From the NCBI GenBank assembly GCA_047602885.1, contig JBLKOQ010000005.1, positions 1 through 50,056 of the forward strand: a stretch of DNA of 50,056 nucleotides, read 5' to 3'. This stretch comes from Candidatus Woesearchaeota archaeon. GTDB taxonomy: Archaea > Nanobdellota > Nanobdellia > Woesearchaeales > WAPJ01. The notes beneath the pieces were generated by a model. The model worked only from the letters and a program-made list of their open reading frames with translations. It was not told the DNA's origin and did no database searches. Shown in pieces: positions 1 through 50,056 of the stretch (the stretch's first letter is position 1; each line of letters starts with the position of its first letter). Made by a program: the position numbers and the translations under genes.

Positions 1-192
1 GCAGGCTTCTTAGCAGTTGTCCTCCTGACAGTCTTCTTCTTTGCTGCAGGCTTTCTAACAGCCTTCTTGACCGTCTTCCTTACAACCTTCTTCTTGGCTG
101 CAGGCTTCTTAGCAGTTGTCCTCCTGACAGTCTTCTTCTTTGCTGCAGGCTTTCTAACAGCCTTCTTGACCGTCTTTCTAACAACTTTCTTT
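1..192. repeat. 99-bp (33-aa) coding tandem repeat, about 2 copies visible
   Basis: gcaggcttcttagcagttgtcctcctgacagtc at 1 and 100. Confidence 0.9.
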
Positions 193-218
193 TTTGTTGT
201 TTTTTTTGCGGTTGCCAT
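1..218 (-). CDS. Histone H1/Hc2-like Lys/Ala/Arg-rich repeat protein (runs off window start; missing from ORF track)
   Basis: ATG at 218 preceded by SD GAGGTGA (230-224); translates MATAKKTTKKKVVRKTVKKAVRKPAAKKKTVRRTTAKKPAAKKK... Confidence 0.85.
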   Translation of the reverse strand, partial: MATAKKTTKKKVVRKTVKKAVRKPAAKKKTVRRTTAKKPAAKKKVVRKTVKKAVRKPAAKKKTVRRTTAKKP

Positions 219-439
219 CCTTATCACCTCGTACACGTCCTTGCGATTAATGAACGTGCTTATCGTTATGATACTTTCTTTCGCACTTTTATTAATAAAC
301 TTTTGCATTTTTGTCATTTTTGCTGTGAATAAAACAATCATTGCCAATAAAACAATAAGATAATAGTCTTTCAATAGTTTATAAGTAATGATTAAAGAGT
401 ATTTTTCCGTCGGGAAATCATTATTTTGTAATTCCAATA

Positions 440-1222
440 TCATGTCTTACTTTTTTTGTCTTGTATGAATAATAGTACTAGTGTTGATATTATGAATATT
501 ATTGTCATAGTAAGCATTGACAATCTTATTATTGACAATCCAAGGCTGTGAAAGAATTCTTTGGGATAAACTTTTTCCAGGAGGTTTCCGTCGTGAAGAT
601 TCCATTCCTGATCTTGCATTAGTGTTTCAGGTATTATTCTAGATGAGTCTACAAATCGTTGGGTGTCTGCTGGCACAAGCAATAAGAATACTAGCGCCCA
701 TGCTACTATTACGGTTATTGATGAGTATTGTATTATCCTTGCTATTCCTAATGATGATTCTTTAGTGCTATTTCCTGCAAGCCTGCTTATAATATAATAT
801 AGTATGATGGCTATTATGCTGCCTAATAATAATAGTGCATTCGCCCTTTTCATGTTTACTATAGCGTTCTTTACGTATGATAGGTGTATCTTCTCGTCCT
901 CTTCAAGATAATTGACTCTTATGAGATCGTCATCACTCCTAAAATATTCGAGTATATGACTGTTTATTACGTAAGGGTCTGTCTGGTCCCTCGCATACTC
1001 TGATACTATTTCTATGCCAAGCCTGGTAATGATATTATTGTGTGTTGATTGTGACAATCCATAATATAATGTTGTGCTAAGAAACAATAGCAATGACAAT
1101 AGTATTATGCTGATAATCATTATTCCTACTGACAACACAGCATATTTTTTCTTTCTGTTATCATCGTATCTTGTAATCCTGCTCTTTTCTTCCTGTGTGA
1201 AAGCATTATCTCCCATGCCCAT
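440..1222 (-). CDS. Integral membrane protein, DUF1461/Lit-like (divergent)
   Basis: 4 hydrophobic segments; EKIHLSYVK and LEKVYPKEFF resemble DUF1461 motifs ExxHxxDVK and LxxxxPxxFF. Confidence 0.5.
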   Translation of the reverse strand: MGMGDNAFTQEEKSRITRYDDNRKKKYAVLSVGIMIISIILLSLLLFLSTTLYYGLSQSTHNNIITRLGIEIVSEYARDQTDPYVINSHILEYFRSDDDLIRVNYLEEDEKIHLSYVKNAIVNMKRANALLLLGSIIAIILYYIISRLAGNSTKESSLGIARIIQYSSITVIVAWALVFLLLVPADTQRFVDSSRIIPETLMQDQEWNLHDGNLLEKVYPKEFFHSLGLSIIRLSMLTMTIIFIISTLVLLFIQDKKSKT

Positions 1223-1311
1223 ATTTTATCACTGCCTATATTAATGGTTTTCGTATTTTTGTAAGTATTATCATCATATTTATAAATTAATGTTGCTTTA
1301 GTCTATTTGAG

Positions 1312-2328
1312 GTGTCCGAACTGTATTATGATGTCGTAACTGTGGGAAGCGCTACTATTGACGTATTTGCATATTCCGATAAGTCTGAAATCATAGAGAT
1401 TAGGAGTCCTAAGCATAATATCGAGTTTATTACTTATCCTCTAGGATCTAAACTGGCTCTTAATGAGATTAGCTATGAGCTTGGAGGAGGAGGCACCAAT
1501 ACTGCAGCTACATTCACAAAGCTTGGTTTCAAGACTGCTTTTGTTGGCCAGGTAGGTGGGGATTTTATAGGAAAAGAGATATTAAAGCATATAAAACTCC
1601 ATAATATCGAGTTCTGCGGCATTATCAGGCAGAAAGAATCATCCTCTTTTTCTATAGTGCTCGATTCTGTAGAAAAAGACCGTACTATACTCGCATATAA
1701 GGGTGTTAGCAATAATCCCGTAAAAGACACTGAGTTAGTAGACGCACTATTATATTATTATACGAGTCCTGGAGAAGAGGGGATTAATGCTTACGAAAAG
1801 CATATGGAAATGGTCCATAAGAATAGAAGCCATATAGCGTTTAATCCTTCGTCCTACATAGCCTCTCTAGGAGCTGAGAAGATTAAGAACCTTCTTAACA
1901 AGACAGACATACTAGTATTGAATGCTGAAGAATTATCATTGCTTTCCAAGGATTTGGTAATGAAGAAAGGCCTTGATTATACTGTTAGAGAAGGCATCAA
2001 GCTTCTTCATTCTTATGGTCCTCAAAAGATTGCTGTTACTAATGGCAAAAAAGACGTGTATGCAAGTGACGGCCATCATATCTACCATAGTCCTATCAGG
2101 AAGACCAAAGCAGTAGAGGCTACTGGTGCAGGTGATTGTTTCGGAGCAACTTTTGCAGGGATGCTTATTAGAAAGCATACTATTAAGGACGCTTTAGACT
2201 ATGCTCTTATTAATAGTGCGAGTGTCGTTTCATTCAGAGGCCCTAAGAACGGTCTTCTGACTATGGAACAGCTTAATATTGTTAAAAAGAGGGTAGAACC
2301 GTTAAAGGCAATGAAGTATGACATCTAA
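1312..2328 (+). CDS. PfkB family carbohydrate kinase
   Basis: GSATID, GGGGTNTA, GQVGGD and ATGAGDCF PfkB signatures. Confidence 0.92.
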   Translation: MSELYYDVVTVGSATIDVFAYSDKSEIIEIRSPKHNIEFITYPLGSKLALNEISYELGGGGTNTAATFTKLGFKTAFVGQVGGDFIGKEILKHIKLHNIEFCGIIRQKESSSFSIVLDSVEKDRTILAYKGVSNNPVKDTELVDALLYYYTSPGEEGINAYEKHMEMVHKNRSHIAFNPSSYIASLGAEKIKNLLNKTDILVLNAEELSLLSKDLVMKKGLDYTVREGIKLLHSYGPQKIAVTNGKKDVYASDGHHIYHSPIRKTKAVEATGAGDCFGATFAGMLIRKHTIKDALDYALINSASVVSFRGPKNGLLTMEQLNIVKKRVEPLKAMKYDI

Positions 2329-2337
2329 TTATTGTCA

Positions 2338-4263
2338 TTACTGCTCTTTTTCTACTGCTCCAGCATCCCATCCTGAACCTTGAGGTCTACTCGTGCCAAA
2401 ATAGTCTGATTCTATACTCGGCATCTGTACCCCTGCATCTAGAGTAGGTGATCCCTGAACAATACTAAAGTCAAGCTTGTAAGGATCACGATAGACTGAC
2501 TGAGTCGTTTCTACATTCCCTTCAAATATGGTATTGCTGGCTCGATCGTCAATATTCCTGCTGTTATCTAAAAAGACGTTGTTAGCTACATATGCATCGT
2601 TCCGCCTCGTGCTCAGCGCACTATTGCTTGATGACATACCGTTTCCTATGAATGTGTTGTGAACAACGATTCCTCCGGGTGTTTGGTCCCTATGGCCATT
2701 GCCATTATATAGCAGAATGTTGTTGCGAATTGTATTGTTGCTTCCTGTTCCACCATCATCAATAGCAACTATCACTACAGCAGGACCTTTTCTTCGATCC
2801 GAGCTGTAGTGATGCCATGGAAAACGACCGTTTCGATAGAAGAGATTGTTTTCTGCTTTCATGTTCTCAGGGAATGGCCCGTTACTAGTTCTCGATTGTA
2901 TGGACCTAACCACGTCATGCACTATGTTACCTTCCCATATCACTCCGTCTCCTGATGTGTACCAACCGTATGATGTACCCGGATAACCATTATTATGGAT
3001 ATGGTTATTCAAGAATAGTAAGTGGTTCGCGTTGCCACTAAACGAGGTTTCATACATTCCGTGTATCTCCATGTTTTGAAAGGTGAGATAGCTAGAGTAT
3101 TCTCTTGTATGAGTGCTAAGCATCCGAACAGCGCGTAGTGAATTGCTCTTTAGCGTTTCGTCCATCTTCTTCCATTGCTCATATATATCGTCATCACGAA
3201 TGTCCAATGAGCGTGCAATATCAATCTGAGGATTACTGTCAGTTATCTCAAATCCATCGAAAATCCAGTGCTGTGAAGGGTTGGTAATGTAGATTACCGC
3301 TGCATCGTGATCAGTAAGCTGTGCATCTAGTATTACGCGCTCTCCAGGATACGCTTGTATAGTAATTGGGTTGTTGGGTTCTCCGCTCTTTTGTATGATG
3401 CGGAATCCTGCATAAGTGCCTTCACGTACAAGTATCGTATCGCTTGGCTTTGCAGTATCAACCGCTTTTTGTATGGTCCTGAAAGGACTGTTTCTGGAGC
3501 CTGATGCACTGTCGCTTCCACTCATAGTAACATAGTATCGGGCATCTGGTACTGGACCTGGAAGGGGAAGGTTGAGTAGTGCATCCAAATCGCTCGGATT
3601 ACGCGTATTTGCTATTACAACAATGTCTACACTGCTACGCGGACCTAATGGTCTTAGTGTAGCCTGAGTTCCTTCCATAGTACCTTTATATGCTTCAACC
3701 CACTCGTATTCCTGTACAGCTATGGGTCTAACGGTTCGACTGGCTCCTCCGGGAAGATCAAGTCTCCATCCTGCAATGTTATCTCGCTGTGCATATAATC
3801 GTATCCATACTGAGACATCGCCTGTAGGCTTATCAAAAGAAAAAGTTAGTCCATCACGTGGAGGGTAAGTGCCTCCGAAAGTCTCATACTTCCAAGGTGC
3901 ATTAACTGCTATTCCTCCTGATGCCCTACGATCATGTACTAGTTGGAATGGACCGTCGTGTACTGTAGCATATTCTGATAGATCTATTATCTGATAATCC
4001 ATTATAGAATCAGAATAATGTATGGTAACGTTTCTGCAGTCAATGCTACAATATGTGCAACTGCCACCAATAGGAGGTTCGCATACAACGCCATTGAGTT
4101 CACCATCATCACACTCCTCTCCCTCTTCAGTTATTTGATTGCCGCATACAGGCTGAGGAGGATCAGGGTCAAAACCATTCTCAGGAGGAGGCAGACAGCC
4201 ACTAATAAAAAGCAGTACAACAATTGACAATACTCCAATAAACAACACACTATTCTTTCCCAT
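2338..4263 (-). CDS. Predicted lipoprotein with Cys-rich repeat, DUF1565 and right-handed beta-helix (pectate-lyase-like)
   Basis: Signal peptide ending ISGC; CGNQITEEGEECDDG; GSRNSPFRTIQKAV; N-rich beta-helix repeats; C-terminal RPQGSGWDAGAVE. Confidence 0.75.
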   Translation of the reverse strand: MGKNSVLFIGVLSIVVLLFISGCLPPPENGFDPDPPQPVCGNQITEEGEECDDGELNGVVCEPPIGGSCTYCSIDCRNVTIHYSDSIMDYQIIDLSEYATVHDGPFQLVHDRRASGGIAVNAPWKYETFGGTYPPRDGLTFSFDKPTGDVSVWIRLYAQRDNIAGWRLDLPGGASRTVRPIAVQEYEWVEAYKGTMEGTQATLRPLGPRSSVDIVVIANTRNPSDLDALLNLPLPGPVPDARYYVTMSGSDSASGSRNSPFRTIQKAVDTAKPSDTILVREGTYAGFRIIQKSGEPNNPITIQAYPGERVILDAQLTDHDAAVIYITNPSQHWIFDGFEITDSNPQIDIARSLDIRDDDIYEQWKKMDETLKSNSLRAVRMLSTHTREYSSYLTFQNMEIHGMYETSFSGNANHLLFLNNHIHNNGYPGTSYGWYTSGDGVIWEGNIVHDVVRSIQSRTSNGPFPENMKAENNLFYRNGRFPWHHYSSDRRKGPAVVIVAIDDGGTGSNNTIRNNILLYNGNGHRDQTPGGIVVHNTFIGNGMSSSNSALSTRRNDAYVANNVFLDNSRNIDDRASNTIFEGNVETTQSVYRDPYKLDFSIVQGSPTLDAGVQMPSIESDYFGTSRPQGSGWDAGAVEKEQ

Positions 4264-4381
4264 AATCGATTCACAATCAATAATACGATATAAATATTGT
4301 CATTATGGATATTATGGTTATAATAAATCAATAAACTATTTAAAGGGGATTCTGATTAGTTCATGAAAGGAGGGTGTGATT

Positions 4382-6796
4382 ATGGATAAGTCGAATGAGT
4401 TTATACTATGGTTTGACCAGTTGGATATTAATGATGTGGGCCTTGTAGGTGGAAAAAATGCTTCTTTAGGAGAGATGTATGTTAATCTTTCTACTAAGAA
4501 TATTAGTGTACCTAATGGTTTTGCGCTGACAGCTTATGCTTATAGGTATATTGTGGACAAGCTTAATCTTAGGACAAGACTTGAGGAGATGCTCCAAGGC
4601 CTTAATACTCATGATATGCATGACCTTTCTGAGAGGGGAGAGAAGATTAGGGCTATGTTCAGGAATATTGATATCCCTGAAGAAATACTTTCTGCACTGT
4701 CTAAGGCTTACAAGGACTTGTCTAGTGCTTATAATATGGATGAGGCTGATGTTGCTGTTAGGAGCAGTGCTACTGCGGAGGACTTGCCTGACGCTAGTTT
4801 TGCAGGACAGCAAGAAACATATCTTAATGTCAAAGGACTAGACGAATTAGTATTGGCTGTCAAAAAGTGCATAGCCTCCCTCTTTACTAATAGGGCTATT
4901 AGTTATAGGGTGGATAAGGGTTATGACCATTTTAGTATTGCATTGTCTGTAGGAGTCCAGAAGATGGTAAGGTCTGATAAAGGCTCTTCAGGAGTAATGT
5001 TTACTCTAGACACTGAATCAGGATTTAAGGATGTTATTCTTATCAACGCTGCTTATGGTCTGGGAGAAAATGTTGTTCAGGGAGCTGTTAATCCCGACGA
5101 GTATTTTGTTTTTAAGGGCACTGTATTCAGCCACAAGCCCATAGTACAAAAGAGGCTTGGTGAGAAAGAAATCAAGATGATATACAGCAAGGAAGGGAAT
5201 AAGCCTGTAAAAAACGTTAATGTTCCTCATGATGAAAGACTAAGGTTTGCGCTAAGCGATGATGATATTATGGTGCTTGCAAGGTGGGGTACATTAATAG
5301 AAGCTCATTATTCTGAAAAAGCAGGTTATTATAAGCCTATGGATATAGAATGGGCAAAGGATGGCATTACAGGAGAACTGTTTATTGTACAGGCAAGGCC
5401 TGAAACAGTGGTCAGCCAGAAATCCCAGAATGTCCTCGAAACTTATGTTCTAGAAGAGCATGGAAAGGAAATAGTAAGAGGGCAGAGTGTAGGCGATAGG
5501 ATAGGCCAGGGACAGGTTAATGTGATTAAGGATGTCCATAATATTCATGAGTTCAAGAAAGGCCAAGTGTTAGTTACTGACATGACTGATCCTGACTGGG
5601 AGCCTATTATGAAGATTGCTTCAGGAATTATTACTAATCGTGGCGGTAGGACTTGTCATGCTGCTATAGTAAGCAGGGAGCTTGGCATTCCTGCTATCGT
5701 TGGTACTAATGATGCTACTACCCGAATTAATAACAATCAGGAAGTAACGGTAGTATGTTCTGAAGGTGATGAAGGCATAGTATATGATGGCAAGCTGAAG
5801 TTTAGGAAGGATGTTCTAAATCTTGATAGTATTCCTACGCCTAAGACTAAGATTAAGATGATAGTAGGTAGTCCCGATCAAGCTTTCAAGTTTAGTATGA
5901 TTCCTAATGATGGTGTGGGCCTTGCAAGAGAAGAGTTTATTATTATGTCTTATATTAAAGTGCATCCTCTTGCTCTGCTACATTTTGATAAGGTAACTGA
6001 CAATAATGTGAGGTCGCAAATAGAGGATCTTACTGCCGCTTATCTTAGTAAGGAACAGTTCTTTATAGACAAGCTCGCAGAAGGAATTGGTATGATAGGA
6101 GCAGCATTCTATCCTAAAGACGTTATAGTAAGGCTTTCTGATTTTAAGAGCAATGAGTATGCTAATCTTGTAGGAGGAAAGTATTTTGAGCCTAGAGAGG
6201 ACAATCCTATGATAGGGTGGAGGGGCGCTTCAAGATATTATTCTGAAAAGTATAAGGATGCTTTTGCTCTTGAATGCAAAGCATTATTAAAAGTTAGGGA
6301 TGATTATGGACTTTCTAATGTGCATGTTATGATACCTTTCTGTCGTACTGTAGAAGAAGGTAAAAAAGTGATTGCTGAGATGACCAAGAATAATTTAGTG
6401 CAGGGCAAGGATGGTATGAGAGTTTATGTCATGGCAGAGATTCCTTCTAATGTCATTCTAGCAGATGAGTTCAGCCAGGTCTTTGACGGTTTTAGCATAG
6501 GAAGCAACGATCTAACACAACTGATATTAGGATTGGATCGTGACTCTGAACTCGTAGCTCATATCTATGATGAGAGGAATATGGCTGTTAAGACGATGAT
6601 AAGCGATGTTATTATGAAAGCAAAGAATAATAGTAGGGAGATAGGCATTTGCGGTCAGGGTCCTAGCGACTTTCCTGACTTTGCACAGTTCTTAGTGGAA
6701 AAAGAGATTGACAGTATTAGTCTGAATCCTGATACTGTTATTAAGACCAGGATTCTTATTTATGATAAGGAAAAAGAATTGGGGTGGCATGGCTGA
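4382..6796 (+). CDS. ppsA: Phosphoenolpyruvate synthase
   Basis: VGGKNASLGEM, AVRSSATAEDLPDASFAGQQET, GGRTCHAAIVSRELG, FSIGSNDLTQL; SD GGAGG upstream. Confidence 0.97.
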   Translation: MDKSNEFILWFDQLDINDVGLVGGKNASLGEMYVNLSTKNISVPNGFALTAYAYRYIVDKLNLRTRLEEMLQGLNTHDMHDLSERGEKIRAMFRNIDIPEEILSALSKAYKDLSSAYNMDEADVAVRSSATAEDLPDASFAGQQETYLNVKGLDELVLAVKKCIASLFTNRAISYRVDKGYDHFSIALSVGVQKMVRSDKGSSGVMFTLDTESGFKDVILINAAYGLGENVVQGAVNPDEYFVFKGTVFSHKPIVQKRLGEKEIKMIYSKEGNKPVKNVNVPHDERLRFALSDDDIMVLARWGTLIEAHYSEKAGYYKPMDIEWAKDGITGELFIVQARPETVVSQKSQNVLETYVLEEHGKEIVRGQSVGDRIGQGQVNVIKDVHNIHEFKKGQVLVTDMTDPDWEPIMKIASGIITNRGGRTCHAAIVSRELGIPAIVGTNDATTRINNNQEVTVVCSEGDEGIVYDGKLKFRKDVLNLDSIPTPKTKIKMIVGSPDQAFKFSMIPNDGVGLAREEFIIMSYIKVHPLALLHFDKVTDNNVRSQIEDLTAAYLSKEQFFIDKLAEGIGMIGAAFYPKDVIVRLSDFKSNEYANLVGGKYFEPREDNPMIGWRGASRYYSEKYKDAFALECKALLKVRDDYGLSNVHVMIPFCRTVEEGKKVIAEMTKNNLVQGKDGMRVYVMAEIPSNVILADEFSQVFDGFSIGSNDLTQLILGLDRDSELVAHIYDERNMAVKTMISDVIMKAKNNSREIGICGQGPSDFPDFAQFLVEKEIDSISLNPDTVIKTRILIYDKEKELGWHG

Positions 6797-7590
6797 TGGT
6801 TAATACCAAGAATTTTTTTAGGAATGGAATGGCATCCATACTAGCGTATGATCAGGGTTTTGAGCATGGACCTAAGGATTTTGATATGACTAATGTTGAT
6901 CCTAAGCATATTGTTGGTATAGCGTCTTCAGGCAACTATACTGGACTGGCCCTTTGTCCTGGGACTGCAGAGAAATATTATAATAAGGGCAATGAGTCTG
7001 TACCTCTTATAGTAAAGCTTAATTCTAAGACGCATTATTCGCATGGGGATGCTTTAAGCCTTGCTAATTGCAGTGTTCAAAGAGCTGTTAAGATGAACGC
7101 TCAGGCTGTAGGTTATACTCTTTATACTGGCTCTTTGCATGAACAAAAACAGTATCAGGAGTTCGGTAGGATTATTGGGGAGGCTCATGATGTGGGCCTT
7201 AGTGTTATTGCGTGGGCTTATCCTAGAGGACACATGATTGATAATGAGCTGTCAACCGATACTATTGCTTATGCTGTGAGAATAGCTGCTGAACTCGGTG
7301 CTGATATTATTAAGTGCAAGTATAATCTTGATGCTAAAGGATTTCCATGGGTAGTGTCTAATGCTCTTAAAGCAAAAGTAGTTGTTTCGGGAGGCAGTAA
7401 GACTGACCAGCATAAGTTTTTAAGCCAGCTAAAAGACACTACTGGTATGGGAGCTAAAGGAACTGCTGTAGGCCGTAATGTATGGCAAGACCCTAAACCT
7501 TATAGTCTATCGAGGGCTATAGGAAAACTGTATTTTGATAATGGGAGTGTTGATGAAGCACTACTATTATATAATGAGGGTAATGATTAA
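6796..7590 (+). CDS. Class I (DhnA-type) fructose-bisphosphate aldolase family
   Basis: AYDQGFEHGP, WAYPRG, ELGADIIK, GRNVWQ; ATG overlaps the ppsA stop. Confidence 0.88.
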   Translation: MVNTKNFFRNGMASILAYDQGFEHGPKDFDMTNVDPKHIVGIASSGNYTGLALCPGTAEKYYNKGNESVPLIVKLNSKTHYSHGDALSLANCSVQRAVKMNAQAVGYTLYTGSLHEQKQYQEFGRIIGEAHDVGLSVIAWAYPRGHMIDNELSTDTIAYAVRIAAELGADIIKCKYNLDAKGFPWVVSNALKAKVVVSGGSKTDQHKFLSQLKDTTGMGAKGTAVGRNVWQDPKPYSLSRAIGKLYFDNGSVDEALLLYNEGND

Positions 7591-8063
7591 TGCCGTTCTT
7601 TTTTCCTATACAGAATCCTGATGAAGGCGTTTATGTTGCATTGTTAGTGCACGATTATAAGATATTATTGTTGAAGCATAAGAAGCATGAGCACTGGTTT
7701 TTTCCTCATGGCTATAGCCTTTTGCAGGAGATTCCTGATGATACTCTTAAGCGTATTTGTCTTGACCAGACTAGGATTATTGCAAATCCTCTAGAATATT
7801 CTCCTATAGCCGACCAGAATGATACTAAGAGGTGTGCTATCCCTCTGCATAATGAGATGAGGAGTTTCGGCAGCCATAAGGTATATTGTTCTTATTATCT
7901 TTGCAAGGCTATGAATCCTAATGATGCTATAGCCTCTGAAGACCATGGCATTGTAGAGATGAGATGGTATACCAAGGATGAGCTATTAGCACTTAATCTT
8001 CCCCAAGGTATCTTAGACATTTGCATACTCTCTCTGGAGAAGCAGATGAAATTCGAGTTCTAG
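7590..8063 (+). CDS. NUDIX-fold protein with degenerate Nudix box
   Basis: ILLLKHKK..WFFPHG N-terminus and EMRWY; the catalytic REXXEE is replaced by RICLDQ. Confidence 0.6.
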   Translation: MPFFFPIQNPDEGVYVALLVHDYKILLLKHKKHEHWFFPHGYSLLQEIPDDTLKRICLDQTRIIANPLEYSPIADQNDTKRCAIPLHNEMRSFGSHKVYCSYYLCKAMNPNDAIASEDHGIVEMRWYTKDELLALNLPQGILDICILSLEKQMKFEF

Positions 8064-8117
8064 TTTATAAAAGAAGATTATGAATAATTTTATAAACAAC
8101 TCTTATAGTCTCTTGTT

Positions 8118-8378
8118 ATGGGGTTTAATAATACTAAAGAAATAATGGTAGTAAGCGTTACTCTGCTTATAATATTTGGAATATTCTTTATGGGCTATGT
8201 TTCTGCTGTTAATAATCCTATCATGTCATTCGATGATTGTGGTTCAATAATAGTAGACCTTGCTGATGATTATCATTTGAATATTTGTGAGGCTGATATG
8301 GTATTCTATTGTCTTCATGAAATGAACAATCCGGATTATAGAATGATTGACGGTTATTGCAGTATTTTTGTGTTGTGA
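8118..8378 (+). CDS. Small membrane-anchored Cys-containing hypothetical protein
   Basis: N-terminal TM helix, 4 Cys, TATA-like box (ttttataaa) upstream. Confidence 0.6.
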   Translation: MGFNNTKEIMVVSVTLLIIFGIFFMGYVSAVNNPIMSFDDCGSIIVDLADDYHLNICEADMVFYCLHEMNNPDYRMIDGYCSIFVL

Positions 8379-8382
8379 TTAT

Positions 8383-9147
8383 ATGTTTATTCTAGATCCT
8401 AATCCTGTAGCGTTCTCGATATTCCAGTTTGACATTAGATGGTACGGTTTGTTCGCGGCTATCATGGCTCTTGTAGGATATTATCTAGCGCCTTATCTTG
8501 CGAGGAAGAGGTTTGGTGACAAGAGAGAATATATTTATCAGAATGCTATTCTAATAAGCGCTATTAGTGGTATTATTGGCGCGAGAATATTTCATGTTAT
8601 ATTAGAGTGGGAAAGGTATTCTGGAAATATTGGAGGCATGATGGCTGTATGGACGGGCGGACTGTCTTTTCATGGAGGATTATTGTTTGGACTGTTATCT
8701 CTAATTATTTATGCTCGTATTGTCAAGATTCCTTTCCAGCAGATTACTGATGTTATAGTAATACCTTTTGCACTTGCACTTTCTATAGGTAGGATAGGAA
8801 ATATTATGAACAGCGAAATACTTGGGAGGGCTTGTGATTCTTGCCTATTCTCTTTTACTTTTGCTGTTGATGGTGTTGAACGTTATCCTGTGCAGGCTGT
8901 GAGTATGCTAAAGAATTTGGCTGTAGCTTTCATCTCATATACTCTTCTTATGAGGACCAAAACAGCTGGGTTTTCCAGTGCTGCATTCCTGTTATCATAT
9001 TCTGTATTCAGGTTCTTTGTAGAGTTTATTAGGAACGAACCATACGTATTCTGGTATATCAGTCTTGGCCAGATAGTAACATTGCCTATTATTATTGTTA
9101 GTGCAGTATGGTTATGGCGGCTTATACGTTTAGAGAATGCTAAGTAA
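8383..9147 (+). CDS. lgt: Prolipoprotein diacylglyceryl transferase
   Basis: IRWYG, GARIFHV, GGLSFHGG, GRIGN..NSEILG, RFFVEFIR. Confidence 0.92.
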   Translation: MFILDPNPVAFSIFQFDIRWYGLFAAIMALVGYYLAPYLARKRFGDKREYIYQNAILISAISGIIGARIFHVILEWERYSGNIGGMMAVWTGGLSFHGGLLFGLLSLIIYARIVKIPFQQITDVIVIPFALALSIGRIGNIMNSEILGRACDSCLFSFTFAVDGVERYPVQAVSMLKNLAVAFISYTLLMRTKTAGFSSAAFLLSYSVFRFFVEFIRNEPYVFWYISLGQIVTLPIIIVSAVWLWRLIRLENAK

Positions 9148-9153
9148 TACTGA

Positions 9154-9780
9154 CTATGAGAATATGTAGTCGTCTATTAATGGGAGCCATAAACTGCCTT
9201 TGAATTGCATTATGGGATTGTTGTTGCCTTCCATTACCATTCGTATGAGCAAGTGCTTTTCTCCTACTGACAATACCATTATTCCAATATTTACTAGTTC
9301 CATTAGCCTCTTGTCGGTACTGCTTATGGTATTAAAACATATTATCCTGTCGTATGTCTTGCTAATATCTTTTAGTCTCCTATAATATTGTGGCGCTATA
9401 ATATTTAGTGTTCCTAGGTTGGCTGATGCTCTTTGTATATGTTCTATTCTTGGCTCTATAACATCTAGCTCTACTCCTATAGTGCTTAGTAGTGCTTCTT
9501 CATATCCTGTAATGCTTCCTATCTGGAGTACTTTTAGTTTTGTAGACAATGATGCCTCTACTAACAGTCTTATAGTCTTATAAGAATCTATTATTATGCT
9601 CTGATCATCTAATCTAATATCTTCCTGGGAGTAAGCCAGTTCTTTGTATCCTTCAGGAAGGAAATCCTCTCTTACTATTTTGAGAAATGCATTTACTACT
9701 AATTCATTCTTGATAATGCTCTCTTTTTTCCATAATTCTATTAGTTTCCTCCTGCTTTCTATACTATTATCATTTTTCAT
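9154..9780 (-). CDS. Protein-L-isoaspartate O-methyltransferase-like protein, degenerate
   Basis: VVNAFLKIVREDFLP..AY and KVLQIGSITGY; start reassigned to ATG 9780 because the longer ORF reads through the MITE. Confidence 0.7.
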   Translation of the reverse strand: MKNDNSIESRRKLIELWKKESIIKNELVVNAFLKIVREDFLPEGYKELAYSQEDIRLDDQSIIIDSYKTIRLLVEASLSTKLKVLQIGSITGYEEALLSTIGVELDVIEPRIEHIQRASANLGTLNIIAPQYYRRLKDISKTYDRIICFNTISSTDKRLMELVNIGIMVLSVGEKHLLIRMVMEGNNNPIMQFKGSLWLPLIDDYIFS

Positions 9781-9824
9781 GACATAACAAAGTCCTACGA
9801 TGATATAAAAGCATTGTTTTTTAG

Positions 9825-9958
9825 AGCTCCGCATATAATATACGAAAAAGTGTGCTATGCGCCACCCCGAAGGGGCCAACCCCCGGCCCATCAGCGTCAA
9901 GCGTGAACGTTCGTTCCCGCTCCAGCTGACGGCTGCCGCACACTTTTTCTCTAAGGCC
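9825..9958 (-). mobile_element. 134-bp MITE-like structured element, copy 1 (inverted)
   Basis: Reverse complement collinear with 29911-30044 and 33339-33472, same length; flanks match only 6/9. Confidence 0.8.
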
Positions 9959-10009
9959 TTTTGTTGGGAAATCTTTAAAAGCATGATGTGTATTGCTGTT
10001 AGTGGAGGG

Positions 10010-11407
10010 ATGATAGTGGCATATATTGTTAATCCTGCAAAGGATAATCTTAGTTTGGAAGATACTGGTATTAAGGCTGCTGCTCTGGGGCATATGGTGA
10101 GGATAGGTCTTCCTGTCCCTCCTTTCAGGGTTCTTAGTACAGCTTTTTTTGAGAGGCACGCTGAAGATATTGGACTGCGCGATAAGATTAGTTTCCTAAG
10201 AGAGGAGATTAAGGACAATAGAGAGATTGCAAAGCACGTATCTAAGATTATTATAGAAAGCCATCTTTCCGAAAGTCTTGTAGGAGAATTGTCTAGTGCT
10301 ATTGAACAGTTGAAGAATGAGGGTATTGAGAGGATTGATAAGAGCTCATCTTATGTTATTAGGATTACTAAGCCTTATCTTTCGACTAAGGATTCTAGGG
10401 TTAGGCTTCATTTGCAAGGGCTAAAAGATATTGAAAGGGCTATTATTGATAGTTTTGCAGACTATTATAGCGAGGCTTCCATAGAAGAAAGGGTAAGTAA
10501 GGGAATAGATGCATTCTCTTTTAAGGTGCCTCTTATTATACAGGAGTTTGTAAAACCTGATGTTACTGGCATTATTATGAGTATGGGTAAGGATTCTCCC
10601 GACCAGTATTATATTGTTGCATGGAAAGGTTTTGGTTTTGAGATGAATTTTCATTTCTGTGACCATTATGTTGTTGACTATAAGGATATGCTGCTAAAAA
10701 GGTTCCTTAACAATAAGACTGGTGACGTAATGTTTTTTGACGAGTCCAAAAACAGTGTTACTAGAACCAGGATAGTCCATACTGAAGCCAGCCTTCCTTT
10801 CCTGAGCCATAATGATATAGTAGGATTGTGCGAGATATATTCTAAGCATAAAGACAATCTTGGAGGTCTCGGAATAGAGTTTAAGATTAGAAAAGGAGTT
10901 ATTATCATGGTTTCTTTAAAAGACGAGTCTGTATTGACCAAGGCTTCCAATGCTTTAGAAGACCTTAAAGAAATAGCAACTAAGAAGGACGCTGTAAAAG
11001 AGAGTGAGGTTGAAGAACCTAAAGCAGTTGAAGAAGCTGTGTCTAGCGATGATAGCATAGAATCTATAGAGAATAGTGAGGAAGATGCTATTGTAGATGA
11101 TGAAGAGACTCTTATGGAAGAGCCTACAAGTAGTGATAACATTGTGGTTGAGGATGATTATGAGCATAGGAGTCTTTCTGAAGAAGTCTCTCTTAACGTC
11201 AAGCCTCATTTTGTTATGGGCTCTCCTACTGATGACGCGCTAATGGTAGATGATGATAATATTACTGATGACAATACTACCGACTTATATGCTCATATTG
11301 ATGTTATTTGTGAAAAGTATATTGCTATTAATCCTAGTTTAGAGAAGGTTATTAGAATGCTTAAAGATGACATAAAATCTGCTATTTATAATAAGAAGGG
11401 TGGCTAA
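10010..11407 (+). CDS. PEP/pyruvate-binding (PPDK N-terminal) domain protein with acidic tail
   Basis: GIKAAALGHM..IGLPVPP, LIIQEFV, IEF; no phospho-His or TIM-barrel domain; GGAGG just upstream. Confidence 0.7.
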   Translation: MIVAYIVNPAKDNLSLEDTGIKAAALGHMVRIGLPVPPFRVLSTAFFERHAEDIGLRDKISFLREEIKDNREIAKHVSKIIIESHLSESLVGELSSAIEQLKNEGIERIDKSSSYVIRITKPYLSTKDSRVRLHLQGLKDIERAIIDSFADYYSEASIEERVSKGIDAFSFKVPLIIQEFVKPDVTGIIMSMGKDSPDQYYIVAWKGFGFEMNFHFCDHYVVDYKDMLLKRFLNNKTGDVMFFDESKNSVTRTRIVHTEASLPFLSHNDIVGLCEIYSKHKDNLGGLGIEFKIRKGVIIMVSLKDESVLTKASNALEDLKEIATKKDAVKESEVEEPKAVEEAVSSDDSIESIENSEEDAIVDDEETLMEEPTSSDNIVVEDDYEHRSLSEEVSLNVKPHFVMGSPTDDALMVDDDNITDDNTTDLYAHIDVICEKYIAINPSLEKVIRMLKDDIKSAIYNKKGG

Positions 11408-11409
11408 TT

Positions 11410-11751
11410 ATGTCTAAGACTAGGCCTGGACGCCCTCAAGTCTCTTTGATTAGGGATCGCTTGAGAGAAGTGTTAAGCGTTGTTGATAGGGCTACGGGTT
11501 ATGACCTGCATAAGATATATGTTAATGTTTATGGCAAGGTTACTATAAGAAGCATATATTATAATCTTCATACTGGCGTTCTTATAGGATATTTTGTAGT
11601 AGACAGTATTAAGCAAGAACAAGGAGAGTTTAGTTGGGGCACCGAAGTAGAAAAGAAGTATTATTCTGTAAGCGCTAAGGGCAAAAGAACTATTAGTGAT
11701 GATTTAAAGAAAAGAATAGTGTCTATTGCCGAACAAAGAATAAACAGATAA
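11410..11751 (+). CDS. Winged-helix hypothetical protein
   Basis: GRP..S.IR, GYDLHKIY, IRSIYYNL, EKKYY; 2-nt gap to the previous gene. Confidence 0.6.
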   Translation: MSKTRPGRPQVSLIRDRLREVLSVVDRATGYDLHKIYVNVYGKVTIRSIYYNLHTGVLIGYFVVDSIKQEQGEFSWGTEVEKKYYSVSAKGKRTISDDLKKRIVSIAEQRINR

Positions 11752-11760
11752 TTCGCATGC

Positions 11761-12279
11761 CTATTTCTTCCATTTGGCCCATACCATGTCATCCACGTAC
11801 TTTCCGTTCATATACTTGTTCTTATGGAGTGTTCCTTCATGCACATACCCTGCTTTTTCGAGTACTCTTGCTGATGCCTTATTATGAGTCCTGCACATTC
11901 CGGAAATTCTTATGAGCTTTAGCTCTTTGAAGCCATAGTCTGTTATGAGTTTGAGTGCTTTTGTTGCTATTCCTTTACCTCGAAAATCCTTATGTATCCC
12001 ATATCCTATGTTGGCTGAATGCTTGTATCTCGGATGATTGTTTAATTCTATGTTTATGAAGCCTGCAAACCTTCCTTCTACTATTATAGCAAACTTCTTG
12101 TTTATAGTCTTTCTGTCTTTTTTTCCTTTTAGTATCTCTTCTCTGGCCTCTCCTATCGTCTTGGGTACTGATGTGAAGTTGGCTTTAGCATCATCATCCT
12201 GGTGACACTCCAAGTATCCTTTAGCATCCGTTACTCTAATAGGCCTAAGTAAGAATTCTTTTGTTTTTATTAGTGTCAT
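11761..12279 (-). CDS. RimJ/RimL-type GNAT acetyltransferase
   Basis: IGYGIHKDFRGKGIAT, NKASARVLEKAG..EG. Confidence 0.92.
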   Translation of the reverse strand: MTLIKTKEFLLRPIRVTDAKGYLECHQDDDAKANFTSVPKTIGEAREEILKGKKDRKTINKKFAIIVEGRFAGFINIELNNHPRYKHSANIGYGIHKDFRGKGIATKALKLITDYGFKELKLIRISGMCRTHNKASARVLEKAGYVHEGTLHKNKYMNGKYVDDMVWAKWKK

Positions 12280-12375
12280 ACATTACAATTATGTAATCAC
12301 TTATATAAATATATTATTGATGATTATGTCCTAGTTAAACAATATCTTTATTAAAAGAAGCAACATATTTATAGC

Positions 12376-12912
12376 ATGCAACTAAAACGTTTACGGCCAG
12401 AACAGATTATTACATTGAAGGACTACCCATTGTATAATCAGCATATTCTTAAGATATATTTTAGGGTTTTTTCTAAATGTCATGGCAATATACTGCCTCC
12501 TTGTCCTGTTATTCACAAATCATCAGGAATCCCGTTTTCTATAGACAATGATGTTAAGTCAATAAGGCAGAATGCCCTGTTAAGCAGATTTATGGAGAAT
12601 AATCCAAAGGCAGAATATTTTCTTTTGGATGGAAGCCATAAGACAACGGCAGCATGCTTGTCTAGAAAAACGATACCTGTGCTTGTAATTGAAAAAGATG
12701 AGGATTTAGAAGAAGCAAAGAAACTAACTGATAAAGGTGAATTGTTCGGCTGGTATTCCATAGAAAATTCTGTTGAGGAGGCTGTTAGCGTATTATCCAA
12801 GCATCATTCGAACACAAAGATTTTTATGACTGTAAAAGACAAGACAAACCTCCTTGTAAAGAATAAGGATGTTCCTGACTACATAATATCGTATTACAAG
12901 AAGCATAAATGA
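12376..12912 (+). CDS. Hypothetical protein, possible ParB/Srx-like fold
   Basis: PPCPV...YFLLDGSHKTTAA..IPVLV. Confidence 0.5.
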   Translation: MQLKRLRPEQIITLKDYPLYNQHILKIYFRVFSKCHGNILPPCPVIHKSSGIPFSIDNDVKSIRQNALLSRFMENNPKAEYFLLDGSHKTTAACLSRKTIPVLVIEKDEDLEEAKKLTDKGELFGWYSIENSVEEAVSVLSKHHSNTKIFMTVKDKTNLLVKNKDVPDYIISYYKKHK

Positions 12913-12956
12913 ATTCACAAAACTGTGTTTTCAGCATAATGATTAACAATTTGTAT

Positions 12957-13910
12957 TCAACCAAATATTCTCTTGTAAAACTCTTGTCTTCCTATTGTAT
13001 CTAGTTCGTCTAGTATTCTGGATAATATGACGAACAAGTCCTTGCCTTTCCAGTCATCGTACATGAGCCATGACATTATCATCAGCGCGTGAAATTGCAG
13101 TGCATCGTACAAGTGCTTTTTTTCTAGTGATGATAATGGCCTGTACTTGTCATACATCCTGATTATCTGTCTTGCTTTTTTGTAATCGAATTCTTTGACG
13201 TAAAACCTTGTCCAGTATAAGAGTACAGCTCCCAAATCATATATTAGAAATGTGTATGTTGCATCGTCAAAGTCGAGGATTCCTGTAAGCTTGTCATGCT
13301 TGAATTTTATGTTTGACTTGTCAAAATCCCCATGAATAATGCCTTTAGGTAGCCTATTAGGCAATGTTATCCTTTCAAGCCTTCCCTTTATGATGCTTAG
13401 TCTTTTTTTGCCCTCTGATTTGTTTTTGAACCTTTTTGCCTCTATTTTTGCAGCTTCCATGCAGAATTCTTTGGTTCGCGGCTCTCTAATCTCGTAGTAT
13501 GGCAGTTTGAGTCCTTTAGTGATTTTATGAAGCAATGCCAGATGCTTTATCATCTGATACATCTGCTTACTGTTTAGTCTCTTATGATGCCTGCCTTCAA
13601 TATATGTGAATATGATGAATGGCTTTTTCTTGTAAAAACCTATTACATTTCCATTCTTATCTTGTATTGGCGCAGCGCACGGATAGTTTTGTGCTCTGAG
13701 ATGCTCAAGTAATTCTGCTTCAAAAGATACGCTTTCTTTTGATCTGTTCTCATAATATCTGAGTACATATTTTCCTTTACGGGTAATCATAAGAATATTT
13801 GTCTGTACATATCCTGCCTTGAATGGCTTAGTCCTAACTAAGTCACCGATGTTATATTGAGAGACTATCTTCCTTAACGTATCTTCCTGAAATGTAGTCT
13901 TAACAGCCAT
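12957..13910 (-). CDS. Homoserine kinase type II / aminoglycoside phosphotransferase family
   Basis: MAVKT start, LALLH, GIIHGDF..N, ILDFD. Confidence 0.88.
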   Translation of the reverse strand: MAVKTTFQEDTLRKIVSQYNIGDLVRTKPFKAGYVQTNILMITRKGKYVLRYYENRSKESVSFEAELLEHLRAQNYPCAAPIQDKNGNVIGFYKKKPFIIFTYIEGRHHKRLNSKQMYQMIKHLALLHKITKGLKLPYYEIREPRTKEFCMEAAKIEAKRFKNKSEGKKRLSIIKGRLERITLPNRLPKGIIHGDFDKSNIKFKHDKLTGILDFDDATYTFLIYDLGAVLLYWTRFYVKEFDYKKARQIIRMYDKYRPLSSLEKKHLYDALQFHALMIMSWLMYDDWKGKDLFVILSRILDELDTIGRQEFYKRIFG

Positions 13911-14015
13911 TAACAAACTAAAGTCTATGGGTATATAAACATTTTTCAAAGAATCATTGACATTGTAAGGCGAGTATACAGAAATCTTATAAACTGCATT
14001 AAACCCTTGTTTATT

Positions 14016-14510
14016 ATGAGTTTTTATTTAATAATAAGAGGGCCTTTGGGATGCGGAAAGTCTACAATATCAGAAAAGCTGGCTGTAATATTGAATGCTA
14101 AACATTTTTCTGTTGACAAAGTTCTTGAAGAAAATAATTTAGAAGATGAAAAGGAAGAGGGTTACATCTCGCAAAAAAGTTTTAGGAGGGCAAATGAGAT
14201 TATCGCTCCTATTGCAACCAAAATTCTTGATAGTAATAAACCAGTAATCTTTGATGGTAATTTCTATTGGAAGTCCCAGATTGAGGACTTAATATCAAGA
14301 ATGAGTTTTCCTCATTATGTCTTTACTCTTAAAGCACCATTAGATGTATGTATAGAAAGGGATAAGAACAGGGTTAATCCTCATGGGGAGGGTGCTGCAA
14401 TAGTAGTTTATAAGAAGACTGTTGAATTTGATTATGGTATTATTATTGACATTAATAGGCCACTAGACGATTGTATTAATGATATGCTCTCCTATTTGGA
14501 GAAAGATTAG
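14016..14510 (+). CDS. P-loop nucleotide kinase (AAA_33-like)
   Basis: GPLGCGKST, VIFDG, APLDVCIERDKNR. Confidence 0.85.
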   Translation: MSFYLIIRGPLGCGKSTISEKLAVILNAKHFSVDKVLEENNLEDEKEEGYISQKSFRRANEIIAPIATKILDSNKPVIFDGNFYWKSQIEDLISRMSFPHYVFTLKAPLDVCIERDKNRVNPHGEGAAIVVYKKTVEFDYGIIIDINRPLDDCINDMLSYLEKD

Positions 14511-15232
14511 TCTCGTTTATTATTTTCTTCCAATCCCTTGCTTATCTCATTCAATAGTCCTAGTATTGCTTTTGCGTGCATATCTTTTAACATTGGGTTG
14601 CTCAGTATTCTCCTCCAAACAATCAGATGCGTTCTTTCTCTTTTCGTAATGTAAGTATTGTTTTTCCTGCTTGCCTGCTCGTATATCATTCTTATTTCTT
14701 CTATTATTCTCTCCTTGTTATCTATACTTATCGTTTCATTATTCCTTTCTGTTTTTACTCTTGATATGCTATGCAGTATTATTGCTGCTGCATGGCTTAG
14801 GTTTAGTGCGTTCTGTTCTTCTGATGTTTCTATTCTTAGGCTTAGGTCGCAAAGTCCCAGCTCTTCGTTTGTCAGTCCCCTGTCCTCTCTTCCAAAGACT
14901 ATTCCAATCCTGCCATTATTCTTTTTTGCAATCGCTTCTAGTTCTTCCAATCTGATATGTTCTTTTCCGTAATTCCTGCCCAGCGATTGTTTTGCTGTTG
15001 TTCCTATAAGAAGATCATGATGCTTCCTAACCTCACTTAAATTATCATACACCTGAATATTGTCTATTATTCTTGTGCCTCCCCTGGATATTTCTGGTCT
15101 GATATCCTTAATGTTCAGCAGCGGATTAATGAGTATTAGTTCTTGAAAGCCGAATGATGCCATTATCCTTGCTATTGCAGCAACGTTATCTGGCTGTTGT
15201 GGCTGTACTATTATTATGCTAATATTGTTCAT
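14507..15232 (-). CDS. trmJ: SPOUT tRNA methyltransferase, TrmJ family
   Basis: PQQPDNVAAIARIM, VFGREDRGLTNEEL, LNLSHAAAI. Confidence 0.85.
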   Translation of the reverse strand: MNNISIIIVQPQQPDNVAAIARIMASFGFQELILINPLLNIKDIRPEISRGGTRIIDNIQVYDNLSEVRKHHDLLIGTTAKQSLGRNYGKEHIRLEELEAIAKKNNGRIGIVFGREDRGLTNEELGLCDLSLRIETSEEQNALNLSHAAAIILHSISRVKTERNNETISIDNKERIIEEIRMIYEQASRKNNTYITKRERTHLIVWRRILSNPMLKDMHAKAILGLLNEISKGLEENNKRD

Positions 15233-15279
15233 CCGTTTAGTCTGTTAATGCTGTTTAAGTATTATTGTAATAAAAATAA

Positions 15280-15850
15280 TTATAGTTTTTTCCAGAAGTA
15301 TTCTGCTATTCTTGTTATATCTGCATGCATATCCTCAATCGGGTATATTGGTCTTATTTTTAGACGCACGCGTGTAAGATTATCTTTATTCAGAGTGTCT
15401 GCAGCAGTAATATCCCAATTTATAGGGTTTCTTTGATTATATCCTAATACCTCAGTTTCAAGTCTTCTAGATTTATGATCATCTATCTGCATTTCAACCC
15501 AGGGCGATTCATCCAAATGCACATAATAAGTAGGGGCTCTTGAATTAGGGTTTACTCGAGCATGGTCTTTTTCTATTATAAGACTATGTGCGGTTTCTTC
15601 CACTATTCTTGATATACCATTATCATTATTCATTATTCATTATTCTATTCTTATGGAATGCTATTGGGTGGCCTTCACAAGAAGATGTAGTTTCATACCC
15701 TCTTAAGTTTAGAACATAAAGCAATGGCTTTATTTTTTGATCAATTACAGTACCCACACCATCAGTCATTCTGTCAAGATCTATGCCTTTGGCTTTTAGC
15801 GTTTTATCAAGTTCATTGAAATTAACCATTCTTTTAGTATAAAAACTCAC
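15280..15850 (-). pseudogene. Single gene (SCEGH-motif, remotely Tyw3-like) split by a 7-bp repeat expansion
   Basis: ORFs 15626-15850 and 15280-15633 fuse in frame if one of three GAATAAT units (15625-15645) is removed; IDQKIKPLLYVLNLRGYETTSSCEGH...PWV. Confidence 0.6.
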
Positions 15851-16021
15851 AATATAAACATTTCCCTATTTCCTCACTCTATAGTAGTTTTTTACAGCAT
15901 AATATTATTGATACAAGAAATATTTTATTATCGTCTAAGAAATTAATTTATTTTATTCTACTGAATTGAAGCATAGACTGAACAATAGAAACTATACTTA
16001 GCATGGAAGAACCGAGGATTG

Positions 16022-17233
16022 CTAGTGGATAATTGGCAGATCTTGTTTTCTTGGCAACCTATAGATTAATATTACTCCAGGTATAACAAATATGGCTGCA
16101 ATGCTTATTGTTAATGCGCCTCCCAAATTATCCACCAATAGACCTGATAATAGCATTCCTACTAGTAAACCTGCATTTTCTATCATAGCCTTTATAGAGT
16201 TTACTGTGGCTCTTTGCGCACTAGGCGTATGCTCGTTATACAGTTTCTCTTCTACAGGCTCATAGAAATCATTAATTATAATGTAAAGTATTACTAGTAT
16301 TGCTATAAATACAATATTTAAAGAAGCTACTGCTATACCATATAATACTGCTAATAGTGAATAGCAGATAACCAAATAATCTTTTGAATTCTTGAATTTT
16401 TTTGATATATTCATTCCTAAGCGAGGAGTGTATAAACCTAATACTGTAGCAATCAAGAATAGAATACCCCACCATTCTAAAGGTATTCCTGCTTGCACTT
16501 TTATATCTTGTATAGCCACCGATTCAGCAAGATAAGCTGCAAAAAAAGTGAAAAAACTAGCGATAGACAAGATGCGTATAAAGCTATTATTACGAAATAT
16601 TGATATTGCATTATTGAATGTTGATAAGGTAGCTTTTATAGTGCTTACTTGACTTGGTTTAATGAATTTTTCTTTAGCAAACATGAATAGGATTACTGCC
16701 AAAATAAGAGTAAAAGAAGCTCTAATAAACCAAAGCATTTGATTGTCTGAATATATTAAGACTGCTGAAGAAGTAATGCTTGCTATTATCATTCCCGCAT
16801 TATAAAACATCCTGCTTTTCGAATAGTACTGGTCTAATAGTTTTTCTTTACTTGTTTGTATCAGAGAGTCTATTGCCCATGCCTTATCCGATCCGGAAGC
16901 TAGTGTTGTAGAAACTCCCCATAATCCGAAAAGAGCGAATAAGCTCCAAAAAGAGTTCGTTATGGCTATAAGGAATATTATTATTGAATCTAAAAATAAG
17001 CTAATTAATACTGACCTCTTCCTTCCGAAAGTATCTGCTATGGAACCTGTTATCAGTTCAAACATTACTTGTATTAAGGATGTAAATGCCACTAGTATTG
17101 CTCCTTGAGTATAGCTTAATCCTTTATCTGTAAAAAAGATAAATAAAGTGATAGTTGTAAGGAATAGGACTCCTCTCATGAAGCTATAAAAATAGAATGG
17201 CCAAAGACTATTAATCTCTTCCTTCGATAACAT
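16022..17233 (-). CDS. MFS transporter
   Basis: About 12 TM helices; FELITGSIADTFGRKRS motif A. Confidence 0.9.
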   Translation of the reverse strand: MLSKEEINSLWPFYFYSFMRGVLFLTTITLFIFFTDKGLSYTQGAILVAFTSLIQVMFELITGSIADTFGRKRSVLISLFLDSIIIFLIAITNSFWSLFALFGLWGVSTTLASGSDKAWAIDSLIQTSKEKLLDQYYSKSRMFYNAGMIIASITSSAVLIYSDNQMLWFIRASFTLILAVILFMFAKEKFIKPSQVSTIKATLSTFNNAISIFRNNSFIRILSIASFFTFFAAYLAESVAIQDIKVQAGIPLEWWGILFLIATVLGLYTPRLGMNISKKFKNSKDYLVICYSLLAVLYGIAVASLNIVFIAILVILYIIINDFYEPVEEKLYNEHTPSAQRATVNSIKAMIENAGLLVGMLLSGLLVDNLGGALTISIAAIFVIPGVILIYRLPRKQDLPIIH

Positions 17234-17415
17234 ATTTAAATAAACTATTGATTATTAATAAACATGTCGTTAGCTAGAATAGTACGTTTCTGCCGATTAG
17301 AGTAATCTTGAAGAACATAATATCGAATAAACCCGTTATCGGTTTTTAGGACTGGTGCGTAACAGCAAAAAGCATAATCTCAATCATAGAAACTTTTATA
17401 AACGATTCCAATATA

Positions 17416-17880
17416 GTGAATAGTATACCTGATTCGCATTTTGGGGGATGCGTGACTGGGAGTGATAGTATGGTAAAAGGAAAGAAAGACTCATCCCCTA
17501 AAGAAAACGCCGAATATGATAATAAGCCTCGCATGCTTAGCATGGAAGAGCTTAGGATTATTAGTGATATGGTCATGAATTCTTTAAGAGAAGACCTTAA
17601 CAAGATAGGGCTTAATACCAAAGAAGACTCTTATGATGATGAGGCTTTATATGAGGATGCTTCGGATGATGATAACATGAGTTTTCCTGCGCATAAGGTT
17701 CAGGAGAGGTTTTATGCCGTTAATGATCCTACAGAGTGTCCTATATGCGGCTCTAAGATACTAAACTTTGGTCATTATCATCTCGAGTTCGGCTCTAATA
17801 TCAGAAAGAAGGCTTCTTTTTGTGGGATAGACTGTTTGCAACAGTTCATTACAGAGCTTTCTTATTCCAAAGGTTTTTAA
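17416..17880 (+). CDS. Hypothetical zinc-ribbon protein (start probably about 17470)
   Basis: CPICG...FCGIDC. Confidence 0.6.
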   Translation: MNSIPDSHFGGCVTGSDSMVKGKKDSSPKENAEYDNKPRMLSMEELRIISDMVMNSLREDLNKIGLNTKEDSYDDEALYEDASDDDNMSFPAHKVQERFYAVNDPTECPICGSKILNFGHYHLEFGSNIRKKASFCGIDCLQQFITELSYSKGF

Positions 17881-17889
17881 TAGTTCCTT

Positions 17890-18477
17890 ATGCCTCGCAT
17901 TATTATGTCAGGCTTTTTGTATGCTATAAGAGTGCCTAAGGAGAGGATTCCTGTGATCATAGGTACTTCCGGGACTACTAAGAACATGCTACAGGAAACA
18001 TTAGGAGTCTCACTGGATATTGACAGTGAGGAAGGCGACATTCAGATTACTGGTGAAGACGCTCTAAAACTATTTGTAGCAAGGGAAGTTATTAAGGCTA
18101 TAGGCCGAGGGTTTAATCCTGATATTGCTTTAGACTTACAAAAACAGGATTTTGCTCTGGAGATTATTGAACTCAAAGACTATGCTAATACCAGGAAGGC
18201 TTTGCTTAGAAAGAGAGGTCGTGTTATAGGAGAGAAGGGCAGGGCAAGGTCAACTATAGAAAACCTTACCGATACTAAGATTAGTGTTTATGGAAAGACT
18301 ATAGGTATTATAGGAAGGGTTGAGGATGCCAATGCTGCTAGAAGAGCAGTAGAAGCTTTGCTTGAAGAAGCTACTCATGCAGGAGTCTATAAGACTTTAG
18401 AAAAGCATAGGGCTGAACAACGAAAGAAAGAGGCATTGTGGATCAGAGAAGATATTCCTGAAGAGCTGAAAGATTAA
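17890..18477 (+). CDS. KH-domain rRNA-processing protein (Dim2/Pno1 family)
   Basis: IIGTSG, KAIGRGF, GRVIGEKG, ISVYGKTI, HAGVY. Confidence 0.92.
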   Translation: MPRIIMSGFLYAIRVPKERIPVIIGTSGTTKNMLQETLGVSLDIDSEEGDIQITGEDALKLFVAREVIKAIGRGFNPDIALDLQKQDFALEIIELKDYANTRKALLRKRGRVIGEKGRARSTIENLTDTKISVYGKTIGIIGRVEDANAARRAVEALLEEATHAGVYKTLEKHRAEQRKKEALWIREDIPEELKD

Positions 18478-18544
18478 TATTTCTAATTATTATAATATTT
18501 CGGAAATTATTCGATAATAGCTTATTAAAAAATATGAAGATGAA

Positions 18545-19102
18545 ATGTTATGCATCTATATGGAAAATCATACATTAAGCATAAAAGAAAGGATAATAAT
18601 ATTTGTTGATGCTAGAAACATTATTAGTTCACAAAAGAATTATAATATACTAAATAAAAAAAGTGTTATTGTAGGGTATCCTGAGCTCATAGATTATTTT
18701 TCGAAGGATAATTCGTTCATAAGAGGATATTATTATGATAGTGCACCTCATAAGAATCATCTTACTAAAGAAAGGAAAAAATTCTTTGCTTTTCTTAGAA
18801 ATAATGGATTTACACTAAGATTAAAAGAATTGGATTTTAATAATAATCATGTATCTCAAAAGGGTGTTGACATCTTTTTAACTGCAGACATGATTAGTCT
18901 AGCTTATGAAAACGCTTATGATATTGCATTGATAGTAAGTGGTGACGGAGACTATGTTGCCTTAATAGATCTAGTTAAGTCTAAAGGAAAGAAAGTGTGG
19001 GTTCTTTCTTTTAAATCATCACTCTCTGATAAACTTAGAGACTGTGCAGACAAAGTATTTGTTATAGATAATATGATTGGCACTTTGCAAAAGAGAGCTT
19101 GA
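18545..19102 (+). CDS. NYN-domain (LabA/DUF88) ribonuclease
   Basis: IFVDARN, QKGVDI, SGDGDY, LRDCAD. Confidence 0.92.
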   Translation: MLCIYMENHTLSIKERIIIFVDARNIISSQKNYNILNKKSVIVGYPELIDYFSKDNSFIRGYYYDSAPHKNHLTKERKKFFAFLRNNGFTLRLKELDFNNNHVSQKGVDIFLTADMISLAYENAYDIALIVSGDGDYVALIDLVKSKGKKVWVLSFKSSLSDKLRDCADKVFVIDNMIGTLQKRA

Positions 19103-19323
19103 TTTGAATGAGTATATAAGGAATAACTAGATTATTCGACTTTAACATAGAAAAGCTTATAATCAACCATACATACATTCATAGTACGGTTATAACTGGT
19201 ATTGTGCTCCTGGGGTCGTCCCAGTACAGGCAATGCCCATGGTTCATAATGACACTTATTCTGATATCCTCTACAGAGCAATTCAAACCGACAGTTTTAT
19301 ATTATTCTAAAACATACTTCTAT

Positions 19324-19860
19324 ATGGCAAGCAAAGAAATATACAAAACAAACACAGTTTCTATACAACAGGGCAAAAATGACTTTAGTGTGGTTTATGA
19401 GACTCAGTATCTCAAAAGTGTACCATATTCTGTGAAGGGCAGTCTGCAAGTATTGTGTTCTAAACCTGAAGAAATCATCCATCATTTTAGCAATGGCACT
19501 TACCTTCATAGCACAATTATCCCTGGTAGTGAATTATATAATCGTGTTGTTGTTCCTGAAGGTTATACGTTATGCAACATTGTTATGGATTCGGAACATT
19601 ATCCTATACCTAGTGATACTTCTAAAGAAGACGTCACGCGAGGTATGGGATCTTTTTTCATTCTTTCATTAAAAGAGAATGAAGCTAAGGCAGAAGCGCA
19701 TATGAATGAAGCAAAAAATAACAGTCCTCTACATAAGACTAGTGTAGGAGGAATTAATGTCCTGGTTAAAGAAGTACAGATACCTGAAAATATCAAAAGA
19801 GAAATAAGAAGTCTTAATGATTATGAACTGCGTAAGCTTTTCGGAGATTACATACTATAG
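19324..19860 (+). CDS. Hypothetical protein
   Basis: Open frame; start set at ATG 19324; no recognisable motif. Confidence 0.55.
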   Translation: MASKEIYKTNTVSIQQGKNDFSVVYETQYLKSVPYSVKGSLQVLCSKPEEIIHHFSNGTYLHSTIIPGSELYNRVVVPEGYTLCNIVMDSEHYPIPSDTSKEDVTRGMGSFFILSLKENEAKAEAHMNEAKNNSPLHKTSVGGINVLVKEVQIPENIKREIRSLNDYELRKLFGDYIL

Positions 19861-19967
19861 TTAGCTACGTGCTACATGCAACAAATATTACTATTTATTA
19901 GCAGAAATCCCATTATATAGTAGCAACTAATAGCAATTCTTTTATATTCATCGTGTATTCTTTGAGT

Positions 19968-20555
19968 ATGGGCAGGAAAATTCCTATAAGGATAAGAAAA
20001 AATATTGCGAGGATGTATGATGCTGGGCTTAGTCCTAAAGAAATATCATTAAAAATGGGTGTTCCTTACGCTACCGTGTACGGGCATACTCGCTTAAGAG
20101 ATCGTATTAATCCTGAGACTGGTAAGAAGTTCGAGTCAAGACACCAATACCACGAATACCTCGCAAGACAAAAGACCAACCCCGAAACTGGCAAGCCTTT
20201 TGAGTCAAGACACCAATACCACGAATACCTCGCAAGACAAAAGACCAACCCCGAAACTGGAAAGAAGTTCGATACGTTATACCAGTATTATGATATGGTT
20301 GCCATAGAGAGGTCTCGTAATCTTGAAAATAGTGTGATTAGCAGTATCATTAATCTTAGGCTTAGAGAGCTAGCAAAGAATAAGTCATGGCTGTCCAAAC
20401 AAACAGGGATAGCATCGCAGAGGATATCAGAGTATGCTGCAGGAAAAATACTGCCTGAACCCGAGAATTTTAGGGCCATATGCAACGCTCTTGACATACG
20501 CTATGATACGCTAGAAAGCCTGCTATCTATAGAGTATAAGCCTATAAGAGAATAA
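19968..20555 (+). CDS. Transcriptional regulator: N-terminal HTH, three NPETG repeats, C-terminal XRE HTH
   Basis: GLSPKEISLKMGVPYATVY; KSWLSKQTGIASQRISEYAAGKILP. Confidence 0.8.
   Translation: MGRKIPIRIRKNIARMYDAGLSPKEISLKMGVPYATVYGHTRLRDRINPETGKKFESRHQYHEYLARQKTNPETGKPFESRHQYHEYLARQKTNPETGKKFDTLYQYYDMVAIERSRNLENSVISSIINLRLRELAKNKSWLSKQTGIASQRISEYAAGKILPEPENFRAICNALDIRYDTLESLLSIEYKPIRE
20109..20290 (+). repeat. 69-bp (23-aa) coding tandem repeat, about 2.6 copies
   Basis: NPETGK(K/P)FESRHQYHEYLARQKT starting at 20109, 20178 and 20247. Confidence 0.92.
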
Positions 20556-20625
20556 CCTGATATAATCTTAGAAATACTCACTTTTTTAAAACCATGCCCT
20601 TTTTTACTTTGTGGTCGGATATATA

Positions 20626-22278
20626 ATGGCTAATAATAAGGCAGAGGAGATGGCTCTAAAGCAGCGTGATATTAGCGTAGCAGAGTTTTTTGAGAAGAAC
20701 AGGCACTTATTAGGGTTTGACAATAAGAGGAAGGCATTATTGACTACTGTGAAAGAAGCTGTAGATAATGCTCTTGATGCCTGTGAAGAGGCTGATGTAC
20801 TACCTGAGATTATAGTAGAAATTGTTGATATGGGCAATGATAGGTTCAGGGTTGTCATAGAGGATAATGGTCCTGGTATAATAAAAGCTCAGATCCCAAA
20901 TATTTTTGCTAAACTATTATATGGCTCAAAATTCCATAAGCTCTCTCAGAGCAGGGGACAGCAAGGCATAGGAATATCAGCTTCTGTATTGTATGGTCAG
21001 CTTACTACTGGTAAGCCTGCCAGAATCACTAGTAAGACAGGTCCTAATAATCCTGCGCATTATTATGAATTGTATATTGATACTCAGAAGAATAAGCCTA
21101 CCATACAAAAGGATGATATTGTAGATTGGCATAAGGAGCAGGGAACTAAGATAGAAATAGACCTTGAAGGGAGTTATCTTAAAGGAGGCCAGAGTGTAGA
21201 CGAATATCTTAAGGAAACAGCTATTATTAATCCTCATTGTACTGTTATTTATACTAATCCCAAAGCAGAACAATTCATATTTGCGCGGGCTACTGATGTA
21301 TTGCCTAGAAAGCCTATCAGCATAAAACCCCATCCTCACGGCATAGAATTGGGTATGCTTATGAAGATGATACAACAGTCTGAGCATAAGACTCTTAGGT
21401 CTTTTATGATGAACGATTTTTCTAGGGTAGGGAGTCAGACTGCTAATGAGATATGTGCTAATGCTGCTATTCCTCCTGATACCAGGATAAAAAAGCTTAG
21501 TCATGAGGAGTATGACAGGCTTATGAAGGCTATTAAAGAGACTAGGATAATGGCTCCTTCCACAGAGTCTATTAGTCCTATAGGAAAGGAATTGGTGGAA
21601 AGAGGCCTAAAAAAAGAGATTAATGCAGAGTTTTATGTTTCTGTATCCAGGCCTCCTGCTATATATCGTGGTAATCCTTTTGTTATAGAAGTGGGAATGG
21701 CTTATGGTGGTGATATTCCTGGTGATAAGCCTGCTACCATGTTAAGATTTGCTAATAGGGTTCCATTATTATACCAGCAGGGTTCTTGCGCTTTTACTGA
21801 TGCTGTTGTTAAGACTAACTGGAAGTCTTATGGGTTATCCCAGAGTCAGAGGAGTCTTCCTCAAGGCCCTATAATAATATTAGTTCATATAGCCTCAGTA
21901 TGGGTTCCTTTTACCAGTGAGGCTAAAGAAGCTATAGCCCATTATCCTGAGATTATTAAAGAGGTTAGGCTTGCTATGCAAGAGGCAGGAAGATCATTAG
22001 GATCTTATGTTAGGAAGAAAGGCCGTGTTAAGGATGAGATGAAAAAACGTTCTTATATCGAAACGTACATCCCTCATATTTCGAGTGCTCTCATCGAATT
22101 ATTAGAATTGGACAATAAGCTTGAGCCTGAGATAAGCAATAACCTAAGAGTAATATTGGAGAAGACTCGTGGCAAGATAGCTGAAGTAGGATTAAAAGCT
22201 GAGGACAATACTGAGTATGACGAGGCATTAGCGTCTATAGGGAGAGGTAGTGGAGTTGAGGATGATGAAGAAGAATGA
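20626..22278 (+). CDS. top6B: DNA topoisomerase VI subunit B
   Basis: ISVAEFFEKN, KEAVDNALDACE, EDNGPG, QSRGQQGIG, RFANRVPL. Confidence 0.97.
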   Translation: MANNKAEEMALKQRDISVAEFFEKNRHLLGFDNKRKALLTTVKEAVDNALDACEEADVLPEIIVEIVDMGNDRFRVVIEDNGPGIIKAQIPNIFAKLLYGSKFHKLSQSRGQQGIGISASVLYGQLTTGKPARITSKTGPNNPAHYYELYIDTQKNKPTIQKDDIVDWHKEQGTKIEIDLEGSYLKGGQSVDEYLKETAIINPHCTVIYTNPKAEQFIFARATDVLPRKPISIKPHPHGIELGMLMKMIQQSEHKTLRSFMMNDFSRVGSQTANEICANAAIPPDTRIKKLSHEEYDRLMKAIKETRIMAPSTESISPIGKELVERGLKKEINAEFYVSVSRPPAIYRGNPFVIEVGMAYGGDIPGDKPATMLRFANRVPLLYQQGSCAFTDAVVKTNWKSYGLSQSQRSLPQGPIIILVHIASVWVPFTSEAKEAIAHYPEIIKEVRLAMQEAGRSLGSYVRKKGRVKDEMKKRSYIETYIPHISSALIELLELDNKLEPEISNNLRVILEKTRGKIAEVGLKAEDNTEYDEALASIGRGSGVEDDEEE

Positions 22279-23353
22279 TGTTAATGATAAGGTGAAGGAT
22301 GTTGCTGATGACATCTATAATGATATTGCTAAGCATCATAGTCCAAGCCTCAATATTCCTTTGAGGAGTCTTAATAATGTTGCTTATAATTCTAAGGACG
22401 GTTATTTTGAGCTTATAGGGAAGATGAAGAAGAGGACTCTTACTGCTAATACTGCCAAGACTTTTGCACAGACTCTAAGACTGTTAACATTGTCTAAAGA
22501 GCTTGTAAAAACTGATGATATTGCTACTAAAAGAGAAGCGTATTATGTTTCTAAGAACTGGGAGGAAGCCCGTTTTATAGAGCAGGAAGAGTCTGATACT
22601 GTAATGGATGATATTGAGGCAATGTTGCAGGTTAATAGGGAGCAGATGGGTTTTATTCCTGAAGAGAAGGGAGGGGATATTGCAGGCGAAATAGTTATTA
22701 TAGAAACTGATCCTGATACTAATAAGGAGGTTAGGCATGACTGTTCCAAATATGTTTCTGGAGCTTATAGTGTTCCTTCACAGGTAGAGGATCTTGGTTT
22801 TGAGACTAAAGCCAAACTGGTATTAGCAATAGAAACTGCGGGTATGTTCCAGCGGTTGGTTAAACATAAGTTTTGGAAGAAGCATAATGCTATACTTGTC
22901 AGTATGGGAGGAGTTCCTACTAGAGCTACTAGGAGGTTTGTAAGGAGGCTTTCTGACGAGAAAAATATACCTGTATTCGTTTTTACTGACGGCGATCCTT
23001 ATGGTTGGCTCAATATTTATAGAACGCTAAAAGTAGGCTCTGGCAACGCAGCTCATATTAATGAGTTCTTCTGTGTTCCTAAAGCAAAATTCTTTGGGAT
23101 TACCGCTAAGGATATTGTAAAGTATAAGCTGCCTACACATCCTCTCAAGGATGTTGATATTAAGAGGATACAGGATGGTTTGAAGAACGATCCTTTTATC
23201 AAGGCTCATAAGGAATGGCAGTTAGAGCTTAAGGACTTGATGAAAATGAAGAAGCGTGCAGAACAGCAAGCGCTCGCTACTCACGGTCTTAATTTTGTCA
23301 TCTCAGACTATCTGCCTCAGAAGATAAGTGATCCTAAGAGTTGGCTGCCTTAA
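22262..23353 (+). CDS. top6A: DNA topoisomerase VI subunit A
   Basis: TKREAYY, EQEESD, AIETAG, FTDGDPYG, KAEQQ-like motif. Confidence 0.97.
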   Translation: MMKKNDVNDKVKDVADDIYNDIAKHHSPSLNIPLRSLNNVAYNSKDGYFELIGKMKKRTLTANTAKTFAQTLRLLTLSKELVKTDDIATKREAYYVSKNWEEARFIEQEESDTVMDDIEAMLQVNREQMGFIPEEKGGDIAGEIVIIETDPDTNKEVRHDCSKYVSGAYSVPSQVEDLGFETKAKLVLAIETAGMFQRLVKHKFWKKHNAILVSMGGVPTRATRRFVRRLSDEKNIPVFVFTDGDPYGWLNIYRTLKVGSGNAAHINEFFCVPKAKFFGITAKDIVKYKLPTHPLKDVDIKRIQDGLKNDPFIKAHKEWQLELKDLMKMKKRAEQQALATHGLNFVISDYLPQKISDPKSWLP

Positions 23354-23365
23354 CTTTATAGGCCG

Positions 23366-24073
23366 TCATATCTGTCCTTGGTTATTGCCTCCTATGCCTA
23401 CTGCTGTTTTTATTGCTCCTGCAGCTTCTGCTATGGGATTCTTCTCAACCAATGGTATTTGCAAAAAATTTGCTATCTCTTGCGCTTGTCTTAACGTCTT
23501 GCTAGTGCCAAAAGCGCCAAGGCTTATCATTCCCCTCTCTGATGTTCTGGTAAATATTGTTATCATTCCTACCTTTGATGATATTAGTGTTATTGTCTCT
23601 GTAATCCTCATTCTTGGTCCTGTACTGCCTCTACCGCTTGCAGAAGTGGAGCCGAATGTCATTTGCTGGTCTTTCCTGTATTCTACACTCTTAATATCTG
23701 ATAATTCTGCTGCAACATCCTGTTTTTTTAGCAGTCCTTTCCTGTTAAGCGTCATCCTGCCTAGATTCTTGTCCAGTACTATAGTTAGTCTTGACCATGT
23801 AGCTATTACTAGTCCTCCTACAGCAAGGAATATGAGTGGTACGTATGATGCAAATTGGTTGTATACGAATGGTATGACAAAGAATAATGCGATTCCCACT
23901 ACCGCAAATATTAGCCCGAATACTATCTGGACTATGCCAAGGTCATCAAGCGTCATCTTTGTATTATCAGTTTTGATTCTCATCCACAAATACTCCAATA
24001 TAGTGTATATATACTTTGTTATCATCCTTCTCCCCATTATAGTATCATTTAGTAAACTTTTAATAAAGGACAT
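23366..24073 (-). CDS. Membrane hypothetical protein (true start probably downstream, about 23989)
   Basis: Two TM helices followed by a soluble beta-rich domain. Confidence 0.6.
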   Translation of the reverse strand: MSFIKSLLNDTIMGRRMITKYIYTILEYLWMRIKTDNTKMTLDDLGIVQIVFGLIFAVVGIALFFVIPFVYNQFASYVPLIFLAVGGLVIATWSRLTIVLDKNLGRMTLNRKGLLKKQDVAAELSDIKSVEYRKDQQMTFGSTSASGRGSTGPRMRITETITLISSKVGMITIFTRTSERGMISLGAFGTSKTLRQAQEIANFLQIPLVEKNPIAEAAGAIKTAVGIGGNNQGQI

Positions 24074-24088
24074 TTAGTCCTTGTTCTT

Positions 24089-24682
24089 ATGAAGATAGGA
24101 TTGGATATGGATGAAGTATTGGCTCAGTTCCTCGCTACTTTCATAATATACCATAATGATAAGTATAATACTAATCATAGGCTTGAGGATATTGACGAGT
24201 TTGAGTTATGGAAGGTCTGGGGTGGGAAGAAGGGCGAGATAGGAGAGAGGATTAAGCAGTTTATTAAGGATGGTGGAGTAAGCTCTCTTAGTCCTGTTCC
24301 TAATGCCCAAAAAATCATTATGGAATTGAAAAAAGATCACGAACTCTTTGTGATTACTGCAAGGCATGATTCCGGCAGACTGTTGACTGAGAAGTGGCTT
24401 GAAGAGCATTATCCTGAAGCTTTTATGGATGTTCATTTCTCTAATGATTCTCATAAGGATAATGAGAGCCAGAAGTCTAAGGCTGATATATGCACAGAAC
24501 TTGGCATTGATATAATGGTAGAGGACTCTTATGAGTTCGCTCATACTATAGCATCTGTAAATATTCCTGTATTGCTTTTAGATTATTCTTGGAATAGGAA
24601 TAAGCCTCCTACCCATAATATTTATCGCGTATATTCGTGGAATGATATTCCTAGGAAGATTAATAGTATTCATAATGTATAG
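24089..24682 (+). CDS. HAD-family 5'(3')-deoxyribonucleotidase (NT5C-like)
   Basis: IGLDMDEVL, VITAR, MVEDS, WNR. Confidence 0.88.
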   Translation: MKIGLDMDEVLAQFLATFIIYHNDKYNTNHRLEDIDEFELWKVWGGKKGEIGERIKQFIKDGGVSSLSPVPNAQKIIMELKKDHELFVITARHDSGRLLTEKWLEEHYPEAFMDVHFSNDSHKDNESQKSKADICTELGIDIMVEDSYEFAHTIASVNIPVLLLDYSWNRNKPPTHNIYRVYSWNDIPRKINSIHNV

Positions 24683-25170
24683 TTAGTGTGTGTTATGTCC
24701 TCTAGTTCTGCCATGTAGTTCATATTATCGATTGATACTGCAACCCCTCTCATTATCCTGTTTTTATTGCGCTTAAACATGTTCTGTATTATGATATAGT
24801 CCGATGGTATTATCTCTTTTTTCCTCTTTTGGAGTTCTCTTAACGGTATCCTCTCTATGCCTTTTCCTCTGGGCTCTTCGTCTACAGGCATTATGTATAT
24901 GTGCATAGAATAGTGTCCTATCCTTCCCTTTTCTATTATAGTCTCATATAGTATTCCTCCGCCTGATAAAGGCGCTTGGAAGACTCCTATTTCTTCTACC
25001 ATCTCTCTCATCAGAGCCTCATAATAGTCATAATCGTGCTCTTCGACTTTCCCGCCTGGAAGTCCTAATAGTCCTTTGTAAGGACTCTTCTCTCTTCTTA
25101 TAAGGTACATACCCTTATCGTATATTGGAATCGCCAGTGACACTTTTATCAGTCTCTCTAAGCCCTCCAT
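24670..25170 (-). CDS. NUDIX hydrolase
   Basis: LPGGKVE...ALMREMVEEIG. Confidence 0.88.
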   Translation of the reverse strand: MEGLERLIKVSLAIPIYDKGMYLIRREKSPYKGLLGLPGGKVEEHDYDYYEALMREMVEEIGVFQAPLSGGGILYETIIEKGRIGHYSMHIYIMPVDEEPRGKGIERIPLRELQKRKKEIIPSDYIIIQNMFKRNKNRIMRGVAVSIDNMNYMAELEDITHTNYTL

Positions 25171-25302
25171 ATCACTGCTATTATCATGTTATACTAATTG
25201 TTTTCGGTGTGACAATAGCGTTCATATCCAGCTGTGTCAACCTTACGAATATAATTATTGTAGTAAAGCTTAAATATAACTTATTATATACAATTATATA
25301 AT

Positions 25303-25569
25303 ATGGCTTACTGTAATATGATTCACAGTCCAACACTCGATTCAGTAATAATGGTAGAAAAAACCATACAGAAGTATACTCAGGAGTATGGAAAATATCA
25401 GATTTGGAAGAGATTGCCAAAAAAAATGATGTATCAAACCTATCTAGTAATACTCGACTATCTGGAACAGTCAGGAAAAATAATGATAGATAAGGATGGA
25501 TGCGTAATCTGGACTTATGATCCTAAAGGAATCAAAAAAATTACTTCTTCAGGTGTCAAACTAATATGA
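25303..25569 (+). CDS. Small winged-helix protein, probable antitoxin
   Basis: HSPTLDSVIMVE, LPKKMMYQT, LDYLEQSGKI; ATGA overlap with the toxin remnant. Confidence 0.7.
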   Translation: MAYCNMIHSPTLDSVIMVEKTIQKYTQEYGKYQIWKRLPKKMMYQTYLVILDYLEQSGKIMIDKDGCVIWTYDPKGIKKITSSGVKLI

Positions 25570-25752
25570 CTGACAATCCCAATTATGTTGCTTTTAGGGA
25601 TAAGAAACTATAGAATTACTAATCTTTGGAAATATGACTTGCCCTCTGGATGGAGACTGATATACACTATTAAAACTGATGAAGTAATGATTATCAGTGT
25701 TATTCTTGAATGGTTCAGCCACAAGGATTATGAGAGACGTTTTAATTATTAG
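25566..25752 (+). pseudogene. RelE/ParE-like toxin pseudogene (probable internal deletion and frameshift)
   Basis: MTDNPNYVAFRDKKL-stop, then in another frame ITNLWKYDLPSGWRLIYTIKTDEVMIISVILEWFSHKDYERRFNY-stop. Confidence 0.7.
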
Positions 25753-25818
25753 TCTAATCTTTTTATATGCTTATTTTATACAAAATGATTATAAAAGATT
25801 CTGTGAATCTTATTCTAT

Positions 25819-25891
25819 GCTCCTGTAGTGTAGCCGGATATCACGGGGCCCTGCGGAGGCTTCAACCCGGGTTCGAATCCCGGCAGGAGCG
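25819..25891 (+). tRNA. tRNA-Arg(GCG)
   Basis: Acceptor GCTCCTG/CAGGAGC, anticodon loop CTGCGGA, T-arm CCGGG-TTCGAAT-CCCGG. Confidence 0.95.
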
Positions 25892-25893
25892 TA

Positions 25894-28068
25894 TCAATTC
25901 CTGTTAATAGAATGTATTTTAAGTGCATGTACCTCGGGCAATAGTTTCTGTTTTCTATATCCAGTGTAATAGTCTTCTAGTCTGGTCTGCTTATCATCCT
26001 GTGTCATTGCGATTATGTCTTTTATTGTTATGTTGAAAGGCTGCATTATCTCGTATAATGACTTTATCAGTATTTTCTTGTAGTGCTCATAGTCTATTAT
26101 AAGGTTCTTTTCTGTTGGCATGACAGCTCCCTTATTTGTTATTATGTATCTTATTTTCTGTCCAGGATAAAGCTTAATCCCTCTTTTCCTGTAATCGTTT
26201 AGGGCTTGTCTTATACTAGTGTTTTTTGCATATTCTTCTCTTCCTATAATTCTTGTGTATACTAGCTTTTCATGTTTTATTGTATAAAGTTTTTTTATTG
26301 CTTCTCTTAATATTCTTGTGAGTTTCGGAAAATGTTCTTGTATATCATTCCTTTTTCTTATTCCTTTCATGCTCTCTATTAGTGATTGTTGTATCATCCT
26401 CGCGTATGGAGGGTGTCCTTTGCTTCTTAGCATCAGCCCTCTTATCTTGTATTCTCCCGTCTTTTTTAGTCCGTAGTATCTTGTGCTAACCCTCCTCCTA
26501 TTGTCTGCAATGCTTGGCAGTATTATCATCCATTCATATACTGATTTTAGTTCTAGGGGTATCATTGTTCTTTTAGTCGCCTCACTAAGCAATCCCCTTA
26601 TTTTTTGTTCAGAATATTCCTTGTATTGTAAGTATAATGAGTCTACCACTCCGTTTATCGCTTTATATCCTTGTTCTTCTGCAATCTCTTTAGTGTCCAA
26701 TAATAATTCTCTTGAATAAGCTCCTATAGTCATATGCGCTACTCCTAATCCGAGCTTGAACTCCCTGAATCTTAGGTAGCCATAACTTGAGACTAGCACT
26801 GCTTTTAGGGCTTCTGACCTCTTGTTGTTTATTGTGGTAGGATTCTTCTTGTATTCCATTCTCTTGTCGAGGAACGGTTTTATGGACAATGGTATTATCC
26901 CCATATTATAGTCTGATATCATGATGCTTAGTCCTGGGACTCTTCTTAGAGGACTTTTATTTGACAATAATGTGTCCGCGCTTATATTATAATAGTATAT
27001 TATCCATGGGTACATGCTTGCAAAGTCTATTTCTATAATGTTATTGTAGAATCCTGGTTTTGGGTCCATTCTATGCCCGTACCTGTCTGACTTTATGTAT
27101 TCTGACACTTTCATAGGAGTGTCTACGGGCTTTTCCTTGTATGGGACTAGCATATTGTTTTGGTACAATGTTCTTATTATCTTCTGTTGGAATACGAATC
27201 CGAAGCTCCTCGAGACTATGTTCTGGAATCTTGCCCCTGACATTCTGCAAAGTTCTATTATTCCTGATATGTCTGATGATCGTCCTATAGCAGTATTAGT
27301 GTCTATTAGTAGTCTTCCTTTCAGTCTTATGGGACGGTCCTTGTATATTACGAGTCCGTAGCTGTGCCATGCTCTTCCCTCCTTGTACTCATGATTGTAT
27401 TCTCCTATCCTGTTAGGCTCGAACAATATATTGTTCTCTTTGAATCTGTGCATGATGTATGGAAAGTACAGGTATGCTCTTTCTATTATTATGATGTCAG
27501 GGTCTATTCTTGTAAACTCATCTTTGAATGTTGTTAGAACTTCTTTCTCATCTCCCGATATTACTCTGTCATCAAGTATTATTTTTTTAATTTGGTTATT
27601 GAATGATGACTGGATGTCTCCTGATGATACTAATTCTATTACTGTATTGGTTAGCTCAGGATCCTCTTCGATAAAATATTCATTATTGTCATTTGTATTT
27701 GTGAAAGGAAAAATATTGTTTTTAAGCATGAATTCTTCTTCTGGACTTATATCAGCATTGTATAGCTGCATCTTATAGTTTGTTATACTCTCAAATCTTC
27801 TTATGTATTCTTCATAACAGTCTATGTTTTCTATGAATGCATGGAATACTTTCTTTTTTCTTCCCATAAAATCGTTCATGGCACATTTGTAGTATGGAAG
27901 CCCTAGTCTCTTAAGTGCATATTCTGATTCTTTATTTTGGTCAGTGTAGAATGAGGCTACGAATCTTCTTTTTTGTAAAGAATTATTTAGGCCCTTCTTT
28001 TTCCATAGTACTATATGGTTTTTTTCCCTGAATACATCAATCAGGAATTCTTTCATTATTACCATCAT
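25894..28068 (-). CDS. Family B DNA polymerase, PolB2 group
   Basis: DFASMYP, KAVLVSSYGY, variant motif C NGVVDSLY; degenerate exonuclease region. Confidence 0.88.
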   Translation of the reverse strand: MMVIMKEFLIDVFREKNHIVLWKKKGLNNSLQKRRFVASFYTDQNKESEYALKRLGLPYYKCAMNDFMGRKKKVFHAFIENIDCYEEYIRRFESITNYKMQLYNADISPEEEFMLKNNIFPFTNTNDNNEYFIEEDPELTNTVIELVSSGDIQSSFNNQIKKIILDDRVISGDEKEVLTTFKDEFTRIDPDIIIIERAYLYFPYIMHRFKENNILFEPNRIGEYNHEYKEGRAWHSYGLVIYKDRPIRLKGRLLIDTNTAIGRSSDISGIIELCRMSGARFQNIVSRSFGFVFQQKIIRTLYQNNMLVPYKEKPVDTPMKVSEYIKSDRYGHRMDPKPGFYNNIIEIDFASMYPWIIYYYNISADTLLSNKSPLRRVPGLSIMISDYNMGIIPLSIKPFLDKRMEYKKNPTTINNKRSEALKAVLVSSYGYLRFREFKLGLGVAHMTIGAYSRELLLDTKEIAEEQGYKAINGVVDSLYLQYKEYSEQKIRGLLSEATKRTMIPLELKSVYEWMIILPSIADNRRRVSTRYYGLKKTGEYKIRGLMLRSKGHPPYARMIQQSLIESMKGIRKRNDIQEHFPKLTRILREAIKKLYTIKHEKLVYTRIIGREEYAKNTSIRQALNDYRKRGIKLYPGQKIRYIITNKGAVMPTEKNLIIDYEHYKKILIKSLYEIMQPFNITIKDIIAMTQDDKQTRLEDYYTGYRKQKLLPEVHALKIHSINRN

Positions 28069-28300
28069 ACATTATTATTTGCTGCATTTCCTTTTTCTGC
28101 TCTAACATTATGGAAAGCAAAAATAACGCCCATGTATTAATGCTTCCCGCATTGCTTATGCTACCGACATGGGAATGCACATCTCCTATCATCTTATCAA
28201 ACAATGATTTTTCTTCTTGTGATAATGCCCTCCTGTAGTCTTTTAGTTCCATTATTATTGTGTCTATTACCTGTTTTTGAGTGCTTATAGTATGTCCCAT
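28037..28300 (-). CDS. PolB2-associated small helical protein (arCOG07300-like)
   Basis: MGHT...YRRAL..EEK.LFD...LLSIMLEQ; overlaps the PolB2 start. Confidence 0.75.
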   Translation of the reverse strand: MGHTISTQKQVIDTIIMELKDYRRALSQEEKSLFDKMIGDVHSHVGSISNAGSINTWALFLLSIMLEQKKEMQQIIMYDGNNERIPD

Positions 28301-28399
28301 CTACATTGTATTATTTATGATATTAAAGGATTGATGCGAGGATGTCTTGTGAAAAGTTATTGGAAAGATTTATATACAACTGTAAACATTTCTTTACAT

Positions 28400-28930
28400 A
28401 TGGAAAGAATACTAACCATATTAAGCCCTTTTTTTGAGGATCCTCAAAGAAGGTTTGGAATAAGGGAGCTTTCAAGGATTCTTAAGATAAACCATACTAC
28501 TGTCAGACAACACCTGATAAGGTTAAAAAAAGAAGGATATCTTGAAGTTGAAAAAGAAGGATTATACTCATTTTATAAAATATTTCTGTCAAGAAAGACT
28601 CTTAATCTAAAATTGTATTATAATCTTGAGAAGATAAGAATGTCTGGACTTGTTGAAGAAATTGTAAGAAAATATGATTATCCTACTATTGGAATATTCG
28701 GAAGCTACGCTATAGGGATGGATTATGCTGATAGTGATATAGACATATGCATTCTGACTAGTATTACCAATGAAGTTGATCTAACTAAGTTCGAAAAAAA
28801 GTTGGGTAGAAAGATTAGCATCCACAGGTTTTCCGAAAAATCGTGGAGCAGGCTTAAGAAGACCAATCCCAATCTGGTTAACAATATTGCTAATGGTATT
28901 GTGCTTTCAGGCCAGATGGTACTTGTATGA
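28400..28930 (+). CDS. HTH-fused minimal nucleotidyltransferase (MNT antitoxin)
   Basis: IRELSRILKINHTTV HTH; IFGSYAIG....SDIDI. Confidence 0.88.
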   Translation: MERILTILSPFFEDPQRRFGIRELSRILKINHTTVRQHLIRLKKEGYLEVEKEGLYSFYKIFLSRKTLNLKLYYNLEKIRMSGLVEEIVRKYDYPTIGIFGSYAIGMDYADSDIDICILTSITNEVDLTKFEKKLGRKISIHRFSEKSWSRLKKTNPNLVNNIANGIVLSGQMVLV

Positions 28931-29337
28931 ATTTCAATACAAAACTAAGGAGGAAAAAAATAAAGATTATTAAGCCTGACATATTGAGAGCGAACAGTCT
29001 TGTTAAATCTTCTATAGAGGCTTTGAATACAGCTAATAGCATACCTTTAAGCGATGAAAGTTCCAAAACAGTTTTCAGGGAATTATATGAGTCTTTAAGA
29101 GAGTATTCTGAGGCCATAGGCTATCTTCATGGATACAAGTTCATGGACCATGAGTCTATAGGTTATTTTATCAATGAGAAGCTGGATGAAGAAAATGTAT
29201 ATGTACATTTTGATAGGTTTAGGAAGATAAGAAATTCCATAAACTATTATGGAGAGGATATTGATATAAGCACGGTTAAGGATGCAAAAAAGAGAGTTCC
29301 TCTAATGATAAAATCTCTTAGCAAACATTTAGATTAG
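28927..29337 (+). CDS. HEPN-domain protein (toxin partner)
   Basis: ATGA overlap with the MNT gene; ELYESLRE, DHES, RKIRNSINYYG. Confidence 0.75.
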   Translation: MNFNTKLRRKKIKIIKPDILRANSLVKSSIEALNTANSIPLSDESSKTVFRELYESLREYSEAIGYLHGYKFMDHESIGYFINEKLDEENVYVHFDRFRKIRNSINYYGEDIDISTVKDAKKRVPLMIKSLSKHLD

Positions 29338-29409
29338 TTATTTTCTTTTTCTAAACGTTTCATTATATGCAGTAATTGATCATCCCTAGTATTGGTTATT
29401 CATCCTCTA

Positions 29410-29841
29410 TTAAGATTCTGCCATTAAGCAATACCTTCTTACAATGGAATGGTGCGGCTCTTGATTTGGAAGCGATGCAAAAACGCTTGTCCCATACCTT
29501 TTTTCTATTTGTATAAGCATCCTATACGAGTCTTCTAGTACTTTATTATCCTCTAACCTATTGTTGTATGAGTAGAATCCTACTGGGAATGTTACGAATA
29601 TTCTTTTTATCTCAAGCTTTTTTATCCATGATGGCAACAGCCTTATTGCGCTTCTGAACCTGTATACTGATTCTATGCTAATTACATATACTCTGTCTAG
29701 CATGTCAATATCAATACAGTCTAATAACTTGTATGGATCGCATGCCCTTGCACTGTCTATTATTATGCTATTATGATATTTGAATGCCATTATTACTGTC
29801 TTCCTGTTGGCATCACCCCTCTCTGAAATGATTCCTATCAT
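29410..29841 (-). CDS. Truncated/inactive RecA-RadA-like protein of the PolB2 operon
   Basis: IIIDSARACDPY...LDRVYV resembles the RecA-fold core; no intact Walker A; same strand as PolB2. Confidence 0.55.
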   Translation of the reverse strand: MIGIISERGDANRKTVIMAFKYHNSIIIDSARACDPYKLLDCIDIDMLDRVYVISIESVYRFRSAIRLLPSWIKKLEIKRIFVTFPVGFYSYNNRLEDNKVLEDSYRMLIQIEKRYGTSVFASLPNQEPHHSIVRRYCLMAES

Positions 29842-29910
29842 AACGAGTATAAGATTTGATAGTATAATATGATGACATGGGGTTGTCTAATGAGTTCTTG
29901 TTATCATCCA

Positions 29911-30044
29911 GGCATTGTAGTAAAGGTGTGCGACAGCCGTCAGCACGAGCGGGAACGAACGTTCACGCTTGACGCTGATGCCGCCGGGGGTGACCCCTAC
30001 GGGGTGGCGCATAGCGCACTTTTTCAGACATTTTCTACAGAGCC
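29911..30044 (+). mobile_element. 134-bp MITE-like structured element, copy 2
   Basis: Imperfect TIRs GGCATTGTAGTAAA / TTTTCTACAGAGCC (11/14); flanking 9-bp duplication TATCATCCA / TATCGTCCA. Confidence 0.85.
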
Positions 30045-30090
30045 TATCGTCCAGAAAGGTTTAAGAATAATAAACTCCCGAATTTAGTGC

Positions 30091-30840
30091 ATGGAGCCAT
30101 TGGAATTCGCATTGTTTGCCCTTATAGGAATGGGCACAGGATTCCTCTCAGGACTGTTTGGTATAGGAGGGGGCAGCATTAGGATTCCTCTGCTTATGAT
30201 GATGGGCCTCCCTATAGTAAACGCTTATGCTACTAACATGATAGCCATATCGTTCTCTTCAGGAACTGCTGCCCTGGTTCAAAGAAAGAATATTGACTGG
30301 AAAATGGCCTATTATGTTATGATAGGAGGAGTCATAGGAGTGGGCCTTGCTACTTTACTGGTAGGAATAATATCCCCTATCATTCTTGCATGGATATTCC
30401 TTTTTGCTTCAATAGTTACTACTCTGGGTCTTTATCTTGAAAGTATCAGTCCTAAACTCTCAGGACGAATACACCCTAATAAGACTAATGTTGTAAGCGG
30501 AATATTCTTCCTTAATTTTATTATTGGTCTTAGGGGCGGTTCGGGAGGAACACTGTTTCCTCCTTTCCTGCATATGATGCATCTTGAGATGCACAGGGCA
30601 ATAGCCACTAGTCTTATGGCATCTTTTGTTACGGGAACTGTTGCTACGCTGATATACATTTTTAGGGGTGATGTATTGTGGATGATAGCATTGATTGTCG
30701 GTATTTTCGATATTTTAGGCGCTTATGCAGGAGGAAGAGTGTCTTTGAGGTCAGCATCCTCTTTTCTTAAGGCGGGGCTTGCTATACTCGTATTCATGCT
30801 TGCAGTATATGTTGTCTATAGTCAATATGCCCTCAGATAG
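30091..30840 (+). CDS. TauE/SafE sulfite-exporter family membrane protein
   Basis: GFLSGLFGIGGG, GGSGG, AIATSL; 8 TM helices. Confidence 0.9.
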   Translation: MEPLEFALFALIGMGTGFLSGLFGIGGGSIRIPLLMMMGLPIVNAYATNMIAISFSSGTAALVQRKNIDWKMAYYVMIGGVIGVGLATLLVGIISPIILAWIFLFASIVTTLGLYLESISPKLSGRIHPNKTNVVSGIFFLNFIIGLRGGSGGTLFPPFLHMMHLEMHRAIATSLMASFVTGTVATLIYIFRGDVLWMIALIVGIFDILGAYAGGRVSLRSASSFLKAGLAILVFMLAVYVVYSQYALR

Positions 30841-30864
30841 TAACACAATATTAGTCCTATTATT

Positions 30865-31845
30865 ATGATAGTGCCAATATTTTATAAGTTATATATGGCT
30901 ACTATTATCATGGAAGTACTCGATTTGAAAGGAGCATACAGAGTTATGACTTCCGCTGACCTTAGCACTCAATCAGTATTTCACGGTGATGAACGATTAT
31001 ATTATACCGAAGGAGTATTGTCCAGTATTGACGCTGACACTAGCATGTTCCTTATGGAACACAAAGTTCCAAGACCCATAATAGTAGGATACCATAATAC
31101 TGTTGCTATGCTTCCTAAGAATAATGATAAGTTTCCTGTTACTGGGATAATGCATTATTTTCTTGCGAAGACTCTTGCTGAGCAAGAACTGCAATTGGAT
31201 AATAATACTATAGCAGACCTTGACTGCGGCTCAGGGTTTCTGGGCAATTATCTCGGCTTAAATATCAGTGGTATGGATAATGGTCTATTGGTTTTTTCTG
31301 ACTCTTATCCTGAATCACTGGATGCAGCATTTCTATCTTACTTGATTAATAATAACTATGAACTCTCCGAGCTGACATTAGACAAACAAATTGACAGGGT
31401 ATTAGTGTCTCATGATAATGGAAAAAGAGCCTTGTTTTTGCGAGGTCATCATATGCTTTCATTAGAGGATATTGCTGCCGATATTGCCGTGTGCGCTCCT
31501 GACTATATTCCTTATTTATGGGACGATCATCCTGAATCCTACTATGTTTTAGGACAGGTATCAAAAAATATGGGATCTGAATTGTATGTTGCTCATTCCT
31601 CGCTGTCTAATGACGCTGTATTAGATGCGGTTTCACGAATGAATTCCAGTATAAGTACTATTGGTGAATTGGAAACTCCATTATTGTTGCAGGTTTCTGG
31701 CTCTAGAAAGCTTCCTACGCTTAACAGTCCTGAGGGTAGAGAAATTGTAGAAAGCCTTATTGATAAGGGCATGAGAATAATAACTAAAAATAGTTATAAG
31801 ATTCCTTACCATACTATTATGGTGTCCAAGATTACACACCAATAA
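30865..31845 (+). CDS. Divergent class I SAM-methyltransferase-like protein
   Basis: IADLDCGSGFLG motif I; APDYIP resembles xPPY. Confidence 0.55.
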   Translation: MIVPIFYKLYMATIIMEVLDLKGAYRVMTSADLSTQSVFHGDERLYYTEGVLSSIDADTSMFLMEHKVPRPIIVGYHNTVAMLPKNNDKFPVTGIMHYFLAKTLAEQELQLDNNTIADLDCGSGFLGNYLGLNISGMDNGLLVFSDSYPESLDAAFLSYLINNNYELSELTLDKQIDRVLVSHDNGKRALFLRGHHMLSLEDIAADIAVCAPDYIPYLWDDHPESYYVLGQVSKNMGSELYVAHSSLSNDAVLDAVSRMNSSISTIGELETPLLLQVSGSRKLPTLNSPEGREIVESLIDKGMRIITKNSYKIPYHTIMVSKITHQ

Positions 31846-31916
31846 CCATTTATCACTACTATAAAATAGCAAAATAATAGAAAGACTTATAAACATTTTG
31901 TCAACTCTCAGCTTTT

Positions 31917-32564
31917 ATGGAACAACCAAACCATGATAATCAGTTGGAAGCAATACTAAATTCTTTAGTGCATCATACTGTAAGCCCTTCAAGGTTTAGT
32001 GAATCTGAACTTAATGAAAAGATGAGCAATCCTAATCCTATTAGGAGCAAGTATAGCGTAGGGCAATATTATATTCCAAGCGAGTTGTTTACTATACCTG
32101 TAGAGTATGATATTCCCGAGGTAAAAGAATTCCATGCTAACAACAAGAGCTTTCAGACTATAGTGCCATCAGGCACTGTTCTTAAAGGCTATATTGTTGC
32201 AGAGTATGATGATAATGGCATTCTAACGTTGGAAGGGTATGCCCATCCGGAATACGAGCTTGTTAGGTTTAATGCGACTGGTAATGTAAAAAGTGCGACT
32301 ATAGTAAGGATTCCTACATTGTTTGATAACATACCCCGACTTAGAGAGGAAGCATCATTATACCCTATTAATAATGGGCATGACTCCCATAATATTAAGC
32401 TCTCACAACTTGCACTATCACGTGTTAATCCTAAAACATACGCTCCTAACGCTGCAATAATTAAAGGGTTAGAGCACAGCCTAAAAAACCATATACTGAT
32501 GCTTAAAGGAGATGATGGCAAACCAGTATATGATGGTGCTAAGGGTATGTTCATAAAAGACTAA
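31917..32564 (+). CDS. Hypothetical protein
   Basis: Open frame with upstream TATA (cttataaa). Confidence 0.6.
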   Translation: MEQPNHDNQLEAILNSLVHHTVSPSRFSESELNEKMSNPNPIRSKYSVGQYYIPSELFTIPVEYDIPEVKEFHANNKSFQTIVPSGTVLKGYIVAEYDDNGILTLEGYAHPEYELVRFNATGNVKSATIVRIPTLFDNIPRLREEASLYPINNGHDSHNIKLSQLALSRVNPKTYAPNAAIIKGLEHSLKNHILMLKGDDGKPVYDGAKGMFIKD

Positions 32565-32595
32565 TCCTTTTATACTATAGTCATATCTCAATATT

Positions 32596-33351
32596 ATGAA
32601 CCCGCCTTATTATTTTATTACAGCCAACGGAAAGACCAGAGCATACTATAATAATGTAAAGTATGAGGGCAAGGAAGGCATTATACCATTAGAACAAATA
32701 AATGATGCTGTTGATGGCGAATCGTTAAAGACTCATCTTGGCAAGAGCATTAGTATACACTCAGCGAATCCATTTGATATCATTGAAGATTTCAGGAGAG
32801 GACCTCAAACTATAGTGCTAAAGGATGCTATGTATATTATAGGACGTTTAGGCATCAATAAGAATAGCATAGTACTGGAGGGCGGTACAGGTTCTGGGAG
32901 CATGGCCGCATATTTTGCATTGTATTCTAGTAAAGTATACTCTTTTGAGCGCAGGAAAGAATTCTATGATATTAGTGCCAAGAACATAGGCCGTATTAAG
33001 AGTTATGACGCATTCTCAGATATTATTATGATAGAAGATGATATATCTTCAGCGCCAGCACATGTTAAAGAGAAGGTCGATGCAATATTCCTTGATGTTC
33101 CTGAGCCATGGAAATACTTAGAAATGCTAAAGCCACTGCTTAAGGATAATGGAAGGATAGCATGTTATGTCCCTAATGTTACTCAAGCTATCGAATTTGC
33201 GAATAGCCTTAAAGGATTCGTGTATGAAGAATGCTCTGAAGTAATGGTTAGGCAATGGAATGTTCATGGCAGGATAGCAAAGCCTCATAAAGAGCTGATG
33301 CATACTGCTTTCCTGTTGTTTGCACTTAACAAAAGAGCTGCGTTGCAGTAA
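32596..33351 (+). CDS. trmI: tRNA (adenine57/58-N1)-methyltransferase
   Basis: RGPQTIVLKD, VLEGGTGSG, LDVPEPW, YVPNVTQ, MHTAFL. Confidence 0.9.
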   Translation: MNPPYYFITANGKTRAYYNNVKYEGKEGIIPLEQINDAVDGESLKTHLGKSISIHSANPFDIIEDFRRGPQTIVLKDAMYIIGRLGINKNSIVLEGGTGSGSMAAYFALYSSKVYSFERRKEFYDISAKNIGRIKSYDAFSDIIMIEDDISSAPAHVKEKVDAIFLDVPEPWKYLEMLKPLLKDNGRIACYVPNVTQAIEFANSLKGFVYEECSEVMVRQWNVHGRIAKPHKELMHTAFLLFALNKRAALQ

Positions 33352-33472
33352 GGGTGTGCGACAGCCGTCAGCTGGAGCAAGAACAACTGTTCTTGCTTGA
33401 CGCTGATGGGCCGGGGGTTGGCCCCTGCGGGGTGGCGCATAGCACACCTTCACTGACATTTGCATCAGAGCC
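33339..33472 (+). mobile_element. 134-bp MITE-like structured element, copy 3
   Basis: Collinear with copies 1 and 2; flanks CAAAAGAGC / CAAAAAGAGC; supplies the trmI stop codon. Confidence 0.85.
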
Positions 33473-33516
33473 CAAAAAGAGCATAATATTTATAAGTTGC
33501 AGACTAGTCTATAGTA

Positions 33517-34149
33517 GTGGGGGATAGAATGAAAAAGAATATGTTGGTTAGAGACTTGATGGAATCAGGGGGTATTAGCGAATACCTTATAAGAGAATTT
33601 ACTCATGCACACTCTTTTCCTCTGGTAATGGACCTCGTATACAAAAAGAGGAATATCCAGGTTTCTTTGGACTATGAGGATGTAGAGATATGCTTTTCTA
33701 CAGCCAAGTATATAGAGAATTATTCTCTTAGTATGATTAAGCCCAAGAGGTTCACCAAGTCTTTTTGGAGCAGGCTTACAAGATTCCTGTTCAACTCTAC
33801 ATTGTATGCGAGGAGCGGTATATTCATGATAGAAACGAGCAGTCATTTTAATGACAGGGAGCTTTCTTTGATAGCGGAATTCTATTCGGAATTTTCTGAG
33901 AGATATCTTCAGGACGCTGATTTCTTTGTGGGCATAGGAATAAAAGTGAATCCAAATCTAAAAAACAGTGTTAGTTTCCACTCGCTAAGTTTCTATCCTA
34001 AGAGCGCTAAACTGTGCCAGTCATGCTACCAGAAAGTAGCCAAGTTTATTATTAGGGAAGGAGAAGAGCATTATCAGGCTTGCGAGAGATGCTCTCATAC
34101 CGAAAAACCTGCCAAACGCAAGAGAAGAGTATCTCAGAGGAGGAGATAG
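33517..34149 (+). CDS. Hypothetical protein resembling the FtsZ C-terminal domain plus a CxxC..CxxC zinc finger
   Basis: SLDYEDV (compare NLDFADV); ARSGIFMI...QDADFFVGIGIKVNPNL; CQSC...CERC. Confidence 0.5.
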   Translation: MGDRMKKNMLVRDLMESGGISEYLIREFTHAHSFPLVMDLVYKKRNIQVSLDYEDVEICFSTAKYIENYSLSMIKPKRFTKSFWSRLTRFLFNSTLYARSGIFMIETSSHFNDRELSLIAEFYSEFSERYLQDADFFVGIGIKVNPNLKNSVSFHSLSFYPKSAKLCQSCYQKVAKFIIREGEEHYQACERCSHTEKPAKRKRRVSQRRR

Positions 34150-34889
34150 TGGAGATTATAGAAACATTGAAGCATCATAGGACAATGTTGAAAGGCCATT
34201 ATAAGGCCATTAAGAATGTTGATAATAGGCTGACACAGGATTATAAGACTCATGAAGAAAGAGCTAGCAGGATTAGGGCTTTGATAGATTCTGGAAAGAT
34301 TATAGAGCATATTGGATTGAGGATTAATGCTCATAGGCATGGCAGGATAAGAAGCCATGACAACCCTATAGATGCTGAGCTTGAAGGACTAAGACAGTAT
34401 GTTGATACTATAGAGGAAGCCCATAATATTCTAATAGACTATCTTCATGAGCTGTCTGGTATGAAAGATATACTCATCTTTTTTCATGATAAGGTAGGCC
34501 ATGATTATGGCAATAAGATTGCAGCTCCATTATTGTTGGAAGCTGACACTCTCAGGCACCATATTGAAAGCGAGAATAAGCATGTTAGGGAAGACGAACT
34601 ATTATTGAAGAATCTTACTGAGACCATTGCTAGAGAGCGTAGCGCTCTTAGTATGATATTTTTGCATGACAACGACCATAATATTTGGAATAAGCAGCCT
34701 CCTATTAGTTTAATGCGCGAGAGGTTTAATAATACTGATCTCAATCTTAGAAGAATAGCTTCCAGAGTGCATTCCCATAATACACATCTTGAAAGCCATA
34801 TACTTTCTTATGTGAGAGAGCTCAATGCTGTTATTAGGGATTATGAGAGCATCATGCACTCTTATCGTAATTATAAGAAGGCCGCTTAA
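34080..34889 (+). CDS. Helical/coiled-coil His-rich hypothetical protein
   Basis: Long open frame, amphipathic helical pattern; start uncertain. Confidence 0.6.
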   Translation: MREMLSYRKTCQTQEKSISEEEIVEIIETLKHHRTMLKGHYKAIKNVDNRLTQDYKTHEERASRIRALIDSGKIIEHIGLRINAHRHGRIRSHDNPIDAELEGLRQYVDTIEEAHNILIDYLHELSGMKDILIFFHDKVGHDYGNKIAAPLLLEADTLRHHIESENKHVREDELLLKNLTETIARERSALSMIFLHDNDHNIWNKQPPISLMRERFNNTDLNLRRIASRVHSHNTHLESHILSYVRELNAVIRDYESIMHSYRNYKKAA

Positions 34890-34928
34890 AGACAAACAGA
34901 TATAAATGGTATGTTCTTCGCCAGACTT

Positions 34929-35014
34929 GCGGGGGTAGCAAAGCCTGGCCAAATGCGCAGGACTTAAGATCCTGTCCCTTAGTGGGTTCGCGGGTTCAAA
35001 TCCCGTCCCTCGCA
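34929..35014 (+). tRNA. tRNA-Leu(TAA)
   Basis: Acceptor GCGGGGG/CCCTCGC, anticodon arm CAGGA-CTTAAGA-TCCTG, long variable arm, GGTTCAAATCC. Confidence 0.95.
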
Positions 35015-35439
35015 TAAGGATTGATTCCTGGCAATGCATAACTTGCTATGTATCCTTGATTATAAGCTGTAGTAGGAGAGCCTCCAGGACTGGTACCTGT
35101 ATTAGCGAGTATTATTATAGCTGTTTTAGCGTCATATTCTATTCTTTCTTGAGAGTTAATCTTATCGTACTCTTCTTTTGATATCTCTATGAAGTGGGCT
35201 ATCGCATCATCAATAGCCTTTCCATGCAATGAGCGATAATCATGTTTTATTCCTGCAATGCCATTATTGTTGAGGCTTACTCCTATCATGCTGCCAAGTA
35301 GTCGTCTAATACCATTCTTTCCAGTGCTTGACATCGGAGTCATTATGTCATATGCCAATAATTGTTCCAGATTATGTTGTGAGAAGCCTACCTCTATTAA
35401 TGGCACGTTATCTTTCCTGAATACTATCTCGGCTCTCAT
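34996..35439 (-). CDS. Hypothetical protein
   Basis: 147-aa ORF; its end overlaps the tRNA-Leu 3' end antisense. Confidence 0.5.
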   Translation of the reverse strand: MRAEIVFRKDNVPLIEVGFSQHNLEQLLAYDIMTPMSSTGKNGIRRLLGSMIGVSLNNNGIAGIKHDYRSLHGKAIDDAIAHFIEISKEEYDKINSQERIEYDAKTAIIILANTGTSPGGSPTTAYNQGYIASYALPGINPYARDGI

Positions 35440-35523
35440 CCATAGAATACTATTGTGGGGGTGATTAAAAAAGGTATCGGTAGGGATATGTTTTTAAAAG
35501 ACCTATAATCTCTCCAGTATCAT

Positions 35524-35599
35524 GCCTCTGTGGCGCAGCCGGTAGCGCGCGTCCTTGGTAAGGACGAGGTCCCGGGTTCAAATCCCGGCAGAGGCTCCA
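35524..35599 (+). tRNA. tRNA-Thr(GGT), CCA encoded
   Basis: Acceptor GCCTCTG/CAGAGGC-T-CCA; CGTCC-TTGGTAA-GGACG. Confidence 0.95.
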
Positions 35600-35646
35600 T
35601 TCTTATTGCGACGTACTATTATATATTACTACATTATACTATTATC

Positions 35647-36027
35647 ATGCAAATCAATATACAAACGAATAAGCGTAACGAGATTATTGATATTACCGAT
35701 AAAGTTCAAAAGTCAATTAAAGATAATGGTAATGCTGTAATCATCAGCAATCCCCATACTACTTGCGGCATAATGGTTAACGAAGGATATGATCCTGATG
35801 TTGCCAATGATATTATTGCCAAACTCAATAATCTTATACCCAAGTCAGAATCGTATTATAGGCATGCTGAGGGAAACTCTGACTCTCATCTTAAGACTGC
35901 TATTATCGGAAACAGTGTTACGCTTCCTATGGACGATAACCATATTAGGCTTGGCAGGTGGCAGAGGATATTCCTATGCGAGTTTGACGGGCCAAGATTA
36001 AGAAAGGTAGATATCGACATATTGTAA
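35647..36027 (+). CDS. YjbQ/UPF0047 family protein
   Basis: IIDIT, HTTCG..NE..DPDV, HAEGNSDSHLK, LGRWQ..EFDGPR; the longer ORF start lies inside tRNA-Thr. Confidence 0.9.
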   Translation: MQINIQTNKRNEIIDITDKVQKSIKDNGNAVIISNPHTTCGIMVNEGYDPDVANDIIAKLNNLIPKSESYYRHAEGNSDSHLKTAIIGNSVTLPMDDNHIRLGRWQRIFLCEFDGPRLRKVDIDIL

Positions 36028-36043
36028 CTATAATACAATATTG

Positions 36044-37000
36044 CTATTCATATCTGAGCATTATAGGATCTATAGGAGTGTCTTTGAATGTCCCTCCTAA
36101 CCTTGCGACGGTATATTTTTGGGGACTGAATTCATTTCTTAGGCTTTCTATAAAAGGAATGTCTCCGTACGATTCTATTACCAGCATGTAATCATAGTAT
36201 CCAATCATCCGATATGCTTCTATTATGTTCTTGTTGTTTCTGAGGAATCTTACGAACTTTTCTGGCTCTGCTATATCCGCATTGGATAGTTTTACGAATA
36301 TGAAAAACTTGGATATTCCTATCTTATCATACCTAATGTTGCATGTATATCCCATTATTATCTGGTCATTCTCCATTTTTCCTAGCTCTTTTCTTGTCGT
36401 CTGCGGACTAAGTTTTGTTTTCTTTGACAGCTCGCTTATTGGCGCGGAGGCATCTTGTATTAGTATCTTAATGAGATTATATTGTCTCTTTGTGAGTTGA
36501 AGATTTCTATGTCCTGCGCTCATTTCTATACCCCTGCGAGGTTTGGTTCTTCTTTGATACTGCCTTCCGTAATGCCATTTTGATGTAATAGTGCTGTATT
36601 CAGGGCTTTCTATGTCCTCTGAATGTTTCTCTAACAGTTCCGCTAGAACTCTTTCTATTGCAGATATGCTCATTACATTGTATTCTGCTATGCAATCGTA
36701 TCCATATTGTCCAAGGTGTATTGAGCTGATTTCAGGAGTCTCTTTTAGGTATCCTATTATCTCTTTAAGTTTTGATGTTGAGTAGTGCTTTAGGTTAAAG
36801 AACATTATCATGCCAGTGTATCCCAGTAATAGTGTGTTTAGCAGTATCGTCTTATCTATAATCTTTGATTCTGACGATAGCTTTCTGTTAAGGTATGCTA
36901 CTCCTTGCGGTGTAATCCCCAGTTTTCTTGCCAGTTCAGAGTTGGATTGCCTGCTGTTGTTTGTCAATTCATATATGAGATATCCAATATTACGTTTCAT
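36044..37000 (-). CDS. Tandem (double) Lrp/AsnC transcriptional regulator
   Basis: Two HTH units: NSRQSNSELARKLGITPQ and DASAPISELSKKTKLS; GYYDY. Confidence 0.85.
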   Translation of the reverse strand: MKRNIGYLIYELTNNSRQSNSELARKLGITPQGVAYLNRKLSSESKIIDKTILLNTLLLGYTGMIMFFNLKHYSTSKLKEIIGYLKETPEISSIHLGQYGYDCIAEYNVMSISAIERVLAELLEKHSEDIESPEYSTITSKWHYGRQYQRRTKPRRGIEMSAGHRNLQLTKRQYNLIKILIQDASAPISELSKKTKLSPQTTRKELGKMENDQIIMGYTCNIRYDKIGISKFFIFVKLSNADIAEPEKFVRFLRNNKNIIEAYRMIGYYDYMLVIESYGDIPFIESLRNEFSPQKYTVARLGGTFKDTPIDPIMLRYE

Positions 37001-37095
37001 ATTTTTAATAATGACAATAATATATATAAATATTTCCTATATTTAAAGTATATTGTTTCCAAAATATTATAAGTGTTATGTGCTGCACTTGTCTT

Positions 37096-37231
37096 ATGGT
37101 ACGCGACTCTAATGAGGCTGATGAGGATGGTTGTAGGTATTCTTATAGTTTTATCATCATGCCTAGCGCCCTTTACTAACGAGTATTATTGTTATTGTAA
37201 TGCTCAAGGACTAGGTCTAAATCGTTGCCAT
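37096..37231 (+). promoter_or_regulatory. Candidate structured 5' leader RNA of the ATP-grasp operon
   Basis: Downstream of a TATA-like box (37066-37072); four complementary stems with G.U pairs, closing 8 nt before SD GGAGG. Confidence 0.45.
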
Positions 37232-37253
37232 GATATTATGGAGGGGAATTAGT

Positions 37254-38180
37254 ATGAAAGCAGTAATATTGCATGAGAACATTGAATGGGCAGAACTGCA
37301 GTTTTCCAAAGAGCTGCAAAATAGAGGAATAGAATGTACACTCCATGATATTAGGGACCTGGACGAAGGCAAAATAAAGGAGTTGTTGGATATGAACCCT
37401 GATCTTGTGTTGAACAGGGTATATCCCTCTGTTGCTTACAGGAATTATCATAATAACATTAAGGCTTTAGCGCTTATGAAAGAGTTTGAGAACAATGACA
37501 TTTTTTGTGTTAACTCTTATCAGACCACTAAAGCCGATTATAGCAAGCATAAATCCGCATCTATAATGGAGAATAATGGAGTGTCAACACCAAAAACATT
37601 ATACTTTTCCAAATATGAGTACGATATAGGAAAGATAGAGGATTTTGTGGCATTGCATGGATTTCCACTAATAATGAAAAGAGATATAGGGGGCAGAGGA
37701 AGGGATATCACCCTTATAGAATCAAAGGAACAGCTGTACCGACAGGTAATAAGAGTCCTTTTGGAAGTACAGTCAGACAATTATGAAGCAGGGTATGTCC
37801 TGCAGGAGTTCATTCATCCCGTAAGAAATCATGATTGCAGAATAGCCATAATAGACGGAAAATTCGTATTCTCGTATGGGAGAACACTAATTCCTAGACC
37901 TGGATTTAGTGAGAGCCCGTGGCTTGCGAGCGTTTCTAACGGCTCTCAAATAATATCTTACAGTCCTTCTGAAGAAGAAATTGAACTGGCTATTAAGGCA
38001 ACCAGTGCTATAGGAGCCTTGTTTAATGAGGTTGATATGACGTTTAGCTCTAAAGGACCTACGATCATAGAAAACAATCCATCCCCAAACTATGATCCAG
38101 GAGAAGAAGAGCTTATTGATAAAGCGGTCAGTCTAATACTTGCCAAGATTGGTGATAAGGTTGTTTTACGCCACGATTAA
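37254..38180 (+). CDS. RimK/LysX-family ATP-grasp ligase
   Basis: LNRV, VNS, PKT, FPLIMK..GGRG, LQEFI, DCR, VDM, ENN. Confidence 0.88.
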   Translation: MKAVILHENIEWAELQFSKELQNRGIECTLHDIRDLDEGKIKELLDMNPDLVLNRVYPSVAYRNYHNNIKALALMKEFENNDIFCVNSYQTTKADYSKHKSASIMENNGVSTPKTLYFSKYEYDIGKIEDFVALHGFPLIMKRDIGGRGRDITLIESKEQLYRQVIRVLLEVQSDNYEAGYVLQEFIHPVRNHDCRIAIIDGKFVFSYGRTLIPRPGFSESPWLASVSNGSQIISYSPSEEEIELAIKATSAIGALFNEVDMTFSSKGPTIIENNPSPNYDPGEEELIDKAVSLILAKIGDKVVLRHD

Positions 38181-39096
38181 CTCTTATATTCCAGACAATC
38201 CTTATTGCAATGAGGGAACAGCTGATTTTACACTGCGAATCCAGGAGAGAGGATTGGATCCTATACTACTATTTCCCAGTGAGATTGGCAAAGAAGATCC
38301 TCCGAGGCTGTTTAGGCCTCATTATTACAGGAAGAATGGGATTACAGGAATATTTTTGGAACAGTTATCTGAAGTTTTGGACTATGACTCTTTTTTTTGG
38401 GTTTATGGATTGGATGAACAAGAACCATCCATGAATTCAGGATTCTTTCCAGGCCTTAAAGAGTATAATGACAGTGGGATGAGGATGATGAACACTCCAG
38501 TGGCAGAATACTGGGCCGCATCAAAAAAGAACATACTAAAGCTTGACAGTATTCCTATTCCCCGTACATATATAGCAGACAGTGAAGATGATTTGTTGGA
38601 ATTGCTAAAAGATGAAGGCAGACTGGTTGCAAAGGCAGACTCCAGTTTTAGGGGTGCCAACATACATCTCATAGAACATACCAGTATTGGCTCAGAATCA
38701 TATAATGCAGTCGCATCAAATATTGAAGGCTACATATTACAAGAGTTAGTGCCCAACGATAACGAAACACGACTAATATATCTTGACGGAAAGCTTATAG
38801 CATCCCGCCAGATAATCAACAGGGAAACGCCATGGGAAAAGAGAACTGGCGATTATGCTAATAGAAAATCTGTTAATCGCAGTCTTAAAATACCATATAA
38901 TCCTTCGAAAGAGGAGTTGGATATAGCAAGTTCTATCATAGAGCAGACAGGAATGGAATACGGCTCGATAGACTTTTTTGTAGGCGACAAAATAGTAGTG
39001 AACGAAATCAACGGTTCAGGAACAGGAACAGAGCCATACAAAGGACTAATAATTACGGACATGCTACTAGACCATGTCATAAGGAAGTATCTGTAA
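38152..39096 (+). CDS. Glutathione-synthetase(GshB)-like ATP-grasp ligase, paralog A
   Basis: EGTADFTLRIQERG N-terminus, MNTP, AKADSSFRG, LQE, TRLIYLDG, IDF, NEIN; GTG start by collinearity with paralog B. Confidence 0.8.
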   Translation: MIRLFYATINSYIPDNPYCNEGTADFTLRIQERGLDPILLFPSEIGKEDPPRLFRPHYYRKNGITGIFLEQLSEVLDYDSFFWVYGLDEQEPSMNSGFFPGLKEYNDSGMRMMNTPVAEYWAASKKNILKLDSIPIPRTYIADSEDDLLELLKDEGRLVAKADSSFRGANIHLIEHTSIGSESYNAVASNIEGYILQELVPNDNETRLIYLDGKLIASRQIINRETPWEKRTGDYANRKSVNRSLKIPYNPSKEELDIASSIIEQTGMEYGSIDFFVGDKIVVNEINGSGTGTEPYKGLIITDMLLDHVIRKYL

Positions 39097-39121
39097 ATGG
39101 AAATGGCACTATATTGGAGAG

Positions 39122-40066
39122 GTGATGGCATTGTTTTATCTTACGTTAAATTCTGACATTCCAGTAAACCCCTTCTATTATGATAGTACTATCGACATTG
39201 TTTTCAAAGTTCAGGATAGGGGTTTGGATATCAGGGCAATTTTTCCTTCAGAAGTGGGTAAAGAAAACAGTCCTACCCTATATTATCCTATATCATCAGT
39301 AATTAAAGGTACCAGGGGACTGTTCTTAGAGCGTACTAATGATAAAATTGACAATGACTCTGTCATCTGGATATATGGTCTTGATGAGCATAGGCCTGCA
39401 CTGAATCCTAATTTATTTGGCGGACTGCAACAATATCATGAAAGTGGGATGAGGATGATGAACACTCCAGTGGCAGAATACTGGGCCGCATCAAAGAAGA
39501 ACATACTAAAGCTTGATAGTATTCCCATTCCAAGAACGTACAGTTTAAGCAGTGAAGAAGAACTTATTGGTCTCTTAAAAGATGAAAAAAGATTGGTTGC
39601 AAAGGCAGACTCAAGTTTCGGAGGACATAACATACATCTCATAGAACATAATAGTATTGGCTCAGAATCGTATAATGCAGTAGCATCAAATATTGAAGGC
39701 TATATAATACAAGAGTATGTGCCCAACGATAACGAAACACGACTAATATATCTTGACGGAAAGCTTATAGCATCCCGCCAGATAATCAACAGGGAAACGC
39801 CATGGGAGAAGAGAAGCGCGGATTATGACCCTTCATCTGCTTCACGTAAAAAAAGGGTTATTCCGTATACACCCACAAGAAAAGAATTGTATACTGCCAA
39901 CTCTATTATAGAACAGACAGGAATGGAATACGGCTCGATAGACTTTTTTGTAGGCGACAAAGTAGTAGTGAACGAAATCAACGGTTCAGGAACAGGAACA
40001 GAGCCATACAAAGGACTAATAATAACGGACATGCTGCTGGACCATGTCATAAGGAAGTATTTGTAA
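39122..40066 (+). CDS. GshB-like ATP-grasp ligase, paralog B
   Basis: DSTIDIVFKVQDRG (compare GshB DSxxxMLxEAQRRG); same ATP-grasp motifs. Confidence 0.8.
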   Translation: MMALFYLTLNSDIPVNPFYYDSTIDIVFKVQDRGLDIRAIFPSEVGKENSPTLYYPISSVIKGTRGLFLERTNDKIDNDSVIWIYGLDEHRPALNPNLFGGLQQYHESGMRMMNTPVAEYWAASKKNILKLDSIPIPRTYSLSSEEELIGLLKDEKRLVAKADSSFGGHNIHLIEHNSIGSESYNAVASNIEGYIIQEYVPNDNETRLIYLDGKLIASRQIINRETPWEKRSADYDPSSASRKKRVIPYTPTRKELYTANSIIEQTGMEYGSIDFFVGDKVVVNEINGSGTGTEPYKGLIITDMLLDHVIRKYL

Positions 40067-40067
40067 A

Positions 40068-40907
40068 ATGCACAAGGCAAGAATAATAGCACCGTCACAC
40101 AGGTTTAGGAGGAAGGATTATGATCGTGCTATTAGCAATATGAAAAGGCTTGGATATAGTTATTCGCATTCTGACAAATTGTTTGACAGGGATCTTGCCT
40201 ATGCCGGTAAGGCTATAGACCGTGCAAAAGACATTAATGATGCTTACTCTGATAATAATACAGATATTATATGGGCTATTAGGGGCGGGAATGGAAGTAT
40301 AGAAACTCTTAGCCATATTGACTTTGCTCAAATAAAAGATAATCCTAAGCCTATGATAGGATACAGTGATGTCAGTTTGCTATTGAATGTTATCAACCAG
40401 AAGACAGGTGTTAGGATGATTCACGGTCCTAATGCTGCATACAAAGTCGATGACAAATACCGAAGGTCTGTTGAGCAATCCATTATGGATTGTATTGACA
40501 GGAATCATTATTCAATGCCTTTGGTCAACACCAATTTCTTAGGAAATATTACCGGCAAAATAGTCGGAGGCAACCTCTCATTGGTTGTAGACTCTCTTGG
40601 GACATCTTTTGAGATAGATACTGATGACAGTATACTGTTTTTTGAGGACCTCGATATTAAGGGGAGGAGATTATACACTCTTCTCGTACAATTATATCTT
40701 GCGGGCAAGCTTAATGTCAATGCGATAGTGTTTGGTCATTTCAAGAACTGCAGCCATCATAAGCATTATATCAGGTTGTTTGTCAGCCGTTATAATATCA
40801 ATGCTGCTTATACGAATAGTTTTGGCCATGGGAATATCAATATTGCTTTTCCCATAGGTGATAATGCTATAATCTCTTCTAAAGACAATAGCATATTATT
40901 CTATTAG
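40068..40907 (+). CDS. S66 family LD-carboxypeptidase / MccF-like peptidase
   Basis: IIAPS, AIRGG, IGYSD, HGP, GGNLS, FFED, FGH; Ser-Glu-His triad present. Confidence 0.9.
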   Translation: MHKARIIAPSHRFRRKDYDRAISNMKRLGYSYSHSDKLFDRDLAYAGKAIDRAKDINDAYSDNNTDIIWAIRGGNGSIETLSHIDFAQIKDNPKPMIGYSDVSLLLNVINQKTGVRMIHGPNAAYKVDDKYRRSVEQSIMDCIDRNHYSMPLVNTNFLGNITGKIVGGNLSLVVDSLGTSFEIDTDDSILFFEDLDIKGRRLYTLLVQLYLAGKLNVNAIVFGHFKNCSHHKHYIRLFVSRYNINAAYTNSFGHGNINIAFPIGDNAIISSKDNSILFY

Positions 40908-40922
40908 CCATACAATGTGTGC

Positions 40923-41468
40923 TTATGACAGTCTTTCGCTAAGAGACTCTATACTATTAATGAATGCTTCTAGCCTGTCATTATATTCTTCTGCAATAAC
41001 ATTTCCTTCTTCATCAAATGACTCTTTGACATTAGATATCATTATTGTCTTAGGTATTACTATTCCTCCTAATGCGGGAATTATCATTCTTAATTGCTCG
41101 TTGGCTCTTATACCTCCATATCTTCCTGTACTATAGCTTATTATTCCAAAGACCTTGTTCTTGTATTCAGGGTAGAATGTGTCTAATGCGTTTTTTAGGG
41201 CTCCTGTAATAGTATGGTTGTATTCTGCTGCTATTATTATTATGGCTTTAGAGTTTCTTATGCCATCGCTTATCTTCTTTAGTTCTATTAGTCTGCCTTC
41301 GCTCTTGTCATACCTCTCACTGAATACCTGTAATGATTTCTGTTCTTGAGGGTTAACCAGTACAATATCATATCCTTTCTCAGTTAGCACTTTTTCTATC
41401 CAGCTATATACTCTTAGTCCGTTGCTTTCATTTCTTGTACTTGACAGGAATATGGTTATTTTTGCCAT
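40923..41468 (-). CDS. NADPH-dependent FMN reductase family
   Basis: SSTR, AEYNH..GALKNALD, GGIRA.EQLR. Confidence 0.9.
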   Translation of the reverse strand: MAKITIFLSSTRNESNGLRVYSWIEKVLTEKGYDIVLVNPQEQKSLQVFSERYDKSEGRLIELKKISDGIRNSKAIIIIAAEYNHTITGALKNALDTFYPEYKNKVFGIISYSTGRYGGIRANEQLRMIIPALGGIVIPKTIMISNVKESFDEEGNVIAEEYNDRLEAFINSIESLSERLS

Positions 41469-41641
41469 AATAATAGTTTCAGCCACGGTTTTATAAATGA
41501 TACGGAGCATTTATTATGGTCATTTATTTGTTACTGTGTAATCAGTTCAAATGACCCTTATTATCATAATCTTTTTATAAGACTAATAAAGCTTTCTCTA
41601 AGAATTCATGCTATTATTGAATTATACGGAGGTAGAATGTT

Positions 41642-43102
41642 ATGGCAGAAGAAGAACGTAATAATGATGGGGATGAGCCTTTAAAAGGACCTAGGATTAC
41701 TCATATCCAGAGGGAATCATCCCCTAAGAGTGAGCCTGACAATTTTTGGAAGATAGCCGCTTTTGGTTTTCTCATACTGCTAATAGTAAGTATAGGAACT
41801 AGGGGTTTTACCTCTTTTGATTTGTTTGCTGGTACAGATCCTACAGGAAGAGCTATTCTTCCAGGTGATGACGTGCAGGTTGACGGATTCTATTTTTTGG
41901 GTGATGAGAATGCTCCTGTAACGATTATAGAATATTCTGATTATATGTGTCCTTTCTGTCAGAGGCATCATGTCCAGACTCTGCCGAGGATTATGGAAAA
42001 CTATATCGAGACTGGCAAGGTAAGGTATGCTTTTGTAGACTATCCTGCTATCAGGCATCCTGTAACAGAGCCTGCGGCTAATGCAGCATGGTGTGCTGGA
42101 GACCAAGGAAGATATTATGAGTACAATGATATTATATTCAGTAATTTTGACAGTCTAAGAACTGTTACAGGCAATCCTAATGCTCAATTATTGGGTTTTG
42201 GAGAGCAATTAGGGCTTGATATGGATGCTTTTACTGAGTGTGTAGAGGCAGGAAGACATCTTGATGGTATCATGCAAAGAGCTCAGGAAGCCTCTCAACG
42301 TGGAGTGCAGGCCACCCCAACATTTTTCATTAATGATGTGATGGTTAGGGGCGCTCAGGATTATAGGGTATTCGAAGAGTATATCGAGCAGGCACTTGCA
42401 GGAGATCTTGAAGCTCCTCCGCCACAAGTAGAGGAGATTGTAGAGCAACTTCCATCCTCTCCTGAAATAATCACTTTTAGCGTACAAGGCCCTATGCTTG
42501 GCGATAGTGAAGCTCCTATTAGCATATCAGACTTTTCGAGCTATCAGTGCCCATTCTGTGCAAGATTCCATCTTCAGACACTCCCTCATATAAGATCAGA
42601 ATATATCGAAGAAGGAATAGTTAGGATGTATGCAAGAGACTTCCCATTGGCTATGCAAGTGAATAGCGCTCCTGCTGCTAATGCAGCTCATTGTGCAGGA
42701 GACCAGGACTCTTATTTTGAGTACCAATCAATACTTTATAATAGGCAGTCTACATGGGCATCTCTACCAAATCCTACTGATGCTTTTGTCAGTTATGCCG
42801 TAGAATTAAATCTTGATGAGGATATTTTTAGGAGCTGTGTTGAGGATTCTGTTCATGCTCAAAGAGTCCAGTCTGACTTCGGAGTAGGACAATCTGTAGG
42901 AGTGTCAGGCACCCCATCATTTATTGTGTTAACATCCAAAGAAAATGTTGATGTTGATGCACTTGTAGAATTGCAGATGCCTGACGGCAGAGGCGGTTTC
43001 TTCATAAGGTATATTGAGACAGAAGAAGGCCTTGCAGGCGCTAGAGTGGTTGGTGCCCAGCCAGCAGAAGTATTCGATGCTGTGATATCAGCATTAAGAT
43101 AA
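41642..43102 (+). CDS. Membrane-anchored double DsbA/thioredoxin-domain oxidoreductase
   Basis: Two units with DYMCPFC / SYQCPFC, TPTF/TPSF and GAQ; SD GGAGG. Confidence 0.9.
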   Translation: MAEEERNNDGDEPLKGPRITHIQRESSPKSEPDNFWKIAAFGFLILLIVSIGTRGFTSFDLFAGTDPTGRAILPGDDVQVDGFYFLGDENAPVTIIEYSDYMCPFCQRHHVQTLPRIMENYIETGKVRYAFVDYPAIRHPVTEPAANAAWCAGDQGRYYEYNDIIFSNFDSLRTVTGNPNAQLLGFGEQLGLDMDAFTECVEAGRHLDGIMQRAQEASQRGVQATPTFFINDVMVRGAQDYRVFEEYIEQALAGDLEAPPPQVEEIVEQLPSSPEIITFSVQGPMLGDSEAPISISDFSSYQCPFCARFHLQTLPHIRSEYIEEGIVRMYARDFPLAMQVNSAPAANAAHCAGDQDSYFEYQSILYNRQSTWASLPNPTDAFVSYAVELNLDEDIFRSCVEDSVHAQRVQSDFGVGQSVGVSGTPSFIVLTSKENVDVDALVELQMPDGRGGFFIRYIETEEGLAGARVVGAQPAEVFDAVISALR

Positions 43103-43200
43103 GTCCATGAGAAGAAAACATTTTTTTACTATTGTTAATATGATAGTTTTTCGTTAGTTAAAGGAAGATTTAAAAACATCATTCCAGTACTTTTATATAT

Positions 43201-43273
43201 GGGCCTGTGGTCTAGTGGTTATGACGCCACCTTGACGTGGTGGATGTCCCCAGTTCGAATCTGGGCAGGCCCA
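43201..43273 (+). tRNA. tRNA-Val(GAC)
   Basis: Acceptor GGGCCTG/CAGGCCC-A; CCACC-TTGACGT-GGTGG. Confidence 0.95.
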
Positions 43274-43281
43274 TCATAAAA

Positions 43282-44382
43282 ATGAAAGCACACCATATGA
43301 GCAAGAGCAAGATAGCACTATTAGTGTTGATCTTAGTTTCTAGTCTGGTAGCATTGCTTATGATAATGCCTTACATGCGTACAATTATTGCAGGGATAAC
43401 TGCAGGCTTCATATTCCTTCCATTGTACAAATTATTGAAGAGAATAGTAAGGTTTGAATGGATTGCCAGCATAATGGTACTTATAGTAATATTATTCTTT
43501 CTTGTAGTGCCTCTTGCAATTTCAGGCATACTCATTGCTCAAGAGCTTTCTACTCTTGCAGACCTCTCTTCAGGCCAAATAGAAGATATTCTTTCTGGGA
43601 TTGACGATATGAATATACCGTCATATATTGGTGGGATTGTCTCTCCAGAAGAGCTTCAGGATTATGTGGACAGGTCATTGTCTAATATGGCTTTTAGGTC
43701 CACTCAGTGGATTGAGAGGATGCTCGCAAACAGCCTTAATTTTTTCTTGTCATTCTTGGTCTTCACTTTCGTCACATACTATTATATGAAAGACCATAAC
43801 AAGATTAGCAGTAAGATTAGGGAAATAATCAAGTCTTTGTTTGACAGCAAGGATTCTGTGAGGATACAGCATTATCTTACTAAGGTCGGCTCTACTGTTA
43901 ACGCTGTTATTAGGGGTACTATTATTATGACTATTATACAGTCGGCACTGCTGATACCATTGTATTATGCGCTCGGACTCCAAACTCCATTGTTATGGAC
44001 TATACTAACTTTTTTCGTAGCACTCCTGCCAATGTTCGGCACTACTATTATATGGCTTCCTCTAACCGCTATTGTACTGGTAAGGGCTATCATGATGGGT
44101 GATGTTAGCATGATAATAATAGCCATAGTCGGTTTTGGATGGGGTACTTTTGTGGCTAATGTGGATAATGTGCTAAGGCCTACTATTATTGGTAAGCAGG
44201 GCAAGATTCACCCCTTGACCATTCTTATAGGGATTTTGGGAGGACTGAAGGTCTTTGGGTTTGCAGGTATATTTGTAGGACCTGTCATTCTTACGGCAGC
44301 ATTCCTGTTCATAGAGACATTTCTTATATCTGACGAAAAGAAGGATGCTGAGAATAATACAATAGATTTAAAAAAACAATGA
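43282..44382 (+). CDS. AI-2E family transporter
   Basis: PLY..L, LLPMFGT...P, DNVLRP..IG..IHPL..GILGG..FG..G...GP. Confidence 0.92.
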   Translation: MKAHHMSKSKIALLVLILVSSLVALLMIMPYMRTIIAGITAGFIFLPLYKLLKRIVRFEWIASIMVLIVILFFLVVPLAISGILIAQELSTLADLSSGQIEDILSGIDDMNIPSYIGGIVSPEELQDYVDRSLSNMAFRSTQWIERMLANSLNFFLSFLVFTFVTYYYMKDHNKISSKIREIIKSLFDSKDSVRIQHYLTKVGSTVNAVIRGTIIMTIIQSALLIPLYYALGLQTPLLWTILTFFVALLPMFGTTIIWLPLTAIVLVRAIMMGDVSMIIIAIVGFGWGTFVANVDNVLRPTIIGKQGKIHPLTILIGILGGLKVFGFAGIFVGPVILTAAFLFIETFLISDEKKDAENNTIDLKKQ

Positions 44383-44405
44383 ATTCTATTCTATTGTGAT
44401 GATTA

Positions 44406-45893
44406 ATGGAATTTCTTGTTAAGAAGACAGGATTCTCTTCTGGGGGTCCTAGGATAGTGTACATGAACAATAATGATGCTACTGCTCTTGGAGTCCATAA
44501 GGGCAATAGGATAATGCTATCATCAGGAAATTATAGCAGTGCTGTCGTGGTTGACATATCATATAATAACAGTATAAAAAGAGGCAGCCTCTCAGTTAAT
44601 GAAGAGGTTAGGAGAGCATTAGGGGATTCTAGGAAGGTCAAGGCTGAGCTCATAGGCAAGCCAATATCATTGTATTATATTAGGCAAAAGATTGAGGGCA
44701 AGGAGCTTAAAGAAAATGAGATAAGGAAGATTATCGAGGATATAGTAAGCCATACTATTATTGACTTTGAAATATCATTTTTTGTAGCTGCAGGTCATGT
44801 TCACGGATTTACTGATAACGAAACTATCGCATTAACCAAGGCAATGATATCCACTGGTGAAATATTACGATTCGGTAATACTATGATATATGATAAGCAT
44901 TGTACTGGAGGAGTTCCCAATAACAGGACTACTATGATCATGGTGCCTATACTTGCATCTCTGGGTCTTAAGATTCCTAAGACAAGTTCGAGGAGCATTA
45001 CGAGTCCTGCCGGTACTGCAGATACTATGGAGGTTCTTGCTAATGTCCACTTGTCAGCCCAGGATATAAAAAGAATAGTCGATAAAGAAAACGGGTGCAT
45101 AGCATGGGGGGGCTCTTTGAATCTTGCTCCTGCAGACGATGCGATTATTAATGTAGAGCATCCTCTAGGACTGGATGCGAGGGGACAGCTTATAGCTTCA
45201 GTGCTCGCCAAAAAAGCTTCAGTATCCTCAAAGAAAGTCCTTATAGATATTCCTATAGGCAAGAATACTAAATTTAAGACAAGGGCTCAGGGAAATGCGT
45301 TAAAGAAGAAGTTTGAGCTTGTAGGAAGGAAGATAGGCATGGATATTACTACCATTCTTACTGACGGGGAAGAGCCTATAGGACGAGGAATAGGACCTGC
45401 TCTGGAAGCAAGAGACGTATTATGGATTTTGGAGAATGATTCTAGAGCCCCTAAAGACCTTAAGGAAAAGAGTTGTATGATGGCAGGCATCCTTATAGAG
45501 ATGTCAGGAAAATCTCCTAAAGGAAAAGGAGTAGTTCTTGCCAGGAACATTATTGACTCTGGAGAGGCTTTGAAGAAGATGAAGAGTATTATCAAGGCTC
45601 AGGGTAAGAAGATAGATTGTTCTAAAGATATAAAGCTCGCAAAGTATTCTTATGACATAAGGGTTCCTAAGAAAGGACTGTTGAAAGGGTACCATACGAG
45701 TAAGCTTGCAGTCCTCTGCCACTTACTTGGCGCTCCACAGGATTCGAGAGCCGGAGCATATATCCATATAAGTCCCAACTCTATGGTCAAAAAGGGCGAT
45801 ATCATGATAACAGCTTATGCTGACAGCCTCGAAAAAATGAAGATGGCAAAGAGCTTTATCGACGAGCACCATAACACCATTCCAGAATATTAG
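44406..45893 (+). CDS. AMP phosphorylase / thymidine phosphorylase family
   Basis: DKHCTGGVPNNRTT, PKTSSRSITSPAGTADTME, GRGIGPALEA; N-terminal AMPpase-type extension. Confidence 0.92.
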   Translation: MEFLVKKTGFSSGGPRIVYMNNNDATALGVHKGNRIMLSSGNYSSAVVVDISYNNSIKRGSLSVNEEVRRALGDSRKVKAELIGKPISLYYIRQKIEGKELKENEIRKIIEDIVSHTIIDFEISFFVAAGHVHGFTDNETIALTKAMISTGEILRFGNTMIYDKHCTGGVPNNRTTMIMVPILASLGLKIPKTSSRSITSPAGTADTMEVLANVHLSAQDIKRIVDKENGCIAWGGSLNLAPADDAIINVEHPLGLDARGQLIASVLAKKASVSSKKVLIDIPIGKNTKFKTRAQGNALKKKFELVGRKIGMDITTILTDGEEPIGRGIGPALEARDVLWILENDSRAPKDLKEKSCMMAGILIEMSGKSPKGKGVVLARNIIDSGEALKKMKSIIKAQGKKIDCSKDIKLAKYSYDIRVPKKGLLKGYHTSKLAVLCHLLGAPQDSRAGAYIHISPNSMVKKGDIMITAYADSLEKMKMAKSFIDEHHNTIPEY

Positions 45894-45941
45894 AGTTTTT
45901 CAATAATAACATTTTTGGTCGTTGAAAGAACACTGTCCGTC

Positions 45942-46010
45942 TTATTTCTTCTTCTTGACAGGTTTCTTTGCAGCAGGTTTCTTTGCAGCAGCCTTCTTTT
46001 TTGCAGCCAT
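45942..46010 (-). CDS. 22-aa Lys/Ala-rich H1-like micropeptide MAAKKKAAAKKPAAKKPVKKKK
   Basis: Perfect SD GGAGGTGA 5 nt upstream of ATG; BRE/TATA (aaaaacttatataa) about 50 nt upstream. Confidence 0.75.
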   Translation of the reverse strand: MAAKKKAAAKKPAAKKPVKKKK

Positions 46011-46202
46011 ATCATTCACCTCCTGTCCTGATGTTTTGTAGGAACATGCGAATATTTTATTATATAAGTTTTTAAAACTTGTTATTCTTTGTTCTTTTTG
46101 GGATTGCCAACTATCATACTCCATTACTGCCCTGTCCATAAAACATTCGTCGGACAATAATAGAAAATTTTAAGAGTGCTCCGTAGTAATCCTCTAACAT
46201 AT

Positions 46203-46275
46203 AGCCCTGTGGTGTAGCGGCCTATCATCTCGGACTCTGGATCCGGGGACCCCGGTTCGAATCCGGGCAGGGCTA
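46203..46275 (+). tRNA. tRNA-Gln(CTG)
   Basis: Acceptor AGCCCTG/CAGGGCT-A; TCGGA-CTCTGGA-TCCGG; GGTTCGAATCC. Confidence 0.95.
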
Positions 46276-46473
46276 GATTCTATAACAAAATAATATGCCC
46301 AAATTCGAACACAACAAAAATCACAGATTTTTGAGGTTCGCCTTCATAGAAGCCGAACAATCCGGGCAGGGCTAGATTCTATAACAAAATAATATGCCCA
46401 GATTCGAACACAACAAAAATCACAGATTTTTGAGGTTTGCCTTCATAGAAGCCGAACAATCCGGGCAGGGCTA
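46260..46473 (+). repeat. tRNA-linked 99-bp tandem repeat (2 units, 3 copies of the tRNA 3' end)
   Basis: AATCCGGGCAGGGCTA at 46260, 46359 and 46458; the two units differ at 2 positions. Confidence 0.92.
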
Positions 46474-46623
46474 TAGCCCTTTTAGTAGAATAGCAGGATT
46501 TCCAAAACCCTATTTATAAAGCATGAAACATGTTTCTCTATAAAAGAATGTTTAAAAACCTAGACCAGAGCGTTTGTTTCATCAGCCTTATACAATGATA
46601 AACTGTTATATTCTTCTATGATA

Positions 46624-46660
46624 GCGCATAGCACACTTTTCAGACATTTTCTTCAGAGCC
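46624..46660 (+). mobile_element. Right-end remnant of the 134-bp MITE-like element
   Basis: GCGCATAGCACACTTTTCAGACATTTTCTTCAGAGCC matches the right ends of copies 2 and 3. Confidence 0.75.
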
Positions 46661-46841
46661 CATGTTTCACTACTTTATAATGACTATATAATTCCAAGTA
46701 AGAAAACTAAGATAAATAATACCTCAATAGCGTTGAGTCATTAGAATTCAAAGAATCAGTTTTTGCTTACTGAGACTGAGCAGAGCGAATTCATTTTGTA
46801 ATTATAGTAATCCTAATAAACACCCCATCTAATTTATTGTT

Positions 46842-47087
46842 ATGAGAAGAAAAGTATACGGTGAATCTAAGCAATCATTATGCTTTTTTTGTTCAAGGCA
46901 AGGACTATACAATAATGTTGAGGGTTTTCCCGTTTGCAAGGAGCATAAGGGCAATAGTGTTGGGAGTATGCGATGTATCTGCAATAGGTTATTGGATGTT
47001 AGGAAAGGAAGGTTTGGGAGTTTCTTCGTATGCGATTATTGTGGTCCTATGAGCTTAAGCAAGGTTTTGGAGATTAACAGGAAATGA
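46842..47087 (+). CDS. Small double zinc-finger protein
   Basis: CFFC..CKEH, CIC...GRFGSFFVCDYCG. Confidence 0.75.
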   Translation: MRRKVYGESKQSLCFFCSRQGLYNNVEGFPVCKEHKGNSVGSMRCICNRLLDVRKGRFGSFFVCDYCGPMSLSKVLEINRK

Positions 47088-47155
47088 TACATAACCACTA
47101 CCCGTTTATAAGCTAGTGTGGCAAAGCATTTTAACCCGTATAACTATCCCTTCTT

Positions 47156-47722
47156 ATGGCAGTAAAGGAAAAGAAACCAGAATCAGACTATAATGTTATG
47201 AATAAACATCATAGTGAAGAGCATCTTCTATTAGAAAGTTCTCTTGAGATGATAAGAGTTAATATTGGACTTGATAATAATATTAGGATTCTTCCTTACA
47301 GGATGTCTTTTGAGGGTATTGATGATTCATACTATTTGGGTATTATGGACTGGGAGCTTTCTAATAGGAAGCAGATGAGAGATCCTAAAGTCGACCCTCT
47401 AAGGGCATATTATGCTTTGGGCTCAGGATTAGTTATTCCAGAACTGGACCCTAGAAGGGTCTATGGAAGTCTGATAGGAAACAAGGCTCACACTCCTAAG
47501 AACCTTGTCAACAGGATAGTGAATGTGCCTTCCAATCTTTACGGCAATTATTCGAGGAGTCTAAGGCTACAGCTTGAGCCTTCAGAATCGTATCGTTTGG
47601 ATGTTCCTGAAGATATTACTAGTATTGTAAGGGGAGGAGCCCAGGTTAGTCTGGAAACTCTTAGTATAGAAGATGCTGTTAGGCTGGCAGAAGATTCTAT
47701 GCACGACTATAATTTTCATTAG
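47156..47722 (+). CDS. Hypothetical protein
   Basis: Open frame with host-like codon usage. Confidence 0.6.
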   Translation: MAVKEKKPESDYNVMNKHHSEEHLLLESSLEMIRVNIGLDNNIRILPYRMSFEGIDDSYYLGIMDWELSNRKQMRDPKVDPLRAYYALGSGLVIPELDPRRVYGSLIGNKAHTPKNLVNRIVNVPSNLYGNYSRSLRLQLEPSESYRLDVPEDITSIVRGGAQVSLETLSIEDAVRLAEDSMHDYNFH

Positions 47723-47818
47723 ATTACTACCTCTTCATAACTAATAAATTCATATTTTTGAGTAGGCATAATATTATTATACTATTCTCTAACTCCTCCT
47801 ATCAGTAAGGGGTTTATT

Positions 47819-48853
47819 ATGATTATAGGATTAACAGGATATATCGCTTCGGGTAAGGATGCCATGGCAAAATATTTGGAAGAAAAAAGCTTTATTCACA
47901 TATCACTCTCGGACATACTAAGAGAAGAGCTAAGAGTTCATGGCAAAGATATAACAAGGCATAATCTTGATGAGCTCGGAAGCAATCTTAGGGAACGTTT
48001 TGGTCCTGGAGTCCTTGCACAAAGAGTACTGGCAATGGTTGATGAGAATAAGGATTATGTTATATCAAGTATAGGGACTGTGGGAGAACTATTGGTTCTT
48101 AAGAAACACCCCAATTTTACGCTGGTATTTGTTGATGCTCCATTAAGGATTAGGTGGAATCGGCTTAAGATCAGGAATAGGGAGAAAGACCCTAAAACTT
48201 ACAAGGACTTCAAAACCATAGAATTAAGGCAATCCAAAGGAGGTGGAAAGCATTATAGAGCTTTTGATGATGTAAGAAAGATTGCTGACATTATTCTTGT
48301 TAATGACAAGTCATTAAAGAATGCTTATTCCAAGATGGACAGGATTATTAATGATATTAGGCATAAAAGACCTAGTTGGGACGACTATTTTATCAGTATT
48401 GTTAATGCCGTGGGGCTTAGGGGTACTTGTGATAGAGGTAAATCAGGAGCATTGTTTGTTAAGGACAATAGGATACTTGCGACTGGCTATGTTGGGAGCC
48501 CTTCGGGCCTTCCCCACTGTGATGATGTAGGCCATCTTTTTGATGAGGTATTATTGTATGATGGCAAGGTAAAGAGGCATTGTGTGAGGACTATTCATGC
48601 CGAGCAGAATGCTATTGCCCAGGCTGCAAGGCACGGAGTTCCTATTGATGGTAGTACTTGTTATGTGACTATGGAGCCATGCTATACTTGTGCTAAGATG
48701 CTTATCAATGCAGGTGTTGTTAGAGTGGTAGCTTCTAAAAGGTATCATGCTGCCCATCGTTCTCGAGAGATTTTTAGGCAGGCAGGAGTAATGCTTGATA
48801 TAGTGCATGACGAGATATTGTGGTATCCTGACCAGGAGCGAAATACCAAATAA
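47819..48853 (+). CDS. Fusion of a P-loop nucleotide kinase (dephospho-CoA-kinase-like) and dCMP deaminase
   Basis: GLTGYIASGK; RPSWDDYF, HAEQNA, PCYTC. Confidence 0.9.
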   Translation: MIIGLTGYIASGKDAMAKYLEEKSFIHISLSDILREELRVHGKDITRHNLDELGSNLRERFGPGVLAQRVLAMVDENKDYVISSIGTVGELLVLKKHPNFTLVFVDAPLRIRWNRLKIRNREKDPKTYKDFKTIELRQSKGGGKHYRAFDDVRKIADIILVNDKSLKNAYSKMDRIINDIRHKRPSWDDYFISIVNAVGLRGTCDRGKSGALFVKDNRILATGYVGSPSGLPHCDDVGHLFDEVLLYDGKVKRHCVRTIHAEQNAIAQAARHGVPIDGSTCYVTMEPCYTCAKMLINAGVVRVVASKRYHAAHRSREIFRQAGVMLDIVHDEILWYPDQERNTK

Positions 48854-48858
48854 TGGTT

Positions 48859-49929
48859 CTATTGCAATAGTGTTTCTTCTGTAGTCTCATCCACTTTTAT
48901 ACTGCAATCAATATTCTTCCTGTACATCTCAGTGGTTATATTATCGTATGGCACTCCTGAACTGATTAGTTCGAAGAATTTGTCGTAGTCTATCCATGTC
49001 TGCTTATAGTATTCTTTCCTTGCTATTAGTGCTACTCTGCTAGGCTTGTGTTCTGATGCTATCTCATATCCTGGGAGGTGTTCTATTATGCTTTTTGCAA
49101 ATTCCATTATTTCTTCATGATAAGGCATGTTCTCTAATGAAAGTCTTTGTCTTGACGCTCCTATGAACATATAAGCTTTGACTTCTATGAAGTCAGGATT
49201 GGCTCTTCTTATGAGCTCAGCATACTTTTCTGATTCTATCATGTTCATTCCCTTAATAGCAGTTAGTCTAATGGTAGTCCTGTACTTCTTTTTGGCCATA
49301 GCATCTAGCGACATTATCATTCTCTCCCAATAGTCTGAGAATAATGGGTTGTCTATTTCTTTTAGCAGTTCTCTTGTAGGCGCGTCAAGACTAATATAGA
49401 GCTGGGTTACTATATCTATGTCTTCTATCTGCTTCGGATATTGCGCGTTTGTTACTAGGAATGTGCTTATCTTCCTGTCATGAAATCTTTGTATGGTCTC
49501 GTTTATTTTGGGATATGTTATTGGCTCTCCTGTAAGCGATAATGCTACATGCCTGACTTCTTTGCTCTTCTCGTACAATAGCTTGTTAGCCTTTTCGTTT
49601 CCTCCATATCCGTTTAGCAGTTTTTTGTGTTCTATCATGCTACCTGATATTATGTCTACAGGCTCGTCTATTTCCCATTCCCATTCTTTTGATACTGGGG
49701 CCTTGTATCCTCTCCAGCAGAATGTACATCTGTTAGCGCAGCTTATGGATGTTGTCATCTGCATGCACTGGTTGCTCATAATCCCATAAAACTTTAGTTT
49801 ATAGCAACCTCCCCTTCCCATTATCATGTTCTTAGTCCAACCGCATACTTTTACTGCGCTATGATTCCCTATAATCCTGTATTGTTGTTTTTCGAGGTGC
49901 TCTTTTGCTTTTGGTGTGAGTTGTGGCAT
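48859..49929 (-). CDS. taw1: Radical SAM 4-demethylwyosine synthase
   Basis: HSAVKVCGW, GCYK.KFYGI, CANRCTFCWR, SLTGEP, EVKAYM. Confidence 0.95.
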   Translation of the reverse strand: MPQLTPKAKEHLEKQQYRIIGNHSAVKVCGWTKNMIMGRGGCYKLKFYGIMSNQCMQMTTSISCANRCTFCWRGYKAPVSKEWEWEIDEPVDIISGSMIEHKKLLNGYGGNEKANKLLYEKSKEVRHVALSLTGEPITYPKINETIQRFHDRKISTFLVTNAQYPKQIEDIDIVTQLYISLDAPTRELLKEIDNPLFSDYWERMIMSLDAMAKKKYRTTIRLTAIKGMNMIESEKYAELIRRANPDFIEVKAYMFIGASRQRLSLENMPYHEEIMEFAKSIIEHLPGYEIASEHKPSRVALIARKEYYKQTWIDYDKFFELISSGVPYDNITTEMYRKNIDCSIKVDETTEETLLQ

Positions 49930-50056
49930 TATAACGGTCTTATTGTTCTTATTAATTAATATAACTATACACCTATATAATATGCTCTGTCCTAAGACTC
50001 CGTCGTTGCCATTGTTGGTGTCATTTTGCGCAGCAATAATGGCACTGGCACGGCGT

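Follow-up and report, generated by a model that had tools for sequence, protein, structure and literature searches.

A promoter-proximal MITE family with a conserved, predicted three-way-junction core in a Woesearchaeota genome

The window analysed here, a stretch of 50,056 nt, is archaeal by its gene content, which includes topoisomerase VI A and B, a family-B DNA polymerase, a Pno1/KRR1-type KH protein and a wyosine-formation enzyme. It comes from a Woesearchaeota genome of 1.07 Mb in 47 contigs (38.6% G+C, 91.8% complete), whose assembly lacks a 16S rRNA gene. It holds three full copies of a repeat, each 134 bp, together with one right-end remnant, as an earlier reading of the same DNA made from its letters (hereafter the sequence-only reading) had described; the remnant extends over 46624-46663. 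Also as described there, two copies lie between divergently transcribed genes, these being two of the three full copies. The features are as follows, in window coordinates.

9803..9809, minus strand: TATA-like box TTTATAT, 6 nt past the duplication of the 9825 copy; the minus-strand gene starts at 9780
9825..9958, minus strand: MITE copy in the opposite orientation, flanked by divergent genes
29902..29910: left target-site duplication of the 29911 copy, TATCATCCA
29911..30044, plus strand: the flagged MITE copy, 134 bp
30045..30053: right target-site duplication of the 29911 copy, TATCGTCCA, 8/9 identical to the left one
30060..30066, plus strand: TATA-like box TTTAAGA, 6 nt past the duplication of the 29911 copy
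33330..33338 and 33474..33482: duplication of the 33339 copy, CAAAAGAGC / AAAAAGAGC
33339..33472/33473, plus strand: MITE copy with two co-directional neighbour genes
33489..33495, plus strand: TATA box TTTATAA, 6 nt past the right duplication of the 33339 copy
35475..35483: empty target site, tatcggtag, followed after 7 nt by TTTTTAAAA
46624..46663, plus strand: 5'-truncated remnant, right end only, spanning the GCGCATAGCACAC block to the right inverted end

Downstream of the 29911 copy, a TauE-family gene has its ATG at 30091. The 33339 copy lies between plus-strand genes on both sides (a context set by hand check), the upstream one encoding a GCD14-type methyltransferase and the downstream one starting at 33517/33530. 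The 9825 copy, whose duplication is 6/9 identical (9959-9967 / 9816-9824), separates a PCMT-like gene on the minus strand from a PPDK_N-domain gene on the plus strand. The genes flanking the copies in the window have no theme in common, and an ORF check found coding through the MITE only as spurious extensions of adjoining genes. Between its inverted ends the 29911-30044 copy contains an outer stem P1, a 5' hairpin P3/P3b and a helix X, which surrounds a G5-loop-C5 hairpin and a conserved CGGGGUG tail. Each full window copy folds far better than shuffled sequence on the strand shown (z about -4).

Genome-wide, blastn recovered 57 pieces of the element, and an nhmmer profile built from the copies gave 59 hits, 44 of them near-full. 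The remaining hits comprise pieces cut at contig ends, three copies into which a 90-nt repeat from a different family is nested, two heavily decayed copies on contig C14, and the window remnant. As projected, the 9-bp direct repeats are identical in 13 of the 44 copies and carry a single mismatch in nine more, giving at least 8/9 identity in 22/44, or in 29/44 when shifts of up to 3 nt are allowed; of 20000 9-mer pairs drawn at random with a spacing of 134 nt, 8 showed 8/9 identity and not one was identical throughout. The duplications noted in the sequence-only reading are thus a property of the family as well as of the best copy (8/9). Its description of imperfect, GGCnnTG-type ends fits individual copies, many of which have decayed, but not the family, whose consensus is a perfect 14-bp inverted repeat starting GGCTCTGTAG; taken as pairs, the inverted ends of the copies in the genome match in 78% of cells. 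With a length of 134 bp, many copies, no coding capacity, inverted ends, 9-bp target-site duplications and a partner insertion sequence (IS) that has the same ends, the element is a MITE.

The partner IS occupies C19:3116-4004 (889 bp). Its perfect 14-bp ends are identical to those of the MITE, it is flanked by a 9-bp duplication, GTAAAAAAT, and it contains a single 285-aa frame with a DDE_Tnp_1 domain, a Y-2-R-3-E-6-K signature and a PF01609 score of 38-41 bits against a cut-off of 23. PF01609 has three hits in the genome, on contigs C38, C19 and C7, and none in the window, in agreement with the sequence-only reading, which had proposed a search for a transposase with matching ends. The best NCBIfam match by far is NF033579 (IS5_2; E 4e-34), at 118 bits where the curated cut-off is 140, and the closest annotated relatives are archaeal IS5 transposases with 24-28% identity. 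An enterobacterial plasmid IS of 1057 bp (L171), which we take to be IS903, encodes a transposase 22% identical to that of the partner IS, and its 18-bp end matches ends in this genome at 8-9 of the first 10 nt. Members of the IS903-like group make 9-bp duplications and have GGC termini; here we find a 9-bp duplication and termini starting GGCT. From its sequence, the partner IS therefore appears to be an IS5-family, IS903-like element, one of the affiliations that the sequence-only reading had put forward. IS ends were also found at about eight contig ends, so the IS is present in several copies and interrupts the assembly. The left end of the MITE continues like the transposase-proximal end of the IS and the right end like the distal one, and the transposase of the 889-bp IS is the sole candidate driver of the MITE. 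An origin of the MITE core as an IS derivative was considered and rejected, since the MITE interior and the IS align locally with a score (16) no better than that of shuffles (mean 17.9); a resemblance of GGCGCATAGC to GGCTCATAGC near the 3' end of the IS was likewise not significant.

Site polymorphism between related strains was seen at the empty site listed above, which precedes the tRNA at 35524 by 41 nt. In two other metagenome runs, representing related strains (X9, X10), contigs pass from window position 35483 directly into an element copy, the left junction alone being seen in the filled site, where the window is empty. The site carries the same target pattern as the other insertions. 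For the window's own copies at 29911-30044 and 33339-33472, no clean empty-site joint was found among the short, multi-mapping DNA contigs of four runs. The proposal that this is a non-autonomous mobile element is borne out by its inverted repeats, its 9-bp duplications, a partner IS with the same ends and this polymorphic site.

The target pattern was derived from the 29 best-defined empty sites, rebuilt and oriented by the element. Beyond the duplication, an A occupies +4 in 22/29 sites and TTTATAA occupies +7 to +13 (17-22/29 sites per position), and the left flank shows a weaker, exact mirror image of this right-flank pattern. A TATA-like heptamer 5-7 nt past the duplication is present in 21 of the 29 sites (15 right, 6 left), against a background of 0.9% per side. 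The start of the right-hand gene lies 33-38 nt from the insertion point in 12 copies, and that of the left-hand gene 44-45 nt away in 8, which corresponds to 35-36 nt past the duplication; these spacings agree with leaderless genes whose BRE/TATA box starts right after the 6-nt gap. The insertion spot is one in which the duplication lies 6 nt upstream of a TTTATAA box and about 36 nt before leaderless starts, in either orientation. The autonomous IS copy has the same target pattern as the MITE. For the 39 copies with both neighbours called, gene context was scored as co-oriented (12), anti-oriented (9), divergent (18) or convergent (none); convergent gaps make up 17% of gaps in the genome by number and 19% by length, and the chance of finding zero copies in them is about 2-5 in 10000.

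Tight intergenic space and selection could account for part of this positioning. The 36-38-nt spacing nevertheless persists where 57-201 nt separate the copy from its other neighbour, for which reason we read the landing spot as target choice. For IS903, target choice depends on a palindrome that flanks the 9-bp duplication on the outside (WTTYA-N9-TRAAW, Table 1 of PMC2577343), and a direct DNA preference is therefore the simplest targeting mechanism here; an alternative is tethering to TBP/TFB. Element orientation shows no correlation with GC skew in 3-, 8- or 20-kb flanks or with the majority coding strand. Neighbouring copies on one contig have the same orientation in 16/21 cases (permutation p 0.009), a signal that is only suggestive because five of the 21 adjacent pairs are <2 kb apart, and which could arise from a replication-linked bias of the transposase or from local hopping.

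The approximately 100-nt interior is predicted to adopt a three-way-junction fold with conserved junction nucleotides, as opposed to being IS-derived filler. In this model the outer stem P1 is lengthened by an A run and a T run and followed by a conserved single-stranded joiner; the 5' helix P3 bears a variable hairpin, P3b; the conserved module reads G5-loop-C3-5-loop-GGGGUG; and after helix X the letters AUAG run back into P1. T5 follows the outer stem on both strands, and T4-T7 in relatives. Compensatory changes claimed in the sequence-only reading are real: AU is replaced by GC at the base of P1, the inner hairpin appears as GGG/CAC or AAG/CTT, and one loop varies only as TTC/TAC/TGC. P3b, moreover, occurs within the genome in three compensated versions. 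Within the genome, two-sided changes are found in 28 cells where shuffles give 13.9 +/- 2.8 (0/500), and the pairs that show such a change number 7, no more than in shuffles, so that covariation inside the genome alone is real but small. All four combinations of hairpin type and an A/G site occur among the copies, which indicates recombination among them; gene conversion may add to the uniformity of the core. No promoter was seen inside the element, and a scan for bacterial-type terminators and promoters, in which an 8-nt loop limit bars branched folds and the model is not archaeal, left the elements unflagged.

The pairing is strand-specific. Across the 42 resident copies, the core helices contain 81 G-U pairs (39 without one invariant G-U) and 3 A-C mismatches, and the inverted ends taken as pairs contain 47 G-U, 25 A-C and 97 other mismatches; across genomes the ratio of G-U to A-C is 23 to 4. 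This excess implies that the strand carrying the G runs is the one that must fold; the sequence-only reading had likewise noted that G.U pairs favour one orientation, and such a bias would not be expected of a duplex DNA site or a cruciform. As a proxy for change after insertion we used alleles present in at most two of the 42 copies. Per site, such rare alleles amount to 3.7% in the terminal and subterminal parts and to 0.9% in the core (Fisher p 8e-11), with a single one in the 1554 cells of the four invariant blocks. In two neighbouring segments, the G5/C5 hairpin and the 5' strand of helix X, they reach 2.4-3.6%, and the adjacent 17 positions have none. Target-site duplications, for comparison, are mismatched at about 53/387 positions (hand sum). 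Uniform youth of the copies does not explain the constant blocks, nor is gene conversion their cause, since variable and invariant segments alternate inside the element. The interior thus appears to be under structure-level, strand-specific selection, staying constant while the ends decay.

The core extends well beyond this genome. A DNA search of 400 genomes of the order found its 3' half in 32, and a motif pattern matched at least 108 stretches in public genomes, nearly all of them MAGs of Woesearchaeota or Nanoarchaeota, with a few, among the matches listed, bearing automatically assigned labels of different taxa. In viral contigs the module pattern had no match. The module occurs 26, 8, 7, 8 and 2 times in five genomes, and a reversed-pattern control gave 0. 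A covariance model of the core has matches at E <=0.001 in 23/150 other genomes of the order, a tally that counts one weak match in an unpublished genome (G132) used in no other result; strong full-length matches occur in G099, G116, G133 (15 copies), G037 and G054. In a cross-genome alignment of 26 sequences from 12 genomes, fitted to the structure of the model, which favours pairing, 94.0% of cells pair, compared with 68.5 +/- 1.0% in shuffles. In the same alignment 28 of 35 pairs are changed on both sides (20.8 +/- 1.7 in shuffles) and the covariation score is 0.548 (0.150 in shuffles); 0/500 shuffles matched any of these measures, and controls with slid partners pair at <=50%. The G5/C5 hairpin shows no covariation in this alignment. 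Cross-genome covariation, the G-U bias and constancy after insertion all agree with the sequence-only reading's suggestion that the interior is selected as a single-stranded structure. Its further suggestion of an undescribed ncRNA is in line with Rfam 15, which identified only five tRNAs in the window, three chance-level fragments in the element at E up to 10, and only tRNAs at eighteen related loci.

Most relatives carry the core in a second arrangement, form B, in which a long outer stem and a 4-bp helix are joined to a helix X with the same module, and helix X is followed by one A, a variable hairpin, GU and the return strand. Its helices could be parsed at fixed registers in 61 of 78 distinct sequences, the other 17 being excluded from the counts. 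Among these 61, positions 2 and 6 of helix X are 98-100% paired and use all four Watson-Crick types, positions 3-4 hold either tandem G-A/A-G or Watson-Crick pairs, and five of the six positions of the variable hairpin are 96-100% paired; pairing at the five tested positions was matched by 0/2000 shuffles. The letters flanking helix X are alike in both forms, and the variable hairpin lies 5' of X in the window form and 3' of it in form B, from which we infer that the two forms are probably circular permutations of one junction. The host genome has one form-B copy of its own, at about C40:290-385. Related genomes also contain head-to-head dimers of the module, and a GTAG/ATAG adjoins a hairpin.

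The ends around the core differ among genomes. In G099 it lies between ends starting GGCTAAGTCAAG and in G133 between ends starting GGTYTGTCCCAAA, and in G116, G054 and G298 its ends resemble those of the host-genome MITE. At least three kinds of end are thus found on MITEs that carry the core. All of these elements have 9-bp duplications, and for several of those in relatives a TATA box follows after a few more nt. Degenerate ends around an intact core are seen in G298 and in further genomes. A search with the transposase as query and with PF01609 did not find DDE_Tnp_1 in five other core-bearing genomes (MAGs 90-100% complete, in which repeats are often unassembled).

We regard as probable an overall explanation in which an IS5-driven, promoter-docking MITE bears a folded core that is under selection and acts in cis. 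The functional part of this explanation, the cis role of the core, is a tentative guess that we would expect to fail more often than to hold. In outline, the core would act at each site as a single-stranded structure, most likely RNA, that a host factor recognises or processes. Its GC closing stem, with a T run on both strands, could end transcripts arriving from either side just before the promoter, so that the element would serve as a transcript-end or insulator module and an insertion between a gene's end and the next promoter would become harmless or even useful. A benefit in cis at insertion sites would account for the presence of the core in several MITE families whose ends differ. Because element and gene orientations are evenly combined, read-through from the upstream gene would yield the selected strand in no more than roughly half of the insertions between co-directional genes. 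Termination alone would also leave the invariance of the G5/C/GGGGUG module and of the junction letters unexplained. A wider formulation, possible though we doubt it somewhat, is that the core represents an undescribed class of structured RNA in DPANN (Woesearchaeota/Nanoarchaeota), with permuted forms, spread by several MITEs and kept in cis by a host protein or by catalysis.

Other explanations account for parts of these observations. The MITE might be purely selfish, its core aiding transposition as fold-back single-stranded DNA that draws the two ends close or as a site for the transposase or a host factor, with no role where it has inserted. Families with at least three end types are what a module that raises mobilisation would be expected to colonise; co-orientation of 16/21 adjacent copies would suit replication-linked, strand-aware insertion, and a 1998 paper on IS903 reportedly has an orientation preference in its title; single-stranded DNA, too, permits G-T pairs. 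Transposition, however, selects source copies only, and 37 core positions are unchanged in the 42 resident copies while ends and duplications decay. The autonomous IS is without the core, which means that the transposase does not need it, and type-A copies persist in the five genomes (MAGs 90-100% complete) where DDE_Tnp_1 was not found. We therefore think a purely selfish element unlikely. That MITEs serve as vehicles for a small RNA which is catalytic or acts in trans, whether an undescribed self-cleaving ribozyme or a protein-recruiting RNA, seems quite improbable: the three-way junction, invariant junction letters and apparent circular permutation recall hammerhead and twister, and the association with repeated mobile DNA, strand specificity and lack of an Rfam match would also fit, but about fifty redundant trans-acting copies should not each remain constrained, no promoter could be seen within the element, even at E up to 10 it is matched by no known ribozyme model, and the hammerhead-like CUGA stretch is base-paired and covaries.

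Two further readings would dispense with the folded molecule or with selection on it. In one, a regulator or chromatin protein binds the conserved blocks as duplex DNA, roughly 45 bp ahead of around fifty promoters that the MITE would thus wire as a regulon, and the hairpins are incidental. This would account for the fixed position relative to promoters and for the invariant blocks, and orientation-independent function would suit the even orientation. Stems that change by compensating pairs while loops drift, tolerance of G-U and not of A-C, and the lack of a shared theme among the window's flanking genes make this very improbable. Gene conversion that homogenises the interior, and not the ends beside unique DNA, could leave resident copies uniform with no selection on them; recombinant combinations of variable segments do exist, and the ends are the most variable part. 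Conversion tracts, on the other hand, cannot yield an alternation of variable (2.4-3.6%) and invariant (17 positions, none) segments, and identical letters are kept in distant genomes, so that we give this last account next to no credence.

MITEs are usually viewed as decaying IS shells of which only the ends matter, whereas here the ends decay and the folded interior is kept, within the genome, across distant relatives and in MITEs with different ends. This points to a functional single-stranded module, probably RNA, that is tolerated or used by tiny, gene-dense archaea and is in no RNA database. Landing 6 nt upstream of TATA boxes offers a testable case of promoter-directed transposition in Archaea, and the insertions could serve as a natural promoter map in uncultured DPANN genomes. 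If the wider formulation of an undescribed structured RNA is true, mobile elements distribute a functional RNA part to dozens of promoters by means of a BRE/TATA-docking IS5 transposase.

A census (PMC11602168) counts 105 MITEs per Mb in a Woesearchaea genome, one of the highest densities in archaea, and a review that covers archaeal MITEs and the roles of bacterial ones is available (PMC10969869, cited here from excerpts). Literature searches on DPANN/Woesearchaeota MITEs, archaeal insertion sequences and DPANN ncRNA, with subscription journals and supplements outside their scope, returned no description of the core or of promoter-directed insertion in Archaea. In excerpts of that review, the Correia elements (CREE/NEMIS) of Neisseria, ERIC and SPRITE are described as having transcripts that fold and as altering expression by way of promoters, IHF sites, RNase III and terminator-like forms (PMC10969869). 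Going by these excerpts, our element resembles Correia-type MITEs in its 100-200 bp size, its many copies in a small genome and its placement mostly just upstream of genes. It differs from them in its archaeal host, 9-bp duplication, IS5 partner and fixed distance to the TATA box, and in a covarying, asymmetric three-way-junction core common to families with different ends.

With IS903 and other IS5 elements it shares DDE_Tnp_1, the 9-bp duplication, GGCT ends and targets set by flanks outside the duplication, and the end of one subfamily here matches the L171 IS end at 9/10 of the first nt. The differences lie in the 22-28% transposase identity, the shorter IS (889 bp) and the TATA/BRE-like target 6 nt off; compared with IS5 MITEs, the interior is a conserved folded module and not an IS deletion derivative. 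REP/REPIN sequences are similar as GC-rich, structured intergenic repeats in AT-richer genomes, with strand-specific hairpins conserved in place. REPs carry a GTAG, and here a GTAG/ATAG stands beside a hairpin and related genomes show head-to-head module dimers. Assignment to a REP/REPIN-RAYT system was rejected: PF01797 (Y1) was not found in the 91.8% complete genome, and the element has inverted ends and 9-bp duplications. Hammerhead and twister ribozymes share with the core a three-way junction, a few invariant junction nucleotides, compensating helices, ends opened in different helices and a frequent tie to repeated mobile DNA. Here no Rfam ribozyme model scores, and the core letters of the hammerhead are not kept; the hammerhead, which has unpaired CUGANGA and GAAA cores around three helices, was rejected as a candidate because no model hit was obtained at E up to 10, GAAA is absent, and the CUGA of a hammerhead-like CUGAUG pairs with UCAG and covaries. 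Elements that target promoters include Ty3/Ty1 of yeast and Tf1, as well as TnGBS / ISLre2-type DDE elements, which insert upstream of sigma-A promoters. The family described here is like them in inserting at a fixed short distance upstream of a core promoter, by which genes are spared in a compact genome, and differs in that the promoter is of the archaeal BRE/TATA kind and the transposase is of the IS5 family.

A second family of structured repeats, ~90-97 nt long and distinct from the 134-bp MITE, occurs outside the window in the genome that contains it (G000), where blastn returns 28 matches, among them the example copies below.

C33:71-160, ~90-97-nt repeat
C18:17834-17923, ~90-97-nt repeat
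C23:4528-4617, ~90-97-nt repeat
~25 more places in G000

These repeats are flanked by GATTG... on one side and ...GATT on the other, and three MITE copies contain one nested at an identical position, which separates the inner hairpin from the 3' strand of core helix P3. At C7:60590-61096 of the same genome, 9 nt separate a MITE copy from a solo right end of the IS (the 889-bp IS5-family element) and a fragment of its DDE transposase; here a MITE has inserted next to an IS that has decayed.

The window holds other internal repeats as well.

20109-20315, 69-bp repeat present three times, in frame, within ORF 19953-20555
38380-40067, tandem duplication of 970 bp, copies 76-88% identical
46260-46457, two tandem repeats of 99 bp each, 98% identical

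The ORF encodes an HTH_3 domain and sits immediately upstream of the genes for topoisomerase VI B/A. The 970-bp duplication spans two unannotated genes and adjoins genes for a RimK-type ATP-grasp protein and an LD-carboxypeptidase. Beginning within the 3' end of a tRNA gene (46203-46275), the 99-bp repeats look like an att-type duplication that an integrated element left behind, and the MITE remnant follows after another 170 nt.

One copy of the core, at ~290-385 of contig C40, has the permuted layout found in most relatives (form B), and the rest of the genome carries about fifty copies in form A. Several relatives also contain head-to-head module pairs, in which the forward copy comes after a reverse-complement one (loci L063, L066, L067, L073, L076, L102, L119, L123 and L141, all in other genomes), and the larger palindromic units that these modules form recall REPIN dimers.

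Follow-up and report, generated by a model that had tools for sequence, protein, structure and literature searches.

A conserved operon of ATP-grasp ligases and an S66 peptidase in Woesearchaeota- and Pacearchaeota-type archaea

Here we describe a conserved and previously undescribed operon that occurs sporadically in Woesearchaeota- and Pacearchaeota-type (DPANN) archaea. In the genome carrying the operon studied here (G000, 91.8% complete), that of a tiny archaeon of the symbiotic type, four co-oriented genes encode a RimK/LysX-clade ATP-grasp ligase (gene 1), two tandem paralogs of a rare, unnamed ATP-grasp family that we refer to as FAM (genes 2 and 3) and an S66 serine peptidase (gene 4). 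On balance, we lean towards the view that the ligases assemble a non-ribosomal peptide of three or four residues in a stepwise manner, and that the S66 peptidase trims or recycles it. The initial annotation had proposed such small-peptide assembly, and the racemases, extra ligases and tailoring enzymes encoded in related clusters fit it.

Organization of the operon and its regulator

The operon occupies positions 37254–40907 on the plus strand of the 50,056-nucleotide (nt) stretch of DNA that was analysed (the window). Gene 1 (37254–38180, 308 residues) probably starts at the ATG at 37254, located 3′ of a GGAGGGG sequence, within an open reading frame (ORF) that is open from 37230. Gene 2 (38152–39096; FAM-A), whose ORF is open from 38140, probably starts at the GTG at 38152, in register with its paralog, gene 3 (39122–40066, plus strand; FAM-B), and gene 4 (40068–40907, plus strand) encodes a 279-residue protein. 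The ORF list bears out the tight packing of four co-oriented genes opposite a tandem Lrp/AsnC regulator, as initially annotated, with an overlap of 29–41 nt between genes 1 and 2, a gap of 25 nt between genes 2 and 3 and a gap of 1 nt between genes 3 and 4. Pfam and NCBIfam profile searches likewise agreed with the earlier gene identities (RimK-like, two ATP-grasp, S66 and Lrp).

The divergent gene on the minus strand (36044–37000, 318 residues) contains HTH_AsnC/HTH_24 matches in two stretches and one AsnC_trans_reg domain in Pfam, and thus encodes a tandem-fused, double Lrp. It has the AsnC-type HTH and RAM domain that define Lrp/AsnC proteins, at twice the standard Lrp length. On inspection, the intervening sequence (37001–37253) is AT-rich and presumably holds the promoters and operator; repeat and promoter scans of this region returned nothing over background, and a conserved small ORF was found neither here nor beside 14 other clusters. 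Double-Lrp orthologs with 19–25% full-length identity lie divergently beside the cluster in three other genomes (G036, G407 and G394). The annotation had placed the regulator next to the system: it does adjoin the operon here, but it is adjacent to the cluster in just 4 of 18 genome loci, and the double-Lrp architecture is common in the phylum (259 of 401 genomes).

Gene 1 belongs to the RimK/LysX clade

Gene 1 matches the Pfam RimK family (PF08443) at 57 bits, over the cut-off of 21. It scores 91.8 bits against TIGR00768 (rimK_fam; cut-off 143.4), 60.3 bits against TIGR02144 (LysX; cut-off 275.6) and 31.5 bits against the RimK equivalog (cut-off 331), below the threshold in each case. Its AlphaFold model (pLDDT 91.7) most closely resembles LysX, ArgX and RimK (Z 26.3–27.6), with the next structure at Z 23.6, so that these enzymes are the closest to gene 1 in both sequence and fold. 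All three act on protein C termini, an observation that speaks against peptide synthesis. Identification of gene 1 as LysX or ArgX itself was rejected, as the equivalog cut-off is missed and the LysW of the genome is encoded on another contig (C32) with a true LysX. Homologs of gene 1 fall into 38 clusters at 36–51% identity; six of these are named, three as 'hypothetical protein' or 'ATP-grasp domain-containing protein' and two with generic RimK/CofF- or GshB/RimK-type labels.

Genes 2 and 3 form a rare ATP-grasp family

Neither gene 2 nor gene 3 has a Pfam match over cut-off, and GshB (PF02955) was not found in either protein. Their NCBIfam matches are weak and confined to ATP-grasp models (MptN, rimK_fam and glutathione synthetase; E 1e-5 to 1e-9), with 18 and 24.7 bits against the glutathione synthetase model NF009110, which has a cut-off of 408. 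Among 1.84 billion representatives, a FAM profile search recovered only 95 relatives (E ≤ 1e-3).

The label 'GshB-like' in the initial annotation holds for the fold of these ligases but not for their family. The gene 3 AlphaFold model (pLDDT 91.4) has E. coli GshB (1gsa) as its best VIA-align match (Z 23.3, 291 of 314 residues aligned), tied with LysX, DcsG, ArgX and RimK. FAM shares the three-domain ATP-grasp fold of GshB over its full length, as also reflected in a full-length alignment of the FAM profile with E. coli GshB (E 8e-12), and its catalytic Lys, Arg, Asp, Glu and Asn motifs align with their counterparts in 1gsa. Across 42 family members, K125, K161, R207, D274 and N287 are invariant, and E205, R219 and E285 are at least 90% conserved. 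However, FAM is only 15–17% identical to GshB, and its scores fall below every curated cut-off, which sets these ligases apart from bona fide GshB, as the initial proposal required.

Genes 2 and 3, which are 70% identical, diverge unevenly. Their third-codon-position identity is 0.30–0.33 over residues 1–90, 0.83–1.00 over residues 181–240 and 271–300, and 0.43 over residues 241–270. From this pattern, gene conversion appears to keep the catalytic cores nearly identical but not the N-terminal domain or one loop, which remain divergent; the two enzymes therefore probably take different substrates. Across the 42 members, the FAM N-terminal domains contain no invariant residue.

A distinct, ligase-linked S66 peptidase

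Gene 4 contains both S66 domains over cut-off in Pfam (Peptidase_S66, 108.1 bits; Peptidase_S66C, 74.4 bits) and an intact Ser–Glu–His triad (S100, E193 and H254), whose residues are shared by at least 35 of the 36 S66 proteins compared. Among sequence matches in the PDB, LdcA-type chains align with gene 4 over their full length, whereas MccF-type chains (E 1e-13 to 1e-18) align partially. Despite this likeness to LdcA and MccF, gene 4 is shorter, scores 92.5 bits against the LdcA equivalog NF008424 (cut-off 378) and belongs to a group of 17 ligase-linked S66 proteins that separates from 19 other S66 proteins of the phylum with 100/99 support. Assignment as LdcA proper was rejected on this score and because searches of G000 recovered neither a Mur ligase nor an MraY-type gene; the substrate of gene 4 cannot be self-made murein. 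No adenylating enzyme, as in MccB-like synthesis, was seen in the clusters scanned.

Conservation of the ligase–peptidase cluster

The operon in G000 and its counterpart in G036 have the same gene order, and their four components are only 25–35% identical. With this gene order recurring in other genomes at such low identity, the arrangement is more than chance. Of the 401 genomes sampled across the phylum, nine have strong FAM matches; S66 adjoins FAM in eight of these, the exception being G062. In the genome_contigs set, the FAM–S66 pair is present at 11 of 11 loci. Combining the two samples, which share two duplicates, gives 18 distinct loci from genomes labelled Woesearchaeota or Pacearchaeota, 17 of which have FAM and S66 as neighbours. 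Among 20 dereplicated groups of metagenome contigs with sufficient room, 15 have an S66 gene immediately after a strong FAM gene (gap −107 to +30 nt); the other five lack S66 directly downstream, so the peptidase is not obligatory. This neighbourhood survey thus extends to other genomes the peptidase–ligase linkage noted in the window. The sources of related clusters include non-saline groundwater as well as soda lakes. One metatranscriptome run yielded five short contigs, 94–98% identical, that map to genes 1, 2 and 4 and to the 1/2 and 2/3 junctions. This is a weak hint of expression, as contigs from an RNA library may derive from DNA and carry no information on strand or level.

Related clusters carry additional enzymes. 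The gene for an Asp-type racemase (TIGR00035/CuyB, over cut-off) immediately precedes the RimK-like gene in G036, G407, G159 and G062, and 21 of the 40 metagenome groups with sufficient room have a racemase in this position; one cluster (L060) has a glutamate racemase and another (G113) an Orr-like racemase. Extra ligases (GSH-S_ATP-like, DcsG-like, ATP-grasp_3 and GSP_synth-like) and tailoring enzymes (an opine dehydrogenase, a PLP enzyme, a methyltransferase and an AsnB fusion) are also found. No transporter or exporter conserved beside the cluster was seen among those scanned. Neither PF01177 nor PF01168 racemases were found in G000, nor was PF01177 in G113, G155, G394 or G050, so the D-amino-acid theme may not apply here.

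A proposed model for stepwise peptide assembly

We infer the substrates, the order of the steps and the role of the peptidase as follows. Gene 1 would form the first amide bond, converting a carboxylate to an acyl phosphate and coupling it to an amino acid. Genes 2 and 3 would then add residues singly at the C terminus, as GshB does with γ-Glu-Cys, either in successive elongation steps that lead to a tetrapeptide or to give two alternative products. The co-transcribed S66 peptidase would remove the terminal residue, which could serve maturation, length control or turnover; expressing ligases along with an enzyme that hydrolyses their product would seem futile, except under regulation or where hydrolysis serves maturation. 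Amino-acid supply probably governs expression through the divergent double Lrp. Racemases of the Asp, Glu or Orn type would provide many relatives with a D-amino acid, which would match the preference of S66 enzymes for L–D bonds. As G000 lacks a racemase, its product would be all-L or made from scavenged D-amino acids. A more specific and rather doubtful proposal is that the product is a new glutathione-like or murein-stem-like tri- or tetrapeptide, often with a D-acidic residue, whose level or length is controlled by a dedicated LD-carboxypeptidase.

The alternative that survives best, although we regard it as unlikely, is a post-translational tailing cycle, in which the ligases would add amino acids to the C terminus of a cellular protein and S66 would trim the tail. 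RimK tails S6 in this manner, and tubulin–tyrosine ligase acts on tubulin. The structures nearest to gene 1 (RimK with RpsF, and LysX and ArgX with LysW), which stand clear of the next match, are enzymes of protein C termini, and a FAM member in G036 has a weak TTL match (E 1.7e-4). Moreover, RimK fused to a RimB-type protease occurs among the weak relatives in the representative search, indicating that the ligase–protease pairing recurs. The lack of a conserved exporter would also suit a tailing cycle, as would the several clusters that abut ribosomal-protein genes (G159 and G062). However, no conserved partner or small ORF was found near 15 clusters, LysW is over cut-off in none of five other cluster-bearing genomes, and archaea are not known to have the bacterial S6. 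The three kinds of racemase that join the clusters, together with the opine dehydrogenase, PLP enzyme and methyltransferase, also argue against a tail on a protein.

It is quite unlikely that the product is a 'Trojan-horse' antimetabolite peptide directed against hosts or competitors, with S66 providing MccF-like self-immunity. The peptidase is translationally coupled to the ligases at the end of their operon and would therefore meet the product in the cytoplasm of the producer, no exporter is conserved in the cluster, and the MccF-type chains align only partially, full-length alignment being confined to the LdcA type. On the other hand, MccF-type immunity proteins are S66 members that appear among the PDB matches, bacterial ATP-grasp L-amino-acid ligases make dipeptide antibiotics, and the patchy distribution of the cluster and its variable tailoring content are as expected of an accessory trait.

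Salvage of bacterial peptidoglycan peptides, in which S66 would remove the D-Ala of a tetrapeptide and the ligases would re-extend or convert the remainder, draws on the nearest full-length relatives of gene 4 being murein tetrapeptide LD-carboxypeptidases and on S66 genes being fairly common (63 of 401 genomes) in a phylum that has no cell wall. We consider it very unlikely, as 54 of those 63 genomes have no strong FAM match, the ligase-linked S66 proteins form their separate group, catabolism needs no ligases, and no Mur ligase, MraY-type transferase or alanine racemase was found in G000.

A graspetide-type RiPP pathway, with ATP-grasp enzymes cross-linking a ribosomal precursor and S66 removing its leader or tail, is highly improbable. 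Foldseek and profile searches do rank the macrocyclases PsnB, PruB and CdnC near the top, but in VIA-align they reach Z ~18 versus 22–23 for GshB, LysX and RimK; the NCBIfam matches to GRASP_w_spasm and MvdC are similarly weak (19–22 bits, cut-offs 230–425). Furthermore, no conserved ORF of 15–110 residues was found within 600 nt of 15 clusters, and the racemases imply free amino acids as substrates.

Finally, ordinary glutathione or LysW-dependent lysine or arginine synthesis, which has weak family resemblance in its favour, is barely credible, given that all equivalog scores are far below their cut-offs, that gshA of either type (PF04262 or PF04107) was not found in G000, and that C32 carries a complete LysW pathway of the genome's own (lysW–lysX–lysY–lysZ–lysJ), whose LysX scores 343 bits (cut-off 275.6). 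The earlier statement that neither GshA nor LysW is present thus holds for the window; in the genome, gshA was likewise not found, but LysW is present.

Comparison with known systems

The stepwise peptide assembly proposed for this operon has partial parallels elsewhere. As in glutathione synthesis, two to three ligases are encoded in series, which suggests stepwise C-terminal extension; however, the first ligase here is RimK/LysX-like rather than GshA-like, and FAM clusters include an S66 peptidase of their own, in many cases together with a racemase. The pairing of a ligase with a peptidase resembles RimK–RimB, whereas the peptidase here is of the S66 family rather than retropepsin-like, racemases are linked to the cluster, and the locus has no LysW or S6 partner. 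The NAGGN dipeptide osmolyte cluster comprises the Ngg ATP-grasp ligase, the AsnO amidotransferase and a peptidase. It thus shares an ATP-grasp peptide ligase and a peptidase with the present cluster and, in G036, an AsnB-type amidotransferase, a fusion protein with a sub-threshold NCBIfam match to the NAGGN amidotransferase model. However, the ligase and peptidase belong to other families, and the relatives described here are not confined to saline sites.

The Lactococcus racD–aslA operon is described as combining an Asp racemase with an ATP-grasp D-Asp ligase, with amidation by AsnH (PMC4155827). Relatives of our cluster similarly pair an Asp racemase directly with an ATP-grasp ligase, as in racD–aslA(–asnH) of the Lactococcus and Enterococcus peptidoglycan D-Asp cross-bridge, and one of them, G036, has an asparagine-synthase-type amidotransferase nearby. 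By contrast, murein genes were not found in these archaea, the operon in G000 has no racemase, and the NCBIfam scans gave no specific AslA match.

If the peptide proposed here is indeed made, its trimming would be the first non-murein role of an S66 enzyme, and its D-acidic residue the first assigned use of D-Asp or D-Glu in archaea. Made by genome-reduced archaea, such a peptide could act as a cofactor or redox buffer, or pass between archaeon and host as a signal or antimetabolite.

Operon organization

The ORF list places four genes on the plus strand: gene 1, encoding a RimK-like ligase (37230/37254-38180; PF08443), genes 2 and 3, encoding the paralogous ligases FAM-A (38140/38152-39096) and FAM-B (39122-40066), and gene 4, encoding a peptidase with both S66 domains (40068-40907). 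The 318-residue gene that faces them on the minus strand (36044-37000) contains, according to family scans, two HTH stretches of the AsnC type plus a RAM domain and is therefore a double Lrp, as the initial annotation had proposed; the overlap, 25-nt gap and 1-nt gap that it described between the four genes have the same spacing in the ORF list. Direct reading of the sequence revealed GGAGGGG upstream of the gene 1 ATG at 37254, and a GTG start is in register in both paralogs. Promoter, terminator and repeat scans of the region between the Lrp gene and gene 1 yielded nothing above background.

The flanking genes (a YjbQ-type protein, tRNA-Thr and FMN reductase) are unrelated to the cluster. 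In the ORF list, the 5′ portion of the YjbQ-type gene (35530-36027) overlaps with the tRNA-Thr (35524-35599), and the true start of the YjbQ-type gene is probably downstream of the tRNA, because the family match begins only at residue 41. A further plus-strand ORF (41642-43102) translates into 486 residues with a hydrophobic stretch at the N terminus; its halves are repeated and hold two CPFC motifs, and it looks like a duplicated DsbA/thioredoxin-type protein.

Genes 2 and 3 define an unnamed ATP-grasp family

Genes 2 and 3 share 70% identity, and neither matches any family over its cut-off in the family scan. A word-index search of 5.8 billion proteins with gene 3 returned only the two paralogs of the window, and the FAM profile, searched against 1.84 billion representatives, retrieved 95 proteins at E ≤ 1e-3 and just 24 at E ≤ 1e-10, with a best non-self match of 1.7e-26. 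An Atlas look-up gave generic RimK/GshB-like neighbours only. Across 42 aligned FAM members the catalytic ATP-grasp positions vary little or not at all, and they are in line with the motifs of Escherichia coli GshB in a full-length alignment. The closest structure to the AlphaFold model (pLDDT 91.4) is GshB (1gsa; Z 23.3, 291 residues aligned), tied within one Z unit with LysX, DcsG, ArgX and RimK, and the graspetide macrocyclases score a Z of about 18; Foldseek alone placed all of these together. FAM thus shares the fold and catalytic motifs of GshB and is GshB-like in architecture, as initially annotated, yet is not a GshB; it is an ATP-grasp family without a name in any curated model. Longer relatives of 458-526 residues, considered as FAM fusions, are ordinary RimK-RimB fusions.

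The assignments of genes 1 and 4 stood unchanged. Gene 1 scores over the PF08443 RimK cut-off, and its model (pLDDT 91.7) matches LysX, ArgX and RimK at Z 26.3-27.6, the next match being at 23.6. Its homologs form 38 clusters at 36-51% identity, six of which carry a source name: three are 'hypothetical' or 'ATP-grasp domain-containing', two are generic RimK/CofF- or GshB/RimK-type and one (P0122, a RimK-like homolog at 42% identity) is labelled Patescibacteria. One FAM-S66 locus (L059) is labelled Methanosarcinales; these two labels suggest either transfer beyond DPANN or mis-binning.

The two paralogs are a mosaic

Identity between genes 2 and 3 at third codon positions varies sharply along their length, from 0.30-0.33 over residues 1-90 to 0.83-0.87 over residues 181-240, 0.43 over residues 241-270 and 1.00 over residues 271-300. 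An old duplication would be expected to look like this if gene conversion had homogenised its catalytic core and the differences in the N-terminal domain and one loop had been retained. In GshB, these divergent regions are the ones that touch the peptide substrate, and we therefore infer that FAM-A and FAM-B take different acyl substrates. In run X9, one contig from a related soda-lake strain leads from 39913 back to 38944, and this step of 970 nt equals the spacing of the two paralogs; either the contig was assembled as a chimera across the gene-converted stretch, or the strain has a third FAM copy in tandem.

The cluster recurs in divergent genomes

Full-length FAM matches (E<1e-30) are present in nine of 401 genomes sampled from the phylum (G000, the genome of the window, and G036, G407, G159, G113, G155, G394, G062 and G050); this denominator, here and below, includes a few unpublished genomes, and all loci described come from the others. 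A further 97 genomes have matches at E ≤ 1e-8, which are partial, to generic ATP-grasp genes or to a different group. G000 comprises 1.07 Mb in 47 contigs and is 91.8% complete. In G036 a double Lrp is divergent from genes for an Asp-type racemase, a RimK-like ligase, FAM, S66 and an AsnB::Dph6 fusion; G407 has a double Lrp divergent from racemase, RimK-like, FAM and S66 genes, and G394 one divergent from FAM and S66. G159 carries racemase, RimK-like, FAM, S66 and DUF3335 genes; G113 an Orr-like racemase, an LdmS-like ligase, FAM, a second GshB-like ligase and S66 on the opposite strand; and G155 FAM, an opine dehydrogenase and S66. The G050 locus consists of a DcsG-like ligase, FAM and an S66 gene cut by the contig end, and that of G062 of a racemase, a RimK-like ligase, a DcsG-like ligase and FAM, without S66. 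The common order does not stem from recent descent of one DNA block, because orthologs in G000 and G036 are just 25-35% identical.

The species-genome collection contained 11 FAM loci, labelled Woesearchaeota or Pacearchaeota apart from one Methanosarcinales; FAM is followed directly by S66 in all 11, and a RimK-like gene stands in front in seven. Since the contigs of G159 and G113 are among the 11, the distinct genome loci number 18 overall, in which FAM adjoins S66 in 17, a RimK-like ligase in 11, a racemase in six and a double Lrp in four. The linkage of ligases and peptidase on which the initial annotation built is thus borne out elsewhere, whereas its linkage to the Lrp extends only to these four loci. 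No racemase was found in G000, and PF01177 was not found in G113, G155, G394 or G050 either. The double Lrp architecture occurs in 259 of the 401 genomes, often in several copies; it is a common regulator type of the phylum, with only a subset of copies tied to this cluster. These proteins have about 320-350 residues, with up to six per genome among the matches listed, and some of their genes lie near other ATP-grasp genes (for example, G044:C3 and G139:C23).

Immediately 3′ of the S66 gene in G036, a 694-residue fusion (L007:7277-9361) that may belong to the cluster joins a glutamine-dependent asparagine synthase to a Dph6-type diphthine-ammonia ligase, the latter over its equivalog cut-off. 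In a sister class, a recurrent triad adjoining ribosomal-protein genes (L045, L046, L047 and L048, in G233, G253, G311 and G280, respectively) consists of two GSH-S_ATP-like ATP-grasp ligases and then an N-formylglutamate amidohydrolase (FGase). We treated it as a system distinct from the FAM cluster, with the like logic of two ligases and a hydrolase.

A ligase-linked branch of S66 peptidases

Gene 4 is over the cut-off for both S66 domains and retains S100, E193 and H254. It aligns along its whole length with LdcA-type structures, but only in part with MccF types. S66 is far commoner than FAM, occurring in 63 of the 401 phylum genomes. In the S66 tree, one branch (support 100/99) separates 17 ligase-linked proteins from 19 others, the latter drawn from 73 listed places as mostly top Pfam scorers plus four lower ones, all from genomes without strong FAM matches and with the neighbourhood inspected for one (G349). 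The G324 protein was counted as linked on its HMM score and its position adjacent to a different ATP-grasp gene. The ligase-linked proteins define a peptidase branch not named before.

Modular clusters in metagenomes

A metagenome scan seeded on gene 1 yielded 79 loci, which formed 60 groups once RimK-like proteins sharing ≥90% identity had been merged. Among the loci whose contig extends far enough on the side in question, the gene directly upstream of the RimK-like one encodes an Asp/Glu-type racemase in 21 of 40 groups; downstream, a FAM-type ligase follows within three genes in 25 of 44 and S66 within five genes in 12 of 28. Where FAM is strong (22 groups), S66 is the very next gene in 15, is not in five, and two are cut by the contig end. 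The runs also hold more GSH-S_ATP-like ligases, an ATP-grasp_3 protein, a glutathionylspermidine-synthase-like protein, a PLP-dependent enzyme and a methyltransferase. The clusters form a modular family, in which the commonest pair is racemase and RimK-like ligase, followed by one to three more ligases and usually S66 last.

Near-identical DNA was found in metagenomes of lake water and soda lakes in three studies; two of the runs may be the source sample. One metatranscriptome run contained five contigs (182-314 nt, 94-98% identity) on gene 1, the gene 1/2 junction, gene 2, the gene 2/3 junction and gene 4. They cover parts of the operon, with the Lrp gene outside, and the uncovered part carries no information; contigs give neither strand nor level, and RNA libraries can contain DNA. 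They hint, weakly, at transcription of the operon in a close relative.

Interpretation of the operon

The best-supported reading is that the operon encodes a small-molecule peptide pathway. The RimK/LysX-like enzyme (gene 1) would start serial ATP-grasp ligations, the GshB-like enzymes would continue them, and the S66 peptidase would take off the terminal residue, to mature or recycle the peptide or to control its length. The main rival to this reading, a RimK-like cycle that tails a protein instead of building a free peptide, keeps some weight because the nearest structures to gene 1 (LysX, ArgX and RimK) all act on protein C-termini. Against it, the clusters of relatives hold three kinds of amino-acid racemase, an opine dehydrogenase, a PLP enzyme, a methyltransferase and extra ligases, and this company of racemases, tailoring enzymes and additional ligases is the strongest argument for favouring a free peptide over a protein tail.

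The initial annotation had set aside ordinary glutathione or lysine synthesis as a local explanation. For glutathione this held, as neither gshA family (PF04262 and PF04107) was found in the 91.8% complete G000; for lysine, lysW is present in G000, on another contig (C32), together with a true lysX (343 bits versus a cut-off of 275.6), a homoisocitrate-type dehydrogenase, lysY, lysZ and lysJ. With no gshA and with LysW in a cluster of its own, glutathione or LysW-dependent synthesis was rejected for the operon; LysW was over the cut-off in none of the five other cluster-bearing genomes. Graspetide (RiPP) maturation was rejected as well, given the macrocyclase Z scores and because no conserved ORF of 15-110 residues occurs within 600 nt of any of 15 clusters. 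The idea of a murein or pseudomurein wall was dismissed because searches of G000 yielded no Mur ligase, no MraY-type transferase and no alanine racemase.

As an observation in its own right, the LysW pathway at about 19250-24900 of C32 (L082:4759-10424) is complete, including a GATase-like gene, and a complete LysW-type amino-group-carrier pathway is notable in a 1.07-Mb DPANN-type genome.

For a small-molecule peptide pathway, glutathionylspermidine synthetase/amidase offers a precedent, as it combines a ligase with a hydrolase that acts on what the ligase makes. Full-text searches yielded no description of the ATP-grasp/S66 cluster, for DPANN or elsewhere, although the amidoligase-neighbourhood survey of Iyer et al. 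2009 (Mol Biosyst), which may describe related ATP-grasp/peptidase neighbourhoods, may bear on priority. A further precedent is the racD-aslA operon with AsnH amidation in lactic acid bacteria (PMC4155827). The system is of a known kind, ATP-grasp peptide synthesis; its ligase family and its dedicated S66 branch had no name before.

With their very small genomes, DPANN archaea are believed to produce few metabolites themselves. That some carry a conserved, modular operon, with two to four amide ligases, a peptidase that co-evolves with them and often a racemase, suggests that they make a dedicated peptide product. If found, the product could explain why some archaea retain aspartate or glutamate racemases, and symbiont-host biology could gain a further cofactor, signal or weapon; the operon enzymes would be candidates for producing short L/D peptides.

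What the first reader, a model, noticed from the sequence alone, without database searches (positions are those of the whole stretch)
46255..46480. tRNA-Gln-linked 99-bp repeats carrying both sense and antisense copies of the tRNA 3' end
Seen: each unit ends with the last 16 nt of tRNA-Gln. It also contains TGCCCA(A/G)ATTCGAAC (46296-46310, 46395-46409), a 13/15 and 14/15 reverse complement of the tRNA segment GTTCGAATCCGGGCA. Between these lie hairpins CAAAAATC-ACA-GATTTTTG and GTTCG..CTTC-ATA-GAAG..CGAAC, so a unit can fold into a branched structure. The array ends in the palindrome AGGGCTATAGCCCT. Known: tRNA 3'-end duplications mark integrase att sites, and E. coli tyrT has tandem repeats containing the tRNA 3' end. 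No integrase is in the window, and a built-in antisense copy is not explained by att duplication. Inference: a minimal tRNA-targeting element that encodes target complementarity, or a trailer that can invade the T-arm and modulate pre-tRNA processing.
Basis: partly seen in the sequence, partly recalled or inferred. Interest (0 to 1): 0.7.

Follow-up and report, generated by a model that had tools for sequence, protein, structure and literature searches.

The report
Hairpin insertion modules behind tRNA genes
The two 99-base repeats after this archaeal glutamine tRNA gene are copies of a small gene-less hairpin element that recurs behind many tRNA genes in related tiny archaea, always joined to the tRNA copy at the same base and carrying a stretch complementary to it.

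Summary
tRNA-Gln(CTG) (46203-46275) is followed by two 99-nt units with 2 differences. Each unit has a spacer, an antisense copy (a') of tRNA positions 53-67, two hairpins and a 16-nt direct copy (a) of positions 58-73.

It is neither chance nor an assembly artefact. It is also not unique. A second module lies beside a tRNA-Leu in this genome. A family relative has the same layout at tRNA-Gln with unrelated inner sequence.

A T-loop/anti-T-loop pattern hits 69 loci in 35 of 251 genomes of the order, against 0 for the reversed control. In 17 of 30 loci inspected the tRNA copy restarts, mostly exactly at A58. a' co-varies with the host tRNA, and the hairpins show compensatory changes. Within single genomes one core sits behind several tRNAs, each with that tRNA's own end.

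No integrase or cargo lies nearby. A splicing (BHB) intron is not supported. The presence of Y1 transposase, reverse transcriptase, Cas1, serine or IS110 enzymes does not track the modules.

Best reading: a member of an apparently undescribed family of non-autonomous, T-loop-anchored DNA modules, amplified here in tandem. The catalyst is unknown.

This scan noted look-alikes before, on other Woesearchaeota and on Patescibacteria DNA.

The parts
46203..46275 (+). tRNA-Gln(CTG), complete, with no encoded CCA. The T-arm and acceptor 3' strand GTTCGAATCCGGGCAGGGCTA are positions 53-73.
   Evidence: ARAGORN and Rfam tRNA at 54.2 bits
46260..46275 (+). a, copy 1: tRNA positions 58-73 inside the gene. 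This is the first direct repeat.
46276..46295 (+). Unit 1 spacer GATTCTATAACAAAATAATA. It contains no T-run.
46296..46310 (+). Unit 1 a': the reverse complement of tRNA positions 53-67, matching 13 of 15.
46315..46333 (+). Unit 1 hairpin A (8 bp, loop ACA). It belongs to a hairpin repeat dispersed across the order.
46336..46358 (+). Unit 1 hairpin B (5 bp, a 1x1 mismatch, 4 bp, loop ATA). Its 3' foot abuts the junction with a.
   Evidence: The relative G003 has the same shape with different sequence.
46359..46374 (+). a, copy 2: the direct copy of tRNA positions 58-73 that ends unit 1.
46375..46457 (+). Unit 2: spacer, a' (46395-46409), hairpin A (46414-46432) and hairpin B (46435-46457). Its a' matches tRNA-Gln at 14 of 15 and tRNA-Val(GAC) 43253-43267 at 15 of 15.
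46458..46473 (+). a, copy 3: the last direct copy, followed by the presumed original 3' flank.
46467..46485 (+). Palindrome AGGGCTATAGCCCT plus TTTT. This is a terminator-like hairpin built on the last a copy. That reading is inferred.
43253..43267 (+). The T-loop and T-stem segment of tRNA-Val(GAC). It is the exact complement of the unit 2 a'.

Best explanation
The array is two tandem copies of a gene-less, hairpin-folded DNA module. The module belongs to a family that is widespread in this order of Woesearchaeota-type DPANN archaea.

A module sits in the 3' flank of a tRNA gene and has a fixed order of parts:
- the tRNA;
- a short spacer, often T-rich;
- a', the complement of the T-loop and the T-stem 3' strand (position 53 to about 65);
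- two hairpins;
- a direct copy of the tRNA that restarts at A58 and often runs on into the local 3' flank.

Shown here: the architecture; the fixed 57|58 junction; the co-variation of a' and a with the host tRNA; the conserved three-way fold (stem a':a plus two hairpins); multi-copy cores within genomes; frequent tandem arrays; and the lack of cargo genes.

Inferred: the module is a non-autonomous mobile or duplicative element that homes to the T-loop of tRNA genes as folded single-stranded DNA. In this picture a' pairs with the T-loop region and lines up the join GTTCR|AATCC, acting as a splint or an inverse core site. A host enzyme would do the joining, most plausibly a Xer-like tyrosine recombinase, in the manner of integron attC sites or CTX-phi. 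Replication template switching is the alternative. The second 99-nt copy arose by unequal exchange or slippage between the 16-nt repeats. The tRNA stays intact, so the module is probably neutral or selfish.
For: In this genome, a second module shares a 28-nt stretch (96% identical) with hairpin A. It lies next to an intron-bearing tRNA-Leu on C35, with an 11/11 a' and a decayed a.

In G003 (same family), tRNA-Gln(CTG) has a 12/12 a', a 16/16 a restarting at A58, and a hairpin of the same shape (5 bp, 1x1, 4 bp, triloop) with unrelated sequence.

The pattern TTCRAATCC-N15-45-GGATTYGAA hits 69 loci in 35 of 251 genomes of the order. The reversed control gives 0 everywhere.
- Of 30 loci fetched, 28 sit at a T-arm. 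17 hold a copy of a (at least 12/16, shuffle p at most 0.01) 81-188 nt on.
- 10 of 19 further hits do as well.
- Identity starts exactly at A58 in 13 of 17 modules, and ends anywhere from before position 73 (decayed copies) to 20 nt past it, apart from tandem arrays.

a' co-varies with its tRNA.

The same core is found behind Glu, Ile, Asp and Val tRNAs in G141. The same holds for three tRNAs in G003 and many in G129 and G205. Each copy carries the local tRNA's own a.

A fold of 8 modules gives 93.3% of cells paired against 24-47% for slid controls. The covariation score is 0.368 against 0.137 +/- 0.033 (0 of 500 shuffles reach it). All 5 pairs of hairpin 2 show compensatory changes.

Tandem arrays occur in at least 8 loci.

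0 of 39 neighbouring ORFs is an integrase or transposase.

The tandem copies are confirmed in contigs of public runs.
Against: No catalyst was identified. Xer-like recombinases occur in genomes with and without modules alike.

No excised form, empty site or copy-number variant was seen. One search found nothing, the congeners were too diverged, and one search showed no joints.

If a travels with the element, a jump to a new tRNA should make a chimeric tRNA. None was seen. The identical proximal and distal copies, flank included, therefore need either a target duplication of variable length (16-46 nt) or later gene conversion. Neither is known for tyrosine recombinases.

In G141 one a' mismatches its tRNA at position 57, so complementarity is not strictly required.

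The covariation does not tell RNA folding from single-stranded DNA folding. The structure tested was also derived from the same sequences.
Confidence: 0.6

Rival explanations
1. Classic att scars. These would be leftovers of integrase-borne elements (viruses, plasmids, CIME-like remnants) that integrated at the tRNA 3' end and then lost their genes. The 99-nt unit would later have been duplicated.
For: Direct repeats of a tRNA 3' end that start in the T-loop are what T-loop-crossing integrases leave. That statement is recalled from Williams 2002; the paper is not held. The genome has true scars with cargo: tRNA-Lys on C33 has a 62-nt copy 2 kb on, around a 641-aa ORF, and tRNA-Glu on C20 has a copy 1.1 kb on. 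In G053, tRNA-Gln has plain 55-nt and 14-nt copies.
Against: 0 of 39 ORFs beside 30 modules is an integrase. Module sizes are uniform at 81-188 nt, with a conserved fold and compensatory changes. One core recurs behind different tRNAs, each time with that tRNA's own end. The co-varying antisense arm has no role in att duplication.
Confidence: 0.12
2. Functional RNA. The units would be part of the pre-tRNA-Gln trailer, and a' would pair with the T-arm or with the downstream copy to control folding, 3' processing or termination.
For: In this locus no T-run separates the tRNA from a'. The 279-nt transcript folds well (-88.6 kcal/mol, z -4.07), with a' paired to the T-arm in the predicted structure. 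The hairpins show compensatory changes. The one change in hairpin B keeps a G-U pair.
Against: A run of 5 or more T lies between the tRNA and a' in 8 of 28 loci, and of 4 or more in 15 of 28. Only 2 of 38 tRNAs scored in this genome carry a module. The tRNA-Gln of relative G001 has none before the next tRNA. The core sequence turns over between congeners. Rfam finds nothing but the tRNA. No RNA contig covered the units, but this is no evidence either way.
Confidence: 0.12
3. Local by-product of replication or repair at the near-palindromic T-loop (TTCGAA). Template switching and slippage would create the inverted and direct copies in place, and dispersed hairpin repeats would be captured as filler. 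No dedicated mobility would be involved.
For: No enzyme family tracks the modules. The right edge of the duplication varies, as after microhomology-mediated switches. Hairpin A is a generic dispersed repeat. Tandem arrays are common.
Against: The nucleotide-exact left junction recurs in 13 of 17 modules with unrelated cores. The order of parts is fixed. The three-way fold is conserved with compensatory changes. The feature is enriched in one order (17 of 116 genomes) against 1 of 35 in the sister orders, although all share the same T-loop.
Confidence: 0.1
4. T-loop intron with a duplicated 3' exon. Everything between G57 and the downstream A58 would be removed by the archaeal splicing endonuclease.
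For: Splicing between equivalent positions of two copies would restore the tRNA. The same hairpins occur inside tRNA genes elsewhere (L032).
Against: For this locus and for G003, the best bulge-helix-bulge candidate has flanking helices of 1 bp each, and its central helix is CCGG paired with itself. The 4 of 17 modules that pass a minimal test do so at inconsistent positions. True introns of this genome score flanking helices of 7 bp with the same script. The tRNA is complete without splicing.
Confidence: 0.05

Closest known systems
Integron attC sites and CTX-phi type IMEX elements (folded single-stranded att sites recombined by tyrosine recombinases); recalled knowledge
   Same: An inverse copy and a direct copy of the target core pair to form a stem, with variable hairpins at the top. 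The junction falls at a fixed base at the foot of the stem. Units stack in arrays, each ending with the shared core. The element itself encodes no recombinase.
   Different: The target is the T-loop of tRNA genes rather than attI or dif. The units carry no gene. The local target is duplicated over 16-46 nt. No IntI was looked for, and Xer-like genes show no association with the modules. No recombination has been demonstrated.
IS200/IS605-derived PATEs and REP/BIME elements moved by Y1 (RAYT) transposases; recalled knowledge, also raised in earlier notes of this scan
   Same: They are small, gene-less, hairpin-rich and multi-copy. A short sequence 5' of a hairpin foot (CGAAC) is complementary to the pentanucleotide before the junction (GTTCG), like a guide and its cleavage site. 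The junction follows a fixed short motif.
   Different: Y1_Tnp is absent from this genome (91.8% complete). It is found in 14 of 35 module-bearing genomes against 73 of 216 others. Those elements make no target duplication and are not tied to tRNA ends.
CIMEs and att-site accretion at tRNA genes (integrase-less remnants flanked by att repeats); recalled knowledge
   Same: Direct repeats of the tRNA 3' end, tandem stacking behind the tRNA, and no integrase inside.
   Different: Modules here are about 100 nt, carry a conserved fold and an antisense arm, and the same core serves different tRNAs.
E. coli tyrT 178-bp repeats / RtT RNA
   Same: Tandem repeats after a tRNA gene that each contain the tRNA 3' end.
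   Different: There is no Rfam RtT match. The organism is archaeal and the sequences are unrelated. The antisense arm and the fixed A58 restart are not features recalled for tyrT.
Casposons at tRNA 3' ends (Cas1 integrase, 14-15-bp target duplication); seen only in the search listing and abstracts of PMC4046053 and PMC4779613, the rest recalled
   Same: They insert at the 3' part of tRNA genes, duplicate the target, and can occur in tandem.
   Different: Cas1 was found in 0 of 5 module-rich genomes. The duplication length here varies, and the modules carry no genes.

Membership tests
Integrase att duplication / CIME | Direct repeat of the tRNA 3' part flanking the inserted DNA | tested here: met
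   Three exact 16-nt copies
Integrase att duplication / CIME | Integrase, or remnants of element genes, between or beside the repeats, or a full-length relative with the same ends | tested here: not met
   0 of 39 ORFs beside 30 modules. None lies in the window. The units are 83 nt plus the repeat.
Archaeal BHB tRNA intron | A bulge-helix-bulge motif at both splice sites | tested here: not met
   The flanking helices are 1 bp here and in G003. True introns of this genome give 7 bp.
Archaeal BHB tRNA intron | It interrupts the tRNA gene | tested here: not met
   The tRNA is complete at 46203-46275.
IS200/IS605 PATE or REP/RAYT | Hairpins near both ends, multi-copy | tested here: met
IS200/IS605 PATE or REP/RAYT | A Y1 transposase or RAYT in the genome or tracking the repeats | tested here: not met
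   0 matches in G000. 14 of 35 module-bearing genomes against 73 of 216 others.
IS200/IS605 PATE or REP/RAYT | Insertion 3' of a fixed tetra- or pentanucleotide, without target duplication | tested here: inconclusive
   The junction follows GTTCR in 13 of 17 modules, but a 16-46-nt duplication is present.
MITE of a DDE transposon | Terminal inverted repeats and a target duplication of fixed length | tested here: not met
   The arms a' and a are inverted, but a is target-derived. Duplication length varies, with identity ending between 12 nt short of and 20 nt past position 73, and further in arrays.
Folded single-stranded att site (attC / CTX-phi type) | Inverse and direct core copies that pair, with a conserved fold and variable sequence | tested here: met
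   The stem GGATT:AATCC is invariant. Both hairpins covary, with 0 of 500 shuffles reaching the score.
Folded single-stranded att site (attC / CTX-phi type) | Recombination by a tyrosine recombinase on the folded strand | not testable with these tools
   Xer-like genes are present in G000 (C1:38740-39552 and C40:503-1348). They also occur in module-free genomes.
RtT / tyrT repeats | A match to the Rfam RtT family | tested here: not met
   Only tRNA was found in 44000-48500 at E up to 1.

The most novel reading that the evidence does not exclude
This would be a new class of protein-less mobile DNA that homes to tRNA genes through a built-in guide. The arm a' base-pairs with the T-loop strand and splints the target's G57 end against the element's A58 end. 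A common host enzyme could then join them. The result is a tRNA-specific duplication and stackable units. If the earlier notes of this scan hold, the same design is used in ultra-small bacteria (Patescibacteria) as well.
Probability: 0.25. Interest if true: 0.85.

Novelty: new variant of a known kind. Interest (0 to 1): 0.7.

Why it matters
If the family is mobile, it is a very small element (about 80-120 nt) whose target choice seems to be written in a short complementary arm next to a hairpin. That principle is otherwise known only from IS200/IS605 guides, integron attC sites and bridge-RNA transposons. Here it is aimed at the most conserved 10 bases of every tRNA gene.

It would explain a common but unannotated feature of DPANN genomes: tRNA 3'-end fragments, antisense T-loops and tandem arrays behind tRNA genes. 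It also warns annotators that such fragments are not always phage scars, and it offers a simple system for studying target-guided DNA insertion.

Four literature searches turned up no description. The passages read in PMC9897764 and in the Nanobdellota preprint do not mention it. Subscription journals and supplements were not seen.

Tried and rejected
- **Assembly artefact:** rejected.
- **Chance:** rejected.
- **Rfam family:** none but tRNA.
- **BHB intron:** rejected for this locus.
- **Large integrated element with a' as its left end:** rejected. 0 of 39 ORFs are integrases, and the neighbours are housekeeping genes.
- **Candidate drivers in five module-rich genomes (G000, G003, G141, G129, G205):**
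  - RVT_1: 1 of 5.
  - Resolvase: 0 of 5.
  - IS110 Transposase_20: 0 of 5.
  - Cas1: 0 of 5.
  - Y1_Tnp: 2 of 5, with no association across 251 genomes.
  - Phage_integrase: 4 of 5, but also 5 of 5 module-free complete genomes, so it tells nothing.
- **Viral contigs:** the T-loop/anti-T-loop pattern gave 8 loci, none DPANN-like.
- **Empty-site or right-junction pattern in metagenome contigs:** 0 hits.
- **Hairpin A pattern in genome and metagenome contigs:** 11 and 18 loci. Most are free-standing hairpin clusters, not tRNA modules.
- **Orthologous loci in congeners for an empty-versus-filled comparison:** too diverged.
- **tRNA-Gln tail in 401 genomes:** only G000 and G053 have multiple copies.
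- **The a of the orphan module in G141:** it matches no tRNA of that assembly, so the result is inconclusive.
- **RNA run X9:** it covers only 45996-46181. The lack of cover over the units means nothing.
- **RT stop at m1A58 as the origin of the A58 boundary:** considered and dropped. It predicts a start at 59 and copies carrying CCA, and reverse transcriptase is mostly missing.

Full report
**What is there.** The window is contig C16 of a 1.07-Mb, 47-contig archaeal assembly that is 91.8% complete. tRNA-Gln(CTG) lies at 46203-46275. It is followed by two 99-nt units (TRF: period 99, 2.2 copies, 98% matches). The units differ at only two bases, 46302 A versus 46401 G and 46339 C versus 46438 T.

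Each unit has, in order:
- a 20-nt spacer;
- an arm I call a' (TGCCCARATTCGAAC), the reverse complement of tRNA positions 53-67, matching 13/15 in unit 1 and 14/15 in unit 2;
- hairpin A, of 8 bp;
- hairpin B (5 bp, one mismatch, 4 bp, triloop);
- a 16-nt direct copy (a) of tRNA positions 58-73.

After the third a comes a short palindrome plus TTTT.

**Not chance, not an artefact.** I scored 38 tRNAs of the genome in the same way. Only tRNA-Gln (13/15; 0 of 300 shuffles as good; sense copy 16/16) and a tRNA-Leu on contig C35 (12/15; sense copy 13/16) stand out.

Contigs of public lake-water metagenome runs from two studies hold the collapsed unit at about twice the flank depth. They also hold a separate contig across the unit-to-unit junction. 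One run has C at 46438, so the two units are even more alike in that population.

**Organism.** Earlier notes of this scan call the genome Woesearchaeota. I checked this indirectly. A locus of genome G056, placed in the same order by the genome search, is identical over 824 of 824 bases to a record titled Candidatus Woesearchaeota archaeon.

**The same thing elsewhere.** On C35 a module shares 28 nt (96% identical) with hairpin A plus a second GTTCAA...TTGAAC hairpin. It lies beside an intron-bearing tRNA-Leu that ARAGORN and the Rfam tRNA model missed. It has an 11/11 a' and a decayed a, and its inner part is inverted relative to the Gln module.

In G003 (same family, other genus), tRNA-Gln(CTG) is followed by a spacer, a 12/12 a', 46 nt of unrelated GC-rich sequence, and a 16/16 a restarting at A58. 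Then the spacer and a' come again. Its second hairpin has the same shape as hairpin B here.

G001 has no module before the next tRNA. In G002 only 78 nt are available before the contig ends.

G056 has two units behind tRNA-Val(GAC).

**An order-wide family.** The pattern TTCRAATCC-N15-45-GGATTYGAA (a T-loop, then its complement) hits 69 loci in 35 of 251 genomes of the order. The reversed control gives 0 in every genome. In a phylum sample it hits 17 of 116 genomes of the order, but only 1 of 35 from sister orders.
- Of 30 loci fetched, 28 begin at a real T-arm. 17 have a copy of a (at least 12/16, shuffle p at most 0.01) 81-188 nt downstream.
- Of 19 further hits in four module-rich genomes, 10 have one as well.
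- Among the 17 modules, identity with the tRNA starts exactly at A58 in 13. It starts 1 nt earlier in 2, 2 nt earlier in 1, and 6 nt earlier in 1. In decayed copies identity breaks off up to 12 nt before position 73; otherwise it runs 0 to 20 nt past it, or on into the next unit in arrays.
- Tandem arrays occur in at least 8 loci.
- The strict pattern misses imperfect cases such as the Gln module here, so these counts are lower bounds.

**Co-variation.** In 28 loci the bases next to the fixed part of a' match the locus's own tRNA.
- Position 63 matches in 17 (7.4 expected from other loci).
- Position 64 matches in 10 (5.7 expected).
- The summed extension is 28 against 9.3 +/- 3.1, and 0 of 5000 permutations reach it.
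- The purine at position 57 agrees in 26 of 28.
- Where the T-stem has G-U pairs, a' follows the 3' strand, so it is truly antisense.

The match is not perfect, however. In G141 one a' disagrees with its tRNA at position 57. Here the unit 2 a' is 15/15 to tRNA-Val(GAC) in the same window, but 14/15 to tRNA-Gln. This suggests that a' travels with the element and is only partly adapted to its host.

**Multi-copy cores with local ends.** In G141 one 45-nt core sits behind tRNA-Glu, tRNA-Ile, tRNA-Asp (two tandem units) and tRNA-Val, plus one orphan copy. Each carries that tRNA's own a. At tRNA-Ile the duplication runs 29 nt, into the local flank.

The same holds for a core at three tRNAs in G003, and for two related cores at many tRNAs in G129 and G205.

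Congeners G213 and G009 carry a different core at the orthologous tRNA-Glu. Cores therefore spread and are replaced, while the ends are made from, or matched to, the target.

Hairpin A is itself a dispersed hairpin repeat of these archaea. It occurs free in intergenic clusters and inside insertions in tRNA genes.

**Fold.** The unit folds better than shuffles (z -3.0). An alignment of 8 modules from G129 and G205 gives a three-way junction. Its closing stem is GGATT:AATCC, that is a' paired with a. Hairpin 1 follows, and the foot of hairpin 2 abuts the 57|58 junction.
- 93.3% of cells are paired, against 24-47% when partners are slid.
- The covariation score is 0.368 against 0.137 +/- 0.033, and 0 of 500 shuffles reach it.
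- All 5 pairs of hairpin 2 show changes on both sides.

The structure was derived from the same sequences, which favours it. The test also cannot tell RNA from single-stranded DNA.

**What it is not.**
- No integrase or transposase lies nearby: 0 of 39 ORFs, and the neighbours are housekeeping genes.
- A splicing intron is not supported. The best bulge-helix-bulge candidate here has 1-bp flanking helices, while true introns of the genome score 7.
- Of the enzyme families tested in five module-rich genomes, only Xer-like tyrosine recombinases are common (4 of 5). They are equally present in five module-free genomes.
- Y1 transposases occur in 14 of 35 module-bearing genomes and in 73 of 216 others.

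**How it most likely works.**

Shown:
- a gene-less module with a fixed order of parts, a nucleotide-exact junction after position 57, target-matched arms and a conserved fold;
- spread of the same core within genomes, and tandem amplification.

Inferred:
- The module moves or is copied as folded single-stranded DNA.
- The arm a' pairs with the T-loop region. Its 3' half, CGAAC, is complementary to GTTCG (positions 53-57), and its 5' half to AATCC... (position 58 onward). It could therefore hold the target end and the element end side by side at 57|58.
- A host enzyme, perhaps a Xer-like recombinase acting as on attC or CTX-phi sites, or replication template switching, would complete the join.
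- The two copies here arose by unequal exchange between the 16-nt repeats.

The main unsolved point is how the proximal and distal copies of a, flank included, come to be identical at new tRNAs. That needs either a long target duplication of variable length or gene conversion.

The RNA-trailer reading is weaker. T-runs often precede a' (8 of 28 loci with T5 or more), and occurrence is patchy. It is not excluded for this locus, which has no such run.

**Prior art.** Four searches of the held library gave no description of such modules. I read passages of PMC9897764, which mentions only att fragments and has no occurrence of inverted, antisense or hairpin. I also read passages of a Nanobdellota preprint. 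Williams 2002 is not held and is cited from memory.

Earlier notes of this scan describe look-alikes in Woesearchaeota and Patescibacteria. I did not test the bacterial cases.

Noticed in passing
window 43253-43267 and 46395-46409: The antisense arm of unit 2 is a perfect 15/15 complement of tRNA-Val(GAC), 3 kb upstream, but only 14/15 to the adjacent tRNA-Gln. This hints that the element once sat at a Val-type tRNA.
   Followed up: partly
window 45942-46015 (-) and 45959-45999: A tiny lysine/alanine-rich ORF on the minus strand holds a 15-nt tandem repeat (2.7 copies). The only RNA contig laid (run X9) covers 45996-46181, which is that ORF's start and the region upstream of the tRNA.
   Followed up: no
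G000 contig C9 about 8780-8920 and 9165-9300; C40 flanks of 503-1348 (outside the window): A GC-rich repeat of about 140 nt flanks the intron-bearing tRNA-Gln(TTG), and also flanks one of the two Xer-like recombinase genes.
   Followed up: partly
G000 C33:7208-9385 and C20:27850-29095 (outside the window): These are classic att-type duplications. tRNA-Lys(CTT) has a 62-nt copy 2 kb on, around a 641-aa ORF. tRNA-Glu(CTC) has a copy of about 52 nt 1.1 kb on, around ORFs of 195 and 181 aa.
   Followed up: partly
L032 (= L115), L029, L114: The same hairpin A, with a second hairpin, lies inside tRNA genes. One case is in the D-loop of a tRNA-Glu(CTC) of a Nanoarchaeota MAG. No clear bulge-helix-bulge motif restores the tRNA, so it is either an odd intron or a disrupting insertion.
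   Followed up: partly
L034, L037, L038, L100-L117: Hairpin A belongs to clusters of different hairpins joined by recurring linkers (..ACTTAC - hairpin - GAAGTTC - hairpin - GTAAC..). These are spread through intergenic DNA of these archaea and resemble REP/BIME arrays.
   Followed up: no
L049 (G003:C18), reverse strand positions 207-683: A 158-aa ORF convergent with tRNA-Gln ends inside the second a' copy, so its last five codons are encoded by the antisense T-loop segment.
   Followed up: no
L068 (G092:C2:68741-68991): A 94-nt tandem array in which each unit repeats the whole T-loop and the 3' end plus an a'. This is a variant with an earlier left boundary (6 nt before A58).
   Followed up: no
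L021 (G053:C150): tRNA-Gln(CTG) is followed by plain 55-nt and 14-nt copies of its 3' end, with no antisense arm or hairpins. tRNA-Gln is thus also an ordinary integration hot spot in this order.
   Followed up: no
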